From: Candidatus Heimdallarchaeum endolithica
GTDB taxonomy: Archaea; Asgardarchaeota; Heimdallarchaeia; Heimdallarchaeales; Heimdallarchaeaceae
NCBI GenBank assembly: GCA_021513715.1
Contig: CP084167.1
Span: forward strand, 576,001-640,000
Reading direction: 5' to 3'
Length of the DNA stretch: 64,000 bases
Shown here: positions 1 through 64,000 of the stretch, in pieces
Layout: each line of letters begins with the position of its first letter
How positions within the stretch are numbered: the first letter of the stretch is position 1
The notes under the pieces: generated by a model
What the model was told of the DNA's origin: nothing
The model's database searches: none
Seen by the model: the letters and a program-made list of their open reading frames with translations, nothing else
Translations under genes and position numbers: made by a program

Positions 1-10900: not shown

Positions 10901-11329
10901 AATCAAACAGAAGAAGAATTAGCTACACAAATAACAGCAGCAGTAGATGAATCAAAAGCAGTTGTAGATGTATTTACTTGGGAAATAGAAGCAAAAGACG
11001 ATTATGGTCTAAATCAAATTTCTATATCTATTGATGATAACCTAACAGCAATGGAAGGAGCAGATGCTGGACCAGATACTTGGAGTACTTGGACATATGA
11101 ATGGGATAGCACACAAGTTAAAGACGGGGCTCACTACGCTGTAATAACTATTTCAGATATTGATACCAATCAACACACAGTAAAAATCGTCATAGGTTTT
11201 ACAACAAATAATGGAAATATAGGAGAAAAGAAAACTTTTGGAATTGATGGATACACATACTTCTGGGCTATTTTAGCAATATTACCTATCTCTATAATTA
11301 AAAATCTAAAAAGAAGAAGAAAACAATAA
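7919..11329 (+). CDS. Large acidic cell-surface protein with C-terminal Ig-like repeats and a membrane anchor
   Basis: N-terminal signal peptide; three or four Big/Ig-like repeats (P.DG.TV.G.I.I.A.V.DD.G); C-terminal hydrophobic helix followed by KRRRKQ. Confidence 0.7.
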   Translation: MKKKIFFIVSTLVIMLLFSSSTFALVKPNSKRNNITITNVEEFNLEDKQAITGGYKEFCYGWIGTDGWVNSYIGFEGIGLVVGDLDFSTIPQMYLENLDWVSLSTHYSGNPFDLNTNLDIDFRGLSFEDAQNAANLVKEIIQQFLIVELEFEGSYSHDEWRGEWVEILSFRYSGHADWSNIKELYEGSIPTEKGGIAATIDISEANELRFEGWYNSYEQEIVGRIGFSFGFQKTTLVGGHSISLKEIFHIDKFEASSEATDPLNIYVELPDVENVALSPWYNDTQLMMYLQYHPNIEEPWNKDSTYSIIINLSSGKYISDFIISFDYIFVPWDLRIREEAGYFIDPRGYDNRYIGYQGDYASLSIDTFDKSILENVFNIDLWYYVNAYSVAEYANIVIDLRYTGPGPHNNDTIINYFESILGYTFTFDGVITEYSWDDFQQQDVEITRYTSHIDNFPKTDFDNILANSIAYKHSSMINSSNILPDITRFHWKIDYLSAFDDYRQEISFLDYALDEYDESPTKAYTETSVPNTYTIDLLNKFGWTTFPYSSESNEMKIEFMSPVTNLDTIVFDPDKGNGWGYDSWFWIDWRNNYQYIYYNFNWFTETPYTTDNDGNKIDPVTALSITFENQFEPDTVDIEPPNINGLLYYPHPDEWDWDIWSYSYSGVSLFGVDVDDNGWLYYYDTSVGYMVPRFPGSGIANVDGKLYYNALPTEFSGVTQNVSFTWNSTANLYTSYIDFSNGEFADGEWGFEVHSNDSYGNDAWMYETINVDNYDDEEYVNPASVVWTSTTPEDGATVSGEITIEAEISDDVGVFLAVIWANFGGWLFEDPDEDGVYSKTIDTTYYVDGPLEIIIEVWDMEGHHTVVSRTFTIDNVPSGDPPSITFIYPTDGETVTGTIVIQAEVLDDIGLRSVTFSVDDRTPMAMYYNDETGYYEVSYNTNQLSNGMHIFYVTAVDQDENVHTVTVSVEVEVSGSTGTGEGNPPEYNLVNVPVNQTEEELATQITAAVDESKAVVDVFTWEIEAKDDYGLNQISISIDDNLTAMEGADAGPDTWSTWTYEWDSTQVKDGAHYAVITISDIDTNQHTVKIVIGFTTNNGNIGEKKTFGIDGYTYFWAILAILPISIIKNLKRRRKQ

Positions 11330-11385
11330 ATTTACTTCTTTTTATCTTTTTTTATTATTTTTTTATCTTTTTGAAAAAGACTAAT

Positions 11386-12624
11386 TTACAAAAAATCTTC
11401 TAATTTCTTCTGCTTCTTCTTCAATTCATAAATTTTAGATTTATTTTTATAATATTCAATTGAATAAGCTAAAACCTTAGGGATAAAAGAAAAAGCAGAA
11501 TCTAAAGTATCAGCCTTCAATATCTGATTTTGCATCGCTTGTCTTGCTCCTTGCCTTACAACCCATACACCCAAAGGTAACTTGTAATTCTGGTCAATTT
11601 CTCTAATTGCTATTACTTGGGCTTGTCTCCTTATTCTTCTGAGATGTTCAGTAACAGCTAATCTTGTTGCATAATATCCTCCAGCAACATTATTAGCATA
11701 TGTTTTCCTTCCATTGTATAACTCATAATCTGAAATACCTACATCTTTTGTACTTGGATTTAAATAAGCACCTTTGTACCAGACCTCAATTGCTTCAAAG
11801 CTCCAAAAATCAGGTATTAAAACAATGTAAAATTTGTTACCATAAAAGTAACTGGTAAAAACTTGAAATTCATTGATTGTTTGAAATTTTTTTATTTCTT
11901 CAATATATGATTTACTTAAAGTATCATCTACTGCAGTAATGCTCCAACGAGTAGGAACAAGTTTTCTTTTTTTTCTTAACCCCAACATCCCAGCTGACAA
12001 CACTCTGATCAAATTAGAAACAGAAATATTTTCTTTTCCTAAAATGGTAATAGCTTCTGAAGCTTTTAAATCAGTATCATAATAGGCTTTCTCTATTGGT
12101 TTTAAAGGAGTTTGATTTTCTGTCACATCCAATTTTCTAATAGGGGCAACTGGACCATGAGGAGCTAATCTAGGATCAATAGTTACTCTGGGAATAATAC
12201 TTCTTTCAAGTTCAATTTCAACATTAATTGGTTTTATTCCCAAAAGCATCTCGTGACTTTTTTGCATTATTCTGGATTCAAGAGGTTTTTTTGCATCAAT
12301 TTGTGCTTTTGTCCTAATCATCGACAATCTCATCATTATAATTTCTTCTTGGGTTTTATTATCCCACAAATCACTATCATCAACTATACTAGAGGGCTCT
12401 TTTAATGGAGTTAAAACCGGACCAGCATTTATTTCAGGATAATTATATCTTCCAACAAAAAAAGCAGGAGGAGCATAGACATCATCAATTCTATCGATTT
12501 TTTTTACTTGAACACTCATCTCATCCATCCACTTTTTTAATAGTGGACAAGGTGAAAAACCACATAAATTTCTTGAAGTTTTGCAGACTACGCATAACTT
12601 AAAGTCGATTTCCTGCTTTTTCAT
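11386..12624 (-). CDS. nreA: Nre family archaeal DNA repair protein
   Basis: N-terminal CxxC..LCG..CP, LVPTRWSITAVD, GGYYA, PLGVWVVR, C-terminal PIP box QKKLEDFL. Confidence 0.9.
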   Translation of the reverse strand: MKKQEIDFKLCVVCKTSRNLCGFSPCPLLKKWMDEMSVQVKKIDRIDDVYAPPAFFVGRYNYPEINAGPVLTPLKEPSSIVDDSDLWDNKTQEEIIMMRLSMIRTKAQIDAKKPLESRIMQKSHEMLLGIKPINVEIELERSIIPRVTIDPRLAPHGPVAPIRKLDVTENQTPLKPIEKAYYDTDLKASEAITILGKENISVSNLIRVLSAGMLGLRKKRKLVPTRWSITAVDDTLSKSYIEEIKKFQTINEFQVFTSYFYGNKFYIVLIPDFWSFEAIEVWYKGAYLNPSTKDVGISDYELYNGRKTYANNVAGGYYATRLAVTEHLRRIRRQAQVIAIREIDQNYKLPLGVWVVRQGARQAMQNQILKADTLDSAFSFIPKVLAYSIEYYKNKSKIYELKKKQKKLEDFL

Positions 12625-12769
12625 TGTATTAAGATACTTTTTTCAATTTTTAAACATTAACAATAATAATCTAGCATTTTATATATATAATAAAAAGAAC
12701 TATTAACTATATATGTTAGAAATTTTCATAAAATTAATAAATGTGAAAAAAAATAACATATTGATTACA

Positions 12770-13231
12770 ATGAAAATTAATTTAATTTCAAAGAAAAAAA
12801 GTTTGATATTTGGGGTTCTATTGGTTTTAGCAATATCCCTTTCATGGGGAGTGAGAGCAGATAGTAGCATGAATCTTTCAATAACAACAGCAAATTACTG
12901 TGACATAGATGGAGATGGATTTGAAGATGATATTTATGCTGAAGCAGTAGTCAAAGCTGATAACGGTTTCAAGTTCTATTATATGGAATATTCCCTTATT
13001 TATCCATCAGGAAATGTATATTCAGATGAACATACTTACTACACTTTTGATAGTGAAACAACATTTGTTTTTAGCTTAACTAATGCAGCCACAGAATCTG
13101 GTTGGTACACTTTAGAAATAACTCTCTATGTTATAAATGGTGGAGGAATTACAATCCTTTACGATAGCTTAGAATTTGATCCCCCTGGTGGAAGTGGAGA
13201 TGAACCAATAGGTGGAGGAGTATCTCCTTAA
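12770..13231 (+). CDS. Small secreted acidic protein with a DxDGDG motif
   Basis: Signal peptide after ATG 12770; DIDGDGFEDD; Pro/Gly-rich tail. Confidence 0.6.
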   Translation: MKINLISKKKSLIFGVLLVLAISLSWGVRADSSMNLSITTANYCDIDGDGFEDDIYAEAVVKADNGFKFYYMEYSLIYPSGNVYSDEHTYYTFDSETTFVFSLTNAATESGWYTLEITLYVINGGGITILYDSLEFDPPGGSGDEPIGGGVSP

Positions 13232-13266
13232 ATCAAGATGAAAAAATAAAAAAAAAAGGTAACTAG

Positions 13267-13394
13267 AACTCCTTAGGAATTTTATTCCGTCGCTCTCCCC
13301 CTAAGGAGTTTTATCTTTTATTTCTTTCTGATTCTTAGCCTTTTAAACTATTTATCAATAGCTCTCTTGTACTTATTTAGTCAGAAAGAAATAA
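13267..13394. repeat. Two adjacent perfect inverted repeats (11-bp and 14-bp stems) in an intergenic region
   Basis: AACTCCTTAGG 13267-13277 / CCTAAGGAGTT 13300-13310; TTATTTCTTTCTGA 13318-13331 / TCAGAAAGAAATAA 13381-13394. Confidence 0.75.
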
Positions 13395-13420
13395 GGGGTA
13401 AAAATAGGAGGTGAATAAAA

Positions 13421-14647
13421 ATTTATAGAATACCATTATTACAAGTAAAAATAATTCATGCATTACAAGAGAATCCTTTAGCTTCTTATGAAGAGATAGC
13501 AAAAAAAGTTAAAATTCCTTTAAGTACATTATACAGGAAAATAAGGGCTCTAGAAGAAAAACAAATTATTAGAAAAACTCTTTCTTCTAAGATAGCAGAA
13601 AAGATAGGCTTAACTCGCTATACTTTCGAATTTAAGATCAACTCACTTGAACAATTTCAACTAATGCAACTAGCTTTCCATGAGCATCCATTTACTTATC
13701 ATTATAATAGATTCTACGGCAACCAATTTGGCTTTTATGCAAAATTCGACATTCCTGAAGGAGGAATAAAGTATTTTGAATTATTTTTAAAAGAATTAAT
13801 AAATAAAGAAATGTGTGAAAGTTATAATTTATATGCATCTACTGGTCATTGGGTAGACATTCAAGAGCCCATACCGAACACAAAATTGAATCCTAAAAAT
13901 TTCAACCTTGTTGAATTTTGGGGAAAAAGACAAGAAATGAAAGAAACAAATGGGAAAAAAATTGAGAAAATAAACATTAAAAAGTTACACCCTATTCAGC
14001 TTTTGATTCTCAGAGATATTAACAGAAATGCAAAACAGAAACAGAAAGATCTTCTAGAACTTTATAAAAAAGCTTTAGAAAATGAAAAGGTAAATTCACA
14101 AGAGACAAAAATCATTCCAGAAACATATAAAACATTTATCAAGGAGTTTTTTGAAGACAGAAGTCAAGAAGCTATAATTATGGACTTTAATCGTAAATAT
14201 AATTTTGTTTTTGAGAATTTAGTAACTAACTTCAGAATCAACTTTTCCAGAAACTACTTTGAAATATATCCGATGCAGGCATATGTTATTAAAGACATAA
14301 GTTCAGAAGAGAGTTTCCAAACATTGAATCTTTTCAAGAAATATAGGCCACCTTTTAGAGCTGGTGTTGATATCTTAAACAGAGGATTGTTCATTACTGT
14401 TACTCTTCCACCTTTCTATGCTTCAAGATTCTCATATTTAATCTACAGTTCTTACTCTGATTTCAAATTCTATAACATGGATTTTTTTGGAGAACATGGA
14501 GTTGCTTATCCTTTTTACGTTAATAACTTTGATCCAAGAAAGAATGAATGGAAAACTGATAAAAAGTGGATAGTAGAAGATGTTTTTTCAAGAATTGAAA
14601 GCAAATTAAACAACGGAAAATATGGTGAAAATAACAATCACCATTAA
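13421..14647 (+). CDS. Lrp/AsnC-like winged-helix transcriptional regulator; true start is upstream of the ORF-track start
   Basis: Frame stays open back to an in-frame TGA at 13412 and encodes IIHALQENPLASYEEIAKKVKIPLSTLYRKIRALEEKQII (HTH); AGGAGGTGA SD at 13406-13414 precedes in-frame ATA (13415) and ATT (13421). Confidence 0.7.
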   Translation: MYRIPLLQVKIIHALQENPLASYEEIAKKVKIPLSTLYRKIRALEEKQIIRKTLSSKIAEKIGLTRYTFEFKINSLEQFQLMQLAFHEHPFTYHYNRFYGNQFGFYAKFDIPEGGIKYFELFLKELINKEMCESYNLYASTGHWVDIQEPIPNTKLNPKNFNLVEFWGKRQEMKETNGKKIEKINIKKLHPIQLLILRDINRNAKQKQKDLLELYKKALENEKVNSQETKIIPETYKTFIKEFFEDRSQEAIIMDFNRKYNFVFENLVTNFRINFSRNYFEIYPMQAYVIKDISSEESFQTLNLFKKYRPPFRAGVDILNRGLFITVTLPPFYASRFSYLIYSSYSDFKFYNMDFFGEHGVAYPFYVNNFDPRKNEWKTDKKWIVEDVFSRIESKLNNGKYGENNNHH

Positions 14648-14784
14648 TTTTTTTCTAAGTTGAACTTAATAAATTTCAATTATTATTTACTATTTGTATG
14701 AAATTAACCTCTTAAGTAAATTTTAATAATATATAGTCTTTCCGAAATAGAATAGTTTTTGTATTCAAACGCTAATCATTATTT

Positions 14785-15903
14785 ATGGTGTCGAGTGAGT
14801 TAGAATTGTATGTTAAAATTGCACAAATAACTCTTATCTCTTTCATTTTAGCATACTTTATCTATAGAAGAATAAAAGATAAGATTACTGGTTTCAACTG
14901 GTTTATTTTCCTATTTATTTCTGCTTTAACACAAGGTATAGTTGAGATGATATTATATGGATTAACAAAAAATGGAATTATTTCAGAAAATTCTACATTA
15001 CAAGAAGTACATATTATTCCCTATGCTGTTGGATTATTTATCTTGTTTCTTTATTGTGAACTGATAATGAGAGAGAGACCAAATGAGATATTATTGAGTT
15101 TTATGACTTTACTACTTGGAGCATATTTAGCAACCTTTTCTCTCGAGTTAGTTTTTAACTTGAATCCTGATATCCTTCCTAAATATCGATTAAATCGATT
15201 AATTTTCAATATTTTCCAATTTTTTGTTTTATTGGAAGCTACTCTTATGTTTGCAATAGATGCTAAGAGAGTAGAATATAAGAAACTAAGAAGGATTTCA
15301 CTTGTTCTAGCTATTGCAATTGGGACATCAGCAATTTTTGCTTTCTTTAAAATATTGGAATATTGGGTTATACCCTTTTCTTTCTATGGAGCTATACCTT
15401 ATGGTATTTTGTTTGGTGTTTTAGCTCTAGAATTTATAGCCAACCCTTTCTTTGTATATTTATTACCTTCAAGAATAAACAAAGTAGTAGTTATTGATGA
15501 ATCAGGAGTTCTTTTATTTGCAGTAAGAGTAGGAAAAGAAGAGCCAAATATCGTTGAAGATACTCTTCTTTCAGGAACACTATCAGCAATGAAGTCAGTA
15601 ATTAAAGAAACAACAGGAACACAAACAGAACTCCAAAAAATAGAGTTCAGAGATAAATACATGATAGTTGCAGAAAATGAAGAAAAAACAATTTCTACAA
15701 TTATTATATGTGATAGAGATTCATTTATGTTACAAACAGCAGCCAAACAATTCATCAATGCTTTTACTAAAGAATTTAAGGAACATCTAGAGAAGTTTGA
15801 CGGGTCTATTGGCAAATTTAGAACTGCAACACATTTAGTAAGAAGAATCTTCCCTTTTGTTCCACCCAAAGAGATTGTAGAAGTAGAAGAAAAGGGAAAA
15901 TAA
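14785..15903 (+). CDS. Seven-TM protein fused to a C-terminal longin-like domain
   Basis: About 7 hydrophobic segments, then VVVIDESGVLLF...LLSGTLSAMKSVIKE...L..I.F.D...F..EF longin-like pattern. Confidence 0.65.
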   Translation: MVSSELELYVKIAQITLISFILAYFIYRRIKDKITGFNWFIFLFISALTQGIVEMILYGLTKNGIISENSTLQEVHIIPYAVGLFILFLYCELIMRERPNEILLSFMTLLLGAYLATFSLELVFNLNPDILPKYRLNRLIFNIFQFFVLLEATLMFAIDAKRVEYKKLRRISLVLAIAIGTSAIFAFFKILEYWVIPFSFYGAIPYGILFGVLALEFIANPFFVYLLPSRINKVVVIDESGVLLFAVRVGKEEPNIVEDTLLSGTLSAMKSVIKETTGTQTELQKIEFRDKYMIVAENEEKTISTIIICDRDSFMLQTAAKQFINAFTKEFKEHLEKFDGSIGKFRTATHLVRRIFPFVPPKEIVEVEEKGK

Positions 15904-16125
15904 AGTTAAAGATCAATATTTTTTTCTTTTTTAATTGACATTATTTTTTATTCTTTTATCAACTCTTAGAACTTTAATTTAAACCAAATTTAATTATTTT
16001 TAGAGAAAATCTACAGAAGAACATAAAAGCGAATTAAAAAAAAGAGCAGATCAAATTAACAAAAAGAGATAATAGTTCACTAGAAGTATCAAAGTTTTTA
16101 AATAACTTAGTTACTTTTTTCAATT

Positions 16126-17232
16126 ATGGATTTGAATTTTATTGTTTCACTAACTATTAGTATTTTCATGTTTATACTAGGAATTATTTTCATTGTGCAA
16201 TCAGTAATAAAGAAAAGAACAGCTTATGTCTTTACAGCATCCATGTTCATAGGAATGATTGCTTCTTTAATAGAAGTTTTTAGAACAAGTATGTTACCTA
16301 ACTTAGATTTTAATTCAAGTGTCTTACTTGTGACTCATTTGTCTTTCTGGTGCTTAATGTATCTCCTTTCATTAATATTCTTCATTCAGTTGGAGAGAGA
16401 AAAGATTCTATCCTATGTTCTTCTAATAGTTATTATCATCTATGTTTTACACATTACATTTGGAATTTTCTGGATTTACTCTGATTCTTTTCCAGATCAA
16501 GCACAGAAAATAATAAACAGGTTTTGGGACTTAACCTATGCTCTCATGGGAATATTGACTTTTACTTACGGTGCTTATATCCATTTTAAAACTGGAATAA
16601 AGGCACATGAAAAAGAAGGTTATTTACTAGGTAGCGCACTTATCTTGATTAGCATTGGTTTTTTACTTGGTTTCATTAAAGACTTAGGTATAAATGTTGA
16701 CATTCAAAACATTCCTGTAGGCGAAGTGTTAAAATTAATAGGTATTTTTACTTTTATTATCTTCTATATTGTAAAACCAGATTACATCTTCAGATTACCT
16801 TTCCAAATTACCTCTGTTCTTGTATTTAATAGACTTGGGATGTTAATTTATTCTGCACAATATTTTACAGAAGAGAGTAAAGAAAAATTAGATCCTGATG
16901 ACACTTCAATGGATCTTATTACTGCAGCAGTAAACGCTTTCTCAACCTTTATGAAAGAAACAACAGGAAGTGAAGAACCCCTAAAAAGAGTGAAAACAGG
17001 AGATAAACTTTTACTTGTAGAACAAGGAGAAAAATGCTCTATAGCTATAATTTCTACTTCTTCTAGTTATTTCATGGTACAAAGTATGAGAAAAGTAATC
17101 AAAGAACTAGAAAAGAAATATGCAAAAGAACTAGAACTCGATTACACAGACTCTACATTCTTTAACGAAGTACCAAAACTCATTTCTTACTCATTTCCAT
17201 TTTTAGGAATACCAAAAAAAGAATTGTATTAA
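16126..17232 (+). CDS. Seven-TM protein fused to a C-terminal longin-like domain
   Basis: About 7 TM segments, then VLVFNRLGMLIY...LITAAVNAFSTFMKETTG...LKRVKTGDKLLLVE. Confidence 0.62.
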   Translation: MDLNFIVSLTISIFMFILGIIFIVQSVIKKRTAYVFTASMFIGMIASLIEVFRTSMLPNLDFNSSVLLVTHLSFWCLMYLLSLIFFIQLEREKILSYVLLIVIIIYVLHITFGIFWIYSDSFPDQAQKIINRFWDLTYALMGILTFTYGAYIHFKTGIKAHEKEGYLLGSALILISIGFLLGFIKDLGINVDIQNIPVGEVLKLIGIFTFIIFYIVKPDYIFRLPFQITSVLVFNRLGMLIYSAQYFTEESKEKLDPDDTSMDLITAAVNAFSTFMKETTGSEEPLKRVKTGDKLLLVEQGEKCSIAIISTSSSYFMVQSMRKVIKELEKKYAKELELDYTDSTFFNEVPKLISYSFPFLGIPKKELY

Positions 17233-17246
17233 AAAATCTTTTTTTT

Positions 17247-18368
17247 CTATTCTTCTTCTTTTTCAAAAGGAAAGACATAATTTAGTTTAAGATCATCGCG
17301 TAAAAAGATTAAGTCTCTAGCAATACTATCATTAATAGGCACACCATTCTCTCTTACTCTCTTTTCAGCTTCGTATTCTTTCTCTCCAGCAGTATAAATT
17401 CTTGATTCACCAGGAGCTTTTTTAGAGTTCCTGAGCTCTCTACATATTGAACCAGAAATCTTTTTGAAAATATTTACATCAATAAAATGTTCTACGTTTA
17501 TCGCTATAAAGAAATGACCAATCATAAAGTGTCTAAAAGAACCATCTTCGTTCAACCCACTTAAATCCTTTAGGAATTTTCCATTCTGTAAAGCTGAAGA
17601 CAATATTTCTACAACAGTAGAATAACCATACCCTTTATGTCCTGATAATTCTTCTCCCTTTCCTCCAAGAGGTAAAAGTGCAGCCTTTCCTTCCACAAAA
17701 TCAGAGATGAGCTGCTCAGCATCAGTTCTATACTCTCCAGTTTCAGTGTCTATTACACAACCTAAAGGAAGATCTTTATTTTCTCTAGCATAAACTTCAA
17801 CTTTTCCTCTTTGAATAATAGATGTAGCACAATCCAAAACAAAAGGAAAAGCTTCATCAGTAGGTATACCAAAAGTCAAAGGATTAGTGCCTAACATAGG
17901 CTCAACACCAAAAGTAGGTGCAATAGCAGGACGAGCATTTGTACCAGTAATCCCTATACAGTTCTCTTTTACAGCCATAAGAGCATAATATCCAGCAATA
18001 CCATAGTGGGTTCCATTCCTAACGACAACCATACCAATACCAAACTTTTTAGCTTTAGAAATAGCAAGCTCCATTGCCTTAAAAGCTGTATAATGACCAT
18101 TCCCATGATGTCCATCAATAACAGCAACAGCATCTTTATCCTTTACAACCTCAAATTTGCTAATAAGATGTTGCTTTCTCATAATCCTATAATAATAATA
18201 CTTCAGACGCTGTACTCCATGACTTGTTATCCCACGAAGATCAGACTCAATTAAAACAGCAGCACTAATTTTAGCTTCCTCAACAGGATAACCTAAAGAA
18301 ACAAAAACATCTCTAATAAAGTCATTTAATAATTCAACTGAAACAAATTTCTGATATGTATTACTCAT
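17247..18368 (-). CDS. Ldh_2 family oxidoreductase (type 2 malate/L-lactate/sulfolactate dehydrogenase)
   Basis: DLRGITSHG, THYGIAG, GTNP, DCATS, GHKGYG, YTAGEKE. Confidence 0.88.
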   Translation of the reverse strand: MSNTYQKFVSVELLNDFIRDVFVSLGYPVEEAKISAAVLIESDLRGITSHGVQRLKYYYYRIMRKQHLISKFEVVKDKDAVAVIDGHHGNGHYTAFKAMELAISKAKKFGIGMVVVRNGTHYGIAGYYALMAVKENCIGITGTNARPAIAPTFGVEPMLGTNPLTFGIPTDEAFPFVLDCATSIIQRGKVEVYARENKDLPLGCVIDTETGEYRTDAEQLISDFVEGKAALLPLGGKGEELSGHKGYGYSTVVEILSSALQNGKFLKDLSGLNEDGSFRHFMIGHFFIAINVEHFIDVNIFKKISGSICRELRNSKKAPGESRIYTAGEKEYEAEKRVRENGVPINDSIARDLIFLRDDLKLNYVFPFEKEEE

Positions 18369-18802
18369 CTTATGGGTATTGAAAAAAAGAAGAATATAAA
18401 TATTAACCTAAAGATAAATTATAATTTTGAAACATTATAAAAACAAGAAATTAAAAAGCTATAACTCTAAGAATAAGTAAAATATAATTTTCAAAAAATA
18501 TCGAATATGAAACAATTAATATTAAATCTAAAACAATTAAACATAGTTTTACCATTTTTCGCTAATTTTCGCTATTTTTTGCAACTAAGAGACAAAATGA
18601 TTAAAAGCATAATTCAAAAAACGAATAATGTCAGTATCTTAAGGTCTAAAACTATTTTTCACATTATTCGCTAATTCTTCAAAAAGCTATTCAAAAAATT
18701 AGAAAACCAATTTAAAATTCTATTCTTATTTTTAAAAAATTTAAAACTACTATTCCTTTTATATATTTTTTATTCTAGTTTGATTTTTTTCTGATAAATA
18801 GA

Positions 18803-19366
18803 CTATCCCTTTTTCATTTCTAATTGGTTTACCAACCATGTAAACGCTTCATTTACTCCAGTTCCGTTTATTGCGCTACAATCAAAAACTGCAAAAGTTC
18901 TATCTTTCATTTCTAAATGAAGTCCTAAAAGTTGAATTAACATTGGTGCTTGAATGGATTCTGGTAAATCTTGTTTATTTGCTATTATTAGGCAAGGTAT
19001 TTTTTCTAGGTACGGGTTGTTAAACACATGTATTTTTAATATGTCTCTTGCTTCTGGCAATCGTTCTATATCTGCTGAATCTATTACAAAGATTACTGCT
19101 GAACTCCCTGGGTAGTGTACCTCCCATAGAAAACGGAATTGTTTTTGTCCTGCTACATCTACTATTGTTATATTCCAATCTGCAAAATTAACTGTATCTA
19201 TATTTTGCCCTATTGTTGGTACAGTATCTTTGAACACACCTGTGTTCACATATTTCATTAATGTTGTTTTTCCCGCTGAATCTAAGCCTAAAACGATGAT
19301 TTTAGCCTTTTTTTCTGATTTAAGTTTTTTCCTTAACCAATAAGAAAACGATAGTTTTGAGCTCAT
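18803..19366 (-). CDS. Arf-family small GTPase
   Basis: GLDSAGKTT, PTIG, DVAGQ, FVIDSAD, ANKQD, CSA; N-terminal amphipathic helix without Gly2. Confidence 0.9.
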   Translation of the reverse strand: MSSKLSFSYWLRKKLKSEKKAKIIVLGLDSAGKTTLMKYVNTGVFKDTVPTIGQNIDTVNFADWNITIVDVAGQKQFRFLWEVHYPGSSAVIFVIDSADIERLPEARDILKIHVFNNPYLEKIPCLIIANKQDLPESIQAPMLIQLLGLHLEMKDRTFAVFDCSAINGTGVNEAFTWLVNQLEMKKG

Positions 19367-19460
19367 TGTATATTATTTCTTAATTCTAATTACTCCTTAA
19401 TAAAAATTGTCTAAGTTCGTAAACAATAATAATTAAAAAAAATGAAAAATTAAAGAAGAA

Positions 19461-21653
19461 TTATTGATGCTTTTTTACTAGTTTTATTAATTCTGGAAAA
19501 TCAATTTCCAATTCTTTTAATTTTTCCACTGTAGGAACACCGTTTTCTGTCCATCCTCTTCTTTCATATACTGCTTTTTTCAGTTGTTCATATCTTTCTT
19601 CTCTGTACTTTCTTATTGCAGCCATCTTTTCTTCTATTGTCATGTTTGTTGGGTCTACTCCCACTTTTTCTTTCAGTTCTTTAAGATAATACTTATCTTC
19701 TCTAGATAGATATTCTTCTTTTGTTACTGGTCCCATAGCTCTAAAGGGTATACTATCTAGTTCTTTGTATGTTACACCCTCTGGAACGAATAATAGGTTC
19801 ATCACTCTTTGGAAATTGTACATTCTTTCACTCATTTTTATGTATTCTCTAGAATCAATGTTTTTTCCTGTTACACTATTGAAGTATTGAACATAGTTTA
19901 GCACATGTTCTGGAACTTTTGCGGGATCAGCTATATCTTCAGGAGCTCTCATTCCATATTTTTCTATTTTTCCTTCAGCGAATTCTTTGTTATCTTCTGG
20001 AACAATATCATTCCAAGGCAATTTGCAAAGACCTAGTAATCCAAAGGAAGTTCTCCACATTGGGAACCACCATAGAGCTTCAGCTTTTTTTTCGAAAGTG
20101 GGCATGAAATTATGAACCATATCTAAAAAGATTAACCATGCTTCATCATGTTGTGGTCCTTTTAATGTTAATCCGTATCCTCCTTGCTGAGCAAGTGACT
20201 CTTTAGTCATGTATTCACTAAATTCTAAACCTTTTGATTCCATTCCTATATCATCTAGAAGTTTAGCTTCTTCTTCGCTTAAGTTGAATTCTTTCTTGAA
20301 GTATTCTTTCATGTATCGTATTCCCTTTCCAAATATCTTACCGAATCCTTCACCTTTTGCTATTTGATGAATTACTTCCATTGCTCCTTCGAAATTACCC
20401 CAAGTAAGATCTATTCCTCCTGTTCTTTCCTTGTTTAATATTCCATATTCATAGCATTCCATACAGAAAGCCATACCTGTTCCAACGCTAATAGTATCTA
20501 AACCGTAGTTATCACAGTAAAAGTTTACTTCTATAACATTATCTGGATCCCACATATACCAATTTGAACCTACTCCTGCAGCCGTCTCATATTCTGGGCC
20601 ATCAACTGTTACTTTTTGACCTTTATATGGTCCAGTCTTGCACTCAAAGCTGCTAACACCATGTGTACAACCCACAGTACATCCTTTCCAACATGGGTCT
20701 GGACCTTTTTCAAACCTCTTGTAATAAGCTTCTTTACCTATTTTCTCTGATTGTGGGTCTGAACCAAATCTGAAGTTCTTTGTTGGCAAAAGGTCAAAAT
20801 CATTCATTATTGGAATTAAGTGTATAGTTCCAATATTTCTCATGTCATTTTGTTTAGGATCGAGTTCAGTAATTTCCTTACTGTGTCTTTTTGCTACTTC
20901 TTTTTCTGCCTCAGGGTTCGCAGGATTGTTAGATTTGACATTAACATTACTTTTTCTTACAACTAAAGCTTTTATTTTCTTATTTCTTAATACTGTCCCT
21001 GTTCCTCCTCTTCCAGCTTGCTTATAACGTACATATCCTCTTTTACCGTCAAACCAGCTGAAATTCAAGCAACCCATGTAAGCATTTTCAGCTCCTGGCC
21101 CAGCAGAAACGACAGAAATATTTCTTTTATCGTTTTCATCTTTAGCATATTTCTCAGTAAGCAATCTTCCTAACTGAAAAGTTTCTGAAGGTAAATCCTC
21201 TGCTTCTTCAATAAGTATTTTGCCATTATCTCCATCAATAAAGATGAGTAACTCTTTATCTGACTTACCTTGAATAGCCATTGCATCAAAACCTGCAAAT
21301 TTGAGAAAAGGACCAAAATATCCTCCAACGTTTGAATCAATTAAAATATTAGTTAATGGAGAGATAGCTGTTACAATGCTTTTACCTGAACCAGGGTAGT
21401 TAGTTGTTCCACCTAATGGTCCAGAAGCTATACAAAGAACATTTTCTGGGTCATCCCATTTTACTTTTTTGTCTTTAGGAATATATTTCCAAGTCAGCCA
21501 AAGATCAAATCCTCTTCCACCAATGAATTTTTCTTTCATCTCCTCTGTAACATCTTCTATTTTTGCTTCCAAAGTTTCTAAATTAATATACAATGTTTTG
21601 TTAGCGTATCCTTTTTCAATTACTGGAACTTCATAATTTATCTCTTTAATCAT
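19461..21653 (-). CDS. aor: Tungsten aldehyde:ferredoxin oxidoreductase family enzyme
   Basis: FIGGRG, DSNVGG, AGRGG.G, C..C...C, DGPEYET, DNYGLDTIS, RGW...GVP. Confidence 0.9.
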   Translation of the reverse strand: MIKEINYEVPVIEKGYANKTLYINLETLEAKIEDVTEEMKEKFIGGRGFDLWLTWKYIPKDKKVKWDDPENVLCIASGPLGGTTNYPGSGKSIVTAISPLTNILIDSNVGGYFGPFLKFAGFDAMAIQGKSDKELLIFIDGDNGKILIEEAEDLPSETFQLGRLLTEKYAKDENDKRNISVVSAGPGAENAYMGCLNFSWFDGKRGYVRYKQAGRGGTGTVLRNKKIKALVVRKSNVNVKSNNPANPEAEKEVAKRHSKEITELDPKQNDMRNIGTIHLIPIMNDFDLLPTKNFRFGSDPQSEKIGKEAYYKRFEKGPDPCWKGCTVGCTHGVSSFECKTGPYKGQKVTVDGPEYETAAGVGSNWYMWDPDNVIEVNFYCDNYGLDTISVGTGMAFCMECYEYGILNKERTGGIDLTWGNFEGAMEVIHQIAKGEGFGKIFGKGIRYMKEYFKKEFNLSEEEAKLLDDIGMESKGLEFSEYMTKESLAQQGGYGLTLKGPQHDEAWLIFLDMVHNFMPTFEKKAEALWWFPMWRTSFGLLGLCKLPWNDIVPEDNKEFAEGKIEKYGMRAPEDIADPAKVPEHVLNYVQYFNSVTGKNIDSREYIKMSERMYNFQRVMNLLFVPEGVTYKELDSIPFRAMGPVTKEEYLSREDKYYLKELKEKVGVDPTNMTIEEKMAAIRKYREERYEQLKKAVYERRGWTENGVPTVEKLKELEIDFPELIKLVKKHQ

Positions 21654-21978
21654 AATAATACACCCGAGAATATCGTTATAAATACGAAAAAAATCAACTA
21701 TATAATTTTAACTCTATCTCGTCAACTATTAAAGAAAAACTTACTTTTTATATCTTCTAAAATAAAAAAAGGTTATTTACAAAGAATCATCATTTCTAAA
21801 TTTTTTAGCATTTTTAGGTTCATATCCAACTTCAAATGATTGAATCTCAAGAGTATATCCATCAGGGTCTTTGAAGAAAATGTTGTAAATGTGATATTTT
21901 TCGTACATACTAGGCTCTTTAGTTAGATTGACTCCCTTCTTTTTAAGGAATTCTGCCCAAAGATTAACTTCATTTGAT

Positions 21979-23490
21979 GGTTTACTTTTTCCGAAATACG
22001 AGATTATAGGAAAAGGGGAAAAAAGAAGAGAAGAAATGAAAGAAAAAGAAGAAGGAAGGAGAGAAGAGAAAAACGGAGGACAGAGGAGGGAAGATGAGGG
22101 GTTTAAATAGGGAAAAAAAGTAAGAAGAAATGAAAAAAAAATGAGTAGAAAAGTGTGGCGAACTGAGGAAATATGGGTGAAAGAATCGATCACTCTAAAA
22201 CAGTTGGCACACCAGGTAAAAAACTTGTATAATCAAGCAAATTACATTATTAAGTATCAGTTAAGAAAAAGTAAATATTTCACGAGAGAGTTCGAACTGA
22301 TGAATATTTTGAGATACCATCCGACTTACACAGCTTTACCGGGTCATACGGCACAACAGACGATAAAGTTTCTATGTTTAGCGTGGAAAGGGTATTTTAG
22401 GTCTTTAGAAGAATGGAAAAAGGAACCAGAAAAGTTTAACGGTAAACCCCGTCCTCCAAAATATAAGAAGAAAGATGGACTTGCTATAATCTATTTTACT
22501 AACTCTCAAGTGAAAATTAAAGAAGAAAAAGGTGAAGGTAAGTTCTTTATCTCTTTTCCTAAACGTGTAGGACTAAAGATAGTTACAAGACTTGACCCTT
22601 CAACAAAAGTGAAGTTTGCCCGGCTCATACCTATGGGAACGAAATTTAAATTAGAGATAGTTTACGAGAAAGAGATAGAAGAACGAAAAGAAGAGCGACC
22701 AGCAGAAAGAGTTTTAGCTCTTGATCTGGGAGTGAATAACTTAGTCGCAGGTTTAACCAGTATTCCTGGTGAAAAAGGTTTTCTGATAAATGGTAGACCC
22801 ATTAAAGCTGTTAATCAGTGGTTTAACAAACGTAGAGCAAAGTTACAGTCAGACTACGCTCGACAAGGATTAAACACCTGGGAAAGAAAAATGCTCGCCC
22901 TCCAGTTAGAACGAATGTTTAAAATAGCTGACTACTTCCATAAAGCAAGTAGAAAAATAGTAGACTACTGTTTAGAAAAAAACATTGATACAATAGTTAT
23001 AGGTTACAACTCCCGATGGAAACAGGAAGTGAATATGGGAAAGAAAAATAATCAAACTTTTGTTTTTATCCCCTTCCAATCCCTCATTGACAAAATCACT
23101 TACAAAGCAGAAGAAAAAGGAATAAAAGTTCTTCCTACCGAAGAGTCCTACACCTCTGTCTGCAGTTTCTTGGATAATGAAGAGATAGATTTTCACCTCC
23201 ATTATGTTGGCAAAAGAACTCACCGTGGACTGTTCATCAGTTCCCAAGGATTAAGAATTAATGCTGATATCAACTCTGCAGGTAATATCGGTCGCAAAGT
23301 ATTCCCTACGTTATTCTCCGTCGAGTCTAACTACGGGATAGTCTGGGGTGCAGTGGTTCACCCCGTCTGTTGGAAAATAAGTTAGTTAAGTTAGTTCAGC
23401 TCTTACGCTGTTCTTTCTTTTTTTCCACCGACTAAACTTACTCCTCCTTCCGATTTTGATTAAAAATCGGAATTTGGAAAAAGGTAAACC
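21979..23490 (+). mobile_element. 1512-bp non-autonomous tnpB-only element (IS1341-like) with terminal inverted repeats
   Basis: Ends GGTTTACTTTTTCC and GGAAAAAGGTAAACC, flanked on both sides by AT; TTGAT abuts the left end; subterminal hairpin TTCCGATTTT-GATTA-AAAATCGGAA at 23448-23472; no tnpA inside. Confidence 0.85.
22141..23385 (+). CDS. tnpB: RNA-guided endonuclease TnpB
   Basis: KNLYNQANY, RuvC-I LALDLGVNN, IVIGYN..WKQ, EESYTS, RuvC-III NADINSAGNI. Confidence 0.92.
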   Translation: MSRKVWRTEEIWVKESITLKQLAHQVKNLYNQANYIIKYQLRKSKYFTREFELMNILRYHPTYTALPGHTAQQTIKFLCLAWKGYFRSLEEWKKEPEKFNGKPRPPKYKKKDGLAIIYFTNSQVKIKEEKGEGKFFISFPKRVGLKIVTRLDPSTKVKFARLIPMGTKFKLEIVYEKEIEERKEERPAERVLALDLGVNNLVAGLTSIPGEKGFLINGRPIKAVNQWFNKRRAKLQSDYARQGLNTWERKMLALQLERMFKIADYFHKASRKIVDYCLEKNIDTIVIGYNSRWKQEVNMGKKNNQTFVFIPFQSLIDKITYKAEEKGIKVLPTEESYTSVCSFLDNEEIDFHLHYVGKRTHRGLFISSQGLRINADINSAGNIGRKVFPTLFSVESNYGIVWGAVVHPVCWKIS

Positions 23491-23510
23491 ATGTTTCAAC
23501 AACTAAAGTT
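23330..23510 (+). ncRNA. Putative omegaRNA (TnpB guide RNA scaffold plus flank-derived guide); boundaries approximate
   Basis: Inferred from the known position of omegaRNAs at the tnpB 3' end and element right end; 10-bp hairpin at 23448-23472. Confidence 0.45.
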
Positions 23511-23763
23511 AAGCATGTTTTCTCTGGAGTTAAGAACTCTTCACTTGTTTCACAAAATCCCCAGTAACCATTTGGACCTACATTGTAAATCACACAGTTT
23601 GCTTGTTTTAGAGCTATATTGAATTTTAACAATGTTGAATAAAAATTTCTATTTTCTTCCAAATTTTTTGTTTTTAAAAAGGTTATTGGATAAATAATTT
23701 TAGGAAGCATAAACTAGTTTACATATTCTTCTCTTAAAAATTTCTTTATAGAAAGTGCTCTTT

Positions 23764-24876
23764 TTAAGAGCCAATAGTTAATTTTCTTTCATCAACAAAT
23801 GGGAAGTAGGATGGAATATATTTAATTGCATCATCAAATACAGAAGCATCTCCACTGAAAGCAATAATTTGATTTTTAAATGTTGAATTAAACCTGTTTA
23901 CAAAGTGTTCTAAAGAAATCTCAAAGATTTTTACTCTTTTATCTACTATTAGCACACCAATGATATCTTCTTTTTCCTTTGTTATCATAACTCTATCTTT
24001 CAGTTCTACGTATTTTAGTAATTGATAGGCAGAATTTGTTACTTCTGATATAAAATGAGCAAAAGCATTAATCATTCCTCCAATTAACAATCCTTCTGTT
24101 TCCTTCTTTGAATAATTTGAAGCAGAGAAAAGAGTTGTCCCATTTTTATTTATTATTAAAAAGTTAAAGATCTCAGCAGAAGTAAATAAGACAAATTTAG
24201 GGTCAATTAAATAGATAATCAATGTTACTCCTAGAGCTAATCCAAAGCCTATTGCTCCATATGTATCTAAAGGAACTATATGCTCCAGGAATTCTAAAAT
24301 AGCAACAATAAATGCAATAAAGAAACTTATCCACAATAGTAGTGTATGATATTGAGCTTTATTGCCCACACTTTTAACAAATGTAAATGTTATTCCTACT
24401 AAACATACTGAAACAACGTATAATTGAAAAAAATCTAAAAACCAGATATATAAACAATCATTTTTTGTTGGGATTTTCAAATTTGTAGAAACAGGAGGTA
24501 AGTCAAATATAACATTTATTAAATAAGTCACAAATAGGGAAAAAATAATAATGTAACCTGCTTGAACTATTCTGCGGTCCCAAGCGTTGAAATTACTGAA
24601 GTGAATCAAGATAAAAAGAAAAACTATTGCATAAGGAATAATCTCTAAAGAAGGTAAATAGCTATTTTCCAAAAAACCCCATTGGTAACCTGCTAATCGA
24701 GAGAAAAAGAAAAAGAACTCTACTATACTTTGTAAAATAGCAAAAATTAAAGCAGCTATGAGATTTTTATATCCTTGTACTTTGTTAATAGAACTTCGAT
24801 ATATGAATACACTTAACATTATCAGGATTATAATTATTTGTATTAATTTGAATATAGCTTGACTCAGAGTTTCCAA
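23764..24876 (-). CDS. Seven-TM protein fused to a C-terminal longin-like domain
   Basis: About 7 TM segments sharing IIPYA, FQ, ILE and YGAI with 14785..15903; FLIINKNGTTLF...LLIGGMINAFAHFISE longin-like pattern. Confidence 0.65.
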   Translation of the reverse strand: METLSQAIFKLIQIIIILIMLSVFIYRSSINKVQGYKNLIAALIFAILQSIVEFFFFFSRLAGYQWGFLENSYLPSLEIIPYAIVFLFILIHFSNFNAWDRRIVQAGYIIIFSLFVTYLINVIFDLPPVSTNLKIPTKNDCLYIWFLDFFQLYVVSVCLVGITFTFVKSVGNKAQYHTLLLWISFFIAFIVAILEFLEHIVPLDTYGAIGFGLALGVTLIIYLIDPKFVLFTSAEIFNFLIINKNGTTLFSASNYSKKETEGLLIGGMINAFAHFISEVTNSAYQLLKYVELKDRVMITKEKEDIIGVLIVDKRVKIFEISLEHFVNRFNSTFKNQIIAFSGDASVFDDAIKYIPSYFPFVDERKLTIGS

Positions 24877-25010
24877 CGTTTATCAAATAAAAAAAGATTT
24901 CTCTTATATTAAATTTATGTAGTAAATTCCAAATATTTCAAAAAACAAATAACAACAATTTCATATAAAAAAATATCAGTTTGTATTACTTAGTTATTTC
25001 TGAAGTAAAA

Positions 25011-25298
25011 CTATCCTCCTGCAACAAAGGGAAGAATAGATATTTCTGTTTGCTTATTTTCTATAAAATAGGTTGACAGTTCTTCATGATGAATTGTTCT
25101 GTTATTTATCATTATATTATAAAAAGAGTGTATTTTTTTTCCAGAAAATAGAAGATCATCTAATTCTGGATGCTTTATAACCAATTTTTCTATTGCTTCT
25201 AGAATGGTTGTCTTTTCACTATCTAATTCAACTACTACTTCTGCCTTATTTTCCAAAGCTGATCTTAATTGACCAAATAAGCGAAAAACAATTCTCAT
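25011..25298 (-). CDS. moaD: MoaD/ThiS/SAMP ubiquitin-like sulfur carrier
   Basis: 95 aa, LFGQLR at the N-terminus, C-terminal ILPFVAGG di-glycine. Confidence 0.85.
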   Translation of the reverse strand: MRIVFRLFGQLRSALENKAEVVVELDSEKTTILEAIEKLVIKHPELDDLLFSGKKIHSFYNIMINNRTIHHEELSTYFIENKQTEISILPFVAGG

Positions 25299-25364
25299 TC
25301 TTTATCCTCTTATAAGATAAATATAAATTTGAGAGATAAAATTGTTATGATTTGTCAAATTCTT

Positions 25365-25925
25365 TCAAATTGTATTAACTTCAAAGAATTTGACTATATT
25401 CTCAATTAGAGTAATAAAAGCTTTTTCTACATTTTCTCCAGTTTTTGCTGAAGTTTCTATATATGGAACTTCGAATCCACTCCAATTACTCAAACTTTTA
25501 GCATAATCTGCTGCATATTCATAAGGAACTGAATTGGGTGTTGAAGATCTAAGGTCTGATTTATTTCCTATCAATAACATTGGAACAATTTTGTTTTTGT
25601 TATTCTTTATTATCTCATGTATCCAATTTGGTAATAATTCATATGTTTCTGGTCTCGAAATGTCAAAAACTAATAAAGCACCTGAAGTTCCTCTATAATA
25701 AACTTCTCTAACTGCAGAAAAACGCTGTTGTCCAGCTAAGTCCCATATTTGTAGAGTGTATTCTATATTATTTAGTTGCATCTTCTTTACTGCAAAGTCT
25801 GCACCCACTGTCATGGCATAGCCAGATTCAAAAGTTTCTCCTAAATATCGACGTCTTAATGATGTTTTACCTACTGCTCCTTCACCAAGCAATGAAACTT
25901 TAAAGATTCTCTGCACTTTTTTCAT
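25365..25925 (-). CDS. Rab-like small GTPase
   Basis: GEGAVGKT, TVGADF, WDLAGQ, YYRG, GNKSD, ETSAK; no C-terminal prenylation Cys. Confidence 0.9.
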   Translation of the reverse strand: MKKVQRIFKVSLLGEGAVGKTSLRRRYLGETFESGYAMTVGADFAVKKMQLNNIEYTLQIWDLAGQQRFSAVREVYYRGTSGALLVFDISRPETYELLPNWIHEIIKNNKNKIVPMLLIGNKSDLRSSTPNSVPYEYAADYAKSLSNWSGFEVPYIETSAKTGENVEKAFITLIENIVKFFEVNTI

Positions 25926-26081
25926 CTCTCTTTATTTCTAAAGAACTCATGCATAACATATTATTAAATTATTTGTTTACTTGCAAAGTCTACTATTTAA
26001 GAAAGCTATTATATAGAAAAACTATTAGTATATTATACCTTTTAATTAGCTTTTTATAGTTCTTTAACAACTAATAACAAG

Positions 26082-27455
26082 ATGAGTGAAGAAACAGTTA
26101 ATATTCAAAATCCTTTGCTAGCTAGTAAATACATTAGAAAATTTACTCATTATCCTGATTTTGATAGTATTTTGATTAATAATTTAGTTTGGAAAGGAGA
26201 TGAAGCTATAGGAATATGTATTCTTCCAATTATAGATACTGTTCCATCAAAGAAGAATGGGATTTTCAGGATATTTGTTTCAAACAAAGGAGAAAAAGCT
26301 CTAAAAGTCAAAGTTCATGTGCGTAATTTTGGTTACTTAAATGAAAAAGAAAAATTGAATAAAAGTCAGGTTGCATTCAGAAAAATGATTATAGATGCAA
26401 ATGAAGTATGGTATAGAGATGTAATTATTCCCAGTGATATTAAATTAGGTAAAAACTTTTTCCAGCTTGTAGTCAAATATAAAGTCAATAAAAAGAAAAG
26501 AAGAATTTACGATATAATTGATTATAAAGAGATTATGCCTTTAGTTAATATAAAACAGATTGCAAGGAAAAACTTCTTGGGTTTAACTCAAAAACCTTAT
26601 ATTGATCCTTCTTCTATTGGCTATTGGATTTATTGCTCTCTTTTTGGGCCAAGAAATTACTCTAAAGAACCAACTTTCATATATCTTACAAAATGGATAG
26701 TTTTTCTTTTAAGTATTTCTACAATTAGTATTTCTTTCATTATTAGTTCTTTGCCTGAAATAGTTCTTTATGTTAGTTCAGCAGGAGCTTTACTTTCTTT
26801 CCTAACCTTTTTTACTGATTTAGACCGACATACCGTCCGTGAAATAAATGAATTGGGTTTAACTGAATTGAAAAGAAAAGCTTTAGTAGATAATATTCCA
26901 ACAAAAATTGACTGGTTCAAATTATTTACTCTAAAAAGTGAATACTTCTACTTTATTGAAGAAGAATTAAATTTTGCTTGGAAAACTAACTCTGATCATT
27001 CCTTCAAACCTGTGATTTACTCTTTGAATCAAGCTCTAAATAGCCAAATAAGCATTAAAGAAGGAACAAAAGAAGAAGAAGAGAGAATAATTAAAGAGAT
27101 AATTACTAACAAGAAAATTGAACAAAAAGAGACAAAAACAAAAGTGAAAGAAGAAAAGAAAGAGCATGAGGGAATTACTTTTGAAGAAGACCTATCTATA
27201 AGCTTTGACTCTAAAATTCAGATATTAGATAGTATAACTTCTTATTCAGTTCCTAGTAGTGCAATAGAGTTAGAAGACAGTTTTAAACTTCCTGTTGAAG
27301 TAATCAAAACAGAAACATTCATAGAGCCAGATTCTATAGCTTTTGATGTAATAGACAAACCTTTTACTACAGAGCTAGAACCAATAATTACAGACAGTGA
27401 AAGTATAGACTCCAAAAGTTCAATGAAATTCAAAAAAACAAATATAGAAGTATAA
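26082..27455 (+). CDS. Hypothetical membrane protein (2 central TMs, acidic low-complexity tail)
   Basis: 457-aa ORF; hydrophobic pair near residues 200-245. Confidence 0.55.
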   Translation: MSEETVNIQNPLLASKYIRKFTHYPDFDSILINNLVWKGDEAIGICILPIIDTVPSKKNGIFRIFVSNKGEKALKVKVHVRNFGYLNEKEKLNKSQVAFRKMIIDANEVWYRDVIIPSDIKLGKNFFQLVVKYKVNKKKRRIYDIIDYKEIMPLVNIKQIARKNFLGLTQKPYIDPSSIGYWIYCSLFGPRNYSKEPTFIYLTKWIVFLLSISTISISFIISSLPEIVLYVSSAGALLSFLTFFTDLDRHTVREINELGLTELKRKALVDNIPTKIDWFKLFTLKSEYFYFIEEELNFAWKTNSDHSFKPVIYSLNQALNSQISIKEGTKEEEERIIKEIITNKKIEQKETKTKVKEEKKEHEGITFEEDLSISFDSKIQILDSITSYSVPSSAIELEDSFKLPVEVIKTETFIEPDSIAFDVIDKPFTTELEPIITDSESIDSKSSMKFKKTNIEV

Positions 27456-27585
27456 GCAAATAGACTATAGAATAGATTAGAAATTTGTTGAAGAGTAAGA
27501 AAGTTAAATATGTAAATGAACAATTAAATTTGTTCAAAAACAATAAATAGAAAAACTTTATCATATACAAAGACTGGTCGAAACA

Positions 27586-28335
27586 ATGATTACAGGAACA
27601 CATCCTTCAACTCTCGCTAATGAAGATTATTTCTCTTTTATAGGTATTTTTCTTTCAATACCTGTTTTTATAACCTATTTTGTAAACGAGATGATACTTG
27701 CTGTATTCAGATTAACAAAGTATAAACGAGAGATAGGAACGGCAGTTACAGCTCCTTATCCTACTTGGAGAATGATTAATGCAATTACTTATGCTGTAGC
27801 CATTATAATACTGGCTCTACAAGTTTTAAGTTGGAGTGCAACTTTTCAAAGGTTTGAATTTAGAAAACTTGCTAAAAGAACAGTTCTTGCCTTTCTAATA
27901 ACAGCTATTTTTGTAGTTATTTTTGAGTATCTGCAAATTTCTATGCCTGTTCAACCTCGAGACCAATCTGATATAACTGTTCCATTTTTCACTTTAGTAG
28001 GTTTTCATTTGTGGTCTTTTATTAGTTTTAAACAAGTTATAGAGTATTTAGGAAAACATTACAAAACAAGAGTAGGAGATTCAATTTTTTATATTCTCTT
28101 TGCAAGTTATCCATTTATCAAGTTTGGTTTACCTATTATACTTTTAATATTTGTCAGTTTGGCAATGTCTCCTTACGCTTTTATCCTTTATTCTGAAATA
28201 ACAATGGCTTATTTAGTTGGTTTTATTGCTATTGCTTTAGGTGTAGTACTTATAAGAGATATAATAAGAGTAGGAAGAGCTCAAGACCATTATTTCTTTA
28301 CTAAAGAGATAAATGAAAAAGAAAAAGAAGTTTAA
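27586..28335 (+). CDS. Hypothetical polytopic membrane protein (about 6 TM)
   Basis: 249-aa highly hydrophobic ORF. Confidence 0.55.
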   Translation: MITGTHPSTLANEDYFSFIGIFLSIPVFITYFVNEMILAVFRLTKYKREIGTAVTAPYPTWRMINAITYAVAIIILALQVLSWSATFQRFEFRKLAKRTVLAFLITAIFVVIFEYLQISMPVQPRDQSDITVPFFTLVGFHLWSFISFKQVIEYLGKHYKTRVGDSIFYILFASYPFIKFGLPIILLIFVSLAMSPYAFILYSEITMAYLVGFIAIALGVVLIRDIIRVGRAQDHYFFTKEINEKEKEV

Positions 28336-28976
28336 GTTTTTTTCTCTTTTCTATCTTTAATTTTATAGTATAATATTTCTATTCCAGGTTTAACCACAAA
28401 TGCTATAACAATGATGCTGACACCTATTCCAATTATAATAAAGAGTATCTTCAGCAAATCACTGTTATCTTGTTGAGGATTCGATATATATAGATCAGTT
28501 TCATGATTTATTGCTATTTTAACCTTTTCTTCAATAGTTGTAGCATAAGTGAATCCTTCAAAAATAGCCACAACATTGTTAAAATCATCTAAAATTATTA
28601 GAAAAGGGACTATTCTTATCTTATAATCTAATATTGTCTTATTAGTTACATATCCCATTATCCAGTTATCAGAAAGGTTATTTTCTTCTTTATAGTTTAA
28701 TATTTGTTCATTCGACTCGTTAAATTTAGCAGATAACCCAAAAATTGTTATGTTATAAGCATTTTCTACTTCTTTTATTTCATCTATTTCCTGATGGCAA
28801 TTTGGACAAGTGGGAAGATAAACAAAAACAATCTTTACTCCGGAATAATAAGTGACATCATCGTATTCATTATCTTTATTTATAAATGAAATACTTACAT
28901 TACTAGCGTGATTTAAGGTTGAGATTACTGAAATTGCAATAATAAATACTGATAAGAAATGAATTTTTTTTCTCAT
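28332..28976 (-). CDS. Exported membrane-anchored thioredoxin-fold (TlpA-like) protein
   Basis: Signal peptide, TCPNC motif, IVPFLIILD cis-Pro loop, C-terminal TM. Confidence 0.75.
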   Translation of the reverse strand: MRKKIHFLSVFIIAISVISTLNHASNVSISFINKDNEYDDVTYYSGVKIVFVYLPTCPNCHQEIDEIKEVENAYNITIFGLSAKFNESNEQILNYKEENNLSDNWIMGYVTNKTILDYKIRIVPFLIILDDFNNVVAIFEGFTYATTIEEKVKIAINHETDLYISNPQQDNSDLLKILFIIIGIGVSIIVIAFVVKPGIEILYYKIKDRKEKKT

Positions 28977-29098
28977 TGCAAATAATCTTGATAAAACACT
29001 TTTAAATCTCTTTATTGGTTAAAACTTGTGAAATTATTTATCCTTATATTAAAAAAAAGTTTTTAATTGAGAATAGACTATAACAATTTGAAGAGAGA

Positions 29099-31096
29099 TT
29101 GACTTTACAAAACTCAGACTTTGACATTCCTGAAGAATTTTCTTCTTATAGCCAATTTTTAATAGAAAATAAGAAAATTATTTTACCTAAAATAAAAGAA
29201 TGGATGAAAAAAGGAAAAACATTTTTCCAATCCTTAGTCTATGCTTGTGATGAGATAGGTTCTGAATTACCCACTCCTGACGTTTTAAAACCTACTTTTT
29301 TGGAGATAGCAATAATTGGTTATTTCTTGTTAGACGAATATGAAAAAGTATTGAAAATAGAGACTATAAGTGACAACTTTCTTTCAAACTACTTTAAATA
29401 CAAGTCTGCATGGCTATTAGGGCACAAAAAGGCACAATCGTTTCTAGCTGACCTTGTTCCTTCTCTAATGGAATTAAAGAAACAAAATAAAGAAATTTAT
29501 GAAATATGTAATAATATAATCTCTCTTGAAGTAAGTTTCATTTCATCTAACAAGGAAAATATATTAAAACATGCTGCACAGTTCAAACAAGACCTTTTCG
29601 ATAAGTCGCTCATTTCTACTTTTCCTCTTTTAGCAGTCGAAATTGCAGGAGATTTAGCTTATAGAGAATATAGAACAGGAGATCCTGCTTTTGCTGGATG
29701 GCTTGAAATCTATAAAGAATTAGTAGAAGCTTTTAATATGGACAGTAGGAGGTTGGACTGTTATACCATTTTAGGAGGATTATATCGGTATAAAGGATAT
29801 TTAGAAGATGCAGATGAATATTATAACAGAGCTATGGAATTATCAGAAAAAATAGGTAATGAAAAGGCATATGTCGAAATAATAGCGAGGATCGCAGATT
29901 TTGAGCATACTAGAGGAAACTTTGATGTTGCTTTAAAACTCTGTCTTGATGTTATTCAAAAAACTGAAGAAAAAGGAATAATAAACAAGTCTATTTATAT
30001 AAATTTAGGAGAAATACTCATAAAACAACAAAAATATGAAGAAGCAGTTAAATATCTTAAGAAATTAGAAAATGATGAATCACAAGAAACAGCAATAATT
30101 AATATTTTGCATGGATATGCACTAACTAAATTAGATGAAAAAGAATTATACAACAGTGGGATAAAGTTACTTGAAAAGGGGGGAGCTCTGAGCGAGAAAA
30201 CTGGAAATAGAAGGTTTTTAACTATTTACTACTATTATAGAGGAAGAGCTCATTTAGATAGCTATGATTTATCTTCTGCAATAAAAAACTTTGAGATGTG
30301 TTACAACACAGCAATAAATACAGAATTTCAGTATGTCCTTCTTTCTCAAATCTATTTAGCTGTAGCATATCTTCACAGATTCAAAGTTTCTCAACAAGAT
30401 GCTGACCTCACACAATCAAAACATTATGTGGCAAATGTGATCACAATATGTAAAGAACAAAATTTACCCATCTTAGCAAATATTCTATTACTTCAAGGCC
30501 AAATTCTGATGATTTTAGAGGAATATATTGATGCAAAACACATTCTGGAGCAATCAATGTTTGAAGCAGAGAAAGCTGAACTCTGTTGGACAAAAGAAAA
30601 AGCTGAACAATATTTAGAACTTTTATACTCTGAAGAACGAATAAAGAATCAAATTTTGATTAATGAGATAACTGAACTGATAGATAATATAGCTAAATTT
30701 TCTTTTACAAAAAATATAGAACAATTACCTAATTTCTACTTTTTAATGCTTACTTATAAAGGGAAAGAATTAATCACAAAGAGTTTTGATAAAGAGTTTG
30801 AAGAGAAAATCCACTTGATTAGAGATTTAATACATGCAGTGTCTAATTTCAATGAATATGAAGGAATAAGAAGCATTAATTTTGAGGGAATAACATTAAT
30901 AATAGAAAAAATAAGTAATACAACAGCTATACTTGCATGTGATTCAGACAGTTTTAATGCAAGAATCAAAATCATTGAAATATTAAAAAACTTACAAAAG
31001 TATCTACAATCTATTGTTACTGAAGAAGATGAAATTTTCATAACAATATTAAAAGATAAAGCAAAAAGAATAATCGAGAATACCTTTGAAAGTTAA
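29099..31096 (+). CDS. TPR-repeat protein with a C-terminal longin-like domain
   Basis: TPR-like helices (LGGLYRYKG..A..YY..A; NLGEILIKQQKYEEA); tail FLMLTYKGKEL...LIHAVSNF...IRSINFEGITLIIEK. Confidence 0.65.
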   Translation: MTLQNSDFDIPEEFSSYSQFLIENKKIILPKIKEWMKKGKTFFQSLVYACDEIGSELPTPDVLKPTFLEIAIIGYFLLDEYEKVLKIETISDNFLSNYFKYKSAWLLGHKKAQSFLADLVPSLMELKKQNKEIYEICNNIISLEVSFISSNKENILKHAAQFKQDLFDKSLISTFPLLAVEIAGDLAYREYRTGDPAFAGWLEIYKELVEAFNMDSRRLDCYTILGGLYRYKGYLEDADEYYNRAMELSEKIGNEKAYVEIIARIADFEHTRGNFDVALKLCLDVIQKTEEKGIINKSIYINLGEILIKQQKYEEAVKYLKKLENDESQETAIINILHGYALTKLDEKELYNSGIKLLEKGGALSEKTGNRRFLTIYYYYRGRAHLDSYDLSSAIKNFEMCYNTAINTEFQYVLLSQIYLAVAYLHRFKVSQQDADLTQSKHYVANVITICKEQNLPILANILLLQGQILMILEEYIDAKHILEQSMFEAEKAELCWTKEKAEQYLELLYSEERIKNQILINEITELIDNIAKFSFTKNIEQLPNFYFLMLTYKGKELITKSFDKEFEEKIHLIRDLIHAVSNFNEYEGIRSINFEGITLIIEKISNTTAILACDSDSFNARIKIIEILKNLQKYLQSIVTEEDEIFITILKDKAKRIIENTFES

Positions 31097-31108
31097 AAAA
31101 AAAGAAAA

Positions 31109-32053
31109 TTATAACTTTGGTAATATTTCTTTTGAGAAAAGCTTCATTTGTTCAATTTCTTGGTTTCCAGGAAACATAAATATGAAGTGACTTACTCCTA
31201 ATTTTCTGTATTCCTTGATTTTTGAAGTTATTTCTTCAATTGTTCCATGCATTGCTCCTTCGTATCTCTTTTCAAGTTCTTCTAAAGTAAAACCTCTTTT
31301 TTCTGCAATCTCTTTCCAAATTTTTATTTTTTCTTCTTCGCTTTCATATATTCTAGTCCATATACCATAGCTTCTAAGAAGTGAATCTGATTTTCTATCA
31401 TTTTTCTCACAAAGTTCATCTAACAAATTCATTTTCTCTTCAAAAACTTCAAGAGGATAAGCCCAAGCCAAATTTATTCCATCTGCATATTTAGAAGCAA
31501 GAGTGAGCATCTTAATTTTAGCATACATTGTTCCTACCCAAATTTTCATTGGCTTCTGAACAGGTTTAGGAAAAGAGATGGCTTCCTTTAAATGATAATA
31601 CTTACCTTCAAAATTAACTTTGTCTTCTGCCCATAACTTTCTAATTATTTGAATAGCTTCTTCAAGCATACCTAGTCTTTCTTTTACACTGGGAAAAGGG
31701 ATGCCATAAGCTTTATACTCCAACTCTTTCCATCCTGCGCCGAAACCAAAGTCAATTCGGCCATTAGAATAATTATCTAATGAAGCAATTTGTTTAGCAA
31801 GAACTGAAGGATAACGATAATTATTACATAAAACTAACGAACCAATCCTTAATTTAGTTGTATATGAAGCCGCTGCCATCATTGCAATGATACACTCTTG
31901 ACTTTCCAAATTTGTTGCATCTGCATTTAACATAAAATGATCTGAAAACCAAGCGTGAGTAAAACCCAATTTTTCTGCATTTTGAACTATTTCTTTTATT
32001 TGATCAAAAGAATAACCAAATTGTGGTTCTATTTGTACTCCATAATATGACAT
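31109..32053 (-). CDS. LLM-class (probably F420-dependent) oxidoreductase
   Basis: AWFSDHF, LRIGSLVLCNNYRYPSVLAK, GRIDFGFGAGW, PKPVQKP. Confidence 0.88.
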   Translation of the reverse strand: MSYYGVQIEPQFGYSFDQIKEIVQNAEKLGFTHAWFSDHFMLNADATNLESQECIIAMMAAASYTTKLRIGSLVLCNNYRYPSVLAKQIASLDNYSNGRIDFGFGAGWKELEYKAYGIPFPSVKERLGMLEEAIQIIRKLWAEDKVNFEGKYYHLKEAISFPKPVQKPMKIWVGTMYAKIKMLTLASKYADGINLAWAYPLEVFEEKMNLLDELCEKNDRKSDSLLRSYGIWTRIYESEEEKIKIWKEIAEKRGFTLEELEKRYEGAMHGTIEEITSKIKEYRKLGVSHFIFMFPGNQEIEQMKLFSKEILPKL

Positions 32054-32211
32054 AACAATATCTGTTTTTCTAATTAAATAAAGGTTATTGTTCCCTAATT
32101 TTGCATTTTGGTTTTAGTTATTTTTATATAGGAATAACATTGATAAAACAGTCTATCTTTTCTCCAAATAATAAGGAAGCATTAAAATATAAGTTCAAGA
32201 AAAATGTATTT

Positions 32212-32622
32212 ATGCAAGAGTCTGCACTTTTTCGATATTTTGACCAATTAGAAAGAACTGACTTGCTATTTATCAATTTCGCATTTCTGATTATTATAAT
32301 TCCAGGACTAATTTTTGGATTGTTAAGTAAAAGCTCATGGATGCTTTATGTAGCTTTGGTCGTACTTTTTTTCTTTGTTTGTTGGAATTGTCTTTATTTC
32401 TATACCAAATTCAAACTAAACAAACAAGAAAAAGAACTTCTTAAAACTATTCCCAGTTTTCCACAACTCGACTTCTGTGATTATTGTGGTAAATCATTAG
32501 AAGATTCAGCTCCTGCAGTGATTGATAGTAATCTAATCATTGTATGCCCTCATTGTGGAAAAGAAAATATAGTTAAATCAGAGGAAGAAATTGAACAGAT
32601 AAATGAAAAAGCAGATTCATAA
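32212..32622 (+). CDS. Small two-TM membrane protein with a C-terminal Zn-ribbon
   Basis: Two hydrophobic helices, then CDYC...CPHC; first ATG at 32212. Confidence 0.65.
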   Translation: MQESALFRYFDQLERTDLLFINFAFLIIIIPGLIFGLLSKSSWMLYVALVVLFFFVCWNCLYFYTKFKLNKQEKELLKTIPSFPQLDFCDYCGKSLEDSAPAVIDSNLIIVCPHCGKENIVKSEEEIEQINEKADS

Positions 32623-32640
32623 TTTAAGGAGATATAACAA

Positions 32641-34329
32641 ATGAAAAAAAAAGCAAAAATACTTTTCTTATTAATTATTTTCTCAAATTTACTTTTTGTT
32701 TTAACAACAAATACAAACAACATTAATGCTTTGAAAGAGCCTATTAATAGTAATTCTAGTGAATTTAGGGCATATAGTTTCGCTGTTCCTTATATGTATA
32801 CTGATGTTACTATTAAAAAAGATGGCTCAATAGATATTTCTTATACCATTAATTTTACAAATTTTATTTTTGGAGACACTATCGACATTGTTGACATAGG
32901 CTTTCCTAATAAACATTACAAGCTTAGAAGTGTTCAAGCTTGGATAGATGGTTATGAGATTACTGACATTAGAAAAAGTGAGTACATTAGTATAGGAGTA
33001 GAGATACATTTAGGTAGTCATTCTATTTTACCTGGTGAGAGCGCAATATTGGAAGTTAAAGGAAATAATCCTAAAATGGTCTTTAAAGATGATACAAAAG
33101 AGAATTTTGCTAGTTGTGTTTTTAGGCAAACTTGGTTTAGTTCGCAATTTGCTTTTGGAGAAACAGAAAGAAGAGTAAGATTTTATTTTCCTGAAGACTT
33201 AACTAATATAAGTGAAGTAGAGAAAAGAGTGTCAGATTATAGTGTTGATTTCTCAAGAGCAAGTAATTATGTAGAGTTTTCCAAATCAAGCACTCCTTTT
33301 GATAATGACTTTTATGTGGGTGTAGGAATACCTTCAAAATATGTTGATAGAATGTATAGCGAATTTTGGGTTTACCATTTTGGTGAACTTGTTGCTCAAG
33401 TATTATTCTTCTTAATGTTCTTTGGTTTCTTTGCTTTTTTCTGCTATGGTTTTTGTATTTTACCAATAAAAGAACAAAAGAGATACCTTCCGCCTACAAT
33501 AAAATCCACTGGTGGAGCTGTGAGAATGGGGTTAAAACCCTCTGAAGCAGCTATTATACTAGAAAAACCACTTACTCTTGTTGCTTCTTTAGTTATTTAT
33601 GAAATGATGTCTGAAGGATTGATCTCTGTCAAGCAGAAGGATCCATTAAGATTTAAGGTAGAAATTTCTTCCAAAGAGAAATCTAACTTACCTACTTATC
33701 AGAAACATATAATAAATGGAATAAAAAAGAGAGAAAAATCTGATCTAAAATGGGAAAGAGGAAGTGTTTCTGGTGCTCGCCCTCATGATCCTTTTGACCA
33801 AGATTATATCAGAAAAGCTCTCTTATCTTTAATAAAAGAAACTACCAAGAAAATGAAAGGATTCAACCTGAAGAAAACAAAGAAATACTATAATGAATTA
33901 ATTGAAAGAGCTTGGATAGATATGAAAGAAGAACGCCCAGAACTAGAAAACGCTTTTCTATGGATAATGATTGATGAAGACTATGATGATAGAATGAAGG
34001 AATATTACGATGATTATTACTACCCTTCATGGTATGTTTATCACTATCACACACACTATTATGGCAGAAATAGAGGAGGTTTAGAAAAAGTAGAGGGTAA
34101 ATCAGGATTCAAAAGAACAAAAATTAAAGATAGAGGAAAAATAATTCCTGGACTAGATTTCAAGCGAATACAGAAAAATATAGTAAGAAGTCCCAAAAAA
34201 CTGCTCTCTTCTGTAAAATCTAAAACTAGACCTATATCTAGGAGTTCAGGTAGAAGTGGAGGAGGGGGCGGAGGAGGTTGTGCTTGCGCTTGCGCTTGTG
34301 CTTGTGCTTGCGCTGGAGGAGGACGATAA
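32641..34329 (+). CDS. DUF2207-like single-pass membrane protein with a Gly7-(Cys-Ala)6-GGGR C-terminal tail
   Basis: Signal peptide, DVTIKKDGSIDISY ectodomain start, TM near residues 250-275, L.PSEAAIIL, tail SGGGGGGGCACACACACACAGGGR; AAGGAG SD. Confidence 0.75.
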   Translation: MKKKAKILFLLIIFSNLLFVLTTNTNNINALKEPINSNSSEFRAYSFAVPYMYTDVTIKKDGSIDISYTINFTNFIFGDTIDIVDIGFPNKHYKLRSVQAWIDGYEITDIRKSEYISIGVEIHLGSHSILPGESAILEVKGNNPKMVFKDDTKENFASCVFRQTWFSSQFAFGETERRVRFYFPEDLTNISEVEKRVSDYSVDFSRASNYVEFSKSSTPFDNDFYVGVGIPSKYVDRMYSEFWVYHFGELVAQVLFFLMFFGFFAFFCYGFCILPIKEQKRYLPPTIKSTGGAVRMGLKPSEAAIILEKPLTLVASLVIYEMMSEGLISVKQKDPLRFKVEISSKEKSNLPTYQKHIINGIKKREKSDLKWERGSVSGARPHDPFDQDYIRKALLSLIKETTKKMKGFNLKKTKKYYNELIERAWIDMKEERPELENAFLWIMIDEDYDDRMKEYYDDYYYPSWYVYHYHTHYYGRNRGGLEKVEGKSGFKRTKIKDRGKIIPGLDFKRIQKNIVRSPKKLLSSVKSKTRPISRSSGRSGGGGGGGCACACACACACAGGGR

Positions 34330-34330
34330 A

Positions 34331-35644
34331 ATGTCAAAAGAAGAACAGAAAAAGATGTTTCATCTAAGAAACGAAGAAACCTTTACTAGGATGCATTTAA
34401 GAAAAGAAAAGAAAGGACAAGGAATATTGATTGTTAATGCTAATAGAATTTTTCATCTAAACAAAACAGCTACTGAATTCATTGAATATATAATAAAAGA
34501 GATGAAAGATGAAGAGATAATAAGAAAAATGGTCAATAAATACAATGTCCACGAATCAGAAATAAGGACAGATCTGATGAATCTAAAAATAGCAATAGAA
34601 GATATTGTTAATAAACCAGATATCGACCCTGTTCAAGAATTATTTGACGAAGACATGGAAATAGAGAGAATGATTTTTTCTGCCCCATTAAGAATGGACT
34701 TGGCTATAACCTACAAATGTAATAACAAATGTGTTAAATGTTATGTTGAAAAAAAAAGAGAAATAAAAGAATTAAAAACAGAAGAATGGAAAAAAGTCTT
34801 AGATAAATTGTGGGATATTGGAGTCCCACATGTAACATTTACAGGAGGAGAACCTACAACAAGAAAAGATTTGGTAAAATTAGTAGAGTATGCAGAAGAT
34901 ATAGGTATAGTAACAGGATTAATAACTAATGGAAGAAATCTGAAAGACAAAAATCTGGTAGATGAACTTGTAGCAGCAGGAATAGACCATTTCCAAATAA
35001 CGATCGAAAGCCACTTGCCAGAAGTACATGATAAATTAACGGGAGTAAAAGGCTCGTGGGAAGAAACAGTAGAAGGAATAAAAAATGTTGTACCCACACC
35101 AGTATTTATCATGACAAACACAACTCTAGTCCCAGAAAATATTAATGAAATAGATAAAACAATAGAATTCCTAGCTTCTCTAGGTATAGATCACTTTGCA
35201 GCAAACGGAATAATAAAAGCTGGAGGAGGAAAAAATGACTCACTAGACTTAACAGTAGAAGAACTAAACAAAACCCTAGATACAATCATGAAGAAAGCAG
35301 AAGAAATGAAAATGAGATTCCTATGGTACTCACCAACAAGATATTGTGAATTTAATCCAGTAAAAAAAGGACTAGGAGTAAAACAATGTACAGCAGCTAA
35401 CATAGCTATGGCAATAGAGCCAGATGGACAAGTAATACCATGCCAAAGCTACTTTGATACACTAGGAAACATATTGACCACACCATGGAAAAAAATATGG
35501 AACCATAAAACAGCAAAAAGAATAAGAAAAAGAAAATACTTACCCCAAGAATGTAAAAAATGCCCAGAAAAAGAAATATGTGGAGGAGGATGCCCTCTAA
35601 ATTATGAAGCGCCATCAACAGTCTGTAGAGATGCTCTATCTTAA
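34331..35644 (+). CDS. PqqD/RRE-domain radical SAM/SPASM peptide or protein maturase
   Basis: N-terminal PqqD-like LN.TA..I...I...MV.KY.V....I..DL; CNNKCVKC; FTGGEP; ITNG; SPASM C..(15)..PC and CKKC.....CGGGCP; ATG at 34331. Confidence 0.88.
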   Translation: MSKEEQKKMFHLRNEETFTRMHLRKEKKGQGILIVNANRIFHLNKTATEFIEYIIKEMKDEEIIRKMVNKYNVHESEIRTDLMNLKIAIEDIVNKPDIDPVQELFDEDMEIERMIFSAPLRMDLAITYKCNNKCVKCYVEKKREIKELKTEEWKKVLDKLWDIGVPHVTFTGGEPTTRKDLVKLVEYAEDIGIVTGLITNGRNLKDKNLVDELVAAGIDHFQITIESHLPEVHDKLTGVKGSWEETVEGIKNVVPTPVFIMTNTTLVPENINEIDKTIEFLASLGIDHFAANGIIKAGGGKNDSLDLTVEELNKTLDTIMKKAEEMKMRFLWYSPTRYCEFNPVKKGLGVKQCTAANIAMAIEPDGQVIPCQSYFDTLGNILTTPWKKIWNHKTAKRIRKRKYLPQECKKCPEKEICGGGCPLNYEAPSTVCRDALS

Positions 35645-35844
35645 GAAAAGATGTTATTCAATAATAATTGAGAAGGAAGAGATCTGATACAATTTAAACA
35701 GTTGAGAAATTAAAATAGTAATTAATTTATAGATCTCTAATTTTTTCATTCTATTTCTTTCTTATTAATAATATAAACTATATTTATCTGAAAAGAATAG
35801 ATTAAGAAAGCAAAAAAGTTTTTTATAATTATCAAGAATAATAA

Positions 35845-38800
35845 ATGAGTAAATTGTCCAACAAAAAAATAGAGATTATAATCTTAATTTTTCTTCTTAT
35901 TACAATTAAAATCTACCAAGTAGAGCAAATAAAAATCAATAATCAATTTGATGAAGAAAAAAAAGATAATAATAGGAAACATTATACCACAATACATCAT
36001 TCTATTGAAATTACTTCAGATGACAATTTTTCTTCATTTCCTGGTTCTGGTACTAAAGATGACCCATATATTATAAAAGACTATATTATTTATTCATCTT
36101 CCAAATATGGGATATATATTTTTAATACCACAAAATATTTTATTGTACAAAATTGTAAAGTAAAATCTTCATATCTTAGTGGTCTTTATATATCTCATAT
36201 TAAAAATGGAACAGGAAAAATACTAGACAATGAATTCAACAGCGATAATTATGGAATATATGTTGACTCTTCAAATAATCTCTCAATTATTAATAACATC
36301 TATTTAGCTAAATATGGAATATATATGCATAGTTCAGCAAATAATTATATAGCCAAAAATGAATTTTACTCTTTATTTAAAGGAATCAACATTATATATT
36401 CCAATAACATAACAATAGAAAACAATACTTATTTTGAAAGCACACAAATTTCCATACGTCTACTTTATTCTAGTAATAATACAATAATAAATAACACTTT
36501 TACAAAAGTAAAAAAAGCTATTTATATTTATTATTCATTTAACAATTTTCTAACAGGTAATAATTTTACTAATAATGAAGTTGCAATTAATCTCATTTAT
36601 TCTGATAAGAATTTTATCTTTAATAATTCCTTTCAACTTAGTGAAATTAATTCAATAAATTTGGAATCTTCATTAAATAATTCAATAATAAACAATTCAT
36701 GTTTTTATTGTGATAACAATTCTATTTATCTAATTAACTCAGAATATAATTTAATATCAAACAATAGTTGTTACAATTGTAATAGCGCTATTTATCTTCA
36801 TAATTCTAGTTACAATCTACTAGAACACAATAGATTGATAAATAATTTGAAATATGGACTTCTTTTAATATCTTCAAATAACAATGATGTTAAAACTAAT
36901 ATTATAGTAAAAAATTCTTTTTATGGAATAAATCTATTATATTCAAAAAATAATACTATTTGGTTAAATTATATAGTATTTAACAATGTTGCAGTATCAA
37001 ATTCAGTTCAAGTTAACGATAATAATGGATTAAATTATTGGTATGAACCCATAATTAAAAAAGGGAACTATTGGAATGAATTCACTTATGGAAAAAATTA
37101 TTCAATCAACCCAGGACTTACGTCAGACTTATACCCACAAAATTCTACAGATACAGATGATGATGGCTTACAAGATGTAATTGAAATAAACTGTTTCTTT
37201 ACAAACATATTTAGCAATGATACAGACAGTGATGGAATAATAGATTATTGGGAAATTGATAATAATTTTAATCCATTAATTAATGATTCCTCACTTGACC
37301 TAGATAGAGATAATTTATCTAACTTGGCAGAGTATCAAAATAATACAGACCCTCATGATCCAGATACAGATGATGATGATTTAAGAGATGGAGACGAAGT
37401 TAACATTTATCTTACTGATCCTCTTGACTCTGATACTGACGATGATGGTATGCCTGATGGTTGGGAAGTAGAAAATTGTTTAAATCCTCTAGAAAATGAT
37501 AGTTACAATGATCCTGATGATGATAGTTTAGTAAATCTAGAAGAATATAACTATTCAACAAACCCAACTAATAATGACACTGATGGAGATGGTTTATCAG
37601 ACTATAACGAGATATATAGTTATAATAGTGACCCCACAGATATAGACACAGATAATGATGGTTTGTTTGATGGACAAGAAGTTAATTTGTTTTTAACTAA
37701 CCCTTTGGATTCTGACACTGATAATGACAAAATAGATGATTATTCTGAAGTATATTCGTTTTTTACTGACCCAAACTGTAATGACACTGATAATGATGGT
37801 TTGCTTGATGGTCAAGAAGCATATATCTTCTTTTCAGATCCAAATAGTAATGATACAGACCTTGATGGCTTATCAGATTATGAAGAAATAATTTATAATA
37901 CTAATCTAAAAAATAGCGATACAGACTTCGACGGACTTTCAGATTATGAAGAAATAAAAGTTTATTTTACTAATCCAAGAAGTAAAGACACTGATAGAGA
38001 TGGAAGGTCTGATGGTTGGGAAATAGAAAATGGATATAATCCGCTAATGAAAAATGTTTTCTTTGTAAAGAAGAGTATCTTGATGATTCTATTTTATATT
38101 AACATTTCTTATTCTATTCTAATCTTTCTACTCTTGCTATATATTCTCACAATAAAAAAAATTCTAATACAATTTTTTCAATGGCAAGAAGAACATTATT
38201 TAGAATTAAATAAATTATTAATTCAATATGAAAAAGCTACAAAAATTGTTTTTCTTTCTGATTTTATAAAGGATTTAACACCAGTGATTAACCAAACTAA
38301 AGAAGAAGTAAAAAGTTACCCTAAATTAAGTTTAATAAAAAAGATAAATAATACGAAGCAAGCCTATAAACTTTGGAAAAAGAAAATAGACATAAATAAA
38401 TATGAAAAAATGTACAATGATTTTTATTTTAGTGTTACACAATTAAATTTTTCTGAAATCAAGATAATCGATAATAATAATGATATAAGTGTTGAAAATG
38501 AGAAATTTGATACACTCTTAAAAGAAATAATAAATGAAAGAAGAATGTTAAAACAATATAAAAATCTAATAACTGACATGAAGTTTATTTTTTCATTTTT
38601 ACCTCGTTTTTTGGATGAGAACAAGAAGTTATTTTTTAAACAAATAAATGAAGAAATTGAAGAAAAGTTTGAAAATGCAAATTCTTTACTTATTAAAACT
38701 CTGAAATTATCAATAATTAAAGGAAATAAATTGTTAGAAAAAGAAGAACAATTGTCTAAACAAATAATTAAATCACTCTCAAAAGAAATTTTGCATCGTT

Positions 38801-39225
38801 TTGCTATTTATGAGAATGAATTGAAAGAATGGAAGAAAAGAAGTGAAAATGTCTTATCAGAATTATTGGAGGAAGATCTAAAAGAAGTGGAAGATTTGTT
38901 TCAAGAAGAGAAAAACATGCTCAAGGAGATAATAGTTCAGAATGAAATCAAATATAAAGAAGTGAAAAGAGTAAAAGTACTTATAGATGTATTATCAATT
39001 TATAGTGAAATCCCTTTAATTAAGCTACAACGGAAACTTGGTTTTTCAAAATTAGAAGATTTGGAGAAATGGTTAATAGAACTAAGTTCGTTTCTATCAA
39101 TAAAAATAGAAGGAGATAAACTAATTATCTCAGAGAAAGCTACAAAAGAATTAACACAATCAATAGATGAATTAATTAAGAGATTCACTGAATGGGAAAA
39201 AACAGGAGAAGGAAAAAAAACATAG
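35845..39225 (+). CDS. Array member 1: NosD-like beta-helix, Asp-rich Ca-binding repeats, TM, coiled coil, type I conserved tail
   Basis: FPGSGTKDDPYII, Asn-ladder repeats, GNYW, many DTDxDG repeats, TM near residues 745-770, [20 protein letters not shown]. Confidence 0.8.
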   Translation: MSKLSNKKIEIIILIFLLITIKIYQVEQIKINNQFDEEKKDNNRKHYTTIHHSIEITSDDNFSSFPGSGTKDDPYIIKDYIIYSSSKYGIYIFNTTKYFIVQNCKVKSSYLSGLYISHIKNGTGKILDNEFNSDNYGIYVDSSNNLSIINNIYLAKYGIYMHSSANNYIAKNEFYSLFKGINIIYSNNITIENNTYFESTQISIRLLYSSNNTIINNTFTKVKKAIYIYYSFNNFLTGNNFTNNEVAINLIYSDKNFIFNNSFQLSEINSINLESSLNNSIINNSCFYCDNNSIYLINSEYNLISNNSCYNCNSAIYLHNSSYNLLEHNRLINNLKYGLLLISSNNNDVKTNIIVKNSFYGINLLYSKNNTIWLNYIVFNNVAVSNSVQVNDNNGLNYWYEPIIKKGNYWNEFTYGKNYSINPGLTSDLYPQNSTDTDDDGLQDVIEINCFFTNIFSNDTDSDGIIDYWEIDNNFNPLINDSSLDLDRDNLSNLAEYQNNTDPHDPDTDDDDLRDGDEVNIYLTDPLDSDTDDDGMPDGWEVENCLNPLENDSYNDPDDDSLVNLEEYNYSTNPTNNDTDGDGLSDYNEIYSYNSDPTDIDTDNDGLFDGQEVNLFLTNPLDSDTDNDKIDDYSEVYSFFTDPNCNDTDNDGLLDGQEAYIFFSDPNSNDTDLDGLSDYEEIIYNTNLKNSDTDFDGLSDYEEIKVYFTNPRSKDTDRDGRSDGWEIENGYNPLMKNVFFVKKSILMILFYINISYSILIFLLLLYILTIKKILIQFFQWQEEHYLELNKLLIQYEKATKIVFLSDFIKDLTPVINQTKEEVKSYPKLSLIKKINNTKQAYKLWKKKIDINKYEKMYNDFYFSVTQLNFSEIKIIDNNNDISVENEKFDTLLKEIINERRMLKQYKNLITDMKFIFSFLPRFLDENKKLFFKQINEEIEEKFENANSLLIKTLKLSIIKGNKLLEKEEQLSKQIIKSLSKEILHRFAIYENELKEWKKRSENVLSELLEEDLKEVEDLFQEEKNMLKEIIVQNEIKYKEVKRVKVLIDVLSIYSEIPLIKLQRKLGFSKLEDLEKWLIELSSFLSIKIEGDKLIISEKATKELTQSIDELIKRFTEWEKTGEGKKT

Positions 39226-39261
39226 CATTAATATCAACTTTAGAAGTTAAAATTTTTGAGA

Positions 39262-41820
39262 TTACTTCTTCTTTCCTTTTCCTGTACGTTCCCACTCACT
39301 AAATTGTTTGAGTAAATCGTCAATAGCTGTAGTCATATCTTCAGAAACCAATACGCCTTCAAATTGTAAATCGAAGATTACTTCTTCTCCTTCAATCCTA
39401 TTTGGTACATCTTTAGAATAAGCATACAACCACAATTTCATAACTTCTTTATCTTGGAAGCCCAACAAGGGAGAAAGTTTGTTCAAACTTATTTTGTTGT
39501 AAACAGAACTAATTTTCTTAAGCCTATCAAGTAGCATATTATTATGTTTATTAACTTTGATTATTTCAGCTAATTCAGAAAAAATATTGTTATAGTTTTT
39601 TAAGACTTCCTGGAATATAGCTAACTTTTCAGAAGCTAAATCATTAACTTTTGACCATAAAGGTTCAGAGGAAATTTGATTATCAAAAGGTGCAAGAGTT
39701 TCTTCTCTAAAAACAATAACGAGATCTAGGAAAGAAATTAATTTCTCATAACTTATTATTAAATGTTTAAACTTTTTTTCTGACCAATTATGTATTAATT
39801 TTGTTGATACTTTTTTAGTATATTCCTCTAAATTTGCAGGATTAATTAGATCAACTAAAGAAATCACTTCAGTTTGAAGTTCTGTGTTTACGAAAGTAAT
39901 TATTTCATTATAGAGCTTGTTAAATTGTTCTTTTTTATTCTTTACTATTCTTCTTGCATTAATCTGAATAAAAAGTAAATCTTCAAGGAATATTTTTAAC
40001 TTTTCAAAAAAGCTTCTTATTTCGTTTACTGAAGAAACAAATATTATTAATGACGAAATACCTGCAAAAGTTTCCTCGTAAAATTCAATTAACTTAGGTT
40101 TTAAATTAATTACTTTTTTCATTTTCTTCCTTATCTTTACTCTTTTTCTAATTTTATAAATTAACAATAGTAAAAGAATAATAAATAAAGTAAATACAAT
40201 AATATAACCTATTACAATTGAATTAAGGTATACATTCTTTCTTAAAGGATCTTTTCCATTTTCTATTTCCCAACTATCAGACCTTCCATCTCTATCAGTG
40301 TCTTTACTTCTTGGATTAGTAAGATAAATATTTATTTCTTCATAATCTGATAAACCATCATTATCAGTATCAGGGTCTAAAGGGTCAGTAAGGTAAATGA
40401 TAACTTCATCTCCATCTATTAAACCATCATCGTCAGAATCGGTGTTATTAGCAAAAGTGCCAAGATTAAACTCTTTAAGATTTGATAAACCATCACCATC
40501 AAGATCTTCATAAGCATCATCCGCTAGAGGGTTCAAATTACTACATACTTCCCAACCGTCAAGCATACCATCATTATCTGTGTCAGGGTCTAAAGGGTCA
40601 GTAAGGTAAATGATAACTTCGTCTCCATCTATTAAACCATCATCGTCAGTATCAGAATCCAAAGGGGAGGTATTGTTGGTATATTCTTCTAAATTAGTCA
40701 AATTGTCATTATCAGGGTCTAAAGCAGAGTCATCAGTAAGAGGATCTAAACCATTGTCTTCTTCCCATTTATCAGACATATTATCTTGGTCTAGGTCTAC
40801 ATGCATAGGATAAGGATCAAAATTATCAGCTGTACCATCAATTGCATATACTCCTGTTCCACTCCAATCATACCAATAGTTACCTGTTGTACCATAATAG
40901 AATCTATTGTCTATTCCGCAATCATATGCCTGAGAATTAGTAGCTTGATTATTTTTAATAAAGATATTTTTTACAATAGTATTATTAGAACTATCCTGAA
41001 GATAAACTCCATAGGAGCAACTATTTGTGACAATATTTGAAGTAAACGTATTATTTTTAGAATTTGAAGAAAGACAAAATATTCCATATCGATCGTTAAA
41101 TGAAATATTATTATAAATAAAAATATTATTTGAACTAAAAGAAAGCAGTATACCATCATAAATACTATTGGTTACATTATTGGAAGTAAAAGTATTACTA
41201 AAACTAGAAGAAAGAGATATACCACCAATACTGCTATTTATTATTGTGTTAGAAGCAAAAGTATTCCAAGAACTAGAAGAAAGAAAAAATCCATAGGAAC
41301 TACTGTTTGTTATTGTGTTAGAAATAAAAGTATTATTAAAACTAGAAGAAAGAAATATTCCTCTATTATAATTACTTATAGTATTATTCGTTACTATTAT
41401 GGTTCCACTTACAACAGAATCAATATAAATACCAGAAAATGTTGAAATCCTGCCACTAAGATAACAATCACGAATTATAATATATTTAGTTGTACTAGTT
41501 ATCTTAATACCATCAGCACTAGAGCTAGAAATAATGTAGTTTTTTATAATATAAGGGTCATCTTTAGTACCTGAACCAGGAAAAACTGTTAGATCACTGT
41601 CAGAAGTAATAGAAATAGGAGCATGAATGATATAAGAATTCTTCATATTATTATTCTTAATTTTATTAATTATTTGCAGTGATGAAAATACCTTAGTGTT
41701 TGTATGTACATTTACTTCATTTTTTTTGTGAATAGAATAAGAGATTGAAATGTTTAAACATATTATTAATATAAACAATAAACATTTACTCAAATTTTTT
41801 AGTTTTCCCATCTTATTCAT
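39262..41820 (-). CDS. Array member 2 (type II tail)
   Basis: Same architecture; tail [14 protein letters not shown]...KLWLYAYSKDVPNRIEG...[20 protein letters not shown]. Confidence 0.8.
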   Translation of the reverse strand: MNKMGKLKNLSKCLLFILIICLNISISYSIHKKNEVNVHTNTKVFSSLQIINKIKNNNMKNSYIIHAPISITSDSDLTVFPGSGTKDDPYIIKNYIISSSSADGIKITSTTKYIIIRDCYLSGRISTFSGIYIDSVVSGTIIVTNNTISNYNRGIFLSSSFNNTFISNTITNSSSYGFFLSSSSWNTFASNTIINSSIGGISLSSSFSNTFTSNNVTNSIYDGILLSFSSNNIFIYNNISFNDRYGIFCLSSNSKNNTFTSNIVTNSCSYGVYLQDSSNNTIVKNIFIKNNQATNSQAYDCGIDNRFYYGTTGNYWYDWSGTGVYAIDGTADNFDPYPMHVDLDQDNMSDKWEEDNGLDPLTDDSALDPDNDNLTNLEEYTNNTSPLDSDTDDDGLIDGDEVIIYLTDPLDPDTDNDGMLDGWEVCSNLNPLADDAYEDLDGDGLSNLKEFNLGTFANNTDSDDDGLIDGDEVIIYLTDPLDPDTDNDGLSDYEEINIYLTNPRSKDTDRDGRSDSWEIENGKDPLRKNVYLNSIVIGYIIVFTLFIILLLLLIYKIRKRVKIRKKMKKVINLKPKLIEFYEETFAGISSLIIFVSSVNEIRSFFEKLKIFLEDLLFIQINARRIVKNKKEQFNKLYNEIITFVNTELQTEVISLVDLINPANLEEYTKKVSTKLIHNWSEKKFKHLIISYEKLISFLDLVIVFREETLAPFDNQISSEPLWSKVNDLASEKLAIFQEVLKNYNNIFSELAEIIKVNKHNNMLLDRLKKISSVYNKISLNKLSPLLGFQDKEVMKLWLYAYSKDVPNRIEGEEVIFDLQFEGVLVSEDMTTAIDDLLKQFSEWERTGKGKKK

Positions 41821-42073
41821 CTCTGAACTAATAGTGACAATACAACTTGTTTAAAGGGAAAGAGCTTGGCTGTTTATAATATTTAATAAAGAATAATTAT
41901 CTAATTAACTTTTCGTTTATCTTTAGCAAGATTTTTCACTTGTTTATTAAAAATCAAGTAACTATGAGTTCAAAAGAGATGAAATAATTAATAAACTATA
42001 AGAAGTGTTAGGAAGAATCTAATATTTTTTTGTAAAGAAAAATAACCTTTAAGATATCTTTTTGACTTTTTAC

Positions 42074-45000
42074 TTATTTTTTCTTCCCCTTTCCTGTACG
42101 TTCCCACTCACTAAACTTGTCTATTAGTTCATCAATAGACTGAGTAATCTCTTCAGTGATTTTTTCAACAATAATTAATTTTTCTCCTTCAATTCGAATA
42201 GATAAAATAGAGCCAAGTTCAACCAACCATAATTCAAGATCATTAAGTTCTTCAAAACCTAGTTTTTCCTGCAAAGTAACTAAAGGTATTTCAGAACTAG
42301 TAGATAGAACCTTGAAGAATTCTTTAGCCCTCTTTATTTCAACCTCTCGAGAATCAAAATAATTCATTTTTTCTTCCACTTTTTCTTTTAATCCATAGTA
42401 TTGTTCTATTCGGTTGCTAGTCAACTTTTCTACTGTCTCTGTGTTCATAACCTTACTATAATTTTCTTTCCAGTTAGCTAATTTTTCTTCAAACTCTCTA
42501 AAATATAACTCACTTTCTGTTGTTTTTCCTTTTAGAGAATACACAAACAGATTATCTATTTCTTTTACTAGCTCTTCTCCTTTTTTATCCAATAATATTA
42601 AAGGATAAAGATGAATAAGGTCTAGAACTTCTTGTCTCTTATTTTCTATTTCTTGTGATTCCTCTAACAAATCTTTTTTTTCATCATTTGTTAATCTGTC
42701 AGAAATTACTTTAAGTTTAGATTGGAAAAAATCACGAAAAGCATCTGTTATCTCTGATAACTTTTTTACTTTCTCGAGGTTAAAATTAATGTTTAAGTCT
42801 TGTTGATTAATTATTTCTTTCTCTATTTCAAAAATTTTCTCAAAAGTTTTTTTCTGATGAATCTTCATTTGATTAATAAGAGCATTCAATTCTTCTTTTG
42901 AAAATGACTTGTCTACATCATTAGTTTCATTGATTTTGGAAGAAAGTAAATCATTTCTTATATCTATTTTTTCTATCTCTTCAATATAGGAAAAATACTC
43001 ATCACTTACTTTTTTGAATTCTAAGGTGATTTTGTTTATCTTACTAACATATTCATCTAAATCTATTTTTTGATAATTATTTTTTTGTACATAATTATTG
43101 ATTTTTTGTAAGTCTGAAAGTAAGAATTTTTTCCTTTTCAACACTTTTTCTATTAATAAAGTATATTCATCAGCTATTTTTTTCTTTAATAAACCTCTAT
43201 AATCTAACAACTGGCTAATAAAAATGTCAATTTCTTCTTTTACTTTATCTAATTCAATAGAATTTTTCTTTCCTATAATAATCCTAAATAATTTAAATTC
43301 AGATTGATAAAAAGCAATTATTTTATTAATATAATTAATATTTTTAACACTTTCTTGAAAATCCACAGTTGATAAAGGTTGAAGAAGATATTCATCTATT
43401 TTTTCCTTAAATTTTTCAAATTCCAAAAATTGATCTTGTAATTTATTCTTTAATTTTAAAAGTTTTTCACTCTGTTTTTTCTTAATTAGTAAAATAATTG
43501 TTATTATGCTTCCTATAACTAAAAAACTCAATAGACAAGAAAGCACAATTTTAATTTTTTTTGCTCGAGGATTGCTTAATTTGTTTAATGGATCACTTCC
43601 ATAAATGATTATTTCTTCATAGTCATTAAATTTATCATCATCTGTGTCATTTTTTGTTGGATCTGTGTGGTAGGCATATATTTCTTCATAATCTGTTAAA
43701 CCATCTCCATCAGTATCAGGATTCATGGGGTTAGTTAGAAAAGTTATAACTTCTTGATAATCTGTTAAACCATCATTATCTGAATCTTTTTTATAAGGAA
43801 GAGAATGGAAAACTTTTACTTCTTGATAATAACCTAATTTGTCATCATCAAAATCTTCTTCTCTTATACATCCCCCAAAAGTAACTTCGTCTCCATCATT
43901 AAGGCCATCTCCATCAGTATCAGGATTAAGAGGATAAGCAAACCATTGATATTCTTCTAAATTAGTTAAACCATCTCCATCAGAATCTGCCTTGGGATCA
44001 TCCAAATTATAGACAATTTCCCAACCATCGTCCATTCCATCATTGTCATCATCATTCTCAACAGATACTATTCTTCTTGGAAAAATATCACCAATTTCAG
44101 CACCATATATAGAATAAAAATTGGTAGTACCATCCCAGTCTTCCCACAAATTACCAATCAGTAAAGTAGGAGAATACCAGAAGCTATTAGTTCCATAATC
44201 TTCGTTTAGATCCTTAATTTTCATAAAAGTATTATTGTAGACAATGTTGTATTCTCCTCTTTCACCTATTCTTACGCCCCCTAAACCTGTTCCACAAAAG
44301 AGATTATTATAAACCAAACTGTTACTTACTTCGAAAGCATAACAAATAGCGAAGTTAGTTGAATTGTATATTTTGTTATCATTAATAACAACGTTATTAC
44401 ATCTTTCTAAATTTATTCCATCAGTTGTTGCTCCTTTTATCAAATTATTAGAGAATACAATTTCATTATTGCCACTAGACCATATACCTGGAGCCCAATC
44501 ACTAGTTACATTTTCTAATGTGTTAAAAGTAATAGTAATCTCATTATTTGTATCAAGTCCAATGTTTCCTTCACCATTAAAAATGCATGTGTTTTTAGTA
44601 ACTGTAACATTAGATGATTCAGAAACCAAAATACCAAAACGAGAGTTATTAGCAGAATAATTATTATATACCAAGCTATCTCCTGTTTGGTGAATTAATA
44701 TTCCATCATAATTATAAAGAAGAGTACAATTCTCTACTATTGTACTCCCTGCTCTTGATTCAGAAGCAATCCCAAATCCAAAACCTTGAACAAAACAATT
44801 TCGAATAACTACTGAAGAACTAACATAACTAATAATAATACCACAACCTTCTTTGTTAGTTGCTTCTGTTGAAATCTTATAGTTTTCAATTATGTATGGA
44901 TCATCCTCTGTTCCTGAACCAGGACAACCAAGTTTTGCAAAGTCTTCTTCTCTAGTGATATCTATTGGTGAATGAATAATATAATTAGTCTTTTGGCTAT

Positions 45001-45259
45001 TATTTTTTTCAAAAATTATTTTTTGATAAGAACTATTATGATTTATTTGCCTATTGTTTAGAAATGAATTATGTTCATCAATTGAGAGAGAACTAACAAA
45101 TACTTTTTCAATTTCAGATTTATTGCTACTAAAATTAGAAAACTTGTCATAGTCATGACTATTTATTAAGTAAAAAGATGGAAGGACAAAAAGAAAAATA
45201 ATTAAAGAAAAAACAATATTTCTTCTGAAATTTAGCGATATATTGTTTAATATTTTCAT
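42074..45259 (-). CDS. Array member 3 (type I tail), close paralog of 57561..60752
   Basis: CPGSGTEDDPYII, beta-helix, DxDxDG repeats, [22 protein letters not shown]. Confidence 0.8.
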   Translation of the reverse strand: MKILNNISLNFRRNIVFSLIIFLFVLPSFYLINSHDYDKFSNFSSNKSEIEKVFVSSLSIDEHNSFLNNRQINHNSSYQKIIFEKNNSQKTNYIIHSPIDITREEDFAKLGCPGSGTEDDPYIIENYKISTEATNKEGCGIIISYVSSSVVIRNCFVQGFGFGIASESRAGSTIVENCTLLYNYDGILIHQTGDSLVYNNYSANNSRFGILVSESSNVTVTKNTCIFNGEGNIGLDTNNEITITFNTLENVTSDWAPGIWSSGNNEIVFSNNLIKGATTDGINLERCNNVVINDNKIYNSTNFAICYAFEVSNSLVYNNLFCGTGLGGVRIGERGEYNIVYNNTFMKIKDLNEDYGTNSFWYSPTLLIGNLWEDWDGTTNFYSIYGAEIGDIFPRRIVSVENDDDNDGMDDGWEIVYNLDDPKADSDGDGLTNLEEYQWFAYPLNPDTDGDGLNDGDEVTFGGCIREEDFDDDKLGYYQEVKVFHSLPYKKDSDNDGLTDYQEVITFLTNPMNPDTDGDGLTDYEEIYAYHTDPTKNDTDDDKFNDYEEIIIYGSDPLNKLSNPRAKKIKIVLSCLLSFLVIGSIITIILLIKKKQSEKLLKLKNKLQDQFLEFEKFKEKIDEYLLQPLSTVDFQESVKNINYINKIIAFYQSEFKLFRIIIGKKNSIELDKVKEEIDIFISQLLDYRGLLKKKIADEYTLLIEKVLKRKKFLLSDLQKINNYVQKNNYQKIDLDEYVSKINKITLEFKKVSDEYFSYIEEIEKIDIRNDLLSSKINETNDVDKSFSKEELNALINQMKIHQKKTFEKIFEIEKEIINQQDLNINFNLEKVKKLSEITDAFRDFFQSKLKVISDRLTNDEKKDLLEESQEIENKRQEVLDLIHLYPLILLDKKGEELVKEIDNLFVYSLKGKTTESELYFREFEEKLANWKENYSKVMNTETVEKLTSNRIEQYYGLKEKVEEKMNYFDSREVEIKRAKEFFKVLSTSSEIPLVTLQEKLGFEELNDLELWLVELGSILSIRIEGEKLIIVEKITEEITQSIDELIDKFSEWERTGKGKKK

Positions 45260-45488
45260 TTCTAAAACAAGTTATACATTATATAAAAAAATTAAAAGTT
45301 TTTCTCCATTAATTCCCATTTAAAATAAATTATGCATAAAGCATCAAGTTCAACTTGCATAAAAGAATACAAAAACAATAAGAAAAATAGATGAATTAAA
45401 CATAACGAGTACCAGAATAGAAAAAACAAGACAAAATAGAAAAATATTGATATTTGAACAATTTTTATAGAAAATTAAACTTGTGAGA

Positions 45489-48400
45489 TTAGTTTTTCTT
45501 TCCTTCTCCTGTTTTTTCCCATTCAGAGAATCGCGTGATTAACTCGTCTATTGATTGGGTTAATTCTTTTGTAGCTTTCTCAGAGATGATTAATTTATCT
45601 CCTTCTATTTTTATAGATAGAAACGAACTTAGTTCTATTAACCATTTCTCCAAATCTTCTAATTTTGAAAAATCTAGCATTTGCTGTAACTTAATTAAAG
45701 TAATTTCACTATAGATTGATAATACATCTATAAGTACTTTTATTCTTTTCACTTCTTTATATTTTATTTTGTTTTGCGTTATGATTTCTTTTAATTCCTC
45801 TTTTTCTTTTTGAATTAAATCTTTTTCATTTTTTAACTCTTTTATTTCTATTTCTTCTGCTAAGATAATTTCACTTCTTTTCTTCCATTTTTTCCATTCT
45901 TTTTCATATTCTGTAAAACGGTATAAACTTTCTTTTGTTTGTTTCTTTAGTAATATTTTATACACTTTTTCTCCTTCTTCTAATAATTCTCTTCCTTTGT
46001 CTTTTATTAATTTCAGAGGTAGTATTACTAAATGTTCAATTTTTTCTTCTATTTCTTGATGTTTTTCTATTAATCTTTTTCTTTCTTCTTCACTTATTTT
46101 ATTTTCAATACTTTTATATTCTAAATTAAATATTAGATAATATTTCTTTGATATTTTTTCAAAATAATTTTTAAACTCAGTAAACTGTGAAAAAATATCT
46201 GAAGAACTAATTTGTTCAATAACTCTTTTTTGTAAAGTTATAAGTTCTTGTTCAAGTTGTTTTTGATTCAATTCTAATGTGAACTTTGAAAGGATTACAA
46301 GTTTGCTTTGTTTATTTTGTATCTCGTTCTCTACTATTGATGATTTTACTAAATTATCTCCTTGTTCTTTTTTATTTAGATCATCTATTTCTTTCTTAAA
46401 CCTTGACTCAATTTCCTCAATATTGATATCATCCTTCTTTAATAAACTAAGTAAGGTATCTATCTCTTTTTCTAGTATTTTAATTTTGTATTCTTCTGCT
46501 TTATTTATAAGAAGATTTATTTCTTGTTTAAGTTCTTTTAAAAGGTTAATATTTTGTTTTCTGATTGCTGTAATTGATGTTCTTGATATTTTTTCACTTG
46601 TTCGAATAAATGTTTCTAATCTGATAAGTACTGTAGTACATACTTCTAAATATTTATTTTGATTAGCTATTAATATTTTATTTATATCTGATGTTATTAG
46701 TTCAAAATTTAACTTTTCTTCGTTCCATTTTTTAAACTGTTCTAAAATAATCTTTTTGTGTTTTTTACTAATTATGTGGATTATAAATATAAAACAAATT
46801 ATTAAAATTATTGCTATTGTAGCTGATGATATAGAAATTATTATTATTTTGATTTTTTTATTGCTTCTCTTATTTAATGGGTCCGTACCAAATTTATTTA
46901 ATTCATCATAATCACTAAATCCATCTCCATCAGTGTCATAATCTAGTGGATCTGTTAAGTATTCAAAGATTTCCTCATAATCGCTAAGTCCATCTTTATC
47001 AGAATCTGCTTCATTTGGATCAGTATTATACTTGTTTATCTCTTCACCATCAGTTAAACCATCACCATCAGTATCAGAATTAAGGGGGTCAGTATTGTGA
47101 GTTTTAACCTCTTCACCATCAGTTAAACCGTCACCATCAGTATCAGAATTAAGGGGGTCAGTTCTTGCTTGATACTCTTCTAAATTAGTTAAACTGTCAT
47201 TATCAGGGTCTTCTGTAGAGTCATCAGTTAGGGGGTCTAAACCAAAACTTACTTCCCATCCATCAGGCATGCTATCATTATCTGAGTCAGAATCAATTGG
47301 GTCTGTTCCATAAGTGTTAACCTCTTCATAGTCGTTCAAACCATCTCCATCAGTGTCACTGTTATTAGGAATAGTTCCCTCTTTGTACTCTTCTAAATTG
47401 GTTAAACCGTCATTATCAGGGTCTTCTGTAGAGTCATCAGTTAGGGGGTCTAAACCAAAACTTACTTCCCATCCATCAGGCATACCATCAGAGTCAGTAT
47501 CAGAATCTAATGGATCTGTAGAGTAAGTGTATATTTCTAGATTGTCACTTAACCCATCATCATCGGTATCAGAATCTAAAGGATCAGTACCTGCTTGATA
47601 CTCTTCTCCATCAGTTAAACCGTCACCATCGGTGTCAGGATCTAAAGGGTCAGTACCGTAAGTTTTAACCTCTTCATAGTCAAGTAAACCATCTCCATCA
47701 GTGTCAGGATCTAAAGCGTCAGTACCTACTTGATACTCTTCCAAATTTGTCAACCCATCAGAATCTGGATCTTCATTTGCATCATCTGTTAGAGGGTCCA
47801 AACTGTTTTCTACTTCCCAACCATCAGGCATGCCATCAGAGTCAGTATCAGAATCTAATGGATCTGTAGAGTAAGTGTTTACCTCTTCTCCATCACTAAG
47901 TTTATCTTCATCTGAATCTGCTTCATTTGGATCAGTATTATACTTGTTTATTTCCTCTTCATCCATTAACCCGTCATCGTCAGAGTCATGATTTGTTGGA
48001 TCTGTACCATATTCTAATACTTCTTCTTCATCTGTTAATCCATCATTATCAGTGTCAGGATCTAAAGGGTTAGTAAAATAAATTAATATTTCAGTTCCAT
48101 CATCTAATTTATCATTGTCTGTATCGTTGTTACTAGGATTAGTATGCAAAACAATTTCTATAGGATCAACAAGCTCATCTTTATCACTATCGTAACAAAC
48201 AAGAGGAGAAAAATCTTGTGCAGATTCAGTTCCTCCAAAATTGCTGTATGCTCCTACACCACTCCAATCAGACCAATAATTGTTATTCCAATTATTATCA
48301 TCTCCTGAACTTACAGCTTGTTTCTCAACACTTTTAAGGAAGTAATTATAATTTATTTCATTGTTATACCCCAATATACTAATACCACATAAATTATTTT

Positions 48401-48956
48401 TTATTAAAGTATTATTGGTTAAAACATTATCATTAGATATAATTGATATACCTGCATGATTTCCATAAAGAACATTTCCATAAAGAAATATCCCAGAAGA
48501 GTAAATTGAAATTCCATCCTCTCCACAATTTTTACAATAATTATATCTTATCACAATGTTATCTGTTGAGCTAACAGAAATACCATCAGCACCACAATTT
48601 AATATAGTGTTATTTTCTATTCTGCATGTTCCGTCTTTACAGTCCCATATATAGATTCCGAATGAAAAATTTTTTATTGTACAATTTCTAATAATGAAAT
48701 ACTTCGTTGTTCTATAAATATAAATACCATTTCCATCTCCATATTTTCCCTCTAAAATATAGTTCTCAATTATATATGGATCTTCTTCTGTTCCTGAACC
48801 AGGAAAACCTAAACTTATAAAATCACTATCGCTAGTAATACTTATCGGTGAATCCTTTAGATTTATGTTATTTGTTAAATAGATATCTGAAGAAACAGAG
48901 AGGTAAGAAGGAAATAATACTAAAATCAGAACAATGATACTGATTTTATATTTCAT
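45489..48956 (-). CDS. Array member 4 (short beta-helix, very long Asp-rich stalk, type I tail)
   Basis: About 440 aa of DTDxDG repeats; tail nearly identical to that of member 1. Confidence 0.8.
45737..46138. repeat. About 400-bp near-identical block, inverted copy at 51942..52343
   Basis: Identical peptide LIFNLEYK...KYKEVKRIK in members 4 and 5; identical antisense ORFs at 45935-46129 and 51951-52145. Confidence 0.85.
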
Positions 48957-48999
48957 ATATCTTAGAGAAATAAATGTTTTTTTATTAATTTTTTGTTCT
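48796..48999. repeat. 204-bp inverted repeat, left arm (partner 50011..50214)
   Basis: Reverse complement matches 50011-50214: shared upstream 43 nt plus about 53 codons of members 4 and 5. Confidence 0.88.
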
Positions 49000-49000
49000 A

Positions 49001-50010
49001 TGTTTACTCAATAGACTTGGGTTACACTTTTGGGTACTAGAGAAACATAGGGGTGATTCATAAATCTTTCTCCTGGGGTGAGGAAGTTAAGAGATTGGTG
49101 AGGACGACTAAAATTGTAGTAAGAGCGGTAGTAGGAGAGATCTGCGTTGCAGTATTTTAGACCTAATCTTTCCATCTCACGGATGATTGTCCCATGTAGT
49201 CTTTCTACTTTTCCACATGTTTCGGGGTGAAAAACTCTAGCTCTGATGTGTTTTATTCCTTCTGTTTGACACCAACGGGAGAAGGTACTTGTTCCTCCTC
49301 TAACGGAAGAGAAGAGTGCTCCATTGTCAGTAAGTATAGACTCGGGGTAACCGTACTCTTTTATTGCTTCCTCTAGCAAACTTATTATCTGCTCTTTTTT
49401 TGGTGCAAAAGGGTGGAATTTAGCTCCCAGACAGAATCGTGAGTGGTCGTCTATCAAGGTTATGAGATGGAGATGTTGTCCCTGTTCTTCTACCCAGAAT
49501 GGTCCTTTCACATCTATTTGCCAGAGTTCGTTAGGTTTTTGACGTTCAAAACTCTTGTATCGAGGTCTTTTCCTCTTTTTTCTATTAACCCATAAAGGAA
49601 GACCTAACTCTTTTATTACTTTCGTCACTGTCGTCTGAGAGAGTGCTTTTCCTTCTCTCTTCAACAAATAAGCTATCTTCTCCACATTCATTCCTTGTTT
49701 TATTCTTAACTCCCTTATCCTCTCTTTTAACTCCTCATCTACTTTCCTGTGTATAGTTTTTGGTCTGGAAGATCTATCTTTCCACCATACTCCTTCAGGG
49801 TTCTCTCTGAACCTCTTCAACCACTTATACACAAACTTCCTACTCACCATATACTTGTGAGCTACCTCTTTTATCTTCTCTCCTTCCAAAGCTTTTTTAA
49901 CCACAATCTTTCTTAGTTTCTCCAGGTTACGTTCGGGTTTGTTCATAATATATCACTTACCCACGTAACCCACTTCTATTTATTTGTTACCAATGTGAGT
50001 TGAGTATACA
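49001..50010 (-). mobile_element. IS481-family insertion sequence, 1010 bp, no target duplication
   Basis: Ends TGTTTACTCA...TGAGTATACA, delimited by comparison with the second copy at 56258-57272. Confidence 0.88.
49008..49946 (-). CDS. IS481-family DDE transposase (intact)
   Basis: HTH, SRK.VYKW..RF, DRSSRP, WQID, LTDNG, GKVER, YNFSRPHQSL. Confidence 0.9.
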   Translation of the reverse strand: MNKPERNLEKLRKIVVKKALEGEKIKEVAHKYMVSRKFVYKWLKRFRENPEGVWWKDRSSRPKTIHRKVDEELKERIRELRIKQGMNVEKIAYLLKREGKALSQTTVTKVIKELGLPLWVNRKKRKRPRYKSFERQKPNELWQIDVKGPFWVEEQGQHLHLITLIDDHSRFCLGAKFHPFAPKKEQIISLLEEAIKEYGYPESILTDNGALFSSVRGGTSTFSRWCQTEGIKHIRARVFHPETCGKVERLHGTIIREMERLGLKYCNADLSYYRSYYNFSRPHQSLNFLTPGERFMNHPYVSLVPKSVTQVY

Positions 50011-50214
50011 AGAACAAAAAATTAATAAAAAAACATTTATTTCTCTAAGATATATGAAATATAAAATCAGTATCATTGTTCTGATTTTAGTATTATTTCC
50101 TTCTTACCTCTCTGTTTCTTCAGATATCTATTTAACAAATAACATAAATCTAAAGGATTCACCGATAAGTATTACTAGCGATAGTGATTTTATAAGTTTA
50201 GGTTTTCCTGGTTC
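50011..50214. repeat. 204-bp inverted repeat, right arm (partner 48796..48999)
   Basis: Reverse complement of 48796-48999. Confidence 0.88.
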
Positions 50215-52591
50215 TGGGACTGAAGAAGATCCTTATATTATTGAAAATTATTTTATTGAAGGAATACAAAGAAAAGGATTAGGTATTAATATTTTTGGAA
50301 CAACTAAATATTTCATTATTAGAAATTGTATATTAAAAAACTTTGAAAGAGGAATCGTAATATCTAATTGTAAAGAAGGAACTGCTAAATTAGAAAACAA
50401 TACTATTATTAATTGCAGAGAATTGGGAATATATGTTTTTAATACTTATGGCAGTATAATAAAAGATAATTGGTGCGAAGATTGTGAATTATCGGGAATA
50501 AGAACTGAGAATAGTAATGGTTCAATTTTTAATGATAATATTCTTTATCGAAATGAAGAAGGTATTTCAATTTATACCTCTGATGATAATGTTTTAACCA
50601 ATAATACCTTAATAAAGAATAACAGATGGGGTATTGCTTTAATATGGGGGAGTAAGAATAACTCAGTAAATTATAATTATTTTCTTGAAAATGTTGAAAA
50701 GCAAGGCCAAAATGAAGGCACTGATAATAATTGGAATAACAATTATTGGTCAGATTGGAGTGGTGTAGGAGCATACAGCAATTTTGGAGGAACTGAACCT
50801 GTACAAGATTCTTCTCCTCTTGTTTGTCAAGATACCGACAATGATAAGATAATTGATAAAATAGAAAATGTATTTCACACAGAAATTAATGATTCCGATA
50901 CTGACAATGATAGTTTATCTGATTACCAAGAAATACTTTATTCATTTTCTTCTCCGATAGATTCTGATACTGACTCTGATGGTATGCCTGATGGATGGGA
51001 AGTAAGTTTTGGTTTAGACCCCCTAACTGATGACTCTACAGAAGATCTTGATGGAGATGGATTAACTAATTTAGAAGAGTATCAAGCAAGAACTGATCCT
51101 ACAAAAAATGACACTGATGGAGATGGATTCAGCGATTATAAAGAACTAAAAAAATATGGTACAAATCCAACAAATAAGAAAAGTAATCCATTAAAAAAAA
51201 TAATGATAATTTCAACATATGTGATAGTAGGAATTATAATTTTATCTGGAATTACTTTAATTGCTTTATTAATTATTAAGGAAAGGCAGAAGAAGATAAT
51301 TGCAGAACTGTCAGAGAAGTGGAATGAAGAAAAAATAAGATTTGAAGCTATAGCAGAAGAAGCTGATGAAGTAATAAAGTTAGACCAAAATGAGTATTTG
51401 GAAGAATTACCTTTAGTTAGAGCTAAAATAAAAGAGTATATTCAAAAGAATAAGGGATTATTAAAGTCTATACCCTTTACAATTGGAAAACAAAATTCTT
51501 CATTGTTGAAGAAAATAGAAGAGGATATGAACAATTTCATCCCTAAAAACATTAATCAAGTGAAAAATAAACTTTTAGAGAAAGAAATGGAAATCTACTT
51601 CAATCAATGCATGAAATTAATTAGTGTTCTAACAAAAGAAAGTTTCTCTCAAATCACTGATTATGAAAAAGAATGGAAAGAATGGAAAGAGTGGAAGAAA
51701 AGGATAAAGGATACTTTAGAGAGAGAAATGGAAGAAAGAACAGGAGAAGAAAGAGAGATGATTAATAATTATAATAATGAAGCTATTGCTCTTTCAAAAC
51801 TATTAATAGAAAGAAAGCAAGAACAAATGTCTCATGAATTGGAAAAGTTACAAAAACAAATCATCGAACAAACTTTATCTACTAATTTGTTAAACCTAAT
51901 TAAAGAAATTAACAAAAATAGCAAAAAAATCTCAGATTATAATCTAATATTTAATTTAGAATATAAAAGTATTGAAAATAAAATAAGTGAAGAAGAAAGA
52001 AAAAGATTAATAGAAAAACATCAAGAAATAGAAGAAAAAATTGAACATTTAGTAATACTACCTCTGAAATTAATAAAAGACAAAGGAAGAGAATTATTAG
52101 AAGAAGGAGAAAAAGTGTATAAAATATTACTAAAGAAACAAACAAAAGAAAGTTTATACCGTTTTACAGAATATGAAAAAGAATGGAAAAAATGGAAGAA
52201 AAGAAGTGAAATTATCTTAGCAGAAGAAATAGAAATAAAAGAGTTAAAAAATGAAAAAGATTTAATTCAAAAAGAAAAGGAAGAACTGAAGGAAATCATA
52301 ACGCAAAACAAAATAAAATATAAAGAAGTGAAAAGAATAAAAGAATTTGTAGAAGTTTTATCTAACTTTAGCGAAATTAGTCTAGTTGAGTTGCAGCAAA
52401 GACTAGATTTTGCAGAATTACAAGAGCTGGAGATGTGGTTATTAGATCTAAGTTCTGTTCTTTCTATAAGAATAGAAGGAAATAAACTAATTATCCCTGA
52501 AAAAGCTACAAGAGAGATAACTCAATCAATAGATGAATTAATCAAACGATTCTCTGAATGGGAAAAAACAGGAGAAGGAAAGAAAATATAG
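50054..52591 (+). CDS. Array member 5 (short stalk, type I tail), divergent partner of member 4
   Basis: Starts MKYKISII, identical to member 4 (ATG 50054; the ORF-track start lies inside the IS end); tail [20 protein letters not shown]. Confidence 0.8.
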   Translation: MKYKISIIVLILVLFPSYLSVSSDIYLTNNINLKDSPISITSDSDFISLGFPGSGTEEDPYIIENYFIEGIQRKGLGINIFGTTKYFIIRNCILKNFERGIVISNCKEGTAKLENNTIINCRELGIYVFNTYGSIIKDNWCEDCELSGIRTENSNGSIFNDNILYRNEEGISIYTSDDNVLTNNTLIKNNRWGIALIWGSKNNSVNYNYFLENVEKQGQNEGTDNNWNNNYWSDWSGVGAYSNFGGTEPVQDSSPLVCQDTDNDKIIDKIENVFHTEINDSDTDNDSLSDYQEILYSFSSPIDSDTDSDGMPDGWEVSFGLDPLTDDSTEDLDGDGLTNLEEYQARTDPTKNDTDGDGFSDYKELKKYGTNPTNKKSNPLKKIMIISTYVIVGIIILSGITLIALLIIKERQKKIIAELSEKWNEEKIRFEAIAEEADEVIKLDQNEYLEELPLVRAKIKEYIQKNKGLLKSIPFTIGKQNSSLLKKIEEDMNNFIPKNINQVKNKLLEKEMEIYFNQCMKLISVLTKESFSQITDYEKEWKEWKEWKKRIKDTLEREMEERTGEEREMINNYNNEAIALSKLLIERKQEQMSHELEKLQKQIIEQTLSTNLLNLIKEINKNSKKISDYNLIFNLEYKSIENKISEEERKRLIEKHQEIEEKIEHLVILPLKLIKDKGRELLEEGEKVYKILLKKQTKESLYRFTEYEKEWKKWKKRSEIILAEEIEIKELKNEKDLIQKEKEELKEIITQNKIKYKEVKRIKEFVEVLSNFSEISLVELQQRLDFAELQELEMWLLDLSSVLSIRIEGNKLIIPEKATREITQSIDELIKRFSEWEKTGEGKKI

Positions 52592-52621
52592 AGAACATAG
52601 TTTTATTTTTTCTATTAAAAT

Positions 52622-52731
52622 TAGTACTTCCGCAATAAGTTGACCGATTTCTATAGGTTAAAATTATAGGCGTTCATACTATCATTGGTGTGTTCTCAAT
52701 TCATACTTTTTGAGATAATTCGGAAGTACTA
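52622..52731. mobile_element. Putative 110-bp MITE
   Basis: Terminal inverted repeats TAGTACTTCCG...CGGAAGTACTA with TA at both ends; more GC-rich than its flanks; non-coding, between convergent genes. Confidence 0.55.
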
Positions 52732-55260
52732 TAAAATATAATAAAAATAAAATATAATAAAAAAGTTATTTTTTCTTCCCCTTTCCTGTACGTTCCCACT
52801 CGGAAAACTGTTGAAGCAAATCATCAATAGCTGTAGTCATATCTTCTGCAACGAATTCACCTTCAAATTGTAAGTCAAAGATTACTTCTTCTCCTTCGAT
52901 CCTATTTGGTACATCTTTAGAGTAAGCATACAACCACAATTTCATGATTTCTAAGTCTTCAAAATTTAATAAAGGAGAAAGTTTGGTCAAACTTATTTTA
53001 TTGTAAACAGAACTAACTTTCTTAAGTCTTTCAAGTTTCATATTATTATTTTCAGCATCGTTAATTATTTTAGTTAACTCAGCTAATAATTGTTCATTTT
53101 TTTCCATCAGTTTTTGAACAATACTTAATTTTTCTGTAGCTAAATCTTTAATATCTGACCATAAAGGTTCAGAAGAAGCAAATTTAGTAAATGTTTTATG
53201 TTCAATAAAAGCTACTATGTAATTTAGGATTGATAATATCTCTTCATAACTAATAATTAGAGGTTTGAATTCTTTGTCCGACCAATCACTAATCAACTTA
53301 GCTAGCACTTCTTTAGTATATTCTTCTAGATTTGTAGAGTTAATAACTTCAATTAAAGAAACTATTTTATCATGAAGAGTGGTGCTGATAAAAGAAAAAA
53401 TCTCTTCATATATCTCATTAAATTGTGCTTGTTCGTTAGTTTTCAATTTTTTAATATTAGAACGAACAAAACTTAAGTTTTCCAGTAGAATTCCTAACTT
53501 TTCAAGATAGTTTCTTACTTCTTGTACTGAAGAAACAAGAACAATTAACAACGAAATATTGGCCAAATACTCTTTATACTTTTCATCTAACTCGGATTGC
53601 AAATAAATTAATCTTTCTAATTTTTTCTTTGTCTTTATTTTCATTCTTAATTTATTAATGATAAATACTACAGTAACTATAAATAATGGAAGTATGATAA
53701 AGTAACCTATCTTTTCTACTATCGTTAAGTAAATATTCTCTTCTACTGGACTTTTACCTTTTTCTACTTCCCAACCATCAAACTTACCATCTCCATCAGT
53801 ATCAGAATCCAAAGGGTCAGTAGAATTTTGATATTCACCCAAATTACTTAAGTCATCAATATCTGGATCTAAAAATGAGTCTCTATATAAAGGATTTAGT
53901 TTATATTCCACTTCCCATCCATCAGGCATAGAATCATCATCAGTGTCAGAATCCAAAGGGTCTGTAAGATAAGTGTTAACTTCTTGACCATCTGTTAAAT
54001 CATCATCATCAGTGTCAGAATCTAAAGGGTCAGTAAAATAAGTGTTAACTTCTTGACCATCTGTTAAATCATCATCATCTGTGTCAGAATCTAAAGGGTC
54101 AGTAGAATATTGAAATTCTCCTAAATTAGTTAGGCCATCAGAATCAAAATCCTCTTTGGCATCATCTGTTAGAGGGTCTAAATTATTCTCTACTTCCCAA
54201 CCATCAGGTATACCATCAGAGTCAGTGTCAGAATCCAAAGGGTCAGTAGAATAGAGTAATAGTTCTAAAATGTCATAGAGTTCATCAGAATCATTATCGA
54301 GTGGAGTTTGAGGATATTTATCAAAAGTCAATCCAGGTTCAATAAAGTAATTTTCACTAGTATCATTCCAGTCACTCCAATAATTTCCTTGTAACTTATC
54401 AATATTATACCAACAATTATTTTCTGTATCATCATAAGCTTGAGAGATTTTACCTAAATTATTATGAATGAAATTATTTCCAAATATTGTGTTATTAAAT
54501 GAAAATTTTAAGACTAAACCATAACCAAGATTTTTAAATAACACATTATTTGAGATTATTGATAGATTTACGTTAAATGATAATTCTATGCCAAAATGCC
54601 CATAAAAGCAATAGTTGTTAGTTAGGATGATATTAGTAGATTGATAAATAAACACACCATATTCATTCATATTACATGTATTATTAGTAAAGACTATATT
54701 ATCAGAATAAACAATAGAAATACCTTTATCTTCATTATTGTTACAAGTATTGTTAGCAAGAATATTTTTTTCAGAAAAAGAGAGAACTATGCCAAAACGA
54801 TTGTAGTTACATGTATTATTAACAAAAGTGATATTGGTTGAATAAGAAAGAGAAATACCGAACCAATTGTTATTACAAGTATTATTTGCAAGAGTAGTAT
54901 TTTGTGAATACAGTACGGTTAATCCTGCTACAACATTGGTTAGAATTTGGTTGCTTATTATAGTATTAGTACTATTAATAATGAACAGCTGTCCATAGTT
55001 GGATTCACTAATAACAATACCATTAAGATTAGTAAAGTAACCTAAAGGTTTACCATTGACATAGTTATTAAAGGCTTTAATTGAAAGAAAATTATCCAAA
55101 TTACCACTAATATACAATCCTCCACCACAAAAAGTGTTGTTTATAAGATTAATATTTATAGAATAGAGAAGAAAAATGCTACCATCATGATTATTGATAC
55201 AGGTATTGTTTACAATCATTGAATAATCAGAATAACTTATACAAATTCCAAAATTGTAAT

Positions 55261-55500
55261 TATTTTCACATGTATTATTAGTAAAGGTAACATTGCTGGA
55301 AGAAGAAAGAAAAATACCATTGTCATAGTTACTGTTACATGTATTATTAGTAAAGGTAACATTGTTGGAAGAAGAAAGAAAAATACCATTGTTATAGTTA
55401 CTGTTACATGTATTATTAGCAAAGGTAACATTGCTGGAAGAAGAAAGAAAAATACCACTGTAAAAGTTATTGTTACATGTATTATTAGTAAAACTAACAT
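55261..55500. repeat. 69-bp tandem repeat (about 3.5 copies) encoding 23-aa beta-helix coils
   Basis: CATGTATTATT recurs at 55269, 55338, 55407 and 55476; peptide NNTCNSNY.NGIFLSSS.NVTF. Confidence 0.85.
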
Positions 55501-56257
55501 TTTGCAAAAAATTTGTTGTTATTCCTGTTGTTGTATTAAAAATAACTTGATTTCTTATTATAATATCAGTACAATTGATGATAAACAGCTGACCATAGAT
55601 AGATTCACTAATAACAATGCCATTAAGATTAGTAAAGTAACCTAAAGGTTTACCATTAACATAGTTATTAAAGGCTTTAATAGAAAGAAAATTTTCAAGA
55701 TCACCTTGAATAAATAATCCATTGTTAAGAAAACTATTGCCATTAAGATAAACATTATCAGAAGAATAGAGATAAATACCATGGTTGTTGTTATTACATG
55801 TATTCATAGTAAGATTTGCATTATCAGAGGAATGCAAGTAAATACCACAATCGCTATTTTCACAAGTGTTATTAAAAAAAGTTGCAATTGTATAAGATAG
55901 AGAATTAAAACTAATGCCTTTGTAATTATTATTAATACAAGTATTATTAGCAATCGTTATTACTCCAGATTGTACATTTTCTATATTTATTCCTATACTT
56001 CTTGCATCAATGTAACAATTGCGAATAATGAAATTTTTCGTTATATTACAAATATAAATACCATAATAGCTAGAAGTAATAATACTATAATCTTCAATAA
56101 TATATGGTTCATCTTCTGTTCCTGAACCAGGAAAATCATAAGAAATGAAATCATCATCAGATGTTATCTCAATAGAATCACTAGCTTTTAATGTTGGAAT
56201 AGGAAAATTTCTATTCCTATTTACTTTATTTATATTCTTTTGTTGAAAGTTTATAGG

Positions 56258-57272
56258 TGTTTACTCAATAGACTTGGGTTACACTTTTGGGTACTAGAGA
56301 AACATAGGGGTGATTCATAAATCTTTCTCCTGGGGTGAGGAAGTTAAGAGATTGGTGAGGACGACTAAAATTGTAGTAAGAGCGGTAGTAGGAGAGATCT
56401 ACGTTGCAGTATTTTAGACCTAATCTTTCCATCTCACGGATGATTGTTGGGTCCCATGTAGTCTTTCTACTTTTCCACATGTTTCGGGGTGAAAAACTCT
56501 AGCTCTGATGTGTTTTATTCCTTCTGTTTGACACCAACGGGAGAAGGTACTTGTTCCTCCTCTAACGGAAGAGAAGAGTGCTCCATTGTCCGTGAGGATA
56601 GACTCGGGGTAACCGTACTCTTTTATTGCTTCCTCTAGTAGATTTATTATCTGCTCTTTTTTTGGTGCAAAAGGGTGGAATTTAGCTCCCAGACAGAATC
56701 GTGAGTGGTCGTCTATCAAGGTTATGAGATGGAGATGTTGTCCCTGTTCTTCTACCCAGAATGGTCCTTTCACATCTATTTGCCAGAGTTCGTTAGGTTT
56801 TTGACGTTCAAAACTCTTGTATCGAGGTCTCTTCCTCTTTTTTCTATTGACCCATAAAGGAAGACCTAACTCTTTTATTACTTTCGTCACTGTCGTCTGA
56901 GAGAGTGCTTTTCCTTCTCTCTTCAACAAATAAGCTATCTTCTCCACATTCATTCCTTGTTTTATTCTTAACTCCCTTATCCTCTCTTTTAACTCCTCAT
57001 CCACTTTCCTGTGTATAGTTTTTGGTCTGGAGGATCTATCTTTCCACCATTCTCCTTCAGGGTTCTCTCTGAACCTCTTCAACCACTTATACACAAACTT
57101 CCTACTCACCATATACTTGTGAGCTATCTCTTTTATCTTCTCTCCTTCCAAAGCTTTTTTAACTACAATTTTTCTTAGTTTCTCCAGGTTACGTTCGGTC
57201 TTATTCATATTTAATCACTTACCCACGTAACCCACTTCTATTTATTTGTTACCAATGTGAGTGGAGTATACA
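56258..57272 (-). mobile_element. IS481-family copy 2, 1015 bp, with a 16-bp target-site duplication
   Basis: GTTGAAAGTTTATAGG at 56242-56257 and 57273-57288; ends TGTTTACTCA...GGAGTATACA. Confidence 0.9.
56265..57208 (-). pseudogene. Frameshifted IS481 transposase
   Basis: 5-bp insertion (TGGGT, 56448-56452) relative to copy 1 splits it into ORFs 56420..57208 and 56265..56480. Confidence 0.85.
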
Positions 57273-57560
57273 GTTGAAAGTTTATAGGCTTAACACTTTT
57301 TAATTTGTAACCATTAAATGTTACTAGTATCAATATTAAAAGAACCAATAATATTGACAATCTCTTTTTTAACAATTTTCTCTTTATATATATTTTTTTT
57401 ATTCTTAAAATATTTTTGTCAAGAAATTATTTTTGATATTTTTGATAAATAAATAAGAAAAACATCATAAAAGAGCCAATAGTCATTTTTGTAAATTAAA
57501 AATATCGAAGTGAAACTATAATTATTTGAAATTATAACTAAATAATATTGTAAAAAACGA

Positions 57561-60500
57561 TCATTCTTTTTTACCTTTCCTTGCTTGTTCCCATTCACTA
57601 AATTTATCTATTAGTTCATCAATAGACTGAGTAATCTCTTCAGTGATTTTTTCAACAATAACTAATTTTTCTCCTTCAATTCGAATAGACAGAATAGAGC
57701 CAAGTTCAACCAACCATAATTCAAGATCATTAAGTTCTTCAAAACCTAGTTTTTCCTGCAAAGTGACTAAAGGTATTTCAGAACTAGTAGATAGAACCTT
57801 AAAGAATTCTTTAGCCCTCTTTATTTCAACTTCTCGAGAATCAAAATAATTTATTTTTTCTTCTACTTTTTCTTTTAATTCATAGTATTGTTCTATTCCA
57901 TTGCTGGATAGCTCTCCTACTGTCTCTGTGTTCATAACCCTACTATAATTTTCTTTCCAGTTAGCTAATTTTTCTTCAAACTCTTTAAAATATAACTCAC
58001 TTTCTGTTATTTTTCCTTTTAGAGAATACACAAACAGATTATCTATTTCTTTTACTAGCTCTTCTCCTTTTTTATCCAACAATATTAAAGGATAAAGATG
58101 AATAAGGTCTAGAACTTCTTGTCTCTTATTTTCTATTTCTTGTGATTCCTCTAACAAGTCTTTTCTTTCATCATTTGTTAATCTGTCAGAAATTACTTTA
58201 AGTTTAGATTGGAAAAAATCACGAAAAGCATCTGTTATCTCTGATAACTTTTTTACTTTCTCGTAGTTAATATTAATGTTTAAGTCTTGTTGATTAATTA
58301 TTTCTTTCTCTATTTCTAAAATTTCATCAAAGGTTTGTTTTTTGTGTATCTTAATTTGATTAATGTACGCATTTAATTCTTCTTTTGAAATTGACTCATC
58401 AATATCTTTGATTTCATAGATCTTGGAAGAAAGCAAAGCATTTCGTATATCTATTTTTTCTATCTCTTTGGCATAGATTAAGTACTCATTACTTAATTCT
58501 TTGAATTCAAAAAAGATTTTAGCTATCCTTTTATTATAATTATCAAGATCTATTTTTTTATAATCGTTCTTTTGCACATAGCTATTGGTCTGTTGCAAAT
58601 CAGAGAGAAGTTGTTGCTTCTTTTCTAATATTTTATTCAACAATAAGATATATTCATCTGTAATTTTTCTTTCTAATTCAGTCTTAATTTGTGATAACTT
58701 TTCTATAAAATCATTAATCTCCCTTTTCACTTTTTCAAATTTAATAATATTTTTCTTTCCAATTATTATCTTAAATAAAATAAACTTTGAGCGATAGGAC
58801 CCAATAATATTATCTAATTGTTTAGCACTATTAACCCATTCTTTAAAATTCTCAGGTGAATATGATTGAAGAAGGTATTCATCTATTTTTTCCTTAAATT
58901 TATTAAATTCCAAAAATTGTTGATCATGTTCGTTCTTCAGTTGGATGATTTTTTCTCTTTGTTTTTTCTTAATTAGTAAAATAATTGTTATTATGCTTCC
59001 TATAACTAAAAAACTCAATAGACAAGAAAGCACAATTTTAATTTTTTTTGCTCGAGGATTGCTTAATTTATTTAATGGATCACTTCCATAAATGATTATT
59101 TCATCATAATCATCAAATTTATCATCATCTGTGTCATTTTTTGTTGGATCTGTCTGGTAGGCATATATTTCTTCATAATCAGTTAAACCATCTCCATCAG
59201 TGTCAGAATTCATGGGGTTAGTCAAGAAAGAAATGACTTCTTGATAATCAGTTAAACCATCACTATCTGAATCTTTTTTATAAGGAAGAGAATGAAATTT
59301 TTCAACTTCTTCATAATCACTTAATTTATCATCATCAAAATCTTCTTCTCTTATACATCCCCCAAAAGTAACTTCGTCTCCATCATTAAGGCCATCTCCA
59401 TCAGTGTCAGGATTAAGAGGATAAGCAAACCATTGATATTCTTCTAAATTAGTTAAACCATCTCCATCAGAATCTGCCTTGGGATCATCCAAATTATAGA
59501 CAATTTCCCAACCATCGTCCATTCCATCATTGTCATCATCATTCTCAACAGATACTATTCTTCTTGGAAAAATATCACCAATTTCAGCACCATATATAGA
59601 ATAAAAATTGGTAGTACCATCCCAGTCTTCCCACAAATTACCAATCAGTAAAGTAGGAGAATACCAGAAACTATTTGTTCCATAATCTTCGTTTAGATCC
59701 TTAATTTTCATAAAAGTATTATTGTAGACAATGTTGTAATCTCCTCTTTCACCTATTCTTACGCCCCCTAAACCTGTTCCACAAAAGAGATTGTTATGAA
59801 TCAAACTGTTGCTTACTTCAAAACCATAAGAAATACCAAAGTTTGTAGAATTGTATATTTTATTATTGCTAATATCAACATTATTACATTTTTCTAAATA
59901 TAATCCATCTGCTGTAGCTCCTATTATCAAGTTATATGAGATTTCAATTTCGTCATTCCCACTAGACCATATGCATGAAGTCCCATCAGTAGTTGTTTTT
60001 TCTAAATTATTGTGAGTGATTGTTATTTTTTTATTATCTCTAACTCCAATGCTTCCTGCTCCATTAGTTATACATTTATTTTCAGTAATTGTAACATTTG
60101 AAGATTCAGAAATTAAAATACCAAAACGAGAGTTATTAGCAGAATAATTATTTTTTATCAAGCTATCTCCAGATTGATGTACCAATACCCCATCTTGATT
60201 ATAAAGAAGAGTACAATTCTCAACTATTACACCACCACTCCTCATTTCTGAAGAAATACCAAGTTCATAACCTTGAATAAAGCAATTTCTGATAATTACT
60301 GAAGAACTGACATAACGAATAAGAATTCCATAAGAACCTTTCCTATAGTATGTACTACCTGTTGATATCTTATAATTTTCAATTATATATGGGTCTTCTT
60401 CTGTTCCTGAGCCAGGACAACCCAATTTTGCAAAGTCTTCTTCACTTGTAATTGCTATAGGATGATGGTCAATATAATCAATTTTTTGACTATTATTTTT

Positions 60501-60752
60501 TTCAAAAATTGTTTTTGGATAAGAAATGCTATGATTTGCATCTCTCTTGTTTAGAAATGATTTTTGCTTATTAATCGAGAGAAAATTAACAAATGTTTTT
60601 TCAGTTTCTGATTTGTTCCTATTATATTTAGAATAGTTTTCATACTCATAATTATTTATTAAGGGAAAAGAAGGAAGAAGGAAAAGAATAATAATTAAAG
60701 AAAAATCAACAATTCTATTAAAATTTGGCAATATATTATTTAATATTTTCAT
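57561..60752 (-). CDS. Array member 7 (type I tail), close paralog of member 3
   Basis: Near-identical middle block and C-terminus to 42074..45259; diverged beta-helix tip and juxtamembrane coil. Confidence 0.8.
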
Positions 60753-60967
60753 TTCTAAAACAAGTATGTACTTTATATAAAAAAATATAAGTTTTTCTTC
60801 TTTATTTCAAACTTAAAATAATCATTTATCAAGTTCAATTTACATAAAAAATAAAAAAAAAGAATACAAAAAATCAATGAAAAAACATACAATCCCCAGA
60901 ATAGATAAAGAAAGAGAATAAAAAGATTTAATATTTCAATTTTTTCTAGAAAATAAAATTTTTGAGA

Positions 60968-64000: not shown

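What the first reader, a model, noticed from the sequence alone, without database searches (positions are those of the whole stretch)
32212..35644. RiPP-like modification of a membrane protein: (Cys-Ala)6 tail coupled to an RRE-radical SAM/SPASM enzyme
Seen: a three-gene operon. The 562-aa membrane protein ends in a Ser/Gly linker plus CACACACACACAGGGR (34279-34326, mixed TGT/TGC codons). Its stop lies 1 nt before the rSAM ATG, and the final Gly codons GGAGGAGG double as that gene's SD. No short precursor ORF was seen nearby. Established: PqqD/RRE plus SPASM enzymes bind a leader and form Cys thioether crosslinks (sacti/ranthipeptides) or other radical modifications. Inference: the substrate is the predicted cytoplasmic tail of the membrane protein itself, giving a membrane-tethered modified peptide or metal-binding comb, with the Zn-ribbon membrane protein as partner. 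I know of no characterised example.
Basis: partly seen in the sequence, partly recalled or inferred. Interest (0 to 1): 0.8.

Follow-up and report, generated by a model that had tools for sequence, protein, structure and literature searches.

The report
Radical-SAM partner of Cys-Ala membrane tail
A membrane protein of an Asgard archaeon ends in an almost invariant run of alternating cysteines and alanines and nearly always occurs with a peptide-tailoring radical-SAM enzyme whose subfamily changes when the tail changes, which points to an untested chemical modification made on the tail of a whole membrane protein.

Summary
Observation confirmed in a Heimdallarchaeum genome. The (Cys-Ala)n-GGGR tail ends 118 of 120 top homologues; its last 12 residues are invariant while the body is about 35% identical. 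In 201 Asgard genomes, all 37 with the tail have this RRE-radical SAM-SPASM clade, even where the genes are unlinked. In metagenomes, 33 of 34 judgeable loci have it. A homologous carrier with a (Cys-His-Ser-Ala)n tail pairs with a sister enzyme clade (31 of 34 genomes, no cross-over); hybrid tails link the two. Six active-site-proximal residues resemble the sactisynthases StsB and SkfB, not CteB. Best reading: the enzyme modifies the cytoplasmic tail (about 0.7), most likely with Cys thioethers (about 0.45). No chemistry is shown, and the SPASM cysteines differ from the CteB/CrpC pattern. Corrections: GGGR is conserved as protein, not just as an SD; the Zn-ribbon gene is a loose accessory; a methyltransferase, 62 kb away here, is the commoner neighbour. 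Precedents are QhpD and CrpC/CrpA (2026), both soluble substrates. The scan found this system before on other DNA. I found no paper describing it.

The parts
32212..32622 (+). Small membrane protein with a C-terminal Zn ribbon (CxxC...CxxC), 136 aa; probable accessory, loosely linked
   Evidence: Weak Zn-ribbon Pfam hits. 17-21% identical to a family found next to the carrier in 38 loci. In most family relatives it stays with the luciferase-like gene, not the carrier.
32641..34329 (+). Carrier: DUF2207-like single-pass membrane protein, 562 aa (signal 3-26, beta-sandwich ectodomain about 45-240, TM 247-278, cytoplasmic helical domain, disordered tail)
   Evidence: AF2 model pLDDT 84.6; hydropathy. 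Ectodomain fold matches ribophorin I (Z 14.7) and aminopeptidase N-terminal domains. DUF2207_C below cut-off; Atlas neighbours carry DUF2207 in 20-88% of members.
34234..34278 (+). Ser/Arg/Gly-rich linker ahead of the core (approximate start)
   Evidence: Sequence; composition kept but sequence variable in homologues; pLDDT below 50 from residue 542.
34279..34326 (+). (Cys-Ala)6-GGGR core, Cys547-Arg562; proposed modification target
   Evidence: Last 12 residues invariant in an 85-sequence alignment versus about 0.58 column conservation in the body; synonymous codons vary freely.
34315..34322 (+). GGAGGAGG, SD-like site for the enzyme gene, inside the last Gly codons
   Evidence: Sequence; function as a ribosome-binding site is inferred; not the reason GGGR is conserved.
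34331..35644 (+). RRE-radical SAM-SPASM enzyme, 437 aa: RRE about 19-93; CxxxCxxC 130/134/137; SPASM Cys 339, 353, 371, 408, 411, 417, 421 (432 variable)
   Evidence: Pfam PqqD, Radical_SAM and SPASM over cut-off; no NCBIfam equivalog passes; AF2 pLDDT 86.5 with three-strand, three-helix RRE; best structural matches SkfB, SuiB, CteB, PqqE; Cys conservation.

Best explanation
The 437-aa enzyme is a dedicated maturase whose substrate is the cytoplasmic C-terminal tail of the neighbouring DUF2207-like membrane protein. Shown by sequence: an intact RRE, a SAM-binding cluster motif and a SPASM domain; an invariant, disordered Cys-Ala core behind a single TM; tight genomic coupling; tail type tracking enzyme clade. 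Inferred: the enzyme docks on the carrier's cytoplasmic side, the 5'-deoxyadenosyl radical abstracts H from Ala or Gly in the core, and Cys sulfurs are joined to those carbons as sulfur-to-alpha-carbon thioethers (sactionines). The product would be a rigid, membrane-tethered cross-linked tail, perhaps a nested hairpin around the Ala-Gly break found in most homologues, with some Cys left free for metal. Odds: about 0.7 that the enzyme covalently modifies the tail, about 0.45 that the bond is a thioether. A class I methyltransferase may add a second modification. The physiological role is not established; metal or redox handling at the inner membrane face is my leading guess.
For: Tail in 118/120 top homologues, and the two exceptions are partial sequences. 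Among 139 further 50%-identity representatives, 119 carry the tail and 8 carry Cys variants; the other 12 look truncated. Asgard sample: 37/37 genomes with the tail and 41/41 with the carrier have the clade-A enzyme; none of 118 genomes lacking both enzyme clades has the CA tail. In one family carrier and enzyme are unlinked yet co-retained. Metagenomes: 100/120 tail loci and 33/34 with enough flank hold the enzyme. A homologous carrier (hhalign probability 99.2) with a (CHSA)n tail pairs with a sister clade: 31 of 34 such genomes, no cross-over. All 7 such contigs fetched have the enzyme within two genes. Tail types map to enzyme branches with SH-aLRT 100. Bacillota carriers lack the whole cytoplasmic domain but keep the tail and an enzyme neighbour. 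The CHSA tail weakly matches Haft's Cys-x-x-x radical-SAM target repeat (PF27846, TIGR04117). [quoted passage not shown] Precedent for protein substrates: CrpC/CrpA and QhpD/QhpC (PMC13692751).
Against: No chemistry or expression data. By alignment the first auxiliary cluster appears to have four protein Cys (339, 353, 371, 421), whereas CteB, PapB and CrpC have three and use the open iron to bind substrate Cys; the eighth Cys is present in only 23 of 61 type I enzymes, so any open site would be elsewhere. No leader-like segment is common to all carrier types. Nine of 19 genomes of one family have the enzyme but no detected carrier; they are 72-89% complete and carriers in that family often break at contig ends. 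One locus with long flanks lacks the enzyme (L131). Cys-x-Cys and Cys-His motifs are also classic unmodified metal sites. Sampled genomes are related, so counts are not independent.
Confidence: 0.62

Rival explanations
1. The enzyme modifies the tail, but not by thioether cross-linking: for example epimerisation of alternate residues, Cys oxidation to a thioaldehyde or formylglycine (anSME-like), heterocycle formation, or His-Ala C-C links in the CHSA form.
For: Apparent four-Cys first auxiliary cluster, as in SuiB (SuiB ligands from my own knowledge). By sequence PqqE and SuiB, which make C-C bonds, are close to SkfB in score. The strict two-residue periodicity would suit alternating chemistry.
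Against: Active-site-proximal residues resemble alpha-carbon thioether synthases more than PqqE (S-S-I-S-H-A) or SuiB (F-L-T-S-I-A). Cys is the element common to all tail types. The YydG epimerase is a distant match (E 2e-4).
Confidence: 0.2
2. The tail stays covalently unmodified and binds a metal or Fe-S cluster; the enzyme loads it, uses it as a sulfur or electron relay, or is simply anchored by it while acting on something else.
For: All tail variants are built of metal ligands (Cys, His) and small residues. A Zn-ribbon protein is often adjacent. Catalytically dead paralogues that keep the RRE occur in many loci, suggesting a binding or scaffolding role.
Against: The active enzyme keeps a complete catalytic motif and an RRE in every main clade. 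Letter-perfect Ala spacers and GGGR exceed what simple metal binding usually needs. Enzyme clade changes with tail sequence.
Confidence: 0.11
3. The carrier is a giant precursor: the modified core is cut off and acts as a free RiPP.
For: A Gly-rich linker precedes the core, and Bacillota tails carry a conserved follower after GGGR.
Against: No protease or exporter recurs in the loci. The carrier's ectodomain is well folded and conserved, including in short Bacillota carriers.
Confidence: 0.07
4. The enzyme has an unrelated substrate (a distant peptide, lipid or small molecule) and the linkage is only co-regulation.
For: Enzyme without a detected carrier in 9 incomplete genomes. A distant small precursor was not excluded genome-wide.
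Against: Co-retention when unlinked, clade-specific tail pairing, and no conserved small ORF nearby.
Confidence: 0.06

Closest known systems
CrpC/CrpA of Methanococcus voltae (TIGR04463; PMC13692751)
   Same: Archaeal RRE-radical SAM-SPASM enzyme shown to install thioethers in the Cys-rich C-terminal repeats of a neighbouring protein-sized substrate.
   Different: CrpA is a 29-kDa protein with a 17-residue repeat (C-x-x-Q/D, ranthionine), and CrpC has a three-Cys AuxI. Here the substrate is a 562-aa membrane protein with a 16-residue Cys-Ala core and no Asp, Glu or Gln acceptor. TIGR04463 is not among the best 25 NCBIfam matches shown.
StsB/StsA and SkfB/SkfA sactipeptide synthases (PMC10288494; PDB 6efn)
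   Same: SkfB is the best structure and sequence match. Active-site-proximal residues are similar. StsA has a CxCxC core linked to Gly alpha-carbons.
   Different: Those substrates are short free peptides. The StsB model scores 107 bits against a cut-off of 625 and SkfB 106 against 300. The CxCxC-x4-GxGxG spacing is absent.
QhpD/QhpC
   Same: RRE-bearing radical SAM enzyme making several thioethers in a protein subunit.
   Different: Small soluble substrate with an N-terminal leader and Cys-Asp/Glu links; no amine dehydrogenase genes recur in these loci.
TIGR04222 membrane proteins with MNIO enzymes (PMC12452194)
   Same: Integral membrane proteins with Ser/Gly/Cys low-complexity C-termini proposed as RiPP-like substrates.
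   Different: Different enzyme class, predicted periplasmic tails, variable sequence, loose linkage (490 of 1372 genomes lack the enzyme), also untested.
Cys-Xaa-Xaa-Xaa repeat radical-SAM targets (TIGR04114/PF27846, TIGR04117)
   Same: Predicted radical-SAM target repeat; the sister CHSA tails match weakly.
   Different: Scores are far below cut-off (14 versus 50 bits); the window's tail has two-residue periodicity and no match.
DUF2207 (PF09972, PF20990; SMU.243 of Streptococcus mutans, PMC10457818)
   Same: Related ectodomain and cytoplasmic domain; some CHSA-type carriers pass the PF09972 cut-off.
   Different: The window's carrier is below cut-off; no Cys core or radical-SAM partner is described for DUF2207.

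Membership tests
Radical SAM/SPASM maturases with RRE | CxxxCxxC radical SAM domain | tested here: met
   C130/C134/C137; PF04055 101 bits over cut-off 29.5
Radical SAM/SPASM maturases with RRE | C-terminal SPASM domain with seven or eight Cys | tested here: met
   PF13186 45.5 bits; seven conserved Cys plus variable C432
Radical SAM/SPASM maturases with RRE | N-terminal RRE (PqqD fold) | tested here: met
   PF05402 24.3 bits versus cut-off 23.4; three strands then three helices in the AF2 model
Sactipeptide synthases (AlbA, SkfB, StsB) | Forms sulfur-to-alpha-carbon thioethers | not testable with these tools
   Needs enzymology and MS
Sactipeptide synthases (AlbA, SkfB, StsB) | Catalytic-site-proximity profile of hairpin sactisynthases | tested here: inconclusive
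   Y-T-I-T-Q-S shares 3 of 6 residues with StsB and 3 of 6 with SkfB, 0 of 6 with CteB; mapping is mine by motif landmarks and the paper's scoring was not reproduced
Sactipeptide synthases (AlbA, SkfB, StsB) | Short leader-core precursor peptide encoded nearby | tested here: not met
   No conserved small Cys-rich ORF in the window or 30 Asgard loci
Sactipeptide synthases (AlbA, SkfB, StsB) | Passes a curated family model | tested here: not met
   StsB 107/625, SkfB 106/300, AlbA 80/850 bits
Ranthipeptide synthases (CteB, PapB, QhpD, CrpC) | Three-Cys AuxI and four-Cys AuxII | tested here: inconclusive
   Extra conserved C339 and often-missing C432 suggest a different arrangement; ligation is inferred from alignment only
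Ranthipeptide synthases (CteB, PapB, QhpD, CrpC) | Side-chain acceptor (Asp, Glu, Gln, Thr, Asn) near the Cys | tested here: not met
   Core holds only Cys, Ala, Gly, Arg; Ala beta-carbon remains a formal possibility
Crp system (TIGR04463) | Enzyme passes TIGR04463 and substrate has C-x-x-Q/D repeats | tested here: not met
   No such repeat in the carrier; model not among the best 25 matches listed
Cys-Xaa-Xaa-Xaa repeat target system (TIGR04117/PF27846) | Four-residue Cys repeat matching the model | tested here: not met
   No match for the window's carrier; sister CHSA carriers score 14 versus cut-off 50
DUF2207 membrane proteins | PF09972 or PF20990 above cut-off | tested here: inconclusive
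   Window carrier PF20990 14.8 versus 33; 7 of 85 homologues hit weakly; one relative passes PF09972; Atlas neighbours carry the family
TIGR04222/MNIO membrane-protein system | TIGR04222 domain and an MNIO neighbour | tested here: not met
   No NCBIfam match for the carrier; the neighbour is a radical SAM enzyme

The most novel reading that the evidence does not exclude
An old and widespread system (Asgard and other archaea, Chloroflexota, Bacillota and more) in which an RRE-radical SAM enzyme cross-links the cytoplasmic tail of a whole single-pass membrane protein. Enzyme and tail co-diversified into Cys-Ala and Cys-His-x-Ala codes with hybrids, assisted in some lineages by dead RRE-bearing paralogues and a methyltransferase. 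The product would be a permanently membrane-tethered polythioether with a new link type (Cys to Ala or Gly) serving as a metal or redox module.
Probability: 0.45. Interest if true: 0.85.

Novelty: new variant of a known kind. Interest (0 to 1): 0.7.

Why it matters
RiPP-type radical-SAM chemistry on whole proteins has very few proven cases (QhpC, CrpA) and, to my knowledge, none on an integral membrane protein. This family is large: 906 clusters at 50% identity score E 1e-10 or better with the carrier profile. The predicted substrate is a 16-19 residue motif that is easy to test. A positive result would give a function to an unannotated enzyme clade and a branch of DUF2207-like proteins. The natural Cys-Ala and Cys-His-x-Ala pairs allow a direct swap test of enzyme specificity.

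Tried and rejected
Co-folding the enzyme with carrier residues 493-562 plus clusters and SAM gave no verdict (score 0.02); it is not used as evidence either way. A DNA microsatellite origin was rejected because synonymous codons vary at every position. Selection of GGGR by the SD overlap was rejected because the motif persists with other codons and without a downstream enzyme gene. No hidden small precursor was found locally; it was not excluded genome-wide. The Zn-ribbon gene as an obligate partner was rejected. The methyltransferase as obligate was rejected: homologues occur in 9 genomes without the system, none was found with this query in CHSA-type Asgard genomes, and it is unlinked here. 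A tail-only protein scan of metagenomes failed for low complexity. The viral collection gave one edge-of-contig hit, so this is not a phage system. Literature searches for the motifs, DUF2207 with radical SAM, TIGR04114 and Asgard SPASM found no description; the library lacks most subscription papers, and the CrpC supplement was not held. The promoter/terminator scan was at chance level. No curated NCBIfam family fits any of the three proteins. The Kyte-Doolittle TM count across homologues was noisy, so cytoplasmic location rests on the window protein's single TM, the basic residues after it, and the short Bacillota carriers.
Full report
Observation. The window comes from a Heimdallarchaeum genome; the enzyme is 95% identical to that of Ca. 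H. aukensis. The three ORFs, the (Cys-Ala)6-GGGR tail at 34279-34326, the one-base gap to the enzyme's ATG and the SD-like Gly codons are as described. The repeat is unique in the genome and far beyond chance. The enzyme passes Pfam cut-offs for PqqD, Radical_SAM and SPASM but no NCBIfam equivalog. Its AlphaFold model has a canonical RRE, and its best structural matches are SkfB, SuiB, CteB and PqqE. The carrier model shows a signal peptide, a beta-sandwich ectodomain, one TM helix, a helical domain and a disordered tail. The tail is therefore inferred to be cytoplasmic, on the same side as the enzyme. The carrier is DUF2207-like but below cut-off.

Conservation of the tail. A search found 3813 homologues. 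Of the best 120, 118 end in the tail and the two exceptions are partial. The common form is (CA)4-G-(CA)3-GGGR. The last 12 residues are invariant in an 85-sequence alignment whose members are mostly 30-37% identical to the query. Among 139 further representatives at 50% identity, 119 carry the tail, 8 carry Cys-rich variants and 12 look truncated. All synonymous codons are used across 157 tails, so selection acts on the protein. This also shows that GGGR is not there for the SD.

Coupling to the enzyme. In 201 Asgard genomes, 50 have the close enzyme clade (A). All 37 genomes with the tail pattern and all 41 with the carrier are among them. In one family the carrier (with a Zn-ribbon gene) and the enzyme (with a methyltransferase) lie in different places yet are both kept. 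Nine genomes of that family have the enzyme with no detected carrier; they are 72-89% complete and carriers there often break at contig ends. Of 120 metagenome loci picked only by the tail's DNA pattern, 100 hold the enzyme, and 33 of 34 with adequate flanks do. These counts include related genomes and are not independent events.

Tail and enzyme vary together. Thirty-three Asgard genomes have a more distant enzyme (clade B, about 33% identical). Next to it lies a homologous carrier (hhalign probability 99.2) ending in (Cys-His-Ser-Ala)n repeats. That tail occurs in 34 genomes, 31 with clade B and none with clade A. It is also widespread in bacteria, and the enzyme lay within two genes in all seven contigs fetched. 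Two archaeal carriers have hybrid tails joining both repeats. In a tree of 131 enzymes, CHSA plus hybrid loci form one branch and the Bacillota form another, each with SH-aLRT 100 (quick method, midpoint root, and shared ancestry contributes). Bacillota carriers have lost the cytoplasmic domain but keep ectodomain, TM, tail and enzyme neighbour. So the tail, not the cytoplasmic domain, is what travels with the enzyme. The CHSA tail weakly matches the Cys-x-x-x radical-SAM target repeat models.

Chemistry. Using the landmarks of Precord et al. [quoted passage not shown] Position 3 is often Asn in homologues; the rest are near-invariant in clade A. This resembles StsB (Y,T,I,S,K,L) and SkfB (Y,T,F,S,Q,L), both alpha-carbon thioether synthases, and not CteB (F,F,T,S,H,Q). 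StsB links a CxCxC core to Gly alpha-carbons. The core here offers only Ala and Gly as acceptors, which fits sactionines. Against this, C339 is conserved in addition to C353, C371 and C421, which suggests a fully ligated first auxiliary cluster. CteB, PapB and CrpC keep an open iron there for substrate Cys. The eighth Cys is present in only 23 of 61 type I enzymes, and Bacillota enzymes lack the second cluster motif. The bond type is therefore open. A nested hairpin turning at the conserved Ala-Gly break, leaving some Cys free, is a speculation that predicts partial rather than complete loss of thiols.

Accessory genes. A two-TM Zn-ribbon family occurs in 38 and a class I methyltransferase in 36 of the loci clustered. 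The window's Zn-ribbon protein is only 17-21% identical to that family. In most relatives it stays beside the luciferase-like gene while the carrier-enzyme cassette is elsewhere, and it occurs in a genome lacking the system. The methyltransferase follows the enzyme in 26 of 30 Asgard loci but lies 62 kb away here. Many loci add a catalytically dead paralogue that keeps the RRE, and one lineage fuses such a paralogue to the carrier. No protease or exporter recurs, which argues against release of a free peptide.

Comparison with what is known. The system looks set to work like QhpD/QhpC and CrpC/CrpA, in which an RRE-radical SAM-SPASM enzyme installs thioethers in a protein (PMC13692751). It is not a member of either: the substrate architecture, the repeat and the acceptor residues differ. 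TIGR04222 membrane proteins with Cys/Gly/Ser tails are a predicted parallel with MNIO enzymes (PMC12452194). No paper in the searchable library describes either tail. Earlier reports of this scan describe both tail types in other genomes. They gave me the StsA and CrpC papers and are not independent support.

Verdict. The feature is real, widespread and undescribed in the papers I could search. It is most likely an enzyme-substrate pair in which a whole membrane protein's cytoplasmic tail is modified (about 0.7), by thioether cross-linking (about 0.45). It is a new variant of a known kind, interest 0.7, and one co-expression and MS experiment could decide it.

Noticed in passing
L075:3493-4725 and 17 similar loci; 7 type III loci such as L135, L082: A second, catalytically dead paralogue of the enzyme lies next to the active one. 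It lacks CxxxCxxC (type I copies also lack all SPASM Cys) but the copy scanned keeps a PqqD/RRE match.
   Followed up: partly
L287:486-3332 (P0450): A 948-aa fusion of a truncated dead paralogue to a full carrier with tail, between an active enzyme and the methyltransferase. Only two near-identical records, so it may be a one-off deletion.
   Followed up: partly
L269:8001-9764, L270:8001-9773 (P0303, P0306): Hybrid tails in Promethearchaeota: (CHSA/CHSN)n followed by a Cys-Ala block and GGGW, beside a clade-B enzyme; the gene between them resembles the N-terminal half of a 924-aa carrier.
   Followed up: partly
L009:5968-8234 and about 40 gut metagenome loci: Bacillota form: the enzyme lacks the CxxC-x5-C motif of the second auxiliary cluster (twitch-like), precedes a short carrier, and the tail continues with a conserved follower AGCSxK(D/N)(F/L)Y.
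   Followed up: partly
window 32773-33360 (carrier ectodomain): Best fold matches are ribophorin I/Ost1 of the eukaryotic oligosaccharyltransferase (Z 14.7, rmsd 3.1, 177 aligned, 8% identity), ahead of aminopeptidase N-terminal domains (Z about 11-12). Shared fold only.
   Followed up: no
G000:C1:673524-674252 (L276:3004-3786), outside the window: Orthologue of the methyltransferase that follows the enzyme in 26 of 30 Asgard loci; displaced about 62 kb in this genus.
   Followed up: partly
L271:3330-4301, L273:10029-11057, L275:10064-11050: An unannotated 320-340 aa multi-TM protein family follows the enzyme in bacterial CHSA-type loci.
   Followed up: no
window 35845-45259: Three large surface proteins with NosD-like beta-helix and TSP3-like repeats follow the operon; the one scanned also has a weak PCI-like C-terminus. 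Not conserved beside the system outside this genus.
   Followed up: no
window 25011-25925: A 95-aa MoaD/ubiquitin-like protein ending in GG lies next to a Rab-like small GTPase (read from sequence).
   Followed up: no
L277-L284: In related Heimdallarchaeaceae the Zn-ribbon orthologue sits between luciferase-like genes and one to three membrane proteins with Cys-rich RING-like C-termini, near a cupin and a methyltransferase paralogue.
   Followed up: no
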